A model generated the notes under the pieces. That model was not told the DNA's origin and searched no databases. It saw only the letters and a list, made by a program, of their open reading frames with translations. Of a DNA stretch of 64,000 bases, positions 1-64,000 are shown one piece after another. A program made the position numbers and the translations under genes. Source of the stretch: an uncultured Methanosarcinaceae archaeon (GTDB lineage Archaea > Halobacteriota > Methanosarcinia > Methanosarcinales > Methanosarcinaceae); the NCBI GenBank assembly GCA_963847185.1, contig CAWJYV010000008.1:64001-128000 (forward strand). The letters run 5' to 3'. Each line of letters starts with the position of its first letter. The first letter of the stretch is position 1.

Positions 1-1119
1 ATAAAAACCGATCTGAATTTTGTTGTTCGCTCTACCGGAGTAGTCGCAGGTTTTGATTCTCCGGAAGAAGTAGGTGAATTCATAAAAGCTCTGGCAGACG
101 GTTGTCTCATGGCAGGAGTCCCTCCAAAGAATATGACTCCACCGATGTCCATCTTGAATATCTCTAAAAAACTCCAGAAATACAGTAAGCTGGAAAAAGT
201 AATTTTTGATGGGGCTGTAGCAAGTGTAGTACCACCTATAGGTTCCACTGGGGTTGAAATTGTTGCAAATGAAATGGAAGGAGAGCTCGCAACAGCAGGA
301 ATTAAAGAAGCAGCCAAGCTTACAGATGTTGATTTTAGGAATCCCTGCATTTCAATTGACTTTGGGACAACTCTTGACGGCAGGATCACAAGTACTGATC
401 AGCCGTATGCAAAAACAATAGGAAACTTCTGCGGCTATGCTGGGGCAATTCCCGATGCTATTATCCGGGGATCAAAGATAGTGGATTCCAAAGTCGGAAC
501 TGCTCTTGAAATTTTTGAAAAACAAAAACCACCTTCTTTCCTTACCTTGAAAATGAAGGCCAAAGCGATTGAAGAATACGCAAAACGTATTCATGAACTC
601 ATTATCATAGAAAAGGTTCCAAAAAACAGGAAAAGATATGGAAGTGTACCTGTAAGACCAGATGCTGCCGAGGAATTGGGTGTGATTCTTATAGGTTGCG
701 ATGTAGGTGAGAACGGTACCGATATGGGTAAGCTCAGTGCTATTGGTATGGAAATTTGTAAAAATCACGGTCTTCCGATTGTTTACGCTGTAATTGACGA
801 GGTAATGGCAGGGGTAGTCTGCAGGCTGATTAAAGTCGCAAAAGAAGAGAATCTCGTTTTTGAAGACACAACGATCGGAATTACAGGCAGGGCAGGCATT
901 ACAGGGAACAAACCCAAACTGATCCTGAAGTGCCTGGACGAAATGAACATTGCTCCGAAAATAGATGAACGTGTTGTTTTTGTCGATGACGGGCTTGCCA
1001 GAGGTGCAGCCGTGATGGCTCGATGCATGAATTCTCTGGGCTCGCCACAAAATCCTCTAGGCGGCAGACATGGAGGAAAATGCATTCTTGCTCAAAGGAT
1101 CAAGTTACAGAATAAGTGA
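1..1119 (+). CDS. Methanogenesis marker protein 14 (DUF2114), 5'-truncated by window edge
   Basis: Frame 1 is open from base 1 (IKTDLNFVVRSTGVVAGF...); SIDFGTTLDGR, GITGRAGITG and DDGLARGAAVMARCMNSLG motifs recognised. Confidence 0.85.
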   Translation: MKTDLNFVVRSTGVVAGFDSPEEVGEFIKALADGCLMAGVPPKNMTPPMSILNISKKLQKYSKLEKVIFDGAVASVVPPIGSTGVEIVANEMEGELATAGIKEAAKLTDVDFRNPCISIDFGTTLDGRITSTDQPYAKTIGNFCGYAGAIPDAIIRGSKIVDSKVGTALEIFEKQKPPSFLTLKMKAKAIEEYAKRIHELIIIEKVPKNRKRYGSVPVRPDAAEELGVILIGCDVGENGTDMGKLSAIGMEICKNHGLPIVYAVIDEVMAGVVCRLIKVAKEENLVFEDTTIGITGRAGITGNKPKLILKCLDEMNIAPKIDERVVFVDDGLARGAAVMARCMNSLGSPQNPLGGRHGGKCILAQRIKLQNK

Positions 1120-1224
1120 TATTTGGAATGAATCTCCAGCAAAACTACTTGCAAACGTAAAGGTAGAGTGTTAAAAAGAAAGACAAAAAGATAAAAGAGA
1201 GTTTGTCAAATGCAGGCAGGGAAA

Positions 1225-1551
1225 TTAACCTCCTGCTCCTCCACCTCCGGCTTTTCCAACATCGAATTGTTGCATTGTTTCTTTTTCTTTTCTGAATCTT
1301 TCTTCCAGCTCTTCTGGGGTAAATTCCCTTTCTTTTTTCTTTTCTTCAGGTTTGATGTCAGTTGGTTCCAGAGTTTCTTCTTTGTACCAGAGATTTGTAC
1401 TTTCGAGCAAAACCCACACTTTTCCCTGATCGTCTTTTTTGATCTCTGTCACGCGGCTTAAGGTGTCACTATTTACGTACTTAACGACATTCCCTATTTT
1501 GATGGTTTTTTTGTTCCGCCCTACCGCTGTGATTACTTCATCTTCAGCCAT
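1225..1551 (-). CDS. DUF2098 family protein
   Basis: ATG at 1551 preceded by GGTGA RBS; IKIGNVVKYVNS...VLLESTNLWY pattern; Gly-rich GG C-terminus. Confidence 0.75.
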   Translation of the reverse strand: MAEDEVITAVGRNKKTIKIGNVVKYVNSDTLSRVTEIKKDDQGKVWVLLESTNLWYKEETLEPTDIKPEEKKKEREFTPEELEERFRKEKETMQQFDVGKAGGGGAGG

Positions 1552-1744
1552 ACTCTCACCTCGAGGGTTTTCAGGTTTCTGACGTAGGCCCTGCAAGTCC
1601 CTTTTTATTGTATTTGCTTATAGTTTGTCAGGCCCTGTAATAAACTTTATGTGACTGAAGTCCTCAGAGGTCTCTGTCTAGCTCTTTAGAGCTTTTCCAG
1701 AGACTTCCAGGATTTTAAAATAAAAAAGAAATTTAATATCTTTA

Positions 1745-2704
1745 TTAACTTTGGCTAATTTCCGTTCTGAGATCTCCCATGAGGGCAATTCTTTCAGCAT
1801 AAGCATTATGCCTGTGGATACTTTCCTCATTAGTCTGTTTGATAGTAATTACCGCATTATCAGGGAGATTCGGAAACTCTTTTACTATATTGTCTGCCAT
1901 AGTCCTTACGCAGTCTTCCACGAATTTCGGATTCGTATGTGCAGTTTCCACAACAACTTTTTCATCTGAGCGTTTTAATACCTCATACACGCTGGAACTC
2001 ATGGAGCGCTCAATAATATTGATTATGCTTTCAAGGGAAACGTCAAAGTCGTGTGCGACCTTAATTGAGATAATACCTCTTCCTCGCTGATTATGGGTTG
2101 CCATGGGAACCTTTTCCAGGAATTTTATAATTGTACTTTCCTCAACTCCAAGTGCGGAAAGTTCGTTTGCAGCCTTATCTCTCATAATTTCCTGAGCACA
2201 GGGACATGCTGTCATCCCCACAACTTCAGCACCGATGAGCTTTTTTACATCAAAGTAATCCTCGTTACCGTTTCCTCTTACAGCTGATGCTTCGGCAAAA
2301 ATATTTACAACTTCCTGGCATTTTATTCCTGTTGAGGGAGACGCACGCCTGATCATATACTCACTTTTCATACGGACTTCGGCCTGGTTGGCGTATTCAT
2401 GCCGACCAAGCAAATTGTGTGCGATATCACTGCAGAGTTGCTCAATTTCGTACACTGGCATACTGAGTACTTTTTCCAGCACTTCGTCTACAGCTTCGAA
2501 GTTCCGTGAAAGATTTGCTCCCTTCCGGTCGGAGGGCAGGTCAACAAAAACGTCAAAAGTTGAAATCAGAACGATAGGACGTTTATCTTTACGTTTGATC
2601 TCAACGAGCTTTTTCATATTTGTTACCCCTACACGGGTAAGGTTGATAGCTACGCTCGGTTTGCTGGCCTGGACGTCCGGGAGGTTGAAAGTACAATGTT
2701 CCAT
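1745..2704 (-). CDS. mptA: GTP cyclohydrolase MptA (FolE2 family, methanopterin biosynthesis)
   Basis: [32 protein letters not shown] and ESIHRHNA motifs; start taken at MEHCTF. Confidence 0.92.
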
Positions 2705-3103
2705 GTTTAACCAGATCCATAAAAAGATGAATTTAATTTGTAGAATGACTTTTGACAAATATTAATTTTATATCAACTTAGAAAATATAATCACCATAAG
2801 GACTTCTAACATGTAAACCTTATGCTTTCCAAACTCTTTTTCCAAATGTACAATAAAATATAAATTTCAAAAGTGTTCAAAACCCACTTCCTGAAACCTA
2901 TTTTGGATCGCATTTCTAACAAGATATAAATATTTAAATATTTCCCATTTTCTCAACAATATTTAAAAATTTAGTTTATATATCCTTCGCAGATTAAAGG
3001 CAATTTCGCATAAACCACTAACTATAGGCAACATCCTGAAGAAAGATTTTATATACTTTAAAAATTAATCAGTGTCTAGCAATACATTTGCGAGGTGACC
3101 TTT

Positions 3104-3388
3104 ATGTCCAACACAAGAAATTTTGTTTTACGAGACGAAGACGGCAATGAGCACGGAGTTTTCACTGGAAAACAGCCCCGGCAGGCCGCTCTGAAAGCTG
3201 CAAACAGGGGCTCCGGCACCAAATCCAAACCTGATATCATCCGCCTCAGAGAACGCGGGACAAAGAAGGTGCACGTTTTCAAGGCATGGAAGGAACTGGT
3301 CGAAGCCCCCAAAAACAGGCCTGACTGGATGCCGGAGAAAATCAGCAAGCCCTTTGTCAAGAAAGAAAAAATAGAGAAACTCGAGTAA
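3104..3388 (+). CDS. Non-histone chromosomal protein MC1
   Basis: MSNTRNFVLRDEDGNEHGVFTGKQPRQAALKAANRG is the MC1 sequence; GAGGTGA RBS; TTTATATA about 50 nt upstream. Confidence 0.96.
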   Translation: MSNTRNFVLRDEDGNEHGVFTGKQPRQAALKAANRGSGTKSKPDIIRLRERGTKKVHVFKAWKELVEAPKNRPDWMPEKISKPFVKKEKIEKLE

Positions 3389-3632
3389 TATAATTACTTT
3401 CCATGCCCTGAAAATCGGGGTTCTTTCTCTTTTCCTTTCGATATCAATATACTGAATTAGCCTGGACAGCTCTTGTTTTAGTACTATCCGGGCTGGCTTA
3501 TTTTCAGTAATGTCTAATAATATGTTCTAAGTCTTTTTTATTATATTGTTTTAATTCTTTGTAAAGTCTTCAGGGGTTTTATCCCGAAATTTTAACGATA
3601 AGTTTAAAAACAGATTTTCTGATTCCTACATC

Positions 3633-4532
3633 ATGGAACTGAAAAGAGAGAACGTGCTCATTGAAGCCCTGCCTTATATGCAGGAATTTTATGATTCAAT
3701 TATGGTTATCAAAGTGGGCGGAAACGCAATGGTCAGCTCCCAGATAATGGAGGATATCATAAAAGATGTTGTTCTCCTGCGTTATGTGGGAATAAAACCT
3801 GTTATTGTTCACGGCGGGGGACCCGAAATTACAGAAAAAATGGAGCGTATGGGCAAAAAAGCTGAGTTTTTCCAGGGCCTGCGTATTACAGATGATGAGA
3901 CCATGGAGATTGCCAGGATGGTCCTTGTGGGAAATATCAATACCAAAATCGTGTCCCTTATCGGAGTTTCCGGAGGAAAGGGTATTGGGCTTACGGGTCA
4001 CGACGGAAGAATGATTTTGGGGCATAAACAGGCTGCTAAAAAAGTAATCGTTAATGGTGTTGAGACCGAAGTGGATATCGGATGGGTTGGAGAAAGCGAA
4101 GTCATCAATCCTGAGATTCTCCATATAATGCTCGAAAGCGGTTATATTCCGGTTATCTCTCCCATTGCGGTTGATGCAAAAGGTAATGCTCTTAACATTA
4201 ATGCAGATACAGTAGCAGGTGATATTGCCGCAGCCCTGAATGCTAAAAAACTGATTCTAATGACTGATGTTTCAGGCCTCCTGAGAAACGTAAAGGATTC
4301 GAGTAGCCGCATATCTCACATAACTCTGGATGATATCGATCCTCTTATCGCTGAAGGTGTTATACAGGGGGGTATGATCCCTAAAATTAAAGGCGCTGCA
4401 GTAGCAGTAAAAGGTGGAGTTGAAAGGGCTCACATAATAAATGGAAGCGTTTCTCATTCCATGCTTCTTGAACTCTTTACCGACTGTGGAGTCGGAACCA
4501 TGGTCCGCAGGCCCGAAAAACAAGAAGAATGA
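3633..4532 (+). CDS. argB: Acetylglutamate kinase
   Basis: VIKVGGNA, VHGGGPEI, GLRITD, NINADT and GGMIPK motifs. Confidence 0.95.
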   Translation: MELKRENVLIEALPYMQEFYDSIMVIKVGGNAMVSSQIMEDIIKDVVLLRYVGIKPVIVHGGGPEITEKMERMGKKAEFFQGLRITDDETMEIARMVLVGNINTKIVSLIGVSGGKGIGLTGHDGRMILGHKQAAKKVIVNGVETEVDIGWVGESEVINPEILHIMLESGYIPVISPIAVDAKGNALNINADTVAGDIAAALNAKKLILMTDVSGLLRNVKDSSSRISHITLDDIDPLIAEGVIQGGMIPKIKGAAVAVKGGVERAHIINGSVSHSMLLELFTDCGVGTMVRRPEKQEE

Positions 4533-4651
4533 TTATAGGTTATTCGATGACTTTACAGAAGAGTTAGAATTTTGATATTTCTTGGCAAATATTGACAAAT
4601 CTTCGTAAATTTTGACAATACGATAAATAATGAGATAATTCATGAAGATCT

Positions 4652-5156
4652 ATGGATTTATTTCTCAGGCCTGTCAGGTTAAGTGATGCTGAAGACATCA
4701 ATCAGATAAGAAGACAAAAGGAGATCAGGGTCAATACGCTTGCCCTGACTACTGAGACCGTTGACTTTACGGAAGGATTTTTGAGAAGCATGGGCAGTGA
4801 TGACTATTTACTGATAGCCGAACTCAAAGGAAAAGTTATTGGAAAGGTAGGGTCCATCTTATAAAAAGCGCCAGGCAAAGGCGTTCTGCCTTCCTTGGAA
4901 TTATGGTAAGGACTGAATATCAGGGACAGGGCATTGGGAAAATCTTGATGGAAAACATTCTTACCTAGTAGATAACTGGCTCATGCTTGCAAGGATCGAG
5001 CTTGAAGTTAGTACAGACAATGAAAAAGCTATCAATTTTTACCAGTCTTTTGGTTTTGAGGCCGAAGGAAAGAAGAGATACGCAATAATAAAAGATGGGG
5101 AGTATGCCGACCTTCTCATGATGGCCAGGTACAATATTCCCGCTCAATTTAAATAA
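4652..5156 (+). pseudogene. GNAT N-acetyltransferase (YhhY/AaaT-like) with two frameshifts
   Basis: Frame 1 runs ...ELKGKVIGKVG; after a shift near 4852 it continues HLIKSARQRRSAFLGIMVRTEYQGQGIGKILMENIL (motif A QxxGxG); after a second shift near 4963 it continues LVDNWLMLARIELEVSTDNEKAINFYQSFGFEAEG...AQFK*. Confidence 0.85.
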
Positions 5157-5176
5157 ATGAGAAATCTTTTGTGACT

Positions 5177-6217
5177 TTAATCTAAAATGGGTGTTCCGTA
5201 GGTAAAGTCATCAAGTTCCAGGACTTTTTTCCAGAGCTCTTTGCATTCGCAGTCTACTCTGCTGAGGTCAGCTGGGTTCTGGGTAAGTGAAAAAGTCCTC
5301 AGGGAATCTGCAACTTCTGAGCTGCATTTTTTACAGTTGCGAGGGCCACGTTTTGAACCTGCTCCGACAGGATCAGACATGAGTGGGAGGTCTGGATGGG
5401 CTGCTTTTGCTTTCTGCAGGATATCCACTATGCTCCAGAGCCACGGGGGTCGGTACTGGCCTTTTTCCCAGAAAGCCTCAACAAGGGTTCCTTTCTGGAC
5501 ATTGCAAAGATTGATGGAGATTGTGTCAGCATAAGGAGCTGCGTCATCTATTGAACGCAAGATGTCTTCTAAGGCCTGGCGTTCGGAAAGGAAGAGAGGT
5601 TTTAACATCAGGTAAGCTTTTACGGTTGCACCGTGTTTTTTTGCAATTTCTGCTGCGCGGACAAAGTCTTTGAAGGTGAAACCTTTGTTTATTGAGTCTT
5701 TTCGGATTCTGTCCGAACTTGTTTCCAGTCCGAAAGCCAGCTCAAAAGGCTTGTACCCCAGAGTTTTGAGGCATTCCTGCACATTTTCTTCGGTTACATA
5801 GTTGGGACGAGTTTCCACAAGTACTTTAGTAACTCTTGAATCGTCTGCGAGAGTTTTAAGGATCGTATCTCTGGCTTCCCCGGGAACTTCCTGTTCGTCA
5901 AGGAAACTACCTGAGGTAAAGATTTTGACCATAAACTCAGGGAATTTCTCGGCTTTCTTCATTGCTTTTGCAAGCTGGGCTTTATAATCTTCCAGGGTCG
6001 GAGGTTCACTTGCGCAGTCATAGACGTAACCGCACATTGTACAACCCCCAGCTTTCCCCCAGCGGCAGCCCGCGCTCTTGAAGATTATAGTGAGGGTCTT
6101 TATTTGAATCCCGTCTACAAGGTCTACTCCTGTCCAGCTTGCCGCAGGTTCGTCTGTAGGAGAGGGCTTTACTTTAATCCGCTGCCGGATTTCTATTACT
6201 GCTTTATTCAGGGTCAT
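5177..6217 (-). CDS. Archaeosine biosynthesis radical SAM protein RaSEA (TIGR01210-type)
   Basis: GCRWGKAGGCTMC, KIFTSGSFLD, ETRP, GLET and YRPPWLWS motifs. Confidence 0.88.
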   Translation of the reverse strand: MTLNKAVIEIRQRIKVKPSPTDEPAASWTGVDLVDGIQIKTLTIIFKSAGCRWGKAGGCTMCGYVYDCASEPPTLEDYKAQLAKAMKKAEKFPEFMVKIFTSGSFLDEQEVPGEARDTILKTLADDSRVTKVLVETRPNYVTEENVQECLKTLGYKPFELAFGLETSSDRIRKDSINKGFTFKDFVRAAEIAKKHGATVKAYLMLKPLFLSERQALEDILRSIDDAAPYADTISINLCNVQKGTLVEAFWEKGQYRPPWLWSIVDILQKAKAAHPDLPLMSDPVGAGSKRGPRNCKKCSSEVADSLRTFSLTQNPADLSRVDCECKELWKKVLELDDFTYGTPILD

Positions 6218-6342
6218 GGGCGAAAAACTCGCTTTATAATTCTTGGAATTCGTAAAACAGGTTTTGAAGCTGAAAAGACAGCTTCATTATTCTTTATACT
6301 TGATTATTCTGTATTTCTTTTGCTTTATTTTTGTTCAAATTT

Positions 6343-7260
6343 TTATTCAAACTCAATTGTTGCAGGAGGCTTGGGAGTAATATCATAGACTACTCTAGCT
6401 ACCTTCGGGATTTCGGAAGTAATTCTGGCTTCCAGGTGCTTGAGGACATCCCAGGGAAGCTCGAGAGCTTCTGCAGTCATTCCGTCTCTGGATCCTACAG
6501 CCCTTACAGCTATGATCCAGCCGTAAGCCCTGATATCTCCTTTGACTCCTGTTCCCTTTCCAAGCACGGCAGCAAAAGTCTGCCATGGACAGAATCTGTC
6601 AAGAAGTTCTTCTTCTACAATTGCATTTGCCTCGCGCACGACCTCCAGTTTCTCTTCGGTAATTTCTCCTAGAATCCTAACAGCAAGCCCTGGTCCGGGG
6701 AAAGGCATCCTTTCGCAGATTTCGTCAGGAAGCTGGAGAGCCCAGGCAACTTCTCTCACCTCATCCTTGTAAAGATCTTCAACAGGCTCAACGATTTTCT
6801 TGAAATCCATTACACTCGGCAGTCCGCCTACATTGTGATGAGACTTGATTCCACCTTCGGACTCAATCCTGTCAGGATAAATCGTGCCCTGAATCAGGTA
6901 ATCGGCTGCAAGCTTCTTTGCTTCCTCTTCAAATACCCGGATAAAAGTCTCGCCTATAGCTTTTCTTTTCTCTTCAGGGTCAGTGACGTCTTTCAGGGCT
7001 GCAAGAAACTTATCCTTTGCATAAACAACATCAAGATTCATGTGAGAGAAGATGTGCTTTATTCTCTCAGTTTCTCCTTTCCTCATTAGCCCTGTATCTA
7101 TATAGATAGGCTGCAGTCTGTCTCCAATTGCTCTATAAGCCAGTTCCGCACAAACAGAACTGTCCACGCCGCCTGAAAGTGCAATAATCGCCCTTCCGTC
7201 CTTAATTTCCTTGCTGATTTTCTCAATCGCTTTTGGGATGAATTTATCGGGTTTTACCAT
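6343..7260 (-). CDS. guaA: GMP synthase, ATP pyrophosphatase subunit B
   Basis: SGGVDSS PP-loop, [28 protein letters not shown] and KPPATIEFE. Confidence 0.96.
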
Positions 7261-7764
7261 TCAAATTCTCCTGAAATGATGCTAAACTGGATTCCGTTGA
7301 AAAAATGATCGTGATCAGTGAACACTATATTAATTATATGAACTTGATTATATTTTATTGTGATATATGAGTCTGTGCAAGGGGTTTTTGATATTTAAAG
7401 GTATCATAAATGAAGTTTAAATTATGTAAAAATATTAAAATCAATGTAAATGTTGAAAAAGAGTCTTTAAATCCAATTTTTTTATAAATGAGATTATGTT
7501 CTTTTAAATTTACATCCTAATGTTTTCGTTTTATATCTCACTGATCAGTAACTTACTAGCTGGTGAGACACATAAAAGAGGGTTGAAAACTATTTTTTGA
7601 ATATTTTGTGAAAAATCAAAAATCTGAGGCAGGAGAATAAGTAAAATTTTTTAGACAAATCTAAATTTCTTTCAACGCTCTTCAAAAAATCAAAGATTAT
7701 TGTTATATACAAAGCTTTTCCAAAAATATTCCCATTACTAAATGGACAGGAATTGGTGATAGAA

Positions 7765-7908
7765 ATGAGCAATGAGAATTACGAACTGATCGACAAACTT
7801 GAAAATATTGCAAAATCTCTTGAGAGTCTTGCAGAATCCCAGAAAAGGATAGCTGACACCCTGGAATGGATAGTGAAAGAAAAGGCGATTGTGAGTTTAG
7901 ATAGCTGA
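7765..7908 (+). CDS. Unannotated 47-aa small coiled-coil protein
   Basis: GGTGA RBS at 7755-7759, ATG at 7765; MSNENYELIDKLENIAKSLESLAESQKRIADTLEWIVKEKAIVSLDS*; TTATATA near 7703. Confidence 0.65.
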   Translation: MSNENYELIDKLENIAKSLESLAESQKRIADTLEWIVKEKAIVSLDS

Positions 7909-8241
7909 AATTTACTTGATAACATGCAGAAAGAGTAAAAGACTATTAAATTAGGATTGGAATCCGCTTAAAAACAGTGAAGACTTTCCGAAGATTCAGG
8001 GGAAAAAAGTCTGAGAGAAAAACTATTTTGGAATGAAGGCAGTTCTGAAGTAAAAACTGATACTGTAAAACTTAATACAAAATCAAGTTGAATCTCAGTA
8101 ATTTAATGCCTTGATTTCTTCTGGACAAGTTCTTTTTGAATTTTCTGTTTGGGATTAATAACCTTTATAAATAAGCGATTTTACTTTTGACCATTTATTT
8201 TGCATTTCCAGCATGTATTTTGCATTTCCAGCATTTTACAC

Positions 8242-8916
8242 TTACCATATTTTTGGAATTAATCTGTTAGTTCTTTTCATGTAATCACCGTATCCTTCAA
8301 CTTCTCGAATTAGGACTTCTTCTTCAAACTTTAGCCTGGTAAGAAAGAGGATTATTAGCAGTACTGATATGCCCAGGGAGCAGTAAGCATTGAGAGTAAG
8401 AGGAATGCCAAGGGTCTGAATTATGTTTCCTGCATAAGCCGGATGTCTTATGAATTTATAAGGACCGCTTTCCACAAGTTTATGGTCGTCTTTAATCTCT
8501 ATATGGACAGAGAAGTATTTTCCCAGTGTCCACATACCCCAGGCGCGTAGGCCTGTACCTAATACTATCAGAGCTGCTCCTGTGATTGTAATGATAAGAT
8601 TATATCTCGGATAGAAGCTGTATTCAAGAAGAGGAAAAGTTAAGAGGAAACTCCAGGAAAATAAAAGCGAATAACGGGTCCATTTTTTTGACTGGCCTCC
8701 TTTAATTTCCGAACCTCTGTACGCAATTCTTTCCATAACCAGATAAAAAAACAGGGCTCCTGCATAAATATAAACTGGAAAATGGTTCAAAGAATCCCAT
8801 CTTTCGTCCAGAACTCTACAGGTTTCAGAAGCCAGCAAAATCATGAGGATACCTATAGCCCAATTTATCCATTTTTCAGTTCTGTTTCCTTCTATTCGGG
8901 TTTCAGACTTTTCCAT
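8242..8916 (-). CDS. Isoprenylcysteine carboxyl methyltransferase (ICMT/Ste14) family membrane protein
   Basis: Multiple TM segments; HKLVESGPYKFIRHPAYAG and EEEVL...YGDYMKRT.RLIPKIW. Confidence 0.88.
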   Translation of the reverse strand: MEKSETRIEGNRTEKWINWAIGILMILLASETCRVLDERWDSLNHFPVYIYAGALFFYLVMERIAYRGSEIKGGQSKKWTRYSLLFSWSFLLTFPLLEYSFYPRYNLIITITGAALIVLGTGLRAWGMWTLGKYFSVHIEIKDDHKLVESGPYKFIRHPAYAGNIIQTLGIPLTLNAYCSLGISVLLIILFLTRLKFEEEVLIREVEGYGDYMKRTNRLIPKIW

Positions 8917-9133
8917 CTAATCTTTTAATAAAAGTAATTCTTTTTGTACTTTTTCCAGGAATTGTATAGAGCTTAGAAAAATACTTCAGAAAAGAGAGTC
9001 AGAAAATAAATCCGAATAATATGTGAGTTTTCAAATTCTCAAAACATAGTTAAAAGAGCTTTAAGAATACAATCATAGAATACATAAAAACAAACCGTCA
9101 AAGATATTACTATTGGAAGCTTCATTCAGCAGT

Positions 9134-9682
9134 ATGAAAGAAGCCCTTCTCCTTATTGATATCCAGAACGACTATTTTTCAGGGGGCAAGATGGAACTTG
9201 TGGGTATGGAAGAAGCATCAAAAAAGGCAGCAAAAATTCTTCAGGTATTCCGTGCCGCAGAGAAGCCTATTTTCTTTATCAAGCACCTCTCTACTAGACC
9301 AGATGCCACTTTCTTTATGCCTGGAACTCCAGGAATAGAGATTCATACAAGTATCAGCCCTTTACCTGAAGAGAAAGTAGTTGAGAAAAATTTTCCAAAC
9401 AGCTTTTTCCAGACTGAACTCCTTTCTCTTCTGAAAGAAAAAGATGTGACGAATCTTGTAATTTGCGGGGCAATGAGCCACATGTGTATAGACACGACTG
9501 TCAGGGCTGCAAAAGAAATTGGTTTTACATGTACTTTGATTGCTGATGCCTGTGCCACCCGCAGCCTTATGTTTAAGAATGAAACTTTACCTGCACAGAG
9601 TGTCCATACAGCCTTCATGGCGGCTCTGAATGGTATGTTTGCAACTGTTATAACTGCTGGTGAGTTCGTTTCTGATATTTAA
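9134..9682 (+). CDS. Isochorismatase-family cysteine hydrolase
   Basis: ALLLIDIQNDYF, KNFPNSF and GAMSHMCIDTT (Asp-Lys-Cys triad). Confidence 0.9.
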   Translation: MKEALLLIDIQNDYFSGGKMELVGMEEASKKAAKILQVFRAAEKPIFFIKHLSTRPDATFFMPGTPGIEIHTSISPLPEEKVVEKNFPNSFFQTELLSLLKEKDVTNLVICGAMSHMCIDTTVRAAKEIGFTCTLIADACATRSLMFKNETLPAQSVHTAFMAALNGMFATVITAGEFVSDI

Positions 9683-9832
9683 TTTTTGAACTTTTTTTCT
9701 AAAACTATTTTTATCATAGCTTTATAAATCTCTGATAATAAAAGAAAGGGTAAAAAGGTAGTTGCAAAGATAAATAACGTAGTAGCAGAGATAAATAAAG
9801 AACTACTACCTTAAATACTATTTTTAAATAAA

Positions 9833-10228
9833 TTAAGTTGCCCTGCCATTTTGACAGAAGTGATTATTCGGATTTGCATCCTTGAGATCATACTTTTCCC
9901 ATACTTCACATGAACCACAAATACATTGTCTGTCAAAATTGAGATCCTGGCAGGTAGCTTTTCCTGTTGAGCAATACATTCCTGCAAAATCCTCTTGATC
10001 CGGAACTTCTCCTTCAGGCATGCTTTCCATTGCTTTTTTTGAACTCTTAACTTTATCCCGTGTACAATTACTTTCAGCCTGAACCGGACACTGTTGGCAT
10101 CTACATCTGTTAATATTTACAGATATATAAGGAACTACAAAATCCGTGCCTCTTTCAAAAGTTATATCTCTGTCTCTGGGCGTTATAGAGCCCCTCTCTT
10201 CGGTTGATGTGTTTCTTCCTTTATTCAT
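9833..10228 (-). CDS. Cys-rich protein, DUF2769-like
   Basis: CRCQQCP, YCSTGKA and CICGSCEV...FC patterns. Confidence 0.7.
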   Translation of the reverse strand: MNKGRNTSTEERGSITPRDRDITFERGTDFVVPYISVNINRCRCQQCPVQAESNCTRDKVKSSKKAMESMPEGEVPDQEDFAGMYCSTGKATCQDLNFDRQCICGSCEVWEKYDLKDANPNNHFCQNGRAT

Positions 10229-10521
10229 ATTATCCCCAAATTAATATCCAATTGGTTTTCCCATTTTAGGTTTTAGTTTTAGGACATAAAAGTGTTTTCA
10301 GTTTTAGAACGAATATACAGTATTAGCTTTAATTTTCTTTACAACTGAATTCAATAATAACTTGAGTTCCCAAAAAAATAAAGCTAAGAGGTATTGAAAA
10401 CTCGAAAAAAATGAAACAAGGAATAAGAAAGCAGCTTTCTTTCCGAGCAGTTAAGAGAGAGTATCTACATCCAGAAAGATTGATCACAATTTCAGAAAAA
10501 ATGTTTATTTTCTTAGTTTCT

Positions 10522-10872
10522 TCAATTACTGGTAACAGGATATCCGGCGTTTACCCAGGCACTGATGCCACCAGCCATATTATATACCTGTGAATATCCT
10601 GCATTTATAAGGATTTTACTTGCTGCTGTACTTCTATGCCCTGTTCTGCAGTAAATCAGTATCTTTTTATTTTGAGGAACTTCATTTATCCTTGTTTCTA
10701 AAAGCATGTTTGAACTCAGGTTTGATCCAAAAGCATTATTTACGGGAATTAGAGTTGCCCCTTTGACATGCGACGAGTTAAATTCAGCAGGTGTTCGGAC
10801 GTCAAGTACGAACACATCATCGCCTTCTTCAATCATTTTCCTGGCTTCTTCTACACTTACATTCTTAAACAT
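10522..10872 (-). CDS. Rhodanese-like domain protein (N-terminal signal possibly lost by frameshift)
   Basis: LDVRTPAEFNSSHVKGA, YCRTGHRS active-site loop and MAGGISAW. Confidence 0.88.
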   Translation of the reverse strand: MFKNVSVEEARKMIEEGDDVFVLDVRTPAEFNSSHVKGATLIPVNNAFGSNLSSNMLLETRINEVPQNKKILIYCRTGHRSTAASKILINAGYSQVYNMAGGISAWVNAGYPVTSN

Positions 10873-11313
10873 TGCCGGGTCCCTTTCGTTTTCAGTTGTA
10901 ATGATTAATACAGTTGCTATAAGTTGAAAATGAGAGTGCCAAAAACATAAAATATTTCTTTAATCAAGTTCTTCCCTTATTAAAGGCATCTGGAGTTAGT
11001 TTGATGCATACTTTGTAAGTACGCTATCGTTTGTATATGATGTGCTTCTTGAATATAATTCTGATTACTTTTGTTACTTGCAAAAATTATTGGTCTCCTT
11101 TACATCGTGTCTACATGTTTAGGCCAGCTTTTATTTATATAATATCTGCCAGGTAGGTAAAAATCTCCAGATTCAATAATTTCTGGAAGAATATGCTGAT
11201 GAGAATCGGTGATGGAAAACTGAATCCCGGCTGAAAAGAGAGTCAAAAACCAGAAAATTTAAGCATTTTTGAATTTTCTTCACCAGATTTTTAATCATAA
11301 AAATGTGAATAGA

Positions 11314-11439
11314 CTCATTCGTCGGTCAACTTTGACGGTTGTCGGTCAGTATCAAGAAAAAACTTCTAATGCATTTTTTGATTTTGATAGGGCTTATTCT
11401 TACTGACGTTGCAATCCAGCTCAAGATTGGACGAATGAG
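11314..11439. other. Long imperfect hairpin downstream of secreted peptide A (candidate structured RNA)
   Basis: CTCATTCGTC (11314-23) pairs with GACGAATGAG (11430-39); GTCAGTA (11345-51) pairs with TACTGAC (11401-07); additional nested short stems. Confidence 0.55.
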
Positions 11440-11494
11440 ATGTTGTAGGTGTTTTAAATTTAGTCTAATTTATGTTCGACTTGTCAACGGTTTA

Positions 11495-11860
11495 TTAGAA
11501 TATATCGTCAAAACCGTCAAAAAAGCCAGCACCACCTATACCAAAAGGACTGTTATAGAGAGCTGCAATCAGAACGTCATTACAGCTTGGACCACAGCCG
11601 CAACCCCAGCCACAACCGTTACCCCAGCCGCCGATACCCAAGTCATCGCCGATACCCAAGTCATCGCCGATACCCAAGTCATCGCCGATACCCAAGTCAT
11701 CGCCGATACCCAAGTCGTCGTCTGCAACTTCTTCTGCAACTTCTTCTACCACTTCGGTTTTACATGCACTCGCTGACACAGCTGTCAATGAAATCACAAA
11801 AAAGATTGCCATCAAAATAGCCAGTGCTTTTCTTATTCTGTCAAATGTTTGTTTCCCCAT
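11495..11860 (-). CDS. Secreted Gly/Asp/Cys-rich repeat peptide A
   Basis: GGAGG RBS; signal peptide ending ASA; (DDLGIG)x5; tail SCNDVLIAALYNSPFGIGGAGFFDGFDDIF shared with paralog B. Confidence 0.8.
   Translation of the reverse strand: MGKQTFDRIRKALAILMAIFFVISLTAVSASACKTEVVEEVAEEVADDDLGIGDDLGIGDDLGIGDDLGIGDDLGIGGWGNGCGWGCGCGPSCNDVLIAALYNSPFGIGGAGFFDGFDDIF
11630..11719. repeat. 18-bp coding tandem repeat x5 (DDLGIG)
   Basis: GCCGATACCCAAGTCATC repeated five times, one mismatch in the last copy. Confidence 0.95.
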
Positions 11861-12660
11861 TTATCTATCCCTCCGACATTTTGCTCAATTTAATGCTGTT
11901 TAAGGTCGTTGGTACTTTTATCCGCTCTCCGTCGGCAGATTAATTCTTTTTACTAATGCTATTTTACTAATTAGTCATCCAGATCCATTTCTGGAAAAAT
12001 ATAACATTAGTAAATTCTCTCTGTTTATATGCTAAGAAAAATCTGCCAATGAAAAAGTTTCAAATTTTCCCATCAAATGATATTTATCCATAGAATATAA
12101 TGTATATAGAAATATAGATTAGTAATTCTTAATAAGTAAAAATTAATATTATTCTATAAAACGAATAATTATATGCCAAAAATTAATATTTGATTTTTAA
12201 TTGCCTCGTATATTCCTCAAACTACAACTAAAATCAGTAAAATTCCATAATTTAATATATTTAACGGAAATAATTCTCATTTTAATATGGTTATTCTAAT
12301 TATCTAAAAGCCAGACGAAAACCACAGGTATATTGAGTCATAAAATTATAGCATCAATTGTCATCAATTTCATTCAGGTTCTTCAGTTATTTCTTTTATA
12401 TTACTCATTAAATCAATAACCTCAATTAAGTAACAGCAGCCTGTACTTATATATTCCTTCAATAAAAAAGACAAGGGGCTGATGATAGGCATAAGCGCAT
12501 TTGGAATATTTGCAAGAAACTACAATTCTAAAAATTAAAACCGGATAATCTAATATCCGGTTTACTGGAGGGAAATTGTTTTCATCAGGATTCTATAAAT
12601 CATTGTCAATTCTCAATATGACAACGCCAGCTTTATTTCAGCTTCTGAATCAGTTCATTA

Positions 12661-12820
12661 AAAATGTAAAATAAGATTCATTCGCCTGTCCACATTGGTA
12701 GTTCCGGCAAGCACCAGAAAAACCTCTCAATACATTTTTGATTTGACAAGGTTAAGAAATTACTGTTTCTACAATCCAACTTGGGACTGGACGAATGAGG
12801 AATTCTCGATTGTACATTTT
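12661..12820. other. Homologous long hairpin downstream of secreted peptide B
   Basis: Nested stems AAAATGTA/TACATTTT, TCATTCG/CGAATGA, GTCC/GGAC, GTAG/CTAC and AACCT/AGGTT; aligns with 11300-11460. Confidence 0.5.
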
Positions 12821-12862
12821 AGAGTTAGTTTAGTATTAATGGTTCAACTTGTCAACGGTTTA

Positions 12863-13213
12863 TTAGAATATATCGTCAAAACCGTCAAAAAAGCCAGCAC
12901 CACCGATACCAAAAGGACTGTTTTGGAGAGCTGCAATCAGAACGTCATTACAGCTAGTTCCACAGCCGCCACAGCCGCCACAGCCGCCGAACCACCCATC
13001 ATTCCAGTCACAGCCACCGCAGCCGCCACAGCCGCCACCACAGCCGCCGAACCACCCATCATTCCAGTCACAGCCGCCACAGCCGCCACCGCAGCCGCCC
13101 CAACCTCTGTTCCAGCCACCTGCGCTTGCTGATGCAGCTGTCAATGACACTACAAAAAAGACTGCCATCAAAATAGCCAACGTCTTTTTTACTTTGTTAA
13201 ATTGTATTTTCAT
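12863..13213 (-). CDS. Secreted Gly/Cys/Trp-rich repeat peptide B
   Basis: GGAG RBS, ATG at 13213; signal peptide ending ASA; GGC repeats and DWNDGWF x2; tail SCNDVLIAALQNSPFGIGGAGFFDGFDDIF. Confidence 0.8.
   Translation of the reverse strand: MKIQFNKVKKTLAILMAVFFVVSLTAASASAGGWNRGWGGCGGGCGGCDWNDGWFGGCGGGCGGCGGCDWNDGWFGGCGGCGGCGTSCNDVLIAALQNSPFGIGGAGFFDGFDDIF
12961..13099. repeat. Coding repeats in peptide B (9-bp GGC units within a 60-bp duplication)
   Basis: CCACAGCCGCCGAACCACCCATCATTCCAGTCACAGCC occurs twice, 60 bp apart. Confidence 0.9.
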
Positions 13214-13748
13214 CTGTCCACACTCCAAAAATTTTATTAAAAAAGATACAATTTTAAGGCTTTTGATTTTTCAATTTACTCCCATCGTCAAATGCACTGT
13301 CTATATAGTATTTTACCAATTAATCATCCCAGTCTCTTTAGTAAGGTCATATTTCAATATTTATTTATCCCGGGGTTGATCATTGGTTAAATAACTCCTT
13401 TATTCAGTACAAATGGTATTGTGTCGATAGGCGTAATTTCAAATTGTATCATTGGAGTATTATTAATCAAAGAATATAATAGATAGCGAAATATAAATAA
13501 GGAATCCATATTAAATCAATCATTATGTTATTTAGACAAAAATAAATAAAATTAGTAAAATAATACCATTTATCAAAAATCTATCTCCTCAAAATATATA
13601 GTTATTATCTGGATATCGATGGTCTTATCTTTCTAATCAAAAGTAATAGTTATTTAGTCTAAAGTGAATACAATTATCTAAATATATTCTTTCAAACTAA
13701 AATTAGATAAAAAATCACATAGCCAGGTTATGTATTGATATTTTATAT

Positions 13749-14682
13749 ACTATGTTTAAGTAATAATACTGATCATATTTCTTATTAATTTCTAATTTTG
13801 GCGAGAAAAAGACTCAAGATAATTGCTCAAAAGTTAGAGGGAAACTACATTGATTATGGCTGAGATCCTGAAATCTCATCCTGTTAAGTTTTAGTAGATT
13901 TATGCTATTAATAATCTATGTAAAGAATATGTTAAACTCGTGGATTGATTTCAAACTACGGAAATAAGACTGAACTTTGAAATTGACATTGTTCAATATA
14001 GTTTTTAAGAAAAGAACTACAACAGACACGGATCAACACTAATCTATACAGTCTAGATCCATTTGTATTTTCTTTATTTTGTTTTATTGAGGATATGGAA
14101 TCATTCAATAGAAAAGAAAAGTAAAGGGCTGTAAACTGAATTACAAGCTTGCAGCCTTCAATTTAAGCCGAAATCAATAACTTACAATCGTTAAATGTCT
14201 TATCCATGCTTTACAACTATGTTTAAGTAATAATACTGATCATATTTCTTATTAATTTCTAATTTTGGCGAGAAAAAGACTCAAGATAATTGCTCAAAAG
14301 TTAGAGGGAAACTACATTGATTATGGCTGAGATCCTGAAATCTCATCCTGTTAAGTTTTAGTAGATTTATGCTATTAATAATCTATGTAAAGAATATGTT
14401 AAACTCGTGGATTGATTTCAAACTACGGAAATAAGACTGAACTTTGAAATTGACATTGTTCAATATAGTTTTTAAGAAAAGAACTACAACAGACACGGAT
14501 CAACACTAATCTATACAGTCTAGATCCATTTGTATTTTCTTTATTTTGTTTTATTGAGGATATGGAATCATTCAATAGAAAAGAAAAGTAAAGGGCTGTA
14601 AACTGAATTACAAGCTTGCAGCCTTCAATTTAAGCCGAAATCAATAACTTACAATCGTTAAATGTCTTATCCATGCTTTACA
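13749..14682. repeat. 467-bp direct tandem duplication (13749-14215 and 14216-14682), non-coding
   Basis: ACTATGTTTAAGTAATAATACTGATC...TATCCATGCTTTACA is repeated head-to-tail; no mismatch seen by eye. Confidence 0.95.
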
Positions 14683-14704
14683 TGAACACTTTTACGATCA
14701 GTTA

Positions 14705-15874
14705 TTACATATTTTCAGTCATGTTACTTATTTTCCCATTTATTCCGGCCATATTACCCATATTTTCAATTTGAATGGTTTTTTCAGTAATGTTACATGT
14801 GAAAGTTTTAGTCATAACTTGAGTTGTATCATCCATTTTTTGAATTATAAGTATCTTTTTGGTTATATTCTCCATTTCACTCATTTTTTCATCCATTTCA
14901 GCCGTATTATATATTTTTCCATCCATTCCAAACATATTCTCCATTTCTCCAGTCTCTTCACTCATTTTTCCGAGTACAGTCATGTCTTCACTTATTTTGA
15001 CCATTTCCATACTTTCGTCCATTCTGGTGCTGTCCATATCACGGAATATAAGCATAGTTCCAGTCATATCACATGTCATTGGACCAGTCATATTACTCAT
15101 GTTTCCGGCCGTTCCAGTCATATCACTCATATTTCCTGCCGTTTCAGTCATATTAGTCATGTTTCCGGCCATTCCGTGCATCTTACACATATTTCCGATC
15201 ATTTCGGTCATATTACCAATATTTTTGATTACAACCACTTTTCTAGTCATATCACCTGTTACGGTTGCAGTCATATTTCCAGTCATGAGCACACCCATAT
15301 TATCCATATTTTCGCTCATTCCGGTCATATTATTCATATTTCCAGTCATGTTTGCCATGTTTCCGGTCATATTATCCATGTTTCCGGTCATGTCAAGTGT
15401 CACGGTTGCAGTCATATTCCCAGCCATGATTATGGTCACATTGCCCATTTTTTCGGTTAGGTTACCTATATTTCCGTCAATTCCAGGCATTTTCATATGT
15501 TCATCCATTTCGGGCATATTATTCATTTTTCCGACCATAATCACTTTTCCGGGGATATTGTCCATTTTTCCGATAATAACCACTTTTCCGGGCATATTAT
15601 CTAAGCTTTTGATTATAGCTATCTTTCCGGTTACAGTCCCTGTTTTTGGCGTGTTACTCATATTTCCGGTCATATTTTCCATTTTTCCGGCAACGTTCAT
15701 ATTTCCGATTACAGCTGCGTTTCCAGTCATGTTGCATGTAATGGTTTTAGCTATATTTTCTGTCACTATTACATTCATGCTATCCATGTCAGCCGTGTTA
15801 GTCTGTGCTTGCACCGATACAACAGATAAGATCAGGCATATCGCTAACAGAGGAACTATTAGTTTCATTTTCAT
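14705..15874 (-). CDS. Secreted methionine-rich low-complexity protein
   Basis: G-rich RBS; signal peptide MKMKLIVPLLAICLILSVVSVQA; about 65 Met in 389 aa (hand count); (G/D/N)NMTG repeats. Confidence 0.8.
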   Translation of the reverse strand: MKMKLIVPLLAICLILSVVSVQAQTNTADMDSMNVIVTENIAKTITCNMTGNAAVIGNMNVAGKMENMTGNMSNTPKTGTVTGKIAIIKSLDNMPGKVVIIGKMDNIPGKVIMVGKMNNMPEMDEHMKMPGIDGNIGNLTEKMGNVTIIMAGNMTATVTLDMTGNMDNMTGNMANMTGNMNNMTGMSENMDNMGVLMTGNMTATVTGDMTRKVVVIKNIGNMTEMIGNMCKMHGMAGNMTNMTETAGNMSDMTGTAGNMSNMTGPMTCDMTGTMLIFRDMDSTRMDESMEMVKISEDMTVLGKMSEETGEMENMFGMDGKIYNTAEMDEKMSEMENITKKILIIQKMDDTTQVMTKTFTCNITEKTIQIENMGNMAGINGKISNMTENM

Positions 15875-16143
15875 TCTTTACCCCCCGTATTTGAGTTCGA
15901 CTATCGAGTCGATTATATATTAATTAAATAAAAAAATAATTTAATATAAAACAATAATAATAAATAGCTGTCTTATAAATAATTAATCTTTGTTAACTAT
16001 GAAGACTAGTCCAGATTTAAAGAGCATGAAGCGTTTTAAAAGTAACTATCAGTTATAGATTTATTCTATTTGATAACAGATGTTGAGTAATATAATCTAA
16101 AAATCGCAGTAATTATTTTATTTGAAAAGTTCTATTTTAATGC

Positions 16144-16475
16144 TTACCTTGAAACATCTGTAATCCATCTCTCTGCTTCTACATAAACATCGTCTGAAAC
16201 TTCTTTCAAGCTATGACAGTGTTTTGCGTATTTTGATCCTTTTAGGTTCGTTTGCAAGATTATGCATATCCTAAGTTGCTTGGAGGTAAGGTTTCGTCTG
16301 CCCTGCAATGGATTGAAATTACTGATATACTTCCAGGAAGGAAAGAGACCGGACTCTATTCCATAGTTTTGAGTGGAGAGTGTAACTGCGGTCTTTAAAC
16401 TTTCTTCATTGAACACCGTCTGAACAACAAATGTACCTCCAAAAGAGTGCCCTATAGACCAAATTTCTTTTTATA
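16144..16475 (-). pseudogene. Alpha/beta-hydrolase remnant
   Basis: In frame upstream of the tracked ORF: KEIWSIGHSFGGTFVVQTVFNEESLKTAVTLSTQ (GxSxG nucleophile elbow); no N-terminus or start; decays downstream. Confidence 0.65.
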
Positions 16476-16755
16476 TTGGGAATATTAGTTTCAGTTTTTC
16501 TACCCCGTTTAGTTTCCTTTATGTCCTGCATAATTTAATCTAAAACTTCTGCATATAGCAGGAGAAATACAATTTATTTATGTCCAAAACCAGATATTAA
16601 GGCTGTATTACCCAGTTACCGTTGGGATATGCCTAGGACAATAATTGAATTAATAAAATTAGAAAATGAGTCAATAAATACAGTTAGAAAGCATAACTTT
16701 AATTAAAAATATGGAGAATAACCCCGACTTTAGTGACAATAATTGGAGTTAGTAT

Positions 16756-17163
16756 ATGGAAGATATTATACAGTTTTTTAAGAAAGATCACTTTGCTACG
16801 AGCTCAGGAATAGAACTGCTAAATGTATCTCCTGGATATGCAAAAACCAGGATGAAAATTGAAGAAAGACACCTTAACGCTTTAAACGCAGTGCAGGGAG
16901 GTGCAATTTTCACCCTTGCAGACTTCGCTTTTGCCGCAGCTTCAAATGCACATGGAAATGCTGCAGTTGGCATCAATGCAAGCATTTCGTTTGTAAAGGC
17001 TGCAATAAAAGGTACTCTCATAGCCGAAGCAAACGAGACATCAATAAATCCTAAAATTGCCACCTATACCGTAAATATCACTGATGACGAAGGAGATCTT
17101 GTGGCAATATTTCAGGGGATGGTCTACAGGAAAAAATTTACAATTGATTTTTCTGATGTTTAA
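16756..17163 (+). CDS. PaaI-family hotdog-fold thioesterase
   Basis: HLNALNAVQGGAIFTLADFAFAAASN motif; GGAG RBS. Confidence 0.9.
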   Translation: MEDIIQFFKKDHFATSSGIELLNVSPGYAKTRMKIEERHLNALNAVQGGAIFTLADFAFAAASNAHGNAAVGINASISFVKAAIKGTLIAEANETSINPKIATYTVNITDDEGDLVAIFQGMVYRKKFTIDFSDV

Positions 17164-17246
17164 TTCAAAAAATGGGAATTTTGCTGAAAATAGTATTAAA
17201 ATAAATACGTTATCTTTTTTTAAATTGAGATTAAAAAAGCTTAGAG

Positions 17247-17318
17247 TGCGACTGCCGGGATTCGAACCCGGGTTCTAAGCTTGGGAAGCTCAGGTCATAG
17301 CCACTAAACCACAGTCGC
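17247..17318 (-). tRNA. tRNA-Gly (CCC)
   Basis: GCGACTG acceptor pairs with CAGTCGC-A; anticodon arm TGAGC-TTCCCAA-GCTTA; GGTTCGAATCCC T-arm. Confidence 0.95.
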
Positions 17319-17531
17319 ATATTGTTATAAAAAGTGCTATGTATTCTTCTCATGCATCTTTTAGATATTAAAGGTTTCGGTAATGAGAAGAGAATGGCTA
17401 TGATAGCTGTTTTAGTTGGAAAAAGAGGAAAGATTCTATCCTTAAAATTTGAGAGTGCAAAGCGATAAAGACCGGATGGGAAAATAATATTGTAAAGGAA
17501 AGTTTTAAAGAGCTTTTCGGGGAGGGGTAAA

Positions 17532-19268
17532 ATGGTTCTATTTATGGAGCTTGCAGAACACTTTCAGGAGCTTGAGAAGATAAGTTCCCACAAGAAAATC
17601 GTCCAAAATATTGCTAGTTTTTTTTAGAAACTTAAAGGAGAGGAAGTAAAGGATAGTGCGTATCTATTTCTAGGAAGCATAGGCCCTGCCTTTGAGAATA
17701 TAACACTTGGAATTGGAGAAAAGCTCGCTTTAAGAGCTATTGCAGATGCATATGGAGTTTCCGAAGAGGAAGTAGAAGAGAAATATGCAATTACAGGAGA
17801 CCTTGGAGACGTTGCATTTGAATTGAATAAGACCCAGGAAAGTTTCCTGACTATTGAAGAGGTTTTCACAAGGCTCAGAGAAATAAAAAAAGTCTCAGGG
17901 AAAGGAAGTCATGAGGAAAAGAACAGACTCCTCTCTGAAATTCTGCAAAAGTCCAGACCTGAAGAAGGGAAATATATAGTTAGGCTTGTTCTCGGGAATC
18001 TTAGACTGGGTTTTGGAGACCAGTTTTTGCTTGAAGCATTTTCTATCGCTTTTACGGGAGATAGAAAACATATTGGAAAAATCAAAGAAAGCTACAGTGT
18101 TTGTACTGACATAGGTGAACTTGCGGAATCTCTTGCCAAATATGGGCCCAGAGCTCTGGGGGATTTTTCTATTAAATTAGGTAGACCTGTCAGGTCAATG
18201 CTTGCCCAGCGCATGGAGCTTTTTGAAGAAGTAGGGAAAAGAATGTCTGGGAAGATAGCAGCCGAAGAAAAGTACGATGGAGAGAGAGTGCAGATCCATA
18301 AAAACGGTAACGAGATTAAAGCCTTCTCTAGAAGACTTGAAGATATAACTGCTCAATATCCTGATATTGTTAAGGCTGTGAGGGAAAATGTCCTTGCAGA
18401 TAAGATTGTCCTTGATGGAGAAATAATTGCTTATATTGAGGACGGAACCAGGGGGACAGAAGAATTTCACTCGTTTCAAAAGCTTATGCAAAGGCGCAGA
18501 AAGTATGAAGTTAAAAAATATATTGAAATGTTTCCTGTAGCTGTATTCTTTTTTGACATTCTCTACCTTGAAGGAAGCCCTCTTCTGAAAGAACCCTATC
18601 AAAAAAGAAGAATGTTTCTTGAAGAGCATATAAAGGAAGCAGGAATAATTCGTCTGGCCAGAAGAATTGTGACCGAAAATCTCGAAGAGATTGAAGACTT
18701 TTTCAATGAAACCCTTGAAAAGGGGCTTGAAGGAATCGTTATTAAATCCACGAGTGATCTTTCTATTTACGAAGCTGGAAAAAGGAGCTGGTTCTGGCTT
18801 AAATGGAAAGAAGAGTACGCAGAGGGAATGAGGGAGACTTTTGACCTTGCCATAGTCGGGAGATATTACGGGCGAGGAAGAAGGAAAGGCTCATTCGGAG
18901 CTCTCCTCTGTGCAGCCCTTAATGAAGACGAACAGCGTTTTGAGACTTTTACAAAAGTAGGGACTGGTTTCACCGATGCGGATGCAAGAGAAATCGATAA
19001 CCTGCTTTCAGGGCATATTATAACTGAAAGCCCGAAAAATGTCCTTATAAAAGGGAAAATGCTTCCTGATACTTTCATAGAGCCAGCTGTGGTTATTGAA
19101 GTTTTTGGTATGGAAATTACAGAAAGTCCAGGGCATACGGCTGGAGAAAGGGAAGGTAAAAAAGGATTAGCCCTCCGTTTTCCCCGTTTTTTACGTATCA
19201 GATATGATAAAGGACCCTATGATGTCACAACGATTAAAGAAATAGAGAATTTGAAAGAAAGATTGTGA
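17532..19268 (+). CDS. lig: ATP-dependent DNA ligase with in-frame TAG at codon 32 (17625-17627)
   Basis: GGAGGGGT RBS, ATG at 17532; MVLFMELAEHFQELEKISSHKKIVQNIASFF-TAG-KLKGEEVKDSAYLFLG...GDLGDVA is in the same frame as the tracked ORF; motifs EEKYDGER, LDGE, EGIVIK, WLKWK and RFPRF. Confidence 0.9.
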
Positions 19269-19418
19269 GAATATATTTGAAAACGAGAAGAAAGATGATA
19301 AATAGTTCTGAAAAGTCAAGAAAATAGAAATGGGAATGAAAGGGGATTAAAAGAAGTAAGAGAAAATTAAAAGAGGAATAAAAGGGGAGAAATCAACTAA
19401 AGTGGGAAGGGGAAGGCT

Positions 19419-21173
19419 TTGAAAAATCGTGAGGTTGCCGAGTTATTTTATGAAATTGCTGATATTCTTGAATACCAGCAGGTTGAGTGGAAACCAAGGG
19501 CTTACAGAAAAGCAGCCCAGATGATAGAGAATCTTGGAGAAGATATTGAGAAAATTTATGAAAAGGAAGGAAAAAAAGGACTGACTGAAATTCCAGGTGT
19601 TGGGGAATCCATTGCTGATCACATTGCAGAGTATCTGGAAACCGGTAAGGTAGAAAAATTTGAAAAGCTTGAAGAAAAAGCTCCCTCCGGCACTGTGGAG
19701 CTGATGGAAATCAGGGGTCTTGGAGCAAAGAAAATGAAAAAGCTTGCTGATGCTCTTGAGATAAGGACTCTTCAAGATCTCAAAAACGCAGTCAATACTC
19801 ACAAAATCAGAGAACTGGAGGATTTCGGAGAAAAAAGTGAAGAAAACCTCGCAAAGGCAATTGAGCAGTACGAAAAAAGTCATTCTAGAATAAATCTCGG
19901 AAAGGCACTTCCACTTGCAGAAGAGATCATTTCAGCCCTGAAAGCCGAGTGTGAAAACAGGGTATGTAAAACTGACCTCTCGAAGATAATCTATACAGGC
20001 TCACTCCGCAGATTAAAAGAAACAATCGGAGACATCGATATTCTGGCAGAAGCAGAAAAGGAAGACGCATTAAAGGTAATGGACATCTTTACCTCCCTCC
20101 CTGATGTCGAGCAAGTTGTCTTGAAAGGCAGCACAAAAAGCAGTGTTATTTTGAGGGAAGGCACAGCTATTGATCTGAGGGTAGTCCCCCCAGAAAGCTA
20201 TGGAGCAGCACTTCAATACTTTACAGGTTCAAAGGAGCATAATATAGAACTTAGAAATATTGCCATAAGAAAAGGTTACAAGCTTTCCGAATACGGACTT
20301 TATTTAAAAAATTCAGGAAAACAGGTTGCAGGTGATAGCGAAGAGGGGATCTATGAGAAACTGGGTCTCGCATATATCCTGCCAGAACTCAGGGAAAGCA
20401 GAGAAGAAATTAAAGCTGCTGCATCAAATGAACTTCCCAGACTCATAGAACCCGGAGACATCAGGGGAGATCTCCATATGCATACAAATTATAGCGAAGG
20501 GAGAGAAAGTCTCGAAACTATGTTAAGTGTAGCCGAGGCTCTTAACTATGAATATGTTGCTATAACCGACCATTCCCGTTCTCAGAGGGTTGCCGGTGGG
20601 ATGGAAATAGAAAAATTAAAAACTCAATGGAAGGAAATTGATAAACTTTCCAAACTTTTTAAGATAAAAATTCTTAAAGGTTCTGAGGTTGAGATCCTGA
20701 GGGATGGAAGTTTAGATTATCCTGATGAAGTTCTCAAAGAATTCGATATTGTTGTAGGGGCAGTGCACTCCGGCTTTTCAGCCCCTGAAGAACGAACAAC
20801 AGAAAGAATAATTACTGCTCTGGAAAACAGGCATCTTGACATTCTTGCTCATCCCTCAGGCAGGCTGCTCGGAAAAAGAAAAGCTTATGAAGTAGATTTC
20901 GAAGAAGTCTTTGAAGCAGCGGCTGCAAATGGAAAAGTAATTGAGATCAACAGTCAGCCTTCGAGACTTGATCTTAACGATGAGCTTATTCTCAGGGCAA
21001 AAGATTTCGATCTGAAGTTTTGCATCTCCACTGACAGTCATTCTATTTCGGACCTTGCCTCCATGCGATATGGACTTGGGCAGGCTCGGAGGGGCTGGAT
21101 TGAAAAAGAGGATGTTGTGAATACCTATCCTTATCATAGGCTCAACGAATTTTTCAAGAAACTTAAGACCTGA
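19419..21173 (+). CDS. polX: DNA polymerase X with C-terminal PHP domain
   Basis: RAYRKAA, HhH IPGVG, GSLRR...GDIDIL, YFTGSKEHN; PHP motifs DLHMHT, TDH and STDSH. Confidence 0.93.
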   Translation: MKNREVAELFYEIADILEYQQVEWKPRAYRKAAQMIENLGEDIEKIYEKEGKKGLTEIPGVGESIADHIAEYLETGKVEKFEKLEEKAPSGTVELMEIRGLGAKKMKKLADALEIRTLQDLKNAVNTHKIRELEDFGEKSEENLAKAIEQYEKSHSRINLGKALPLAEEIISALKAECENRVCKTDLSKIIYTGSLRRLKETIGDIDILAEAEKEDALKVMDIFTSLPDVEQVVLKGSTKSSVILREGTAIDLRVVPPESYGAALQYFTGSKEHNIELRNIAIRKGYKLSEYGLYLKNSGKQVAGDSEEGIYEKLGLAYILPELRESREEIKAAASNELPRLIEPGDIRGDLHMHTNYSEGRESLETMLSVAEALNYEYVAITDHSRSQRVAGGMEIEKLKTQWKEIDKLSKLFKIKILKGSEVEILRDGSLDYPDEVLKEFDIVVGAVHSGFSAPEERTTERIITALENRHLDILAHPSGRLLGKRKAYEVDFEEVFEAAAANGKVIEINSQPSRLDLNDELILRAKDFDLKFCISTDSHSISDLASMRYGLGQARRGWIEKEDVVNTYPYHRLNEFFKKLKT

Positions 21174-21387
21174 TAGAGTAATCTCAAAAACGATAACCTT
21201 TGAAATATCTATCTTTGAACCAATTTTCTTTAAAATAGGTAACTTTAAACAATTTCTAGAGCTGGCTAGCCATTGAAATTACCAGGTTTTTGTGCCCGGT
21301 ATCACAGGTCGGAGAAAAACTAATAAAGGAGTAAAAGTTCAAATTGATGTAAAGCTCATAAACAAAAATCAAATAAAAGGTAATATC

Positions 21388-22650
21388 ATGTTTTCAAAGG
21401 ATCTTCCCTTCACAAAAAAGGATATTCTGGAAATAATGGAAAAATATCCTACTCCGTTTCACATTTACGATGAAAGAGCCATTCTGGATAATGCCAGAAA
21501 AATGAAAGCAGCTTTCAGGGAAGTTCCCGGTTTTAAGGAATTTTTTGCCGTAAAAGCACTTCCAAATCCATTTATTCTTAAGATCCTCAAAGAAGAGGGT
21601 TTTGGCGCGGATTGCAGTTCCCTGCCTGAGTTAATCCTTGCTGAAAGAGCAGGAATGACTGGTGAAGATATTATGTTTAGCTCAAATGACACTCCTTCCG
21701 AAGAGTTCGTGAAGGCAAAAGGGCTTGGAGCTTACATAAATCTTGATGATATAAGCCATATTGACTACCTTGAGAAACATGCGGGACTTCCGGAAATCGT
21801 CTGTTTCAGGTATAATCCAGGCCCTCTTAAGGAAGGAAATGCCATCATAGGAAAACCGGAAGAAGCAAAATACGGTTTTACAAGAGACCAGCTTTTTGAG
21901 GGCTACCGCATACTCAGGGATAAGGGAGTTAAGCGTTTCGGGATGCACACAATGGTAGCCTCAAACGAGCTCAATCCTGATTATTTTGTGGAAACCGCAA
22001 GACTTCTCTTTGAACTGATAGTCGAAATCTCAAACGAGCTCGGCATAGTGTTTGAATTTGTGAATCTTGGCGGAGGCATAGGAATTCCCTACAGGCCTGA
22101 TCAGGAACCTGTTTCCTTGGAAGCCGTGGCAAAAGGTGCCAAAGAAGCTTACGAGACTACAATCACTGCAAACGGGCTGCATCCGCTTAAAGTCTTCCTT
22201 GAATGCGGTCGTGTAATTACAGGTCCCTATGGTTACCTTATTTCCCAGGTAAGGCATCTCAAGCATACTTACAAGGACTATGTTGGAATGGATTCCTGTA
22301 TGGCCAACCTGATGCGTCCGGGCATATACGGCGCTTACCATCACATAACTGTGCTTGGAAAAGAAAAGGAGGCTCCTGTCCGAAAGTACGACGTAACAGG
22401 TTCCCTCTGCGAGAACAATGATAAATTTGCAATCGACAGGCCTCTTCCTGAAATAGAAATCGGGAATATCCTAGTAATTCACGATGCTGGAGCTCATGGG
22501 CATGCGATGGGTTTCAATTACAATGGAAAACTCCGTTCTGCCGAACTTCTCCTGAGAGAGGATGGAAGCGTTGTGCAGATCCGCAGGGCAGAAACCATCG
22601 AGGACTATTTTGCAACCCTTGATTTCCAGGCTCTGGAAAACTTCAGGTGA
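21388..22650 (+). CDS. lysA: Diaminopimelate decarboxylase
   Basis: FAVKALPN PLP lysine, NLGGGIG, ECGR, GSLCENND and GFNYNG. Confidence 0.92.
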   Translation: MFSKDLPFTKKDILEIMEKYPTPFHIYDERAILDNARKMKAAFREVPGFKEFFAVKALPNPFILKILKEEGFGADCSSLPELILAERAGMTGEDIMFSSNDTPSEEFVKAKGLGAYINLDDISHIDYLEKHAGLPEIVCFRYNPGPLKEGNAIIGKPEEAKYGFTRDQLFEGYRILRDKGVKRFGMHTMVASNELNPDYFVETARLLFELIVEISNELGIVFEFVNLGGGIGIPYRPDQEPVSLEAVAKGAKEAYETTITANGLHPLKVFLECGRVITGPYGYLISQVRHLKHTYKDYVGMDSCMANLMRPGIYGAYHHITVLGKEKEAPVRKYDVTGSLCENNDKFAIDRPLPEIEIGNILVIHDAGAHGHAMGFNYNGKLRSAELLLREDGSVVQIRRAETIEDYFATLDFQALENFR

Positions 22651-22818
22651 AAGGCATTCAATAAAAGTTAGAAGTGCATTCAAAGAAATGCATTTCAAAA
22701 AAGAATCAATTAATACAGGTAGCAGCAGAAGATCTAACTGCTTACCTGAATAATCTTTTTTAGTTGGATAGATTTAATATAAACAGACTTCGACAAAACA
22801 GGTCTAAAACTTTATTTC

Positions 22819-23373
22819 TCAACCTTTTCTCGTGGATTCCCGATCAAAGAAGATATTCTTTCCTTTCACACTTAGAGGAAGTCCCATAGCCACATCTGCA
22901 TCTATCATTTTGAAGTAACAGGCAGCAGCGCCTGCGGAATAAAGGACGCGGTTGTCAATACAGAGATCTTTTGCCTTTGCAGCTGCAGATCCAACGGCAA
23001 TCCCAAGATCAAGGTACTTAATCATACACTGAGGACCGAGAAACTCTTTTTGCACTTTTTCGTGCTCAAGCATTTCCTTACAGGTTCCAAATCCGCAGCC
23101 CCCGCAGTCCAGATTGCTCACTCCGGATGCCTTTAAACCTATAAGAATAATGGCGTCAGAATCTCTTAAGTTTTGAGCATCCCTGATGAGAAACTTCAGG
23201 TTTTTGATTTCGCTCAACTCTTCCATTCTATTTGCAAGTTCGGATTTCTCTTCAGGAGAAAGTAGAAAGGTTACAATATCGTCTATACCTTTACCTTTAG
23301 GAGCTGTCCGGGCTGCGGTGAGGATAATTTTAGCAAGCATATCAAGCGATTCGAGTTCAGGATTCAATTTCAT
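22819..23373 (-). CDS. Ferredoxin-domain protein (DUF2148-like)
   Basis: ARTAPKGKGIDD, DCGGCGFGTC, DLGIAVGSA and GKNIFFDR. Confidence 0.8.
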   Translation of the reverse strand: MKLNPELESLDMLAKIILTAARTAPKGKGIDDIVTFLLSPEEKSELANRMEELSEIKNLKFLIRDAQNLRDSDAIILIGLKASGVSNLDCGGCGFGTCKEMLEHEKVQKEFLGPQCMIKYLDLGIAVGSAAAKAKDLCIDNRVLYSAGAAACYFKMIDADVAMGLPLSVKGKNIFFDRESTRKG

Positions 23374-23487
23374 GAGAAGAAGTTGGAAATAATATTATTT
23401 ATATTCTGAACCACCCAAGGAAGGAGTTTGACTTTAGCTTTTTACAAAATTATTTAGATGCTCAGAACGATATATTAATGATCACAT

Positions 23488-23826
23488 ATGACTCCTGAGG
23501 AAGCTGCAAAAAGAAAAAAAGAATGGGTAGCAAAGATGAAACGCGAAGGCAAAATGAAAGAGGACATGACCGAAGATCATAAAGCCTGCCTCAATGCCCT
23601 TCAGAATCCTGTCCGCAGAAATATCCTTAAAGCCCTGGTTGGGCAGAAGAAATCCTTAGAAGAGATCAAAACCGAGTTCAAGCTTACGGATTCTCAGGCA
23701 AGTTACAATCTTAATATGCTCGAAAGTACTCTCTGCATCGAAAAAGAAGAAAAGGAAAGGGTTACACATTATTTCCTGACTCCAAGGGGAGAAGGATATG
23801 TGGAAAATGTGGAATTGAAAAAATGA
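23488..23826 (+). CDS. Winged helix-turn-helix (ArsR-like) protein
   Basis: ALQNPVRRNILKAL...SYNLNMLE...YFLTPRG. Confidence 0.8.
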   Translation: MTPEEAAKRKKEWVAKMKREGKMKEDMTEDHKACLNALQNPVRRNILKALVGQKKSLEEIKTEFKLTDSQASYNLNMLESTLCIEKEEKERVTHYFLTPRGEGYVENVELKK

Positions 23827-23905
23827 AGCAGGACTCAAGAATATCTTTTGTTCCATGCTTGAGAATCTGCTTTAATATTGGTTATAAGGGCTTAAACAAA
23901 AGGAC

Positions 23906-25072
<1,167 letters not shown>

Positions 25073-25415
25073 TCATTCCTCAATGTTAATTGTAAGTTTA
25101 TTTTTAAAATTACCAAGATATAAATCTGGATTTACGGCTTATTAAGCTCAAAAGAGCCAGTATAATTTTATCTAATCGATACTTCCAGCCAAATTACCGT
25201 ATCTGAAGTTTTCTTTGTATTAAATCAGAATACGCAGAGAATTAATAAAAAAGTATTCCAAAGAGTTAGAAGACTTATATAAAGTAAAGGCTTGCTAAAA
25301 AATACCCCGAGGTCCGCAAGCAAGAAAACTCTGGACCAGTTGAAAAAGAAGGCAAAACGTCTCCTTAAAGACGTTCTTCAGCCATTTTCAATTATTCCTA
25401 AAGTGTTTTGGTATT

Positions 25416-25697
25416 TCAGGCATTTACCGCTTTGCTAAAGACATCAATAAATTCATCACACTCAGCGATAATTATCGAAGCTGCATCCTTTAAGACCTCA
25501 ATAGGGTCAGCACCGTTATTGGTTTTTATGTAAAGGATAGGGTCACTAATGCTTACGTGTTTCATGTCATAAAAGGCAATCTCAACTCTTTCGTCTTTGA
25601 TCAGGAGATCTTTAAGCATATTGAGAAGAGTGTGAGTTTCGCCTTTGAGCTCAACTTCAAGCTCGTTTTCTGTTTTGGAAAGAATATTTAGTTCCAT
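25416..25697 (-). CDS. rpoL: RNA polymerase subunit L (Rpo11)
   Basis: GETHTLLNML motif; GGTGA RBS; adjacent to csl4. Confidence 0.93.
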   Translation of the reverse strand: MELNILSKTENELEVELKGETHTLLNMLKDLLIKDERVEIAFYDMKHVSISDPILYIKTNNGADPIEVLKDAASIIIAECDEFIDVFSKAVNA

Positions 25698-25773
25698 TGA
25701 TAATCACCTGTAAATGGTGAGTGATATTTTTACTCTGAAGAAACCTTTACTTTTTCAGGAGAGGGGAGAAAAT

Positions 25774-26754
25774 TTATTTGATCCCTTTCCCGTACTCAGT
25801 TGAGATTTTACGAGTTTCAACCATATTGCAGATCGGGCATTTAAGCTTTTTCCCTTCAAGTACCAGTTCTCCTCTGCAATTAGAGCAATAAGCCTTCACG
25901 ACTCCGAGGGAATCTTCAGCTGTGGTCAGGCGCATTCTGTCAGCATCGACGACTCTGGCCCTGATTATGTCGGAGGGTCTGAACTCGTCTGCAAGTCTTT
26001 TTACGTAAGAATCCCTTACATTTGATACATGAACGTCACCAAGCCTTAAGTTTACGATTTCCCTGCTTTCTTTACCTTCAATTCCTGCAACTTCCACCAT
26101 TGCCCCGGATTCACGCACATCTGTGATTCTTCCATATACAATATCTCCCACTTTAAGAATATTGGGAGTAAGGGTATTTGGCTTGACCGAAACTATTCTG
26201 GCTTTTCGATCAATCCTCACATTTCCGGTGGCAGTAGAGAGAATATCTCCTGCAGAAATGGCTGCTCCACTTCCTGGTTTGAACTCCTCTGTTGTTCCAA
26301 TAAGTTCGCCTGGAATGACAAATTTTCCTACTTCAAGCTCACTTTCAGGCGTCTCTCTATCGCGGGGAGTCCTGTAATCAGCAGTGTCTCTATTATCTCT
26401 GGGAGTTTTCTTTGGATAAGGAGCCCGCCTTTTTTTGCCCTGATCTCGAGCCTGATCTCTGGGCTGACTCTTATATTGGTCTCGAGCCTGATCTCTTGAT
26501 TGCCCCTTATACTGGTCCCTTGCCTGATCTTTAAATTGGTCTCGAGCCTGATCTCTTGACTGCCCCTTATACTGGTCCCTTGCCTGATCTTTAAATTGGT
26601 CTCGAGCCTGATCCCTTGGCTGCCCCTTATACTGGTCCCTTGAGTAATCCTTATTTTCTGAAGCAACCTGAGTTTCTTTCTCAGAAACCGGCTTTTCTTC
26701 TCTTGGACCTGTCAATTTCTTCCTTGTAGTCTTATTTTTTCGGATTCTAATCAT
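25774..26754 (-). CDS. csl4: Exosome RNA-binding protein Csl4 with repetitive N-terminal extension
   Basis: FVIPGELIG, S1 domain, LGVVKAYCSNC...CPIC Zn ribbon, ETRKIS. Confidence 0.92.
   Translation of the reverse strand: MIRIRKNKTTRKKLTGPREEKPVSEKETQVASENKDYSRDQYKGQPRDQARDQFKDQARDQYKGQSRDQARDQFKDQARDQYKGQSRDQARDQYKSQPRDQARDQGKKRRAPYPKKTPRDNRDTADYRTPRDRETPESELEVGKFVIPGELIGTTEEFKPGSGAAISAGDILSTATGNVRIDRKARIVSVKPNTLTPNILKVGDIVYGRITDVRESGAMVEVAGIEGKESREIVNLRLGDVHVSNVRDSYVKRLADEFRPSDIIRARVVDADRMRLTTAEDSLGVVKAYCSNCRGELVLEGKKLKCPICNMVETRKISTEYGKGIK
26441..26640. repeat. 60-bp coding tandem repeat (about 3 copies) in csl4
   Basis: Lines 26461, 26521 and 26581 are near-identical; encodes RDQYKGQ(S/P)RDQARDQFKDQA. 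Confidence 0.9.
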
Positions 26755-26812
26755 GATCCCTCGTTATAATTATCATTAGTAGCGGATATCTCGTAACCGT
26801 ATCGATTCATGA

Positions 26813-26895
26813 ATTAAGTTCTTAGAGTATTGTCAAATATTAAGTTCTTAGAGTATTGTCAAATATTAAGTTCTTAGAGTATTGTCAAATATTAA
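26813..26895. repeat. 26-bp intergenic tandem repeat x3 upstream of csl4
   Basis: ATTAAGTTCTTAGAGTATTGTCAAAT at 26813, 26839 and 26865, then degenerate fragments to about 26950. Confidence 0.95.
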
Positions 26896-27029
26896 TATCA
26901 AGTGTCAAATACTAATATCAAGTATTAGATCTACCAAGTATTAGATCCCAAATATATTCACCTTTTGAAATAAAGCCCTGAGGCATGATGCTATAAAGCG
27001 TGAAGCTGAAACAGTACTGAATTCCGAAT

Positions 27030-27623
27030 TCATTCAGAGACAGTGATCCTGTAGATCTCTACTTCAATCACTTCTCTTTCCTTTTTATGAAAGTCGAAGG
27101 TTCGTTTTATAGGGAACTTCGCAACGTAAGAATGTGTAATGATCGCAGGCTTAATGAACTTTTGGATAAAAGCAAGGCTTCCACGATTGTGAATTGAATA
27201 TATTACTTCACTTGTTCTTAATGCTGACGAAAGAAATGGCCTGTCTCTTCCCTTTGTCCTTGCCCCGAACGGAGGGTTCATAAGCGTCGTTTTTACGTGT
27301 TCCGTGACTTCCGTAATATCCGAAAGTACAAACTCAACTTCTGCTTCAAGCCTTCTGGCGTTTTCTTTTGCAATTTCAAGTGCTTTTGGGTCCGTATCGT
27401 ACCCCACAGCCTTTCTGGCTCCCAGCAGTTTTGCCCCGATTGCAAGGATCCCTGTCCCACAGCCCAGATCCTGGACCGAGTCCTCAAGATCCCCCTGCAT
27501 ATAAGCGAAATGCAGAATCTCTGCAGCTAGAAGAGAGGGAGTCTGGTACTGCTCCAGCTCAAGTTCCGGATCGGAAAATCCCTCTATTTCTTCAAGCAGT
27601 ATTTCAAGTTTTCTTTGTTTCAT
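27030..27623 (-). CDS. METTL5-family SAM methyltransferase
   Basis: LEQYQTP, DLGCGTG, NPPFG and FDFHKK. Confidence 0.9.
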
Positions 27624-27703
27624 TTCATTCCGACTTCAATTTCTTAAATAAACCAGATTTTAATTTCTTATATCAAACCTGATCTAATCCCTGAATTAGA
27701 AGT

Positions 27704-28711
27704 TTATACTGGATCTTCTGTAATTTCATCGAGCACAAGCTTTTCCCATTCCCTTTCTCCAAGGACAATCTCAAACTCCTGAGGTGTAAGCATAGGAGAC
27801 GGGAAACGCCCTACCTCATCAACAGCAAGCCTTGGACAGGCTGTATTTACGAAAGCGTCCACTTTAAACTGGAGTAACTGGTCAGGAGTAACCAGATCAA
27901 TCAGGATTAGATATGCTTCTTTTCCATGCTTTTTTGCAAGTTCCTTCAAAGAAGAAGCAAGTCCCATTCTTTTCTGCCCGTTTTTGCTTGAAACTATTAT
28001 CCCGAAGACCTTAGCATCCAGAGACTTTGCGATTACCGCACTCCTCTGACGGAGAACTCTTGAAGGATCAACCTCGCGAACCTCTCCTGAAAGAGGGTCA
28101 GCTGCAAGAACGCGTTTCTTTGTGGAAAGAGCTACACCTAAAGGATGGAAATCTCCGCTTCCTATGTAAAGGTACTCATCGCAGCTTTCAGCCCTTGCTG
28201 CCGAAAAGTTACAGCCCAGCACCTGCCCGGGATAGGCAAGTCTGGAATCCCCATGCCCGATCACACAGATCTTTCCACTGGCCTCAAGGACAGCGCAGGC
28301 TTCAGGCAGTTTATGGACGTGCTGAACCGTGGTAATCAGCCCTATTTTCTGCCCTTCAAGCTCAGGCACAGCTTTTTCAACAACAGGCCGGACATCAACT
28401 GCAGAACGTGTTTCTATGAAATAAACCTTCTCTGAGAGTTTTGCGTCCTCAAGTTCCGCATGCCCAAAGTGGAAGAGAATTTCCACCTGCTCAAGCAAGG
28501 TGCTGTCCAGGTCACAGGCCCCAAAGCAGGGATCTCCGGAAATGAGAATTTCAGCTCCAGTAGCCTCCTCTACTCTTTTTGCAAGCTCAGCACCTTTTCT
28601 TTTGAGCCCCTCAGGAAACTGAAAGCCAACTGTCTTTGCTCCCGACTTCCTGATCACATTAATAATATATTCAGGCCTTAAGTCAAAAGCTTCACTGATC
28701 CCCAAAGACAT
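27704..28711 (-). CDS. dph2: Diphthamide biosynthesis protein Dph2
   Basis: QFPEGLK, CFGACD, GQVLGC and TACPR Fe-S cysteines; overlaps the hpt stop. Confidence 0.93.
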
Positions 28712-29264
28712 TCTGAATCTCCACACCTTTCTCGCTCACATCAATTGTGACGAGAATCTTGGGTTCAACCCCAAGCTCCTTTATTTTTAAATAGCCGTCT
28801 CCTCTTCCGATAACTGAAATCACATCAAGGATCTCAACACCCATGTTCTTCAGTGCCTTCACGAGTGCGAGTAATGTTCCACCAGTACTGATTACATCAT
28901 CCACGATAATTACTCTGTCTCCTTTCTTAAGCCCATTTATATAAAGGGCTCCTTTTGAGTACCCCGTGCTCTGAGAAAGCTCAACTTCTCCTTCAAGGAA
29001 ATAAGGCCTCTTCCGAACAATAGTCAAAGGAATTCCTGTTTTCAGAGAAAGGGCATTTGCTACTGGAATACCCATAGCCTCAATCGTAAGAATGGTGTCG
29101 ATCTTCTTAATATCGGTAATCTGGAGAATATATTCTGCGATCTCCTCAACCATATGGGGGTCTATTGAAGGTACGCCGTCAGATATCGGATGGATAAAGT
29201 AATTGTATTCTCCTCGCTTGATTATAGGAGAATTGATGAGGGAGCTTTTAAGTCTTTCAAGCAT
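28692..29264 (-). CDS. hpt: Hypoxanthine/guanine phosphoribosyltransferase (archaeal)
   Basis: [17 protein letters not shown] and [11 protein letters not shown]. Confidence 0.92.
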
Positions 29265-29631
29265 AGTATTAACTTCCTTTGGCTTTTATAATGTCCTGTA
29301 AGTGGTAATCTGGTTTAAATAATTCCTTTGAAGAATCCCGCAATATTATCGTAAGTCAGATACATTGTCACATATAAGCAGGCATACATATGCGAACATA
29401 CTATGGAAGGAGGAAAAATTAATTTCAGGAAAAATCAAAGTACAATAAATAACTTTGGTTTTTCTAATCCGTGCATCTAGCCTCATGAAAACTAACAGTA
29501 AATAATCATATCAGTATTAATAAGTTTAAGGATAAATCTGAAGCAAATAAGATAATCAGAAAATTTGAAGAAACTGTGCGTATAAAAGGTGTGTGTATAA
29601 AAGGAAATATTATAAAGTAAAGATTAAAAAA

Positions 29632-30561
29632 TCAAGGACAGACAATAGTATCAAAAAGTCCTGCTACTAATTCTGCCAGTTCCTTGCTCTTTTCAATAGA
29701 GGTCATCAGGGTGTCGGCACGGGCAGCGCGGCATCCAAGTCGTTCAAATGCGAATTCGTCTGCCTGATCTCTTTCATCAAAAACAAAAATATCCAGGAAG
29801 TCCTGATAATATTCTGCAACCCCCATTGAGGAGACTTCAAGCCCACAGGCCTGCATAAGCTTTCCGGCAGGTCCGCTTACAGGGGCATTTCCAATAATGG
29901 GGCTAACTGCAACGACCTTTTTCTTTTCCAGTATTTCTTTCATTCCCGGAAGAGAAATAATAGGACCTATACTCGTAATTGGGTTACTTGGGCCTATAAG
30001 GACTTTATCGTCGTTTTCAAGAGCTTCGAGTACCTTTGGAGATATTGAAGCTTCAGGAATTCCCCTTATGTCAACTCCGAGAACCTCGGGCTCCCCATGT
30101 TTTCCGACCCAGAAATCCTGGAAATGCATGATACCTTCAGGGGTTTCTATATAAGTAGAAACAGGATCATCAGACATTGGCAAAATTCTTGCGTCAATTC
30201 CGAAAACGGAAGCGAGTTTTAAAGTTGCCTCTGTGAGGGAACCTCCATCCCTTATTAAATTCGAGCGAATGATATGGGTTGCCCGGTCTTTGTCTCCTAG
30301 CTTCATATTTTCATTGACTCCCAGTTCCTGCATGCGCTCATAGGTCTCAAAGGAGTCGTCTTTTATTCCCCACCATCTCTTCCTGTCAATCTGATCCGAG
30401 AACAGGTAGAGTACCGTATCCAGATCCGGACAGATCAGGTTTCCCGAAATCCAGAGATCTTCGGCAGTATTTACAACAACGGTCAGTTCCTCTTCTGGGA
30501 GGATTTCCTTGAGTCCTTCAAGGAGCTTTGGAGTTCCGGTGCCGCCTGAAAATATAATCAT
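29632..30561 (-). CDS. cofD: 2-phospho-L-lactate transferase (F420 biosynthesis)
   Basis: SGGTGTPK, PDLDTVLY, GDKDRATH, HFQDFWV, GPSNP and SGPAGKLM. Confidence 0.95.
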   Translation of the reverse strand: MIIFSGGTGTPKLLEGLKEILPEEELTVVVNTAEDLWISGNLICPDLDTVLYLFSDQIDRKRWWGIKDDSFETYERMQELGVNENMKLGDKDRATHIIRSNLIRDGGSLTEATLKLASVFGIDARILPMSDDPVSTYIETPEGIMHFQDFWVGKHGEPEVLGVDIRGIPEASISPKVLEALENDDKVLIGPSNPITSIGPIISLPGMKEILEKKKVVAVSPIIGNAPVSGPAGKLMQACGLEVSSMGVAEYYQDFLDIFVFDERDQADEFAFERLGCRAARADTLMTSIEKSKELAELVAGLFDTIVCP

Positions 30562-30674
30562 GATAATACCTTTCCAGATTTTTTTAAATATTCGGATAGA
30601 GGGTACTTCTGCAGGTATTAATAGCATTTGAGTAATAGTAACAGCAATATATAATGACATCTGTCTAAAGAATT

Positions 30675-31871
30675 ATGAGAGTTGTCCTTGATCCCATACA
30701 CGGCTACATCGAACTGGATGATTTAGTTAGGGAACTTCTTGATACTCCCCAGATGCAGCGCCTCAGAAGGGTCAGACAGCTTGGATTTTCAAACCTTGTC
30801 TATCCAGGAGCAAACCATACTCGCTTTGAACACTCTCTCGGTTCAATGCATCTTGCTTCTATGCTGGCCAGAAATTTGGATTCAGTTGAAAAAGACAAAA
30901 AAAATGAGATAAGGGCTGCAGCCCTTTTGCACGATGTGGGACACGGGCCTTTTTCCCATGTTACGGAAAATGTTATTGACAAATACACGCGGTGCAGGCA
31001 CGATGATATAAAAGAAGTAATTGGAAGGGGAGAAATAAAGGAAATATTGATGAAATATGGAATTTCTCCGGGAAACCTTGCAAAACACGTAAGAGGAGAA
31101 ACTTCTTTAGGGCAGATCCTCAGCAGTGAGATTGATGTGGACAGAATGGATTATCTTGTCCGGGATGCCCATTACACAGGTGTTGCCTTTGGAGTTGTGG
31201 ATTATAACCGTCTGATAAATCAGATGGACTTTTATGAGGATAGACTTGTTGTCAATCAGGGTGGGCTGAAGGCAGCCGAATCCCTCCTTGTCTCACGTTT
31301 CTGGATGAACACATCGGTCTACTACCACCACGTAACCAGAATCTCGGAAGCCATGTGTTCCAAAGCAGTGGAATGCATGATAGAAAACCAGGAACTTGAC
31401 CCCTTCAGACTCAGGCAGATGGATGATATAGACCTTCTTGCAGCGATGAGAAATGCCACAGGATACGCAGGGGAACTTTCACGGCGGCTGGACGCCCGAG
31501 AACTTTATAAGCGCGCCCTATATGTGGGCCTGGAAAATGTAGGAAAAGACGTACTCAGATACAGGGATAAAATCCAGAGGGTGGAAACCGAAATTGCGGA
31601 GCTCGCAGACGTTGAGCCTCAGCATGTCCTTGTGGATATCCCAAAGACTCCTGAAATGTTAGAAATGCGGGCCATGATAAAAACTGACCAAAGGATGATC
31701 CCGCTTAACGAGGTTTCCCATTTTGTATCTATTCTGCAAGAGGCTCATATGGACAACTGGAGAATGGGAGTATACAGCCCAAAAGAACACTGTGAAACTG
31801 TGGGAAAGGCTGCTAAAGATTATTTTGGGGTTAAAAAGGCCCTAAAACAGTTTAAATTAACTGATCTCTGA
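30675..31871 (+). CDS. HD-domain phosphohydrolase (SAMHD1/YdhJ dNTPase-like)
   Basis: DPIHG, QRLRRVRQLG, HTRFEHSLG, LHDVGHGPFSH, DVDRMDYL and VYYH. Confidence 0.9.
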   Translation: MRVVLDPIHGYIELDDLVRELLDTPQMQRLRRVRQLGFSNLVYPGANHTRFEHSLGSMHLASMLARNLDSVEKDKKNEIRAAALLHDVGHGPFSHVTENVIDKYTRCRHDDIKEVIGRGEIKEILMKYGISPGNLAKHVRGETSLGQILSSEIDVDRMDYLVRDAHYTGVAFGVVDYNRLINQMDFYEDRLVVNQGGLKAAESLLVSRFWMNTSVYYHHVTRISEAMCSKAVECMIENQELDPFRLRQMDDIDLLAAMRNATGYAGELSRRLDARELYKRALYVGLENVGKDVLRYRDKIQRVETEIAELADVEPQHVLVDIPKTPEMLEMRAMIKTDQRMIPLNEVSHFVSILQEAHMDNWRMGVYSPKEHCETVGKAAKDYFGVKKALKQFKLTDL

Positions 31872-32012
31872 TATAATAGATGAAAAGAGAAATTTAAAGG
31901 AAAAACTATATTTTTCACTTAGAGTCAGGTTTTTTAGAGTCAGATTTTTAAAGGCTGCAGCTTAATAGTTCTGGAGCCTTATATAAAAACAGGATTATTT
32001 GGAATCAAAGCC

Positions 32013-32414
32013 ATGAGTGTTTTGAGTTTTGAGGTAGGGAGTTTGTTTCAGATTATGCGAAAAGCTGGCAGAATCGAAATTCTCCTTGAAGCAAAGCAGA
32101 TCGGAGAAGATTACCTGCTAACCCTTACAGGTGGAAGAGAACATGTAGGAGCTGTTGCCATAGGGCTTTTTGATGAAAAAAGCCAGAGGACAAGCTCGTC
32201 AGTGATAACATTGCCCGGGCACAGGGAAGAACAACTTGCCCTTCAGGGTGCAAGACAGGTCAGCAAAGCCACGAAGAGAACTACAGTATTTGTTGCAGGC
32301 ATCCATCAGGATAATATCAGCCCTGAAGAGATAATGGGTATAGTTTCAGTCTCAGAGGAAATGGTAGCAAGTTTTATTGATTTTTTTGAAAGGCAGAGAA
32401 GAAGAAATGAATAA
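32013..32414 (+). CDS. LpdD-like prenylated-flavin chaperone
   Basis: GEDYLLTLTGG..HVGAVA, LPGHRE and VAGIH motifs; directly upstream of ubiX; true start may be TTG at 32043. Confidence 0.7.
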   Translation: MSVLSFEVGSLFQIMRKAGRIEILLEAKQIGEDYLLTLTGGREHVGAVAIGLFDEKSQRTSSSVITLPGHREEQLALQGARQVSKATKRTTVFVAGIHQDNISPEEIMGIVSVSEEMVASFIDFFERQRRRNE

Positions 32415-33027
32415 AACAAACGCAGAGTCAGGAAGAAATGAACAAAACAAAGACAGGGTAAGGGAGAGACGAATAATGGAAATAGCGGTAGGCATAAGTG
32501 GAGCCTCAGGAGTCCAGTATGGGATTCGCCTTCTTGAGGTGTTTGCGGAAAAAGGAATCAAAACCCATCTGGTTTTGACTGACGCTGCAAAACAGATAAT
32601 ACAGATCGAAACCGACTACGCTCCCCTTACAGTAGAAAAAATTGCAACCTGGAGCTATTCCCAGAAAGATTTTTCTGCACCCATTGCAAGCGGATCTTAC
32701 AGGACAGCAGGAATGGTTGTTGCTCCCTGCAGCATGAAAACCCTTGCTGCAATTGCAAATGGTGTATCGGACACGCTTCTCACAAGGGCTGCAGACGTAT
32801 GCCTGAAAGAGGAGAGAAAACTTATTTTAATGACTCGCGAAACTCCCCTAAACCTCATACACCTTGAAAATATGCTTAAGGCAAAAAAAGCAGGAGCGAG
32901 TATTCTTCCGGCATGTCCTGGTTTCTATTCAAAGCCCAAAACTCTGGATGATATCATAAATATTATGGTAGGAAGAGCTCTTGACCTTCTGGGAATCGAA
33001 AATGAAATTTATCAGCGCTGGGATTGA
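32407..33027 (+). CDS. ubiX: Flavin prenyltransferase UbiX
   Basis: GISGASG, ASGS, PCSMKTL, RAADV.LKE and RETPL; start could instead be 32476. Confidence 0.93.
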   Translation: MNKTNAESGRNEQNKDRVRERRIMEIAVGISGASGVQYGIRLLEVFAEKGIKTHLVLTDAAKQIIQIETDYAPLTVEKIATWSYSQKDFSAPIASGSYRTAGMVVAPCSMKTLAAIANGVSDTLLTRAADVCLKEERKLILMTRETPLNLIHLENMLKAKKAGASILPACPGFYSKPKTLDDIINIMVGRALDLLGIENEIYQRWD

Positions 33028-33171
33028 ATTTAATAAGCTCAGTAAAATAATCTCAACAAAAGCTTCTCGAAAGTACACAGAATAGGAGAAGTTTCTATTC
33101 TTATGAATAACAGGCTCATGTTCTAACGAAACCTATATAAAGGATAATAACCTTTGAGAGGAAGTACCCTT

Positions 33172-33246
33172 GGGATAGTAGGGTAGCTTGGTCCATCCTC
33201 GAGCGTTTGGGACGCTTGGACCGCGGTTCAAATCCGCGCTATCCCA
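33172..33246 (+). tRNA. tRNA-Pro (TGG)
   Basis: GGGATAG/CTATCCC acceptor; GAGCG-TTTGGGA-CGCTT anticodon arm; GGTTCAAATCC; TATATAAA at about 33134. Confidence 0.95.
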
Positions 33247-33659
33247 TCAATTATTTTTCTTTTATATTTAGACAATTTTTTTTCTTAAAGTAAAATTTCT
33301 TCTCTTAAAGTAAAATTACTTTTTCCTTTAATCAACTGCCACTTTTCCATTAAATCAGGTGCTATTTTCTCTTTTATGTCAAGTTTTTCTTTCTCCAGCC
33401 TATTTATTCCTCTTTGATCCTGAATTTTTGACTTAGCTCTTCTGTTTAAATTTTATTTCTCCAGTTTGGTTTTCATCCGGCAGTTACCCCTATCCACACT
33501 AATTTTTTCCATTTTGTCTCTATAATAATTTAATAAATGATAATTCCTCCAAATAAAATAATTTTCTGCCATTTAGTGACCCTTTTTTATTATATTTAGG
33601 CATTATTTTAAAAACCAACATATTTATATTGTTTATCATGTCTATATTATCTTATATTT

Positions 33660-33824
33660 AATATCCATTCTCGGATGAGATATTGGCCTCAAAGAATTTC
33701 ATATGGGGGAGTAAATTCTTTGATTAAGTATCCGGTTTCACATTTTTATGTTAATGGATATTGAATGTATATTTATATGAAATTGTGAATTGCACAAACT
33801 TTGCTGATAATATGAGTTCCCCCC
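33660..33824 (+). promoter_or_regulatory. Structured 5' leader of the NosD/PKD gene
   Basis: AATATCCATT (33660-69) pairs with AATGGATATT (33753-62), enclosing TCAAAGAATTT/AAATTCTTTGA; TTTATAT at 33623. Confidence 0.45.
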
Positions 33825-33838
33825 TCAATTTTTCTTAA

Positions 33839-35782
33839 ATGAACGGAGGAATCAGAATAAGTAAGTTAACAATGTTACTCTTAGCTCTTCTTATTTTAGT
33901 TTCAATTCCAGGACTCGGAAACGCGGCTGAAATTTTTGTTCAGCCAGGAAATTCAATACAAACTGCTGTGAACAATGCAAGTCCTGGTGACATAATTACA
34001 GTAAAAGCAGGTAACTATTCAGAAAATATTAAAATCACTACAGGAAATCTTACGCTCAGATCGGAATCCGGAAACCCTGATAATACCATAATCCAGGCAA
34101 AGAGTTTTGGCAATATATTTCTTTTACAAGGAAACAATATAAAAATCACCGGCTTCAAGATTATTGGCTCAACCAGATTCAGTTGCGTAGGAGTCAATCT
34201 GTCTTCAGCCAGTAACTGTACGGTTGAGAACAACAAATTTTTGAACAATGCGCGTGGAATCTTTCTCCTCAGGTCCAATGGGAATGCGGTATTAAAGAAT
34301 AATATTGCTGATAGTAGAGAATATGGAATTGCACTTCAATATTCTACGAATAATATTGTCTCAGGAAATATTGCTTCTGAAAGTCAAAGAGGAATTTATT
34401 TTGGCACTTCTGATGATAATATCTTCTCACGCAATATTATCCAAAACAATAGTGTCTTCGGTCTTTTTGTCTGTGGCAGAAGTGATAGGAATCTGATTTA
34501 CGATAATTACTTCAATGACACCAGTATGACTATCCGAAATGGAACCGGAAACGTCTATTATATTACAAAAATCGCAGGTACTAACATCGTCGGCGGACCC
34601 AATATAGGAGGCAACTTCTGGGCAAAACCTGACGGAAAAGGATTTTCGCAGACTGCGGTGGATAAAGATGGGGACGGAATTTCCGATTCTGTTTACAAGA
34701 ACTTAATGGGAAGCAAATATACAGACTCCTTCCCTCTCGTTGATCCGAACTCCCCTGAGCCAGTCCTTCCTGTTGCAGCGTTCAGCAGCAATATAAGTTC
34801 AGGAGACTCACCTCTTGTTGTCAGCTTTGCTGATAAAAGCACAGGGACGCCCAGCACATGGAAATGGAATTTTGGAGACGGAACTTATTCGACAGGCAAA
34901 AATCCAGTACATACCTATTCTGCGGCAGGAAATTACACAGTGTCACTTACAGTAAGCAGTAATGCAGGTAGCAATACAACAATTAAATCGAATTATATAA
35001 AAGTGACAGCGAATAATACAACACAAAAACCTGTCGTAAGCTTCTGGGGCTCACGAACTTCAGGGACGGCTCCCCTGATTCTAGGCTTTACTGATGCAAG
35101 CACAGGAACACCAACTGCATGGAACTGGAGTTTTGGAGATGGAACGTACTCAACAGTCCAGGGTCCAAGGCATACTTACTCAAAAGCAGGAAATTATACG
35201 GTAACGCTTACCGCAAGCAATGCAGCCGGAGGCGGGACGAAAACCAGAACTGATTACATAAAGGTAGCGGCGCCTGTACAGAAGCCAGTTGCTGGTTTCA
35301 GCAGCAATGTTACTTCCGGAAACTTACCCTTACATGTGGCTTTCACTGATGCAAGTATAGGAACACCGACGACATGGAACTGGAGCTTTGGAGACAGCAC
35401 GTATTCAACCCAGCAGAATCCTATACACACCTATTCAAAGTCAGGAAGCTACACAATAACACTTACAGCAAGCAATTCTGCAGGCAGTAATACGACAACA
35501 AAGTCCGGTTATATAAAAGTGACAGAAGCCGCACAAAAACCTGTTGTAAGCTTCTGGGGTTCACGAACTTCAGGAACTGCTCCACTGACTATCGGTTTTA
35601 CGGATTCAAGTACAGAGTTCCCAATTGCGTGGAACTGGAGTTTTGGAGATGGAACCTATTCAACAGTCCAAAGCCCAAGACATACTTACTCAAAAGCAGG
35701 AAATTATACGGTAACGCTTACGGCAAGCAATGAAGTCGGAAGCGGGACGAAAACAAGAAGTAACTATATAAAAATAGCATAA
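33839..35782 (+). CDS. Cell-surface protein: NosD/CASH beta-helix plus 4 PKD domains
   Basis: Signal peptide; PGNSIQTAVN; parallel beta-helix repeats; GGNFW..PDG; WxFGDG x4. Confidence 0.9.
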   Translation: MNGGIRISKLTMLLLALLILVSIPGLGNAAEIFVQPGNSIQTAVNNASPGDIITVKAGNYSENIKITTGNLTLRSESGNPDNTIIQAKSFGNIFLLQGNNIKITGFKIIGSTRFSCVGVNLSSASNCTVENNKFLNNARGIFLLRSNGNAVLKNNIADSREYGIALQYSTNNIVSGNIASESQRGIYFGTSDDNIFSRNIIQNNSVFGLFVCGRSDRNLIYDNYFNDTSMTIRNGTGNVYYITKIAGTNIVGGPNIGGNFWAKPDGKGFSQTAVDKDGDGISDSVYKNLMGSKYTDSFPLVDPNSPEPVLPVAAFSSNISSGDSPLVVSFADKSTGTPSTWKWNFGDGTYSTGKNPVHTYSAAGNYTVSLTVSSNAGSNTTIKSNYIKVTANNTTQKPVVSFWGSRTSGTAPLILGFTDASTGTPTAWNWSFGDGTYSTVQGPRHTYSKAGNYTVTLTASNAAGGGTKTRTDYIKVAAPVQKPVAGFSSNVTSGNLPLHVAFTDASIGTPTTWNWSFGDSTYSTQQNPIHTYSKSGSYTITLTASNSAGSNTTTKSGYIKVTEAAQKPVVSFWGSRTSGTAPLTIGFTDSSTEFPIAWNWSFGDGTYSTVQSPRHTYSKAGNYTVTLTASNEVGSGTKTRSNYIKIA

Positions 35783-35831
35783 AAGCCTGATTTATACAAT
35801 GTTTACGGATAACATAAGAGACAAATAAACA

Positions 35832-35876
35832 AAAGTTGCAAATTTCTGGGACTACGGTCCCGGAAAAGTAACTTTG
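35832..35876 (+). terminator. Hairpin downstream of the NosD/PKD gene
   Basis: AAAGTTGC..TTCTGGGAC-TACG-GTCCCGGAA..GTAACTTT inverted repeat. Confidence 0.45.
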
Positions 35877-36314
35877 AATAATGTATCACCAGCATAACAC
35901 AAAACCACGTATGGATGAGTTCCCAAATTCGAGCATTATTTCTCAGGCTCAAACAACTTTTATTAACCGGCCAGGCAACCGATTTTTATTCGTGGGGCTT
36001 TTAAATTTTCAATCCCCTTTTACTTTTTTATATAGAGTCCATATCTAACCCAGATTTTTTAGTTTTGTTTTTTACCTCCGGATAAGGACGTGAATGACAA
36101 AAATTACAAGATTAATATTAATAAAAAATTTATATAGTAAGGGATTATAGAATTATAAATATTTGATAACTATCTGATCCAAAAAAATGGTTCTCAGATT
36201 TTCTGTCTATAAAAAACATGGGGATTGGAGTGTAAGTGCCAAGTTTGCTTACTTTAATTACTCGCTATTTTTTCGTTTAATAGAGTAAAATATTGTAGTA
36301 AGTTTAAAGAAATC

Positions 36315-39044
36315 TTGAATAAAATAATGAAGGATGAAAGCGTGAAAAAAAATCCTGATGAAAAAAACGATTCAAGTCTGAAAAAGGTAATAATAACCCT
36401 CAGTGAACTTCTGATTATATTTCTGGTCATAGGTTTAACGTTGGTAATGACAGGTACAGAGATTTCAGAAAACAACAGTACATTAAGTGTCGAGGAAAAT
36501 ACCGTAAACAATGAGACCTCAACCCCAGAAAGAAGCTACCAGCTACCTTTAAATGGAAATCTCACTGATGAAAAAGGCTTGAACATTGAGAATAACTCCG
36601 AAAATCTCGGACTCGCACCAGAAAATCCTGAATTTGTCAAGGAAACAAGGAACAAACTATACACTCAAACAGAACAGCCTGCAGAAGAGAATAAAACAGG
36701 TCTAACACCTGCACCTCTGGACCTTCAGTATCTCAGCGATATTTCTACTGTCGAAACGTCTGCTTCGGACAGTTATGACCCGCGGGATGCAAATTCTATT
36801 GTCCAGGCAGCGGGGAATGAAGTATCTGCTTCAAATAGCTATGATCTACGTGTTCTCAATAAGGTGACAAGTGTAAAAGATCAGGCTGATGCAGGAGTTT
36901 GCTGGACATTTGCAAGTTATGCTTCCTTAGAATCATATTTAAAGCCTGGAGAAAATCGAGATTTTTCTGAAAATCACATGAAAAACCTGCTTTCTTCTGC
37001 ATATGCGGAAGGTTTCGACCGTGGTGCCAATGACGGTGGAAATAGTTTTCAGTCTGCTGCTTATCTTACCCGCTGGGACGGGCCTGTAGATGAAAACGAC
37101 GATCCTTACTCTCCCTACTCAGAAATCTCCTCTGAGAGTTTGCCTTTACAGAAACACGTACAGAACGTACTTTTTATCCCGGATAGGGACAGTCCTCTTG
37201 ATAATGATGAGATTAAGTGGGCAGTCCAGAATTACGGAGCTGTATATACTACAATGTACTATGATAATTTTTATTCCCCTGCTAATTACAGCTATTTCTA
37301 TAATGGGACTTCACGATCTAACCATGCTGTGGCCATTGTAGGCTGGAACGACTCTTTTGACAGAAACAAATTTTCCAGGGTCCCTGCAGGAAATGGGGCA
37401 TTTATAATAAAAAACAGCTGGGGTTCCGGATGGGGTGAAAACGGATATTTCTATGTTTCATATTATGATCCAAGGATAGGAACCTACAATACAGTTATGA
37501 CGGCTGAAAGCCCTGATAATTATAAATCCATCTACCAGTACGATCCCTTTGGCTGGGTTAGCAGTGTGGGATACTCCAACCCCACTTGCTGGTGTGCAAA
37601 TGTCTTTACTGCAAAATCCGACGAAATTCTCAAAGCTGTAAGTTTCTATACAACGGACTCAAATTGCAACTATGAAATTTATATATATACTAATCCGGAG
37701 ACTGGCCCGATAAATCAATCAGGTCCTGTTCTCTCAAAGAGCGGGACAATCTCTGCAGCAGGCTATCACACAGTCCCCCTGGATTCTGATATTGAAATCC
37801 AAAACGGCCAAAAGTTCTCAGTTGTTCTGAAGTTCAACACCCCTGAATACGGTTATCCGGTTGCTATAGAAAAGCCCATTACAGGCTGGAGCAGTAAAGC
37901 AAAAGCAAACGCAGGAGAGAGCTTCATTAGTAGTAGCGGACAAACCTGGATAGACATTACGACTTATTTCTCGAATTCAAACGTATGCATCAAGGCTTTT
38001 ACTGTGCCAGGAACTCTGTCAGGAACTGTTCCTCCTGTAGCAAACTTCTCTGTAACTCCAAACTCAGGAAATGCTCCTCTTCAGATCAGTTTTACTGATA
38101 CCAGTACAGGATCCCCTACTGCCTGGAACTGGAACTTTGGAGACGGAAATACTTCAAGCGAACAGAATCCAAAGCATACTTATTTTGCAGCAGGAAATTA
38201 CACGGTAGCATTTACAGTGAGCAATGCTGCCGGGACAGACACAGTAACAAGGGCAGGTTACATAAATGTAAAAACAGCTCCTCCAAAGTTGCGTGCTGAT
38301 TTCTCTGCCTCTCCGACCTCAGGGAATGCCCCAATGAGAGTTGTTTTTACTGATGCCAGTACAGGGTCTCCAACTTCATGGAGATGGAGTTTTGGAGACG
38401 GGACATATTCAACCTCCAAGAACCCTTCACACACATACAGTAAAGCAGGGAAATATACGATCAGTTTGACAGTAAGAAATACTGCTGGGAGTATTATAGC
38501 AACGAAATCCGGCTATATAAATGTAGGAGCTCCCCTGAAAGCTCCGGTTTCCGCGTTTTCCGCATCTACAACTTCAGGATATGCTCCAATTAAAGTCACG
38601 TTTACAGACAGCAGCGCAAATTCACCGACTTCATGGAGATGGAATTTTGGAGATGGAATTACCTCAACCGAGCAGAATCCGGAGCATACGTACAGTAAAA
38701 CGGGAAGATATACCGTCAGCCTGGTAGTAAGGAATTCTATAGGAAGTAACACAGCAACGAAATCTAGATATATAAATGTCTTAACTCCCTTGAAAGTTCC
38801 GATTGCTTCTCTTTCAGCCTCCCCTACTTCTGGAAAGGCGCCTTTGAGGGTACAGTTTACTGACAGGAGCACAGAATCTCCAATTTCGTGGAGATGGAGT
38901 TTTGGGGACGGGACTTATTCCACATCAAAAAATCCTGCACATACATACAGCAAAGCAGGAAGGTACACTGTTACGCTGACAACAACAAATGCCAGAGGAA
39001 GTAACACTAAAACAGTAGCCGGGTATATTACAGTCTCCAGATAA
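36315..39044 (+). CDS. Cell-surface papain-like (C1A) peptidase with lectin-like domain and 4 PKD domains
   Basis: N-terminal TM; VKDQ..AGVCWTF (Cys), NHAVAIVGW (His), IKNSWG (Asn); IYQYD lectin-like start; WxFGDG x4. Confidence 0.9.
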   Translation: MNKIMKDESVKKNPDEKNDSSLKKVIITLSELLIIFLVIGLTLVMTGTEISENNSTLSVEENTVNNETSTPERSYQLPLNGNLTDEKGLNIENNSENLGLAPENPEFVKETRNKLYTQTEQPAEENKTGLTPAPLDLQYLSDISTVETSASDSYDPRDANSIVQAAGNEVSASNSYDLRVLNKVTSVKDQADAGVCWTFASYASLESYLKPGENRDFSENHMKNLLSSAYAEGFDRGANDGGNSFQSAAYLTRWDGPVDENDDPYSPYSEISSESLPLQKHVQNVLFIPDRDSPLDNDEIKWAVQNYGAVYTTMYYDNFYSPANYSYFYNGTSRSNHAVAIVGWNDSFDRNKFSRVPAGNGAFIIKNSWGSGWGENGYFYVSYYDPRIGTYNTVMTAESPDNYKSIYQYDPFGWVSSVGYSNPTCWCANVFTAKSDEILKAVSFYTTDSNCNYEIYIYTNPETGPINQSGPVLSKSGTISAAGYHTVPLDSDIEIQNGQKFSVVLKFNTPEYGYPVAIEKPITGWSSKAKANAGESFISSSGQTWIDITTYFSNSNVCIKAFTVPGTLSGTVPPVANFSVTPNSGNAPLQISFTDTSTGSPTAWNWNFGDGNTSSEQNPKHTYFAAGNYTVAFTVSNAAGTDTVTRAGYINVKTAPPKLRADFSASPTSGNAPMRVVFTDASTGSPTSWRWSFGDGTYSTSKNPSHTYSKAGKYTISLTVRNTAGSIIATKSGYINVGAPLKAPVSAFSASTTSGYAPIKVTFTDSSANSPTSWRWNFGDGITSTEQNPEHTYSKTGRYTVSLVVRNSIGSNTATKSRYINVLTPLKVPIASLSASPTSGKAPLRVQFTDRSTESPISWRWSFGDGTYSTSKNPAHTYSKAGRYTVTLTTTNARGSNTKTVAGYITVSR

Positions 39045-39490
39045 ATCCCGTACTGAAAAGATAAAGGTTAAAGGGAGTGAGCAGGGTTATTGATCAAAGC
39101 CAGAAAAATGACTTTATTAGCCTTTTCCGCTCTCATTAACTTTTTTCGGCAAGATCGGTGAGCCATTTTTTTCGTTAATATTTTTGCACGGTTGTTAAAA
39201 TTTCCCTCTTGTTTGGATTTATTTATTTTTTATACTCTTTTAATTTCCAAAAGTACATTTTCTTATGTCTTTCGCCTAAACTAATTTAATTTTATCAGAT
39301 TCTAATGCATCTGATTCTCGTTCTAAGATAAATCTCTCAAGTTAGAGTGGTTTGAGTCCAGAGTAGTTTGATTCCAGATTTAAAGAAGCAATTTGATTCC
39401 AGATAAGAAACAAATAAAAATCATTAAAGAGTAAACTGTATTAATATTTTGTACTTCGGGAAGTAAATGGAAACAGAGAAGGAATAATTA

Positions 39491-41245
39491 ATGAATAACA
39501 AAGAAATATTTTTTTCAATAGTTTTAATTCTTTTGTCCTTAATTTTCGCATCACCTATGACATCAGCGTCTACTACACAATCTGTAAATGACCAGCTTAC
39601 TATTAATGAAACTCAAATAACTATTAATAAACTGCATCAGAGCAATCCTGCAATCTATGGGGACAGAATAGTGTGGAAGGATGAAAGAAATGGAAACGGT
39701 GATATTTATGTATACAATCTTTCAACTTCCCGAGAAACTCAGATAACTACTGACAAATCAGATCAATATCTGCCTTTTGTTTATGGTGATCGGGTAGTGT
39801 GGGAGGATGAACGAAATGGAAACGTGGATATCTACATGTACAACCTTTCCACTTCGAAGGAAAGCCGGATAACCTCCAATAAGTCAGATCAGCTGTGGGC
39901 TTCAATCTACGGTAACAGAATGGTATGGGTGGACACCCGATATGGAAACTACGATATATTCATGTACGATCTCTCCACTTCAAAAGAAACTCAGATAACC
40001 ACCAGTAAATCAAATAAGCTCTTTCCCAGAATCTACGAGGACAGGATTGTGTGGGAGGATTATCGAAATGGAAAATATGATCTTCGCATGTATAATCTCT
40101 CCACTTCAAAAGAAAACCGGATTGTTGCCAATATATCATATTCTGCAATTGCTTCTATCTATGATGATAAGATAGTATGGTCGGATGACCGCAATGAACC
40201 GCGAAATTACGATATATATCTGTACAATCTTTCCACATCCAGAGAAACCCGGATAACCACCAATAAATCAGACCAGTACTTACCTGTTGTCTCTGAAAGC
40301 AGGATAGTTTGGTACGATTTGAGGAACGGAAACAGGGATATCTACATGTACGACCTTTCAACATCCCGAGAAACTCAGATAAGCAGCGCTGAATCAAATC
40401 AATATAATCCTGCTATTTACGGGAACAGGATAGTGTGGGAAGATGATCGAAATGGAAACTTGGATGTCTATATGTGCACTCTTGGGTCTAACCTTCCTGT
40501 TTCTGCTTTTTCTGCATCCCCTACTTCGGGAAATGCCCCACTGAAAATCTCATTCACTGATGGGAGTACAGGATCACCTACTTCCTGGAACTGGAGTTTT
40601 GGAGACAAAACATATTCAACTTCTAAGAATCCCTCACATACATTCAGTAAAGCAGGGAAGTACACAGTTAGCCTAACCATTAAGAACGCAGCTGGGAGCA
40701 ATGAAGCAACAAAGTTCGGTTATATTGTTGTAAATGCTATGAAAACTCCTGTTACTTCTTTATCCGCCTCTCCACGCTCTGGAAATGCTCCTTTGAAAGT
40801 TAAGTTTGCTGATAAAAGTACCAACAGTCCAACGGCATGGAAATGGAGCTTTGGAGACGGAACTTATTCAACCTCTAAGAACCCTTCACATACGTACAGC
40901 AAAGCCGGAAAATACACGGTCAGTTTAACAGTAAAGAACGCCGCCGGAAGTAACACCAAAACAGTGTCCAAATATATTGTTGTAAACAAGGTTGTGAAAC
41001 CTGTTGCTGCTTTCTTGGCAACCCCTGCCTCAGGAAAATTGCCGTTGAAGGTGCAGTTTACTGACAAGAGTACCAATAGTCCTACATCGTGGAAATGGAG
41101 CTTTGGAGACGGAACATATTCAACCTCCAAAAATCCTTCACACACGTACAGTAAAGCAGGAAGGTACACTGTTTACTTAACAGCAAAGAATTCAGCAGGC
41201 AGCAGCACAAAAACAATGTCTGGATATATTACAGTTTCCAAATGA
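39491..41245 (+). CDS. Cell-surface beta-propeller (Methanosarcina repeat) plus 3 PKD domains
   Basis: Signal peptide; 7 repeats of P.IYG.RIVW.D.RNGN.DIY.Y.LSTS.ETQIT; WxFGD x3. Confidence 0.9.
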   Translation: MNNKEIFFSIVLILLSLIFASPMTSASTTQSVNDQLTINETQITINKLHQSNPAIYGDRIVWKDERNGNGDIYVYNLSTSRETQITTDKSDQYLPFVYGDRVVWEDERNGNVDIYMYNLSTSKESRITSNKSDQLWASIYGNRMVWVDTRYGNYDIFMYDLSTSKETQITTSKSNKLFPRIYEDRIVWEDYRNGKYDLRMYNLSTSKENRIVANISYSAIASIYDDKIVWSDDRNEPRNYDIYLYNLSTSRETRITTNKSDQYLPVVSESRIVWYDLRNGNRDIYMYDLSTSRETQISSAESNQYNPAIYGNRIVWEDDRNGNLDVYMCTLGSNLPVSAFSASPTSGNAPLKISFTDGSTGSPTSWNWSFGDKTYSTSKNPSHTFSKAGKYTVSLTIKNAAGSNEATKFGYIVVNAMKTPVTSLSASPRSGNAPLKVKFADKSTNSPTAWKWSFGDGTYSTSKNPSHTYSKAGKYTVSLTVKNAAGSNTKTVSKYIVVNKVVKPVAAFLATPASGKLPLKVQFTDKSTNSPTSWKWSFGDGTYSTSKNPSHTYSKAGRYTVYLTAKNSAGSSTKTMSGYITVSK

Positions 41246-41313
41246 ATGTATTAAATAAAAAATAAGCATGATGGCAGACTGTTTCTCTTTCTGTCTTTAA
41301 TTAAAAGAAGTAG

Positions 41314-41334
41314 CCACCGGAATTTCTCCGGTGG
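41314..41334. terminator. Hairpin between convergent genes
   Basis: CCACCGGA-ATTTC-TCCGGTGG with T-rich flanks. Confidence 0.55.
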
Positions 41335-41409
41335 ATATTTAATTTCTTGTAAGTTTTTTCTTCTAAGTTTTTCTTCTAAATTTCGGACCCAAATATTTCC
41401 TTAATATGA

Positions 41410-43437
41410 TCAGCGGTGCCTGACTACGCAATTTGAAAGCCCGACTATCTCTACGATGTCACTGTTATCAGGAGAATGGATAATCATCTGTCCTTTTTTA
41501 AGATAGGGGATTCTCCGCTCGTATTCCTTCGGAACTTTCAGGGATGTGATAGCTGCGTCGTTGTTAAGGTTAAGGATAAGTTTCGTGTTAATCTGTTTCA
41601 AAACAGTATCATCGATATCCTGAGGGTCCTGCGTAATCAAAAAAAGACCCAGTGCTTCTTTTCTGCCCTGGCGGGCTGCATCTGCAAAACGGGAGATAAT
41701 CAGGCGGGCGTGTTCCCCGTTTGCCTTTGAAAGGTAGCGGTGAGCTTCATCCAGCGCAAGAATGATTGGAGTCTCCTTGATTTCATCTTTCCCGGTTGTA
41801 CTGAGCTTGTTGTCCACTATCAGGCTCATAATTGTAAGCACTATAAGGTCTCGGATTCTGGTATCGCTAATAAATTCAGTTGGGAAAACCGAAATCTGCC
41901 CTGGTTTAAAGATTTTTTCCAGAATGTCGGTAATTGGGGCTGCATCCTGATCAAAGACTTTCGAGAAAGAGGAACTTTTCACTCTCCTGACAATCCCGTC
42001 ATAGGAAGACTCGTGAAGTTTCCCGCTATCAACATAATAAGAACGAGTACCTTCGTTGTTGATATGGGTAATGAAATTGAGATAAGTATGGGGCGTACTT
42101 GACTTGAAGAAGTCTCCAAGAAGAACTTCGAGTCCTATGTACTGGAGTTCTGACATTCCAACTGCTGCAATTATCCAGGGATTATTCTTTACAAAAGAGA
42201 AAGGAATAGTAAACTCGGTTTGTACCGCCCTTGACTTATCTCCTGGGTATCTTTGCCCAGCTACCTTTGCTATAAAAGCTTTTGTAGACTGGATGCGGCC
42301 GTAGTTTACTTTTTCAGACTCGAACCTGAATTTATCTTCTTCTGTCAAGGTCTCGTTATCCTCAAAAAGCTGAGAGTATTCGTCCTGAGGATCCATTATT
42401 ACCAGGCAGGGATTTTTCCTGGCTTTATCAGGGGAACTCCGCAGTTTGTACCTGTTATATTCGGCCATGAACTGGCGGAGGATATTTTTGGAAAGGAAGG
42501 TCTTTCCTGTCCCTGTGCTCCCGCAGATAAGCATGTGCCTGAAAATAAGGGGATCGCCCATAGAATAGTCATTTCTGAGGTAATATGCAACTGTTTCTGG
42601 CTCGGAATGAGTTTTTACGAGTTCTCCCCCGACACTCAAATGCCCGAGGAAAACGCCTTCTTCAGGAATATTGAGCCCTGTCTGGACTTCAAGCCTGTCC
42701 GTAACAGGCAGGATAGGAGTGTTCGGGCGGGGAATTCTGTCTGCCATCCTGCGGGTGAGTACTCCATCCGTTTTCTTATATAAAATACAGAGAGGGTCAA
42801 GACAGGCAAGAAACTTGTAGTCTGCTTCGTTTATAGGGCTTGCACGGGCACTGAGCATTCTTCTTGAATGGATTTCCGTTGCATCGTCCACTGCAAACTC
42901 CTGGCGGTACTGGAGTTTTCCTACCCTGGCAAAGAGTTTTTCTTCACTTTCATAGGGTACAACCACATAAGTTCCAAGCCTGATCTCATTCCTTCTGGCA
43001 GACGTAATGTAGCCTGTAATTACAGCTCCGGAGGGAGTTATTTCCAGAGGTTCTATTCCTGTGGTGACAATCCCGAAGGCTTCTGAAGCCGAAGAAACTT
43101 TTGAGATGCCTTCATCATACCCTGTAAAGTCTTCAAACGGAAGCTCTTCTTCAAAATGCTCAAAAACCGGAGACTCCTGTGAGGTTTCCGGAGATAAAGA
43201 AAAAGATTCGTCAGGTGTAAATGTTTCAGCCTGATCAGTACTGCCTCCAAGGGTATTAACGACTCTATCCCTGGACTTATTTCCAGGATCTTCTTCAGGC
43301 TTTTCTTCTAAATTTTTTCCTTCAGGGGCTTTTTTTAAGTTTACATTTTCTCCTGCTCCCGAATTCATTTGAGGAGCCAGATCTTTTTTCTGTCTGTTTG
43401 CTACAAAAGCCAGAATATCGGCATCTTCATATTTCAT
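41410..43437 (-). CDS. herA: HerA/FtsK-family ATPase (DUF87) with acidic N-terminal extension
   Basis: HAS-barrel region, GSTGTGKT Walker A, LALDEAH Walker B, RQGRK and ITQ.P; overlaps the nurA stop. Confidence 0.85.
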   Translation of the reverse strand: MKYEDADILAFVANRQKKDLAPQMNSGAGENVNLKKAPEGKNLEEKPEEDPGNKSRDRVVNTLGGSTDQAETFTPDESFSLSPETSQESPVFEHFEEELPFEDFTGYDEGISKVSSASEAFGIVTTGIEPLEITPSGAVITGYITSARRNEIRLGTYVVVPYESEEKLFARVGKLQYRQEFAVDDATEIHSRRMLSARASPINEADYKFLACLDPLCILYKKTDGVLTRRMADRIPRPNTPILPVTDRLEVQTGLNIPEEGVFLGHLSVGGELVKTHSEPETVAYYLRNDYSMGDPLIFRHMLICGSTGTGKTFLSKNILRQFMAEYNRYKLRSSPDKARKNPCLVIMDPQDEYSQLFEDNETLTEEDKFRFESEKVNYGRIQSTKAFIAKVAGQRYPGDKSRAVQTEFTIPFSFVKNNPWIIAAVGMSELQYIGLEVLLGDFFKSSTPHTYLNFITHINNEGTRSYYVDSGKLHESSYDGIVRRVKSSSFSKVFDQDAAPITDILEKIFKPGQISVFPTEFISDTRIRDLIVLTIMSLIVDNKLSTTGKDEIKETPIILALDEAHRYLSKANGEHARLIISRFADAARQGRKEALGLFLITQDPQDIDDTVLKQINTKLILNLNNDAAITSLKVPKEYERRIPYLKKGQMIIHSPDNSDIVEIVGLSNCVVRHR

Positions 43438-44776
43438 TGATCTTACTCCACCGGGTGTCATTATAAGTGATATCTGGGTTCATATTTTCAAAGAATTTGT
43501 CTATTTCTTCCCTTTCTACTTTTCTTATTTTTGCGAGATAATCTGCCTTCGTGAGGGTGAGGGGAAAACCATTTAGAGAGAGGTCAAAAAGCACTTTTTT
43601 GGTAATCTGCATGCGCAGGAAATCATCTTTAATAAGCCCGTAAGGAGCTTCTACCTTAAAAATCACATCTTTTGAAGGCACGTAAAGCATGAAAAAACAG
43701 AGAGCATAATCTTCAGGCGAAAACTTGTGCCTGAGCTTTTGCTGGAGCGTATCCCCGGCTGCAAGAGGGGAAGTTCCGTTGAGCATTCTCTCGTAGAACC
43801 TGTTGGGCTGAATGAACCAGTTAGTATAAGTGATATAGGTATTTCTGGAGCCGTTATATTTGCCGTTTTTCCCGTTATTTTTCGAGTTATTTCCCCCATT
43901 TCCCCCATTTCCATTTCCTGATATGCTGTTAACTTTCTCAGGGGAGAGAAGGTTTCGGAAAAACTGGGCATCAAGCATCCAGGGGAGATCAAAAGCTTCT
44001 TTTTTCTTCCGGACGCTGTCCATGATCTGCATATCAGTGGGGTTTTTTACAAACCCGATTAAAGGCTGCTTCTTTTCCAGAAAATGGTCCATTATATCAA
44101 TGTAGTTCTGGAGGATTTTTCGGGCGTTTTCGTTACGCCGAATTTTGACTTCCTCGTCGTTCAGGACCATCCAGTACATGAGCTGTTTAGGATAAATCGG
44201 TCCGTCCATTATGAAAAAACTTTCAGGCTCTATCATGTCTTTCATGAAAAGAATATGCTCGGACTCTGCCATATACATGGCAAAGCTATGCACCATATCA
44301 GGTGCTTTTCGCTTCAGTTCGTCAGGAGCAATCGTAACCAGCTTTGCCCTTCCGAGTTCTTCGTCAAAGTTTTCCCAGCCTGATGTTGCCTGCATGGCTA
44401 TCCTCTGGGAAGAAGAATAAGCAGCACACACTATTGTCCTGTGCCTCTGGACATCAAGATCAGTAGGTGTTGCAGCCAGCCCGCAGTGGCAAAAATCCAC
44501 AAAAAGTCCGCTGTCATATGTCCTTGGATTTGTACTCCCGCTGTCGCAGGCATAAGTTACAGGATAAGGATCTTCTCCCTGAGCCATTAGCTCGGTCCTG
44601 ACAACCCCTCTAAAGAGCCTGTCCACAGCCTTCAGGATGACCTTCCCGTCGATTTTCAATTCCTCAAGGAGACAATAAATATCCGTTGCCGTTTTTGTCT
44701 CCTCAAGCTCAAATGAACGATCAATCCTCTTTGCAAGCTCAGAGATTTTATGCATATGCACAGGCTCAAGAGTCAT
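43427..44776 (-). CDS. nurA: NurA-family nuclease
   Basis: ACDSGS, MDGPIY, GFVK and LTKADYLAKI; coupled to herA. Confidence 0.8.
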   Translation of the reverse strand: MTLEPVHMHKISELAKRIDRSFELEETKTATDIYCLLEELKIDGKVILKAVDRLFRGVVRTELMAQGEDPYPVTYACDSGSTNPRTYDSGLFVDFCHCGLAATPTDLDVQRHRTIVCAAYSSSQRIAMQATSGWENFDEELGRAKLVTIAPDELKRKAPDMVHSFAMYMAESEHILFMKDMIEPESFFIMDGPIYPKQLMYWMVLNDEEVKIRRNENARKILQNYIDIMDHFLEKKQPLIGFVKNPTDMQIMDSVRKKKEAFDLPWMLDAQFFRNLLSPEKVNSISGNGNGGNGGNNSKNNGKNGKYNGSRNTYITYTNWFIQPNRFYERMLNGTSPLAAGDTLQQKLRHKFSPEDYALCFFMLYVPSKDVIFKVEAPYGLIKDDFLRMQITKKVLFDLSLNGFPLTLTKADYLAKIRKVEREEIDKFFENMNPDITYNDTRWSKINEI

Positions 44777-44983
44777 GAATAAAAGATACTTTAAACAGTA
44801 ATATATATTTGTTGAGTGAAAAAGAGAAGATGCAGTACTGTTTGAAAGAGATTGATTAGGACTCCTAAACAGATTACTTACGAAGAAGCAACTAAAAAAT
44901 TGTTTAATCAAATTCAGAATACTAGATTACCTTTTAATCCAAGTTACTGGATTTACTTTTACTTATAATCCACATTGCTCGGT

Positions 44984-45355
44984 CTACTTTTGCTTCTTTT
45001 TACTTTTTATCTCGTCTCTTACCTCTGTCAGTTTACCACGAGCGTGATTATATTCATTTTTTAAATTTCCGATATCTTCCGGCACTGTTTTCATCCTTGC
45101 CTCTACCAGTTCTCTCATCTGTTCATTTTCGATCTCATCAGATAACTTACAGCTTAAATCTTCTTTAATTTGTCCTATTTCTTCAATATATTCATTGAAT
45201 TTATCGACTGAGTCTGTCATCTTTAGTTCTCTAGCCACAGCTTCCAGACTCTCTAATTCATCGATTAGAGCATCTGCGTTCCTATCCAAATCGTTCATTT
45301 TCTGTTCTAACTTAATTAATCTAGACATCATATCCTGTTCAGTTAATTCAGACAA
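44984..45355 (-). CDS. Hypothetical coiled-coil protein
   Basis: TTG start after a G-rich RBS; heptad-rich E/K/L composition. Confidence 0.7.
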   Translation of the reverse strand: MSELTEQDMMSRLIKLEQKMNDLDRNADALIDELESLEAVARELKMTDSVDKFNEYIEEIGQIKEDLSCKLSDEIENEQMRELVEARMKTVPEDIGNLKNEYNHARGKLTEVRDEIKSKKKQK

Positions 45356-45551
45356 CCCCTTTTCCCCCTTAAATTTTCAATTATATGCTCTGTTCTACGT
45401 TCTCCAAGTGAAAATGAATAGTATGTCCGGTTCATTTCTCAGTATAAGGTTAAGGATTTAATTCCCGTGCTCTTCCCAGAAAGAATCACTTATTAGATTG
45501 AGTTCCCGAGTATTATAATTTAAGGAAAATAAAAAATTAAATTGGAGAAAT

Positions 45552-46049
45552 CTATTTCGGAACTCCACCTTTCCAGGAGAATTTATTTTTAGGTTTTCTC
45601 TCAAACTTTTCAAAAAGCTCTGGGGAAAGCCCAGGGTACTTTGCATCTTCAAGCGGGATGCAGAACATCCTTTTTGGCTTTCTGGCTTTGCCACCGAGCC
45701 CTATTACTACATAAAAGGGGATTCTATTGTCCATTGCAAAAGTTCTGTAGCGGCTCAGCTGTTTTGGGGTTGACCACTGGATTTTGCCTTTAAAAAGCTT
45801 TGACCTGAACTTGCATTCTACACAGAAAATTTCATTGGTACGTCTGTGGCGGAATACAAGGTCCGGGCCGCAGTCGGATTCTACGAATCTGGAGTGTTTT
45901 CTTGCCATATCTGTTGTCCACTGCACAACAGAAAAGTTTTTTTCATCGAAGAGGTCTACCACATACCTTTCGAAATCGTCTCCTTTTTGTTCGGACTCGT
46001 TTTCAAAAATTACACCAATAATTTCTCTCAGCTTTCTGAACAGACCCAT
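45552..46049 (-). CDS. PD-(D/E)XK restriction-endonuclease-like protein
   Basis: KGDDFERYV, PDLVF, VECK and downstream QL..Y motifs; GGTG RBS. Confidence 0.7.
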   Translation of the reverse strand: MGLFRKLREIIGVIFENESEQKGDDFERYVVDLFDEKNFSVVQWTTDMARKHSRFVESDCGPDLVFRHRRTNEIFCVECKFRSKLFKGKIQWSTPKQLSRYRTFAMDNRIPFYVVIGLGGKARKPKRMFCIPLEDAKYPGLSPELFEKFERKPKNKFSWKGGVPK

Positions 46050-46362
46050 AGTTACACCACTATTGTTTTTGTGAAAATAGCGGAATATTACAATATATTT
46101 TATAAATGTGATGGTTTGAATGAGGGTTTGAGTGAGGGTTTGAGTGGAGGAAAAGAAGTGAATTGAGTGTTAAAACATGAAAAAAACCTGAAGGAGTTTT
46201 TCATGAATCAAATATGTTCCAGGCTTTTATATAAGTTTCAAGTTCTGATATGAATTTCTAAGAAAAACTTAATCTAAAAAAAGGGCATACTATATTTGGG
46301 AGAAATATAAGACTTAACTAAAATAATCATAGATATTAAAAAAATCACTGGATTCTACGCCT

Positions 46363-47367
46363 ATGGGGAGATGGCCGAAGAATTATCAGGATAAGCTGAT
46401 AACACCTGAAAGGGCAGCTGAGCTTATAGAAGAAGGCTGGAAGAGAGCAGATTTGCATGTACATACAGCCTGCTCCTTTGATGTGCTTCCTGCAAGAGAA
46501 CTGTGTCCTGAGAGCCTTTATAAAAAATCTCTGGATCTTGGCATGGATTTTGTTACATTTACCGACCATAACACAGTGGAAGCTTACGAAATTCTTGGAT
46601 GGGACCATGAAAAACTTGTCCCTGGGGTTGAAATAAGCATCTATGATGCGGAATTTGCAGGACACTCTCTCCATGTCAATGTTTTCGAGCTTGACAGGGA
46701 GGAGTTTTTAGAACTAAGCGAGATTTCCAAAGTAGAACGTGACCTGAAAGATTTTATCAGATACCTCAAACGGCACAAATTGCCTTTCATTTATAATCAT
46801 CCATTCTGGTTCGAATTCCATAAGGAACCGAATCCTTCTGCAGTACCCAGGCTGGCAAAACTCTTCCCTGTACTGGAGTACAACATGAACGAGCTCAGGC
46901 AAAAAAACGAGGCTACAATAGCTCTTGCAAAGAAATTCGGAAAAGGAATTGTGTCAACCAGTGATACACATACAGGGCAGTTAGGAAAGGTTTATACTCT
47001 GGCAAAGGGAGAGAATTTCAGAGAATTTTTCAGAAACATAGAGAAAGGAAAAAGCTACATCGTTTCTGAAGACCTGACAAGGGAGTTCTTGATCGAAGAA
47101 ATGAATATCTGGATAGATCTTATCTTTGAAAAAAGCCCGAAAAATAAGGATATCAAAACTTTTCTGACAGGAGTAAAATCTCTGGACACAATGGTCAGGA
47201 TCTCCAGAAGCGCCCTTTTAAGTTACTCTCCTAAACTCAACAGAACTGCAATGAATCTGCTCTATATGATCTCAAACACAGGGCTTCCGGCTTCAGTCTA
47301 TCTCTATTCGGAAGAAAACCTGGCAAGAGAGATCGAAAAACAAATAGAAATAGAAAAGGACGGATAG
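46363..47367 (+). CDS. PHP-domain metallophosphoesterase
   Basis: DLHVHT..S, TDHNT, GVE, NHP and SDTH. Confidence 0.85.
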   Translation: MGRWPKNYQDKLITPERAAELIEEGWKRADLHVHTACSFDVLPARELCPESLYKKSLDLGMDFVTFTDHNTVEAYEILGWDHEKLVPGVEISIYDAEFAGHSLHVNVFELDREEFLELSEISKVERDLKDFIRYLKRHKLPFIYNHPFWFEFHKEPNPSAVPRLAKLFPVLEYNMNELRQKNEATIALAKKFGKGIVSTSDTHTGQLGKVYTLAKGENFREFFRNIEKGKSYIVSEDLTREFLIEEMNIWIDLIFEKSPKNKDIKTFLTGVKSLDTMVRISRSALLSYSPKLNRTAMNLLYMISNTGLPASVYLYSEENLAREIEKQIEIEKDG

Positions 47368-47497
47368 AGAGTAAAAAAGATCTAATAGTAAATAAGGGGT
47401 TTATAATTGCTATTTTGCTACTAAGGCCCTGGGCGAAAAGGAAAAGAATAAAGAAATGATTAAAATTTATATTATGAATTAAAATAAATTTGAAGGA

Positions 47498-48217
47498 TTA
47501 AAAGAAATCCAGAATAGCTTCAGGGCTTTCTAGCACAGTAATTCCCTGCAGCCTTTTTACAATCTCGACATTGCGCATATCCACGTCTCTGACAAGGACT
47601 TCCACAGGTCCTCCTTTGATAGCGCCATAAGGACACAGTTCTTTGCAGATTCCGCAGCCTTTGCATTTCAGGAGTTCTATCTGGTCTGTGAAGCCATTTT
47701 TTTCAGTTATTGCTCTATGAGGGCAATTTTCTCTCGGAGGACAGTCTTCACAGTGCTGACACTGTTTTCTGTCAATATTATAAGGCATTTCCGATACTAT
47801 TGAGCCTTCAATATCCACAGGCACGATATAAACCGGGACTTTACCTTTTACGGCCTGGGCAACAGCGTTGGTTACAAGGGAATCAGCAATTCCGTATGCA
47901 ATTTTCGAAACCGTGTTTGAGGTTGCAGGAGTGACGAAGAGGGCATCATACCTGTCAAGAAGAAAGCGTCCTACTTTTGGAGAACTCGAACCCTGCTCAC
48001 TTTCTCTGAAGATTTCTTCAAGGTAATCTCCTCCTGAGATTTTCACAAGCTTCTGCTCAAGTCCATACATACGCAGTACTTCCTCTGCGGCCCTGGAAAT
48101 ATATGTATTTACGGAAATCTCGGGACTTCTCAGCTTAATTTCCTTAAAAATCTGATAACTGCGGTCCAGAAAGTGACCTGCACCTGTAATACCCCAGGCG
48201 ATTCTATGAAAACTCAT
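47498..48217 (-). CDS. dmrX: Dihydromethanopterin reductase DmrX (AfpA-family flavoprotein with two 4Fe-4S motifs)
   Basis: AWGITGAGH, PATSNTVSKIAYGIADSLVT, CQHCEDC...CP and CKGCGIC...CP. Confidence 0.8.
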   Translation of the reverse strand: MSFHRIAWGITGAGHFLDRSYQIFKEIKLRSPEISVNTYISRAAEEVLRMYGLEQKLVKISGGDYLEEIFRESEQGSSSPKVGRFLLDRYDALFVTPATSNTVSKIAYGIADSLVTNAVAQAVKGKVPVYIVPVDIEGSIVSEMPYNIDRKQCQHCEDCPPRENCPHRAITEKNGFTDQIELLKCKGCGICKELCPYGAIKGGPVEVLVRDVDMRNVEIVKRLQGITVLESPEAILDFF

Positions 48218-48356
48218 GAAAAGAGATCATACCAGAAGAGGATAATATAATTTTCTAAAAAATGGCTCATAATAATGAAAAAAAGAGATTATAAGCTTTA
48301 GTAGTACCTTTAGCCGTAAAGCTGACCAGAACTACAGGGAACCACAGGAAAAGAAT

Positions 48357-49004
48357 TCAAAGCCCCAGCACTTCATAAAGCAACTTCATAGCCTTTTTCT
48401 CACGTTCTCCCCCGCATTTGGAAGAAAGAGTTTCATAGTGTCGGATCAATTCAAGATATTTTTTATCTCCTGAGAGCTGGTAACGGGTTGCATGAACAGT
48501 TGCTTCAAGTACCGCATTAAAACCTCTGTTGGGTACAAGAAGGTCTTTTCGTTTCTCTTCATTGAAACCTGCCTCTATTGGAATAAGATCAGCTACAAGG
48601 GCCTGATCCGTATTCTTAAGATTGACACACTCAAAAATAATCCAGGCTTCAGCCTCTCTGAGGACAGGGAAATCGAATCCGCGCACAGACACATAGTCAA
48701 ACTCGGAAGGTTCAAGGTCGGAAAAAGTTGAACGCACAAAAAGCAAGGGATCGTAAGTTATGTTTGCTGCCAGGTATTTTTCTTTAAGGACATTTGCCCA
48801 GGTATGGCTGCCTTTGAAAAGCCGGACAAAAGGCCTCCCACCCTTTACAATTATTCCTATAGGGGCAGCATTGGGGAATTCCAGGCCTGTGCTTACAATT
48901 GTTTCGGAAATCCCTTCATGGATCCCGAATGAAGAAAGACTAATACGGTTCACAGCAGAAGATTCGGTTTCCTGTTCTGTGCATTCAGAGAAAAGATCGG
49001 TCAA
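48357..49004 (-). CDS. DUF447 family protein
   Basis: ISETIVST..PNAAPIGI, GSHTWAN and NRGFNAVLEATVHATR. Confidence 0.85.
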   Translation of the reverse strand: MTDLFSECTEQETESSAVNRISLSSFGIHEGISETIVSTGLEFPNAAPIGIIVKGGRPFVRLFKGSHTWANVLKEKYLAANITYDPLLFVRSTFSDLEPSEFDYVSVRGFDFPVLREAEAWIIFECVNLKNTDQALVADLIPIEAGFNEEKRKDLLVPNRGFNAVLEATVHATRYQLSGDKKYLELIRHYETLSSKCGGEREKKAMKLLYEVLGL

Positions 49005-50029
49005 AAGCGCAGCCCTCCCAGAAGGGCAATGAAAAGTCCGGCGATAATAATATCTGCTGTTGAACCGGGGTTGATCCTCTTTTTAAGAAGTTCATGGTCA
49101 AAGTTCTGCACTGCAGGTAGCAGTAATGCAAATTCTTTAGTTAAACTGCCTGAAGGCCCTTCCCAGGCAGTTAGAATCTCAGCTGCCCTGGAAGAAACAT
49201 AATCTGCAGTATCTTTATCAAACTTCGTCTGAATGAAAGTATCCCTGTATCTTGAGAGCAGTTTCAAAAAAGCGTACACAATAGCTTCATTAATACCTGT
49301 GCCTGAACAGTTCAAAACTGGTTTTTCTGCTTCCGAATTTAGAGTCTGCATGAACTCAGTTATGATTTTTGCTCCTTCAAGGCAGCGTCTAAAGCCAGAT
49401 GTCCACTCATTTGCTATCAGGTCATACCCACTGGAGATCTCCATAAGGTTGTAAAGCGTAATTCCCTTATCCCTTATTTCGGCTGTTGATTCCGGGTCCC
49501 CAAGGCTGAATTCGTCCACGCTGTTAACTCTGACTCCTGCCACGTTAAAAGCTCTGTAAAACTCAACAGCATCCTCACAATCCGTTGCCTGAACAAAAGT
49601 GTGGGCACGGGAAGCAAGCTCTTCAAGTTCATCTGGTGAAAGTTTTAAGCAAGCTTTGCCACGGGAATCGAATAATTCTCCTGCAGCCATTGAAAGAGGA
49701 ATCAGAAGTAAAAAAGCTCCAAAGTGAGTATTTCCTCCCTGCTGCCAGGCAGAGCTCTCGCAGACTGCACTTCTGAGGAGTGATCCTATCCCACTTCTGC
49801 TTCTTGCAGCCAGTTCGAGGACAGGATAAACACTTACTGAAGAAGCCACAAAATGCTCAAAATAGGTATCAGGATAATTGTGTTCTCTATCAACATTTCC
49901 TGGCTTGGGAGACGCGGAAACCTCAAGCAACATAGCTAGCTGGGCACAGCGGGCAATCATACTCGACACCTGTGGGCTTTCTGTCCCTCCGGAGATGGGA
50001 CAGGAATGGCCAATATTAATCAGACTCAT
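49001..50029 (-). CDS. citG: CitG-like triphosphoribosyl-dephospho-CoA synthase homolog
   Basis: LEVSA.PKPGNV, NTHFG and NPGSTAD. Confidence 0.85.
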   Translation of the reverse strand: MSLINIGHSCPISGGTESPQVSSMIARCAQLAMLLEVSASPKPGNVDREHNYPDTYFEHFVASSVSVYPVLELAARSRSGIGSLLRSAVCESSAWQQGGNTHFGAFLLLIPLSMAAGELFDSRGKACLKLSPDELEELASRAHTFVQATDCEDAVEFYRAFNVAGVRVNSVDEFSLGDPESTAEIRDKGITLYNLMEISSGYDLIANEWTSGFRRCLEGAKIITEFMQTLNSEAEKPVLNCSGTGINEAIVYAFLKLLSRYRDTFIQTKFDKDTADYVSSRAAEILTAWEGPSGSLTKEFALLLPAVQNFDHELLKKRINPGSTADIIIAGLFIALLGGLRF

Positions 50030-51155
50030 TTACCGGAATCCTGGCATGATCCAGTACATATTTTGCCAGTTGCTCCTTTAATTTCATATACTCTACATCA
50101 GAAAGGCCGATTGTGTTTAGTGTACCATCCCTGATCCAGCAGGGTTTGGTGATTTTACAGCACCAGACAAGGCTTCCGAAACAGGTATCTGCTCCGTATT
50201 CCAGCATAGTCCCTTTTGCAAATTCGAATTTTGTCTTGGCAAACTCTTCAGCCGTGTAACCCAGTTTTTTGAATTTTTCGTGTACAGGGCAGGGTTTGAC
50301 AGGCAGGCAACAGAAGGCCAGAGCTCTGAAATCCCCCTCGCTGCAAACGTGCTTGGGAGCGTTATACCAGCCTATTGATTCCTGATAGGAATTGACACTT
50401 TCCACGAGTTCATTTATCAATTCAGGGTTTTGCATGGCTCCCCTGGCAACAGACACCATATCGGCACCTCGGGAAAACATATCCTTTGCTGCCTCAAAAT
50501 CCGTAATTGAATTGTTACCTATAAGGAAGAGTCTCGTAGCATTCCTGTAATTAAGAATCGCATCAAGATCAGCTCCGAAGCCTTCCAGTACAGCATCAAC
50601 ATGTATGATGTCTGCGCCCGACTTATCTATAAGTCTGGCAAGTTCGATATCATCAATGATATTTGCCCTTACTTTTACTGAAAGCACTACTCCGGTTTCC
50701 TTTATTGCCTTGATCCAGGCAGAAAGCTTTGGAAGGTCATTGAGAAGGGCTTCTCCTATTCCGGCCTCGAGCATCTCCGGCTGCTTGCAGTGAGCATTCA
50801 ATTCAAGGATTGCCCCTTCTTCTTTGATGATTTTCGCTGCTTCAATGAGAGGTTCAAGTGTAGTACTCCTGACATTTACAGCTACAGCACTTCCGGAAGT
50901 TACTCTCCGGATTTCATTTTTTATAAGTTCTATAGGTTCATCTGAAATGAACTCTTTTCTACCCCGGGCTACAAGTTTTGATGCAACATCAATTGAAGCT
51001 TTATCCAGATTGAAAGCTCCAAGAACTACCAGCCCGGCATTGCCTGCATACTGATTTGCAAAGGCGCTATCGGCTATACCTGCCATCGGTGCCAGTGCAA
51101 TAGGGTTTTTAAAACGAACATATCCAATATGCAGATCGAACAGACAATCACTCAT
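50016..51155 (-). CDS. Dus-like TIM-barrel flavoprotein fused to methanogenesis marker 9 domain
   Basis: LAPMAGI, ELNAHCKQ and IGNNSI; C-terminal ALAFCC..KPC and TCFGSLVWCCK.TKPC. Confidence 0.85.
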   Translation of the reverse strand: MSDCLFDLHIGYVRFKNPIALAPMAGIADSAFANQYAGNAGLVVLGAFNLDKASIDVASKLVARGRKEFISDEPIELIKNEIRRVTSGSAVAVNVRSTTLEPLIEAAKIIKEEGAILELNAHCKQPEMLEAGIGEALLNDLPKLSAWIKAIKETGVVLSVKVRANIIDDIELARLIDKSGADIIHVDAVLEGFGADLDAILNYRNATRLFLIGNNSITDFEAAKDMFSRGADMVSVARGAMQNPELINELVESVNSYQESIGWYNAPKHVCSEGDFRALAFCCLPVKPCPVHEKFKKLGYTAEEFAKTKFEFAKGTMLEYGADTCFGSLVWCCKITKPCWIRDGTLNTIGLSDVEYMKLKEQLAKYVLDHARIPVNESD

Positions 51156-51494
51156 GTTTTACCTCTTAAAATAAGCCTGGAAACTGACTGAAAAATGATA
51201 TCTATCGTTAGATATTAAAGTAACGATAATCTTCTTTCGGGTAACCTTTGAAGATGGAAGAGCCATCTATATGTTACGGATTACAGCGCATATATATTAA
51301 TATTTGGACACACCTTCAACAGCCAAACTTTAAATAGAGTCTGCGGAATCGTCATACCTGATAAGTGAACTGGTGTAAAAGTAAAAGTATCACTGCACTC
51401 TTGTAGAAATAACCTGTTTCTTAGCTTTTACAGATGACATTTCCCAAAAGAATATATATTACTAAAAATATCTGTGTCCAGTTAATAAGCAAAT

Positions 51495-51857
51495 TGCGAG
51501 AGAGGCTGGACGGCTGACGGGCCTGATGGTCTGAGGAAAGTCTCCCCACCGCTCCGGACACACGAATATCTGTAAAGGATATCGGGCGAGAGCCCGGGCT
51601 CTGGCACAGAAACGATAACCACTCTCTGAAAATGCGATGATGCAAATGCTGAGGTCTCAGGGAAAATGGATGAAACGGCGAATCCTCGTGGGTGCAAGTT
51701 GGAAATTGGGAATAAGATCAGTCCGGAATCTCCCGATTGATTTTGGAAACGCATAGCCGAATGCCGTCACTGCAAGAGTCCTCCAGGAACGTTTCCTTCA
51801 CTGATATGTGAGGAAATTTTTGCAGGAACAGAAGGGAGCTTACATGCCTCACTCGCA
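51495..51857 (+). ncRNA. rnpB: Archaeal RNase P RNA
   Basis: GAGGAAAGTC, GGGTGCAAG and AACAGAAGGGAGCTTA conserved regions; terminal TGCGAG/CTCGCA pairing. Confidence 0.93.
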
Positions 51858-51980
51858 TTAATATTCCTTTTTGTTATTTTATTATTTTATGAAAACCCAA
51901 TTCAATATCATTTTGATTTGGTTAACGAATCTTATGCACAACTTCGAATACCACGTATACCAAATGAATTCAATATTGCT

Positions 51981-53168
51981 TTAGCTCCTTCTATTATTCT
52001 TATCCATCTTTTTCTTTTTCAGCGATTTTATTTTGGAAGCAGGCCCAGCCATACAAAAATTCAACAATAACCACTGTACATAATCTTTATGCTTCCTGTT
52101 GATTACTGCTTCATCCAGGTATTTATCCAGAATTTCGCTGTTATTAACAGCAAGTTCAAAAGTAGTTTCCGGAAAACGATGCATTACCCTTTCCAGTTTC
52201 AGGGAACTGGCAATAAAGCTTCCAAACTCCTTCCTGCATCGTGAATCGTATTTTTTAAGGTTACTTATTTTTCTATCGTACATCACAATATCGGAAACAA
52301 TTTCTGCAGCAAGCTGTCCTGACCGAATCGCATAGGCTATGCCCTCTCCGGAAAAAGCATCTACAAATCCTGCAGCATCACCGCTAAGAAGAAGTCTTGA
52401 ATTTACTGTTTCTCTTTTTATGCCACCTAGCGGGATAATGTGTGCACGGATAGGGAAACTACAGGAAAAATCATTTTCTTGCAGAAAATCAAGCATTGTC
52501 TTCTTTGGATGCTCAAGGTACTTGGCAGTTCCAATAACTCCTACAGAATAGTATCCTGCGTGAGGAAAAATCCAGCCGTATCCTCCACGTGTGATCCCGA
52601 AATGAATATCTATAGTCTCCGGAAGCCGACTCCTTATTGTTTCATCCCTGTCAGGTATTTCCGAAACGAGCCCCAGACCGTACTCTGTCCTCTTATCTTT
52701 TGACCTTACTTTATATTTAAGAGTTCCACCTGAGCCTTCGGCAATAAGAACAAATCTGCCCAGATAGGTATTATCCGTGGTTCTGACTTCAACACAATCT
52801 TCTTTTTCAATACAGTCCAGAACCCTTTCTCCGGTATGAACCTCAATTCCGGTTTCTCTTGCTTTTTCAAGTAGAAAATTGTCAAAAACTTTTCTGGAAA
52901 TTAAAAAAGCCAGATTACATTCTTTCTTGCTCTCTACAAAATGGTCCCTGTAATGAATCCTTATCTTTGAGATATTCTTCTCAATCAATGATTGAGGGAG
53001 TTTGAAGTCCAGACAAGATAAGGCATAGGAGGAGAGTGCCCCTCCACAGGGTTTGTACCTTGGAAAGTTTTCTTTCTCAAGCAAAAGGGTTGATAGCCCC
53101 TGTTTTCCGGCTGTTCTTCCTGCCGATGCTCCTGAAGGTCCTCCTCCAACTATTATTAGATCATACAT
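51981..53168 (-). CDS. Geranylgeranyl reductase-family FAD oxidoreductase
   Basis: YDLIIVGGGPSG, PRYKPCGG, GYGWIFP and GDAAG..DAFSGEGI; AGGTG RBS. Confidence 0.9.
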   Translation of the reverse strand: MYDLIIVGGGPSGASAGRTAGKQGLSTLLLEKENFPRYKPCGGALSSYALSCLDFKLPQSLIEKNISKIRIHYRDHFVESKKECNLAFLISRKVFDNFLLEKARETGIEVHTGERVLDCIEKEDCVEVRTTDNTYLGRFVLIAEGSGGTLKYKVRSKDKRTEYGLGLVSEIPDRDETIRSRLPETIDIHFGITRGGYGWIFPHAGYYSVGVIGTAKYLEHPKKTMLDFLQENDFSCSFPIRAHIIPLGGIKRETVNSRLLLSGDAAGFVDAFSGEGIAYAIRSGQLAAEIVSDIVMYDRKISNLKKYDSRCRKEFGSFIASSLKLERVMHRFPETTFELAVNNSEILDKYLDEAVINRKHKDYVQWLLLNFCMAGPASKIKSLKKKKMDKNNRRS

Positions 53169-53324
53169 ATTAAGACACCTTCTTATCCTTAGTTTGAAAT
53201 TTAAAAGGCACCAGCCCAAGATACTCCTTATAAGTAATCCTCTAATCGATAAGCTCAAGATATTTATCAAGCATTTTGCCGTTTGAAGTAAAAATCTTGA
53301 ATGTGCGATCCGGGAAACGATGAA

Positions 53325-53680
53325 TTATCTTTGAAAACATCCACAAGTGGCGGTATCTCCATCCAAGAATGTTCTCAAGCCAGTAATTTTCCTCTTAACA
53401 CCACCTGTTGGGACTTTTATGTCATGAAGTTTGTAATCCTCAATAAAACCATTATCTTTCAGGAACTTAAGCATTATCTTCTCTGGATGAAAAAAATCCT
53501 TAATAAACCCTCTAGTTTCTGCTGGATAGTGATTACTATTCGGAGGAACCCAATTATATTTGCCGCTTACAGCCCCAAAGTAAGGATCCACATTTTTTCC
53601 AAATCATCATCAATTTCTTTTTCTTTTGCAGGAATAACCATATCAAGAAAGCTTACTTTTTTTCGCAAATCTGCAATACT
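53325..53680 (-). pseudogene. Degraded fragment of a geranylgeranyl-reductase paralog
   Basis: DPYFGAVSGKYNWVPP...HPEKIMLKFLKDNGF...PTGGVKRKI...LDGD aligns by eye to DIHFGITRGGYGWIFP...HPKKTMLDFLQENDF...PLGGIKRET...LSGD of the neighbour; frameshift near 53590. Confidence 0.65.
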
Positions 53681-53857
53681 GATTTTCCTGCTTCTATACA
53701 GGTTGGCGCTTGAAGAAAAAGTCTTAAAAATCACAGTCAGGGGGTTATATAGGATAAATAAAAAGAACAGCCCTGCTGACCCCTTTAACAGGATAAATCC
53801 TGGGAATCTGGTATCATTTACAGCATAAATTTGATCTTCCAGTATCTTTATCTCAAA

Positions 53858-54856
53858 TTACCTGTAACAAAGATTTAATAGTTTAAGGGGATTCTTACTG
53901 GATGTAACTGCATAATATTTAATGGGGTACATTAGAGGGCCTATCATTTCAGAAATTAGCCTATTTCTTTTTGAATGCTTCATTTTTTTAAGTAAATGTT
54001 CTTTTATCAAATCGTTATATGACTCCTTCTGTATTATGCTTCTTGCAGCAAGATTTGCACTCTGGAAGGCATATCTCATTCCAAATCCCCAGAGATAGTC
54101 CTGAAATCCCCCTGCTTCTCCAATTAACATTGCTCCTTTCTCATCATAATAATTTTTCTTTATTTCAAAATGCCCATAACCACCAAATTTTTTTCCGGCA
54201 GAAATCTCCTTTTCATCAAGAAAATCTGAAAAATAGTTAATTGTATTTTGAAGGAACTCTTCCGAACGAGAAACATCCTTGCGTCCAAAAACAGTTGCAA
54301 TCGTTCCGTGTCCGTTTTTGGTCAGGAGGTAGGAATAGAATCCTCTGGCTATATCCTGGCCAAAAGCCATATGATAACCCCTATCTACACTGGTATTAAA
54401 TTTGATTCCTCTTGCAAGGATATTTGGATTTCTGGGACCTGTTGCATTTACCTGAACAGGCAGTTCCCTCTCCTGCTTGTAACTTAAATGAATTTTCACT
54501 CCCAATTTTTCGGCCTGCTCAAGTAGGGCCTTATCCAGGCAGCCTTCTTTACGTCCCCTTCTCACCAGATAACAGGCATTTTTTCCTCTGATAGTTTTCA
54601 GTTTCCCTGAATAATGCATATCCAATTCCGAAAGTGGTTCATACTCAAAAGACAAATCAATGCCGTATGATTCTATCTGTCTCAGGACATCAACGTTTTC
54701 AGACCAGTTTTCTAACCCCTGCCAATCTTCGTTGAATCTCCTACCAACATAACTGCCCTTTTCATAAACATTAACTTTATAATCATTTTGACGAAGAATT
54801 ATCGCACATGCAAGGCCGCTTATACCTCCACCCATAATATTTATCTCTTCATTCAA
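53858..54856 (-). CDS. FAD-dependent oxidoreductase, distant GGR family
   Basis: IMGGGISG..C, YEK and IGEAGGFQD..WGFGM; TTG start after AGGTG. Confidence 0.8.
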   Translation of the reverse strand: MNEEINIMGGGISGLACAIILRQNDYKVNVYEKGSYVGRRFNEDWQGLENWSENVDVLRQIESYGIDLSFEYEPLSELDMHYSGKLKTIRGKNACYLVRRGRKEGCLDKALLEQAEKLGVKIHLSYKQERELPVQVNATGPRNPNILARGIKFNTSVDRGYHMAFGQDIARGFYSYLLTKNGHGTIATVFGRKDVSRSEEFLQNTINYFSDFLDEKEISAGKKFGGYGHFEIKKNYYDEKGAMLIGEAGGFQDYLWGFGMRYAFQSANLAARSIIQKESYNDLIKEHLLKKMKHSKRNRLISEMIGPLMYPIKYYAVTSSKNPLKLLNLCYR

Positions 54857-55322
54857 ATAAACACCTGCAGAGACTGGAGTTCCCAAATATTTATATTTTT
54901 CTTTTGTAACCGGTCAGCCTGCAGAAAATTAATTGAACGATGACTATTTTTCGTAATGGACAAGTCTAATTACTTCGAAGAAAAGAGAAAAAACATGATG
55001 AATAGCCAAAATTTGAAGAAAATCAGCTCATAAAAATTTGCTCGTTTGATCTTAATAATGAAGGCAATTTATATTGTTTTATCTAGGCTGAATAGTTACA
55101 CGTGGTCTCCCTATATGTGATTTCTGTTGAGGAAGATAAGGTTCTATGGATTCCCATAGAACGTCATCTACTTCAGAGAAGGATATAAAAGTAAATATAT
55201 AATTTTAACATAATATTACTTTTGGGATGAGCTCTTATTTTATCAAACAATTTATAATACTATTTTTCAGATATAGACCCTTGATATTTGAAAAGTAAAT
55301 AATAAATTCCGAAAAAACGAAT

Positions 55323-55952
55323 TCAGTTATGGGGAGAGTTAAAAGTTTCAAAAGCATTCAAAACCTTCTGGTAATTTACTTCTGTTCCGAAACAGCCGTC
55401 TCTTTCCATAGGAATACCATAGCTTACAATCCCTTTTCCTTTGAGAGCACGCATGACTTTGTTGATTTCATAGTCGCAGGCAATAATAAGAACACCATCC
55501 GAAGCCTCCATTTTGAGTATGTTTTTTACATAGGAGGAGCCTGTAAGAACAAATACTTTGTATCCGTACTTCTCAGCATCTTTTTTTAACTGAGTAAAGA
55601 CACATTTTCCGCAGGATTTACACTGTATTCCTGTCTGAGTAGAATAAGCCGGACAGTCAAGGCTTCGCATACAATGAGGAGCCATTATAATTCTTTTTTT
55701 TGTCTTTGTAAAAGCAGATTTATAAGCTTCGTTTTTTAGAGAAGCCATCCATTTGTCCAGAACACGGGTATCTGAAAATTTAAGGAAAATTTGCCTTAGA
55801 GGCAGATAAAAGAAATCGAGTATATTTGCATAAAATCCTGCCAGATGAACCCTTTGTGTGAGACTTCTTTTGCTAACAATCAGAGCTATGCTTGAGAGAG
55901 TAAGGGATGCGATGATAATAAAGAAAAGTGCTTTCCCAATGACGTTATACAT
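55323..55952 (-). CDS. DUF116 domain membrane protein
   Basis: N-terminal TMs; PHCMR..DCPA, CKSCGKC, IAC and DGCFGT. Confidence 0.85.
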   Translation of the reverse strand: MYNVIGKALFFIIIASLTLSSIALIVSKRSLTQRVHLAGFYANILDFFYLPLRQIFLKFSDTRVLDKWMASLKNEAYKSAFTKTKKRIIMAPHCMRSLDCPAYSTQTGIQCKSCGKCVFTQLKKDAEKYGYKVFVLTGSSYVKNILKMEASDGVLIIACDYEINKVMRALKGKGIVSYGIPMERDGCFGTEVNYQKVLNAFETFNSPHN

Positions 55953-56580
55953 TGCACATCTCCATTTTTTGAATTATTTCCTCAACATTAGCTTCAGTAT
56001 TGAAGCAACCGTCTTTGAGAAGAAGAACGCCCTGAACAGGAACGAATGATGCAGCTTGCATATTTTCAGAAAGCTCATTGTAGCAGGCGACTCCCAGACA
56101 GGCTTCAGGCCTGTATTCCTTAAAAATTTTTTTTACGAAACTTCCCCCAGGAACTACGAAAACCTTGAAATTGTATCTGTCCGCAGCCTCAGAGAGTTTT
56201 GAGATATCACAAAGTCCGCAGCGTTTGCATTCATAACCATGAACAGGATCGCACCTTGCCTTACAGCTGGGATGGCGTAAACACTGAGGAAGAAGTAGAA
56301 TTTTCCTGCCTTTGGTATGCAGAAAATCATCGTACATAACAGCATTCCTTACATCAATAAGGATGTCATCAACAAGGGTCTCTCTTATCCTGAAAACCTT
56401 GCAGAGCCACTTTGCAGGGGAATAGAAAAGATAAAGTGTAAACAACACGAATCCCGGAAAAATAATTCTGTGATTTTTAAATGAATAAGCTCCTATGATC
56501 AGTGCAATCCCTGTGCCTGCAAGAGCAAAAAGTAAAAGGTATACGAATACTTTTCCGAGGAATTCGTAAGGGATATACAT
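55945..56580 (-). CDS. DUF116 domain membrane protein (paralog)
   Basis: LPQCLR..CKA, CKRCGLC, PGGS, GVAC and DGCFNT; 8-nt overlap with the next gene. Confidence 0.85.
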   Translation of the reverse strand: MYIPYEFLGKVFVYLLLFALAGTGIALIIGAYSFKNHRIIFPGFVLFTLYLFYSPAKWLCKVFRIRETLVDDILIDVRNAVMYDDFLHTKGRKILLLPQCLRHPSCKARCDPVHGYECKRCGLCDISKLSEAADRYNFKVFVVPGGSFVKKIFKEYRPEACLGVACYNELSENMQAASFVPVQGVLLLKDGCFNTEANVEEIIQKMEMCNV

Positions 56581-56773
56581 GTTCAAGGGGAGGGAAGTTT
56601 CAGTATTTAAGTTTTACTATAAAATCGTGTAAATAAAGGATCCATGATATGAGACCAAAAATCAAGAATAAAAAATCAAAAATCAGAAACAATAATAAAA
56701 AATCAAGAAATAATATTAAAAATCGAAAATAAAGAAATGGGAAAGCTGGAAAAGCCAGCTTTATTTTTTTTGG

Positions 56774-58003
56774 TTATTTAGTCTCAAGACCTAAGCCTTC
56801 TGCAACCAGCTCAATGACGTCCTCGACAACGAGGTCAACTTTGAGTGCATCTCTGCCATCCATCAGGTTTCTCTTACAGAATGGGCAGCAACTGGACACT
56901 ATATCTGCATCTGTTGCAACGGCGTCCTTAACTCTGGACTCTGCGACTGCCAGAGCAAGATCAGGAATACCTGCCTTTACACCACCGCCTGCTCCACAGC
57001 AGCGCTGGAATTCTTTTACTCTGTCCATTTCGACGAACTTGACGCCAGGAATGTGGGATAGCACATATCTGGGGGCATCAAAGACACCAACATGGCGGCC
57101 CAGGTGGCAGGGGTCGTGGTAAGTAACTGTCTTGTTAATAGGCTTTACCCATTTAATTTTGTCTTCCTTTATCAAACCTGCAAGGAACTCTGAAACGTGG
57201 ACAACCTCAAACGGCAGATCCTGACCGAGAAGTCTTGGCCAGTCCACTTTTGCGGCACGGAAACAGCCTGCACACGCAAAGAGGACTTTTTTGGCACCTT
57301 TCTTCTTGATTGCTTCGACATTATGTCTTGCAACCTCACGGGGTACATCATTGATATGCGCCTGGCCTGTCCTGATAAGGGCTGAACCACAGCACCATTC
57401 TTCTTCTCCAAGCATGGAGAACTTAATTCCTAGCTTGTTGAGTACACGTGAGGTTGCAAAGGCTAAAGCGAGTTGATTGTACCCTGCAGTGCAACCAGTG
57501 AAATAGACTATATCTGCTTTGTCTTCAATTTTCACGTCTGGGGGAACCCAGGCAAGCCTGTCTTTCTGGTCCTTCAGGTAAGGGTTATGGTACTGGCCAA
57601 TAAGTTTTGGGAACATGTTCTGCTTCCCATAAGGACCTATACCTTTCTTTACAAGGTTTGCCCTCAGGGCTTCCCATAGTTCCACGGTGTTGATTCCCGA
57701 TTCACAAACAGTTGCACAGATACCACAGGTGGTACAGCCGTGTACATCGTCTTTGAATTCTTCGAGTTGTGACTGAGGGATTTCCTCCGGACCAAAAAGC
57801 TTTGCTTTAACGCCGTAGGATTTGTTCATGTACTGCCTCCAGCGCAGGATCTTGTCTCTTGGAGCTAATCCTGGTTTCTGGCCGGAAGCGGCATAAGTCG
57901 GACACCATTTTACACATTCACCGCAGCGCGTGCAGGAGTCAAGCTCCATAAGCTGGACTGCGGTAAGATTCTTTGTATCGATTGAGGGGGTACGTTTTGC
58001 CAT
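56774..58003 (-). CDS. hdrD: Heterodisulfide reductase Fe-S subunit D
   Basis: Two CxxCxxCxxxC motifs and two CCG domains ([19 protein letters not shown]); GGAGG RBS. Confidence 0.96.
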
Positions 58004-58007
58004 GTGT

Positions 58008-58799
58008 TTATTCGCCTCCTTTATTTGCAAGGATTGCAAGAGGTGTGGCGATTACGTGAATATATTTGCTATATGGGATATATGCGATACAGAAGAACAG
58101 GGAGATTACTGAGTGGAAGAGAGCTGCTGGTGGTGCAGTTGCTGGGTCAAGCCCAAAGCCCCAGATAAATCCGGTCCTGATTCCATCGGCAACAAAACCT
58201 GAAATCGTGACCAAGAAAACTCCTCCAAGCAGGATCCAGTCATACATAATGGAAACTTCCCTGACTTCGGAAACAAACAGTCTTCTAACTAATGCAATGA
58301 GGACTCCTATAAGCAGGACGTATCCAAAGATATAGTTAGGGATGGAGAGTATTTCTCTAAATTCGGCAGGGGTAAACGGAAGTTCAATTCCGATCTTTTC
58401 AGTCATTTCGACTGCAAACATCATTCCTGAAAGAGCAAAAAGGGTCATCCAGCCTGCGAAGATAGTGAAGTGCATGAACCAGCGAAGAGGGCTTCTTTTG
58501 AGAATTCTTCTCTGGAAGAGAATGTCAAGAATGAGAACCTCTAAAATGGGCTTTCCATGATGATGAGATTCTTCTGTGACCTGTGCCCACCAGGTTTTAA
58601 GGAACCTGATAGCACTTCCCTTTTTTCCTTCCTGGGGCTCAAGGCCGTAACCTGTTACTCCTGATCCCCACTTCTGGAAGTTAATAATCATACCATATAA
58701 AAAGACCACAATGGCTATTGTGCTGAGTATCATTATCTGAACAAACGTAATTCTCAGTGCATCCGTGAGTCCAGAGAAATATGCCATTTCGCTGCTAAT
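58008..58799 (-). CDS. hdrE: Heterodisulfide reductase cytochrome b subunit E (likely ATT start at 58799; first ATG at 58787)
   Basis: Multi-TM NarI-like protein with His ligands (RWFMH, LFHS, KYIH); directly upstream of hdrD. Confidence 0.95.
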
Positions 58800-59356
58800 A
58801 ATTTCTTCCTCCTTTTATAGATAGGTCAAAAATTGAGAATTAATACTGCTTTAGGATTGTCATATTAGTTACAGAACATCAATAACAGTAAAGACAGAAT
58901 GATAACCGTAGCGACTGTCTGTATAAGGTTTGAATAGTCTGTTAGTCTTTGTATCTATTATATTTAAACATTATCATTAATAATCAGTACATTGAAAAGC
59001 TCGCAAGAGCCGTTAAAATCACAGGCTTGTAAGTGATCGAGCATAAAAAGAAACTTTGAATTCAATAAATATAATGATATAATTATAATACACAGCTTAT
59101 AAATAAATCTTGTGGAAATGTTTTCAAAGGAATAGTAGAGAATTCAGCTGCAGAATAATGAAATGTGAATTCTTGAAATGAATAAGATTGATTTACAAAA
59201 ATAAATTAAATAAAACTAAGTAAATATAAAAAAGAAAATCTGGAAAAATTCTTTGATTCTGGATATTCTATTCTGGATATTCTATAAAGCTCTATCCAAA
59301 AATCCAATTTTTCCTAAGTTAATTTATTCTCAAATTAATCTGTCTAACAACGTAGG

Positions 59357-60034
59357 TTACAGTCCGACCTCGGCTTTAAATTTCTCAATTCCTATTTCGT
59401 CCAGTACTTCCCCAATTCTTCTCTTTTTTCCGTATCCCTTATAGAAGGTAATTATCTTATCAACAAGATCCAGTACCCGCTCTTCGGAAAGATCCTTCGC
59501 TACTATATCTCCGAGCCTTGGACGTGGTCCTGCACTTCCTCCAACTGACAGAGTATATCCTTTGGGAGTGCCCATGATTCCTATGTCTTTTATGCTCGGT
59601 TCGGAACAGGAATTCGGACAACCCGAAACCGCCATCTTGAATTTAGAAGGAAGCTGCATTCCATGGTATTTTTCATCAAGTTTCAGGCCAAGCCCTACTG
59701 CATCCTGCTTTCCTCTTTTACAGAAGGTGGTTCCAGGACAGATTTTTACGCTGCGAACGCAGAGTCCTATAGCAGCTCCTGGCTTCAGACCCAGCTCTCC
59801 CCAGGCAGCATCCAGATCCTCTTCTTTTAGCCCCACAATTGCAATTCTCTGGGCAGAGGTAATTTTGAGGGCTGCAGCCCCATATTTCTCTGCAATATCA
59901 GCTATCTTTCTCAGAGTCTCTGGATATACAATTCCCCCGGGAATATGTGGAGCAATTGCGTAGGTCTCTCCATCTCTTTGCAAAATTGCAGCCTTCTCAG
60001 GAAGGTCCCCCTTAACGTATTCTTTGCTTACCAT
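59357..60034 (-). CDS. Small siroheme sulfite/nitrite reductase-like protein
   Basis: KITSAQRI, ICPGTTFC, KFKMAVSGCPNSC and DIGI. Confidence 0.85.
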   Translation of the reverse strand: MVSKEYVKGDLPEKAAILQRDGETYAIAPHIPGGIVYPETLRKIADIAEKYGAAALKITSAQRIAIVGLKEEDLDAAWGELGLKPGAAIGLCVRSVKICPGTTFCKRGKQDAVGLGLKLDEKYHGMQLPSKFKMAVSGCPNSCSEPSIKDIGIMGTPKGYTLSVGGSAGPRPRLGDIVAKDLSEERVLDLVDKIITFYKGYGKKRRIGEVLDEIGIEKFKAEVGL

Positions 60035-61109
60035 ACTTTTACACTCTCCTGTATAGCATTCATTTTCGTTTCAGAACTTAATTGATTTAACTGCTATTTT
60101 TTATTCAGGACCTTATCTATCCTAAAACAATATAGAAATTGGAAGTTTCTGTCATTCTTCCGCATTCTGAAGATATATTTTCAAATTACGGAAATATATC
60201 TTAGATCCTGAGTGGATATTTGCTTGAACCAATATAAGTTAAATGTCCAATATAAATTTGATGTTTACAATTACATGTCTAGCGAAGAATAGTATAAAAA
60301 GAAGTATAGACAAATAAATTAGGCTAGATCGGTTTATGATCTCAATAGTATAAAAAGCGGGCCAGAAAAGAGCAGACCAGAATCAGGACTTTAAATTAAG
60401 CAAGACCTAAAATATTAAAACAGATCAAGAGACATGTTCTTTTTATTTTCATCGAAGATGCTCGCTTTTTTCTTTCTGTAACTAATATAGCGTCAGCGAT
60501 AAAATATCGTATAAATTCGATTACAACCATTCAGAGTTTTTCAATTCTTGATGATTGAAGAGACAATAATTCTCCCCCGAGTAATTGACTTACCGGTCTC
60601 CTTCAAAAATTGCTGGATTTTAAAATCGTTTTTATGAATTGATTGTTAGAGACTGTGGACATAAGGAATAATAAGGGTGTCTAAAAGTTATAATGTTTGG
60701 AACTCAATCAGATCCAAAAGAGGCGATTGGGGTCAAAAATTTAAATCGTCCAAAAGACGATTGAATTTCGCAGTAAAAGTATGCTAAAAAAGAACTAAAA
60801 AAGAAGGTTCTGTGCAATCTTTGGAAGTTGAACAACTATCTTGGTCTGATACTAAGTAAAAAACACTCAAATCTATAAATTTATTTTTATAATATTCTCA
60901 AGAATGGACACAGTAAAAAATCTCTAAATCGGAATTACGCGGTTGAAGGATGAAATCAATTACAAGCAACCTCATCGAAAAACATCATCTGAATCCTTAG
61001 ATTTTAACAGTTATGTCTCTATTGTTGCTGTTTTTCATTTCGACTGTGTAAGTCCTACTTATAATATTTCACGATCCAGCTATTTCAATTAATAAATTAA
61101 AATCATTTC

Positions 61110-61733
61110 ATGAGGGGTTCTACTTTGACCGAAATAGATGTAATCTTAGACGATTATCGCAGCAGCTACGGGAAAACGGCTGAAGAAATCCGCGAAGGCA
61201 TGGATGAAGGCTTCAGCGAAGGGTATAGAGAAGGTATAAAGCAGGGATTCATAGACGGCGTAAAAGAGTGCATGGCTACGGGCTTTAACAACATCGAAGT
61301 GAAAAGTACAGAAGAGACTCTTAAATGTGCCTTTGAGACAGCCTCAGATGAGGCTGTAAATGTCTCGATTACTCAGGCTGTCAGTAGAAAATACAGGGAG
61401 AAAATTGGTCCTTCTTTTAAGAAGAAAATGGAAGAGGCATGTAATAACGTAGTCGAAGATATAAGAAAGGCTGATTTCGAGATGGAGAAAATTTATGCTT
61501 CCGAATTAAAAATTTGTGTTGATGCTTCAGTTAAAAAGATTAAGGAGTGCATCGACAGTGCATTTGAAGGTATAAAAGAAAATCTCCCGGAAAATTTGGT
61601 ATTCGGGAGCATTTTCAACGGCTTGCAGGATGGTTTTGATAACGACCTTGAGGAAAAATTGAAAGCTTGCGAGATAAGGATCTGCAAAGAGATTGACAAC
61701 AAAATCTGCAACAGACAGGTGGATTATGAGTGA
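61110..61733 (+). CDS. Hypothetical acidic helical protein with GxxxG repeats
   Basis: EGMDEGFSEGYREGIKQGFIDG; stop overlaps the next ATG; start may be TTG at 61125. Confidence 0.7.
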   Translation: MRGSTLTEIDVILDDYRSSYGKTAEEIREGMDEGFSEGYREGIKQGFIDGVKECMATGFNNIEVKSTEETLKCAFETASDEAVNVSITQAVSRKYREKIGPSFKKKMEEACNNVVEDIRKADFEMEKIYASELKICVDASVKKIKECIDSAFEGIKENLPENLVFGSIFNGLQDGFDNDLEEKLKACEIRICKEIDNKICNRQVDYE

Positions 61734-63792
61734 TATTAAATCGGATGTAAAGGAAACTGTAAAGGCTTTCATTCAGACACTTGTCAGTATCCTGGTCAGG
61801 GAAGCTACTAAGACGATGATTAAAAACCTGACTGAACGACAAAAAAAGAGATTTGAAGACAAGATTAAAGATATGTCGGATGATCAACTCTCACAATATT
61901 TAGATGAAAATCCTTATTTCAAAAATTCACTGGAAGATGCTCTAAAGTCATTGGGTAGTACCCACTCATCAAAAGAAACAGTATCTTTAATGGATAAATT
62001 ACAGTCAGTTTATGAAGGCACTTCTATCAAGAAACCGATAAGCTCCTTTATCTGGCCAGCTCCTAAAATAATTCTTGTGACAGTAGTCGGAATAGCGTTA
62101 TTGTCCTCATTTGCCGTTCAAGCATTCTCGGAAAACCGGGATAATAACACCTCCCTCCCCGGTAATAATTCCACCCTCCTTTTCGATAATAATACCACTT
62201 CCACACAATCACCCATAGCAAATTTCACTACCAACGTCACTAATGGTAGCTCACCCCTTACTGTTCAGTTTTCAGATTTGTCAGAAAATACAAAAGAAAG
62301 GAGCTGGGACTTTGGAGATGGAAATAATTCTAAAGAGTTGAATCCTGTACATACTTACTTTGCAAAAGGAAACTATACAGTTAACCTTACCGCAATCAAT
62401 GGAACAAAGACAAATTCAATAATTGCAACAATAACAGTTCTGGAAATGCCAGTACAATCAATATCTGGAGGGTCGATGTCTGGTTCATCAAAGCCAGCAA
62501 AATCAACGGATTCAGGGGATGGTACACTTCCTGTAGCAAATTTCAGTACCAATATCACATCTGGTTATGCTCCCCTTACTGTACAATTTAACGACAGTTC
62601 TCAAAATGCGACTTCCTGGAGCTGGGCCTTTGGAGATGGTCAGATATCTTCAGCTCAGAATCCAATTAATACGTATTATTCTGCTGGAACTTATACAGTT
62701 AGCTTGACTGCAAGTAACGCTAACGGTTCCAATATCTCGACAAAATCAAATTTGGTTACAGTTGATAAAACAACTCAAATACTTAACTGGAATAACCCAG
62801 CTGACATAACCTTTGGAACAGCACTTAGCACAACGCAGTTAAACGCATTTTCTTCGGTCCCTGGAACCTTTGCTTATACTCCATCTTCAGGAACTGTATT
62901 GAATGCAGGTTCCCATATATTGCACGTAGCTTTTACACCTAATGATGCTGTAAATTTCCCCAATGCATCAAAGGATGTTACAATCAATGTCAAGCCAGTT
63001 GCTCCTACAATTAACTGGAGCGATCCTGATGACAGAATCTACGGGGAATCAATAGAGGAATGGAACGTATATGATGGGGAAGTAGTACGAGGGGTATTAA
63101 ACGCGGAATTCCTGGGTATAGATGGAAATCCGTTACCTGGAAACCATACCTATACGCCAGCAACAGGAACTGTACTGAGTGCAGGTACACATACATTGCA
63201 TGTTGATTTCACACCTGCTGATACTGCAAATTACACCAATGCATCAAAGGATGTTCAAATCAATATCCTGCAAGCAACTCCAGTTATTTACTGGACATAT
63301 CCTGGAGCCATAAAATATGGAGAATCAATAATGGAACCTGAAGTGGGTGACGTACTACCAGGGGTATTAGATGCGGAATTCATAGGCATGGATGGAAATC
63401 CGTTACCTGGAAATTATTCCTATACTCCAGCAGCAGGAACTGTATTGAGTGCGGATACACATACATTGCATGTTGATTTCACACCCACTGATGCAGCGAA
63501 CTACACCAATGCATCAAAGAATGTTACAATCAATGTCATGCAAGCGACTCCTGAGATTACATGGAATATCCCGAATGAAATATACGACAACGAAAAACTG
63601 CTTTCTCAGGTATATGCACAGGCTAATGTAGCTGGAACTTTTGTCTATTTAGCTGATGGAATTCCAGTAGAAGTAGATACAAACCTGAGTGAAGGCGATC
63701 ATACATTGACCGTTACATTCACACCCACTGATACAAACTACACTACAAAAACCGAGATTATTGATATCAATGTTAAGATGTATATTAATTAA
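61726..63792 (+). CDS. Membrane-anchored surface protein: cytoplasmic N-domain, TM, 2 PKD domains and MBG/Ig-like repeats
   Basis: AGGTGG RBS; TM IILVTVVGIALLSSFAV; WDFGDG and WAFGDG; repeated P.I.W...YTPA.GTVLSAGTHTLHVDFTP.D..NY units (270-bp DNA period). Confidence 0.85.
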   Translation: MSDIKSDVKETVKAFIQTLVSILVREATKTMIKNLTERQKKRFEDKIKDMSDDQLSQYLDENPYFKNSLEDALKSLGSTHSSKETVSLMDKLQSVYEGTSIKKPISSFIWPAPKIILVTVVGIALLSSFAVQAFSENRDNNTSLPGNNSTLLFDNNTTSTQSPIANFTTNVTNGSSPLTVQFSDLSENTKERSWDFGDGNNSKELNPVHTYFAKGNYTVNLTAINGTKTNSIIATITVLEMPVQSISGGSMSGSSKPAKSTDSGDGTLPVANFSTNITSGYAPLTVQFNDSSQNATSWSWAFGDGQISSAQNPINTYYSAGTYTVSLTASNANGSNISTKSNLVTVDKTTQILNWNNPADITFGTALSTTQLNAFSSVPGTFAYTPSSGTVLNAGSHILHVAFTPNDAVNFPNASKDVTINVKPVAPTINWSDPDDRIYGESIEEWNVYDGEVVRGVLNAEFLGIDGNPLPGNHTYTPATGTVLSAGTHTLHVDFTPADTANYTNASKDVQINILQATPVIYWTYPGAIKYGESIMEPEVGDVLPGVLDAEFIGMDGNPLPGNYSYTPAAGTVLSADTHTLHVDFTPTDAANYTNASKNVTINVMQATPEITWNIPNEIYDNEKLLSQVYAQANVAGTFVYLADGIPVEVDTNLSEGDHTLTVTFTPTDTNYTTKTEIIDINVKMYIN

Positions 63793-64000
63793 CCGCGCGT
63801 CGGCTATAGAGAAAGTGGTTATCCGCTTTCCCTTTCCTTCAAACTATAACGCGAATGTTATCAAGTGGTAAGTTCACATGTTAGAGAACTTCTGACAGGC
63901 TCTTAAATAAAGAATACTTTCATAAATGCACTAAACAAAGAATAATTTCTATGTGATTATCTAATAAGAATAGCGCCGAGTTGGATTTTCATAAAAGTAA

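Follow-up and report, generated by a model that had tools for sequence, protein, structure and literature searches.

Two small genes with predicted Sec signals, repeat cores and near-identical tails in a candidate Methanosarcina-specific tandem array

Plant glycine-rich secreted proteins (GRP, PF07172, the class with a Cys-rich C-end) consist of a signal peptide, a repeat body rich in Gly and a short C-end with Cys. Two genes with these traits, here called A and B, lie in an archaeal host, in a 64,000-nt stretch of contig CAWJYV010000008.1 from an uncultured Methanosarcinaceae archaeon (source genome G000), referred to below as the window. The likeness is probably compositional and not homologous. 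PF07172 is the best Pfam match of A, at 20.4 bits against a gathering cut-off of 30, and B has no match. Conotoxins and amphibian skin peptides share with the locus a near-invariant signal, unrelated fast-evolving mature parts and tandem genes; they belong to another domain of life, however, and the mature parts of A and B are anionic and repeat-based, with no evidence of toxicity. Metallothioneins and phytochelatin-like thiol peptides resemble A and B in being Cys/Gly-rich, of low complexity and predicted to be unfolded without ligand, and in that comparison soft-metal binding is plausible. Metallothioneins are cytosolic, whereas A and B are predicted to be exported, with Cys making up no more than 5.6% of mature A and 12.9% of mature B and with many aromatic and acidic residues; no Pfam metallothionein model matched A or B. 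Archaeosortase/exosortase signals (PGF-CTERM, PEF-CTERM) are, like the tail of A and B, short conserved hydrophobic C-terminal segments on a methanogen's Sec-exported proteins. The tail of A and B differs in having no signature motif and no full transmembrane span with basic residues, and in ending DGFDDIF; NCBIfam CTERM models gave no match to A or B at E up to 10. Heterocycloanthracin/TOMM precursors are alike in their Cys-Gly runs (GCGCG, GGC) within a precursor-sized protein, but A and B come without a leader family (NHLP or similar) and without an adjacent cyclodehydratase or dehydrogenase.

Shared plan of genes A and B

Both genes lie on the minus strand, and their stop codons (11495 and 12863) are 1368 bp apart. 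Each predicted signal peptide has a K/R-rich start, 17-18 hydrophobic residues and an ASA end; this assignment rests on visual inspection and on a helix that AF2 predicts for residues 3-32. The cores consist of brief repeats that are prone to slippage and contain much Asp, Gly, Cys and Trp. That of A is (DDLGIG)x5 and is specified by four 18-nt units of 97-100% identity and their flanks; that of B has GGC runs and two copies of DWNDGWF. Both proteins end in the tail SCNDVLIAAL(Y/Q)NSPFGIGGAGFFDGFDDIF, identical at 29 of 30 residues. In this C-terminal module a single Cys precedes a short hydrophobic helix (DVLIAAL), which is followed by a Gly-rich turn and then by an acidic end with aromatic residues (GFFDGFDDIF). 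This architecture had been described in a first-pass annotation, and it was borne out throughout: the two co-oriented ORFs of 116 and 121 aa with their stop spacing, the Sec-type signals, the repeat motifs and, by alignment, the tail identity were all recovered, and the ORFs, signals and repeats support its picture of exported small proteins with variable, repeat-expanded cores and a shared C-terminal module. Its view that the two cores are unrelated did not survive. The orthologue of A in genome G267 joins DDLGIG units with GWNDGW and GCGNGCGCGCG, and because it mixes both kinds of unit, the cores of A and B are better regarded as variants of one D/G/W/C repeat theme.

Mature A has 89 aa (net charge -19; 5 Cys; 25% Gly; 9% aromatic residues) and mature B has 85 aa (net charge -7; 11 Cys; 39% Gly; 15% aromatic residues). 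For B, a TTG at 13228 would extend the ORF to 121 aa; the ATG start is favoured because B-type orthologues begin M(E/K)IQF. Lipoboxes carry a Cys at +1 after a small-residue pair at -1/-2 at the signal end, and the ASA of A, which is followed directly by Cys, forms a possible lipobox. The AF2 model of A (mean pLDDT 49.5) places residues 33-95 below pLDDT 50 and predicts helices at 3-32 and 91-103, the latter near the C-end and, with low confidence throughout the model, a hint only. An ESM Atlas look-alike search with A gave no usable match.

A 6-bp hairpin without compensatory changes was all that consensus folding of the 3′ UTRs produced, and for this reason the long-range 10-nt inverted repeat in the 3′ UTR of A is unproven as an RNA structure; a scan of 10800-16800 against Rfam (E up to 1) returned 0 matches. 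Two 145-aa ORFs on the plus strand (11339-11776 and 12695-13132) were rejected as real genes, the genus-conserved signal peptide being present in the minus frame only.

Table 1. Features of the A/B locus in window coordinates; orthologue rows give positions on loci of other genomes.
Feature	Coordinates	Strand	Basis or remark
ICMT-family methyltransferase gene	8242-8916		In 12 of 40 loci
DUF2769 Cys-rich protein	9833..10228	minus	Downstream of rhodanese in 21 of 40 loci
Single-domain rhodanese	10522..10872	minus	Conserved anchor gene downstream of array
Conserved 3′ UTR of A	11290..11494	minus	Carries 10-nt inverted repeat CTCATTCGTC ... GACGAATGAG
Homogenised tract, copy 1	11474..11618	none	Tail codons and about 25 nt past stop; repeat family D8, 145 nt, 92%
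Gene A, A-type family member	11495..11860	minus	121-aa ORF
30-residue tail of A	11498..11587	minus	ORF translation, tail alignment with B
18-nt tandem units encoding (DDLGIG)n	11629..11720	minus	Repeat family D6, copies 97-100% identical
Predicted signal peptide of A, residues 1-32 (MGKQTFDRIRK...SASA)	11765..11860	minus	Same signal common to at least 181 clusters; AF2 helix 3-32
3′ UTR of B	12573..12862	minus	RNA contig ends at 12573, 12594, 12615
Homogenised tract, copy 2	12842..12986	none	Repeat family D8
Gene B, B-type family member	12863..13213	minus	116-aa ORF from ATG
30-residue tail of B	12866..12955	minus	ORF translation, tail alignment with A
Predicted signal peptide of B, residues 1-31	13121..13213	minus	ASA followed by Gly
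Probable 5′ UTR of B	13214..13369	minus	RNA contig ends at 13368 and 13369, two studies
A/T-rich TATA-like TTATTTAA	13394-13387		Upstream of B; read by eye
Secreted Met-rich repeat protein	14705..15874	minus	MxxM/MxxxM runs; upstream of array
A orthologues	G267 L020:262-618; G269 L084:2553-2912; G255 L083:5804-6271		
B orthologues	G269 L084:3887-4231; G255 L083:4177-4584		

Distribution and neighbourhood of the family

A and B are, very probably, the two members in the source genome of a Methanosarcina-specific tandem array of small Sec-exported proteins. Of 39 other Methanosarcina genomes examined, 31 have such an array, of one to three genes, with a rhodanese gene downstream of it. These 31 of the 39 fetched syntenic loci hold 47 genes with the family-type signal (K/R-rich start, ...LAILxAVFFVxSLTAxSASA); in the other 8, some of which are short contigs, our home-made signal-peptide profile found no family gene. 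Within G000, A and B were the best and third-best matches to this profile, which hit 55 of 58 Methanosarcina genomes and none of the 118 genomes examined from 15 sister genera. The signal peptide is common to at least 181 protein clusters with unrelated mature parts, and the locus illustrates clearly, in an archaeon, how a signal peptide that hardly varies can be combined with hypervariable cargo. Family members follow one plan, to which A and B conform: signal peptide, charged Cys-bearing short repeats and an aromatic/Gly-rich C-end. Residue +1 after the signal is Cys in 20 and Gly in 19 of the 47 family genes.

No Pfam or NCBIfam model matched the family at its cut-off; the family is uncharacterised and found in Methanosarcina only. 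The C-terminal module likewise belongs to no described family in these collections. The stand-alone new system proposed in the first-pass annotation turned out to be one branch of a genus-wide family. We found no paper on the family, and passages of PMC4158269 and PMC11456600 contain nothing on it. Members are annotated as hypothetical proteins where annotated at all, as in M. barkeri MS and M. horonobensis, and their genes are easily missed in proteomics because many are absent from protein collections (8 of 10 exact look-ups failed).

Each of the 49 family genes, A and B among them, runs in the same direction as the orthologous rhodanese gene. The order of the locus is Met-rich protein, (ion channel), (ferric-reductase-like membrane protein), one to three family genes, rhodanese and DUF2769 protein; the ferric-reductase-like gene is present in 14 of 40 loci, and G000 has neither it nor the ion-channel gene. 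All neighbourhood counts come from kin genomes of one genus, and the 24 of 40 loci in which the Met-rich protein lies upstream of the array are not 24 independent observations. Precomputed Pfam assignments give a C-terminal cupredoxin domain to 4 of 41 homologues of the Met-rich protein and DUF4430 to 3 of 41, and an independent scan confirmed two cupredoxin and two DUF4430 fusions. As the first-pass annotation had stated, no modifying enzyme is encoded beside A and B, and there is none among the seven labelled gene clusters in the 40 syntenic loci. The one YcaO gene of G000 lies on contig C7, not on the array contig, and directly beside TfuA, a pairing known for McrA thioamidation. The nearest radical SAM gene encodes the archaeosine enzyme RaSEA (385 bits against a cut-off of 212).

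Origin of the tail identity

The identity between A and B reaches the DNA level: it takes in synonymous sites and continues for about 25 nt after the stop codon. The tails show 1 synonymous difference per 19.3 sites and 2 non-synonymous differences per 70.7, and the signal peptides 7.5 synonymous differences per 20.2 sites and 10.5 non-synonymous per 63.8. The 3′ UTRs are identical at 128 of 192 positions overall and at 20 of 22 in the first 25 alignment columns. Within-genome identity of the A and B tails, 29 of 30 residues in G000, is 8 of 30 in each of G269 and G255, whereas the signal peptide of B is closer to that of its orthologue in G269 (25 of 32 residues) than to that of A (20 of 32). 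The near-identical tails are evidently the product of recent gene conversion over about 130-145 nt, and the duplication that gave rise to the A and B types evidently predates the species. In the same locus, a short C-terminal module can be seen to have evolved in concert, again a clear case from the archaea.

With this origin, the 29/30 identity is no sign of a strongly selected recognition signal. The caveat raised in the first-pass annotation, that conservation might stem from gene conversion only, applies to the near identity and not to the looser tail motif. That motif, made up of a Cys, a hydrophobic helix, a G-rich turn, FD and an aromatic end, is also present in other subfamilies and is more widely conserved; between the tails of A and its G267 orthologue, 27 codons carry 3 synonymous and 0 non-synonymous changes. 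We regard the structural and evolutionary part of our best explanation as highly probable.

Among longer proteins (213-2000 aa) 13 candidates for the tail were found and none scored, which points, if weakly, to the tail not being part of larger proteins. An alignment search of metagenome contigs with the tail gave 594 pattern matches and 0 confirmed; a second metagenome scan, with family protein P0003, gave 16 loci that matched mainly the signal peptide. Three weak order-level tail matches (G054, G187 and G008) revealed no related ORF on inspection and were set aside as chance.

Candidate functions

Methanosarcina, key methane producers, require much Ni, Co, Fe and Zn; in the sulfidic settings concerned, these metals are hard to obtain and Cu is toxic. 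In our preferred reading, which taken as a whole we hold to be slightly more likely than not, Sec export and cleavage after ASA would yield mature proteins of 85-89 aa with net charges of -7 to -19 and predicted disorder. These would remain at or near the cell surface, A perhaps tethered via its N-terminal Cys, and A or B perhaps held via the hydrophobic tail. Their carboxylates and reduced thiols would most likely bind or buffer metal cations or metal sulfides extracellularly, and both proteins would act with their co-oriented neighbours, the Met-rich protein, the rhodanese and the DUF2769 protein. A metal or thiol function of A and B is a tentative proposal, possible rather than probable. 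The Met-rich neighbour with its cupredoxin-bearing relatives and the ferric-reductase-like gene suggest a link to metals; no experiment or database annotation links any family member to them. Against such a function stand the 5 Cys in the 89 residues of A, far below the Cys density of metallothioneins, and the abundance of aromatic residues in A and B, unlike classical metal-thiolate proteins.

More specifically, and on the unlikely side, the array may be the thiol/carboxylate arm of an unrecognised Methanosarcina-specific extracellular metal-handling locus. Tethered or released Cys/Asp/Gly peptides would then capture or buffer Cu, Ni, Co, Zn or Fe, or the sulfides of these metals, outside the cell, with the Met-rich protein, the rhodanese and, where present, the ferric-reductase-like membrane protein as partners. 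The hydrophobic aromatic tail would keep the peptides at the envelope, and fast repeat turnover and gene conversion would tune capacity and specificity. The array is a concrete, testable candidate for metal handling or surface building in Methanosarcina.

Surface building is the substance of an alternative that we judge unlikely, in which A and B are structural, matrix or adhesive proteins: disordered cores and aromatic/Gly (FFG-type) tails would self-associate into a surface film, fibre or glue on the envelope or on minerals, and metal binding would be incidental, if it occurs. The low-complexity repeats are consistent with this, as are the conserved aromatic/Gly C-ends (FSFDILWMLFGDIFD, FFGxxFFG; last residue C, W or F in 37 of 47 family proteins) and the tandem paralogues with fast repeat turnover, exemplified by a 12-nt insertion and a 69-nt skip in an RNA-contig allele. 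The sub-threshold resemblance of A to the plant cell-wall family PF07172, similar in composition, has been counted here too, but that match falls short of the cut-off and is probably a matter of composition alone. Nothing points to assembly, and A and B are very small and very acidic (-19 and -7), which disfavours self-association without counter-ions.

It is improbable that A and B are competition or signalling peptides, whether secreted effectors (archaeocins) or precursors that release the C-terminal tail as a signal. The many clusters with one genus-restricted signal peptide and unrelated mature parts would fit such a role, together with the tandem arrays, rapid divergence and repeat-number polymorphism. 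The mature proteins are strongly anionic, however, unlike most membrane-active peptides, and in the 40 loci the array has no conserved neighbour that encodes an immunity protein, a transporter or a receptor; disulfide-dependent multi-Cys folds, moreover, are unlikely in the reducing habitat of a strict anaerobe.

Still harder to sustain, and very improbable in our view, is a C-terminal sorting or anchoring signal, with the tail cleaved off in exchange for a lipid or cell-wall link (archaeosortase-like) or modified at a C-terminal Cys/aromatic motif. A short hydrophobic C-terminal segment on exported proteins is what this would call for, and the last 27 residues of the P0001-type orthologue are uncharged; a terminal Cys is present in 19 of 47 family proteins, in some as part of CC, CxC or C-a-a-X-like ends, and an ICMT-family methyltransferase gene lies nearby. 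That gene's match reaches only 74 bits against an equivalog cut-off of 160, and its link to the array is synteny in kin genomes only. A and B themselves end in acidic DDIF, with no basic cluster and no terminal Cys, and no PGF-, PEF- or other CTERM model in NCBIfam matches them.

The RiPP logic invoked by the first-pass annotation, with the tail as follower recognition sequence and a Cys-Gly core, similar to heterocycloanthracin-type cores, converted to thiazoles or other cross-links, is hardly credible: the N-terminus is a Sec-type signal and matches no NCBIfam leader family, the orthologue tails diverge more strongly than a shared recognition sequence would tolerate, the sole YcaO and the nearest radical SAM gene are those described above, and no maturase or other enzyme gene is linked to the array across the 40 loci.

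RNA coverage of gene B

Gene B and its UTRs are covered by RNA contigs from runs of three studies, these being contigs assembled from metatranscriptome libraries, in which DNA can be present. Gene A is represented in the RNA runs by a single 48-nt piece on the repeat, which is uninformative on its expression. At 12923-12925 the B allele in the RNA contigs has TAT (Tyr), matching A, in line with gene conversion between the two tails.

Genes A and B in a Methanosarcina-wide family

Genes A and B encode secreted repeat proteins of a fast-evolving, uncharacterised family that occurs across the genus and occupies a conserved locus. Both ORFs are laid out as the first-pass annotation had described them, on the minus strand with stop codons 1368 bp apart. 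In A, the signal peptide is followed by CKTEVVEEVAEEVAD, five DDLGIG units, GWGNGCGWGCGCG and a tail (the last 30 residues); in B, it is followed by GGW, GGC runs with two copies of DWNDGWF, and a tail identical to that of A at 29 of 30 residues. The 18-nt copies encoding the DDLGIG units are 97 to 100% identical to one another, which points to recent slippage. AlphaFold2, run on an 11-row alignment, returned a mean pLDDT of 49.5, left residues 33 to 95 without confident structure, and placed helices at residues 3 to 32 (the signal), 91 to 103 (PSCNDVLIAALYN) and, weakly, 114 to 120. From this model, we read the protein as probably intrinsically disordered, with a single short hydrophobic helix.

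Features of the array and its surroundings (window positions)
Feature	Position	Strand	Description
Radical SAM gene	5177-6217		archaeosine enzyme RaSEA
ICMT-family gene	8242-8916		isoprenylcysteine carboxyl methyltransferase-like
DUF2769 gene	9833-10228	minus	Cys-rich product
Rhodanese gene	10522-10872	minus
3′ UTR	11300-11440; 12660-12800	minus	conserved
Gene A	11495-11860	minus	ORF, 121 aa; predicted signal peptide removed: 89 aa, net charge -19, 5 Cys, 25% Gly
Gene B	12863-13213	minus	ORF, 116 aa counted from ATG; predicted signal peptide removed: 85 aa, net charge -7, 11 Cys, 39% Gly
X1	12615-13368		696-nt RNA contig over gene B
X2	12594-13271		RNA contig
X4	12573-12808; 13117-13369		RNA contig
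X5	13070-13428		RNA contig
Upstream stretch	13436-13535		~100 nt; 220-320 nt upstream of B start
Tandem duplication	13749-14682		467-bp non-coding unit, two copies
Met-rich gene	14705-15874	minus	389 aa, secreted

No Pfam or NCBIfam model reached its cut-off for A, B or nine further family members; the best match was PF07172 (plant glycine-rich protein), to A only, with a score of 20.4 bits where the cut-off is 30. An ESM Atlas search gave no usable match, and Rfam found nothing over 10800-16800. Within the window's own genome (4.04 Mb), the tail is carried by A and B only, and the 45-residue C-end, searched in 284 genomes of the order, matched this genome and one congener, G267; three weaker matches were rejected as chance. 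Among 5.8 billion proteins, word-indexed searching retrieved four, and among 1.84 billion representatives, an exhaustive profile search gave 181 matches at E <=0.001, only one of them (P0001) below 1e-30. Nearly all 181 have the signal peptide alone in common (MGKQTFDRIKKTLAILLAVFFVVSLTAASASA-like), their low-complexity mature parts being quite different. The profile matched in 55 of 58 Methanosarcina genomes and in none of 118 from 15 sister genera. By exact look-up, two family members appear under Methanosarcina horonobensis and M. barkeri, annotated as "hypothetical protein"; 8 of 10 sequences, including A and B, were absent from the protein collection. Full-text literature searches yielded no description of the family, nor did term searches in parts of papers on archaeal "dark matter" genes (PMC4158269) and the M. 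mazei small proteome (PMC11456600); supplements of the M. mazei small-protein studies may list members.

The signal peptide also marks a genus-restricted superfamily, made up of the 181 clusters at E <=0.001, in which a near-invariant signal peptide precedes unrelated low-complexity cargo (GHGW, KWDxEK, NGY, DDY, Thr/Ser-rich and others); about 18 of its genes lie in the window's genome. Two small ORFs of that genome (C1:35405-35665 and C4:45340-45555; 86 and 71 aa) start MFGFGGFG, contain 40 to 48% Gly with GGCGG runs, and lack a signal peptide, forming a second Gly/Cys/Phe-rich family that is apparently cytoplasmic. Database entries P0002 and P0005 represent family genes translated out of frame across the repeat core, turning GCGCG into AAVVAAV; an unshifted P0002-like gene is present in another Methanosarcina genome, G269 (L084:2553-2912). 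With several frames kept open by the repeats, genes are easily miscalled.

A conserved locus and a possible role at the envelope

The rhodanese gene served as anchor, with matches in 50 of 59 genus genomes at E <=1e-20. The best match per genome at E <=2e-46 was fetched with 7 kb upstream, giving 39 loci, and a signal-peptide profile built from the 181-match search results found 47 family genes in 31 of them, one to three each. By this profile, no family gene was found in L087, L093, L103, L105, L108, L117, L120 or L121, some of these contigs being short. Every member follows a common plan: a signal peptide, short charged repeats, usually with Cys (KDKCDW, DRFDKF, DDLGIG, GCGCG), and an aromatic/Gly-rich C-end such as FSFDILWMLFGDIFD or FFGxxFFG. 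Of 47 family proteins, 37 end in C, W or F; directly after the SA cleavage site, 20 have Cys and 19 have Gly. Gene order runs Met-rich gene, (ion channel), (ferric-reductase-like membrane protein), family genes, rhodanese and DUF2769, all 49 of 49 family genes being co-oriented with rhodanese; because the genomes are kin, this synteny does not count as independent evidence. The G267 orthologue of A adjoins the orthologous rhodanese gene, and in a closed genome (L042/L083, counted as one), three co-oriented family genes precede it. The Met-rich gene occurs in 24 of 40 loci, the ion channel in 21 and the ferric-reductase-like protein in 14; tblastn of the window's genome found no gene of the latter two kinds.

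The Met-rich protein is built of Met-rich repeats (MxxM/MxxxM runs, NMTGNM) and has no Pfam or NCBIfam match. Among 41 homologues, precomputed Pfam assignments list a C-terminal plastocyanin/cupredoxin domain in four and DUF4430 in three, and our own scan confirmed two of each; the protein is a candidate extracellular Cu(I) binder. Because this neighbour with cupredoxin relatives accompanies a ferric-reductase-like protein, rhodanese, Cys-rich DUF2769 and the thiol- and carboxylate-rich, anionic, disordered A and B, we tentatively propose that A and B would bind metal ions or metal sulfides outside the cell, and that they would be held at the envelope by the hydrophobic tail or, in A, by a lipidated Cys+1. 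This role is possible rather than probable, and a purely structural or adhesive one is nearly as likely. Antimicrobial activity sits poorly with the strongly anionic mature A and B.

Cys-terminal proteins account for 19 of 47 family members, several ending in CC, CxC or C-a-a-X-like motifs (CCCIF, KCC, CWC), and the nearby ICMT-family gene occurs in 12 of 40 loci; a link between the two is pure speculation.

Origin of the near-identical tails

Among positional orthologues across species, the A-type gene always lies beside rhodanese and the B-type second. The duplication is old, because the B signal peptide matches that of the G269 B-type gene at 25 of 32 residues versus 20 of 32 for A. Within-genome tail identity is 29/30 in the window's genome and 8/30 in both G269 and G255. 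By Nei-Gojobori counts, A and B differ in the tail at 1 of 19.3 synonymous and 2 of 70.7 non-synonymous sites, compared with 7.5 of 20.2 and 10.5 of 63.8 in the signal peptide. Identity extends about 25 nt beyond the stop (20/22), the remaining 3′ UTR being identical at 128 of 192 positions, and a B allele from one study (two metatranscriptome runs) has TAT (Tyr), like A, at the sole differing codon. On these sequence comparisons, the A and B tails have evolved in concert, through a conversion tract of about 130 to 145 nt.

The tail is also under some constraint. Between A and its G267 orthologue, 27 tail codons show three synonymous and no non-synonymous changes, plus one codon deletion. A looser pattern (Cys, a hydrophobic helix such as C-I-T-A-A-L or I-T-A-V-R-A, a G-rich turn, FD and an aromatic end) recurs in further subfamilies, some at other loci.

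The first-pass annotation had taken the tail for a processing, sorting or polymerisation signal, on the logic of RiPP follower peptides and C-terminal sorting signals. Export, variable cores, a shared C-terminal module and the lack of an adjacent enzyme all stand; the central inference was wrong, because the near-identity reflects gene conversion rather than a strongly conserved recognition signal, and the RiPP logic is without support. Against a sorting signal, CTERM models gave no match and the tail end is acidic. As for RiPP precursors, the genome's single YcaO gene lies on a different contig directly beside TfuA (a pairing known from methyl-coenzyme M reductase thioamidation), the radical SAM gene in the window encodes RaSEA (385 bits; cut-off 212), and the locus comparison found no enzyme gene conserved beside the array.

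RNA contigs and non-coding flanks

Gene B and its flanks are covered by contigs assembled from metatranscriptome libraries, which can include DNA; the contigs show neither strand nor expression level. Contig ends at 13368 and 13369, from two studies, lie about 155 nt ahead of the ATG, with A/T-rich TTATTTAA (a motif read by eye) about 20 nt further upstream, a weak hint of the B transcription start. Within the repeat core, the X1/X2 allele carries an insertion of 12 nt and skips 69 nt; repeat number therefore differs among strains. Gene A is represented by a 48-nt repeat piece only.

The 3′ UTR is conserved among A, B and orthologues in G267 and G255. It contains a 10-nt inverted repeat (CTCATTCGTC / GACGAATGAG) enclosing about 110 nt, for which we found no compensatory changes; RNAalifold yielded a 6-bp hairpin only. 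Between gene B and the Met-rich gene, the two copies of the tandem duplication are 100% identical, each with the same 50-aa ORF, and the genome holds no further copies. The stretch upstream of B is 74 to 76% identical to five sequences elsewhere in the genome, and may be a shared regulatory element. Four of these sit 190 to 1100 nt from other genes carrying the family signal peptide (C1:198720, C1:242403, C8:1012051 and C8:1028429); near the fifth (C7:392244), no such gene was identified.
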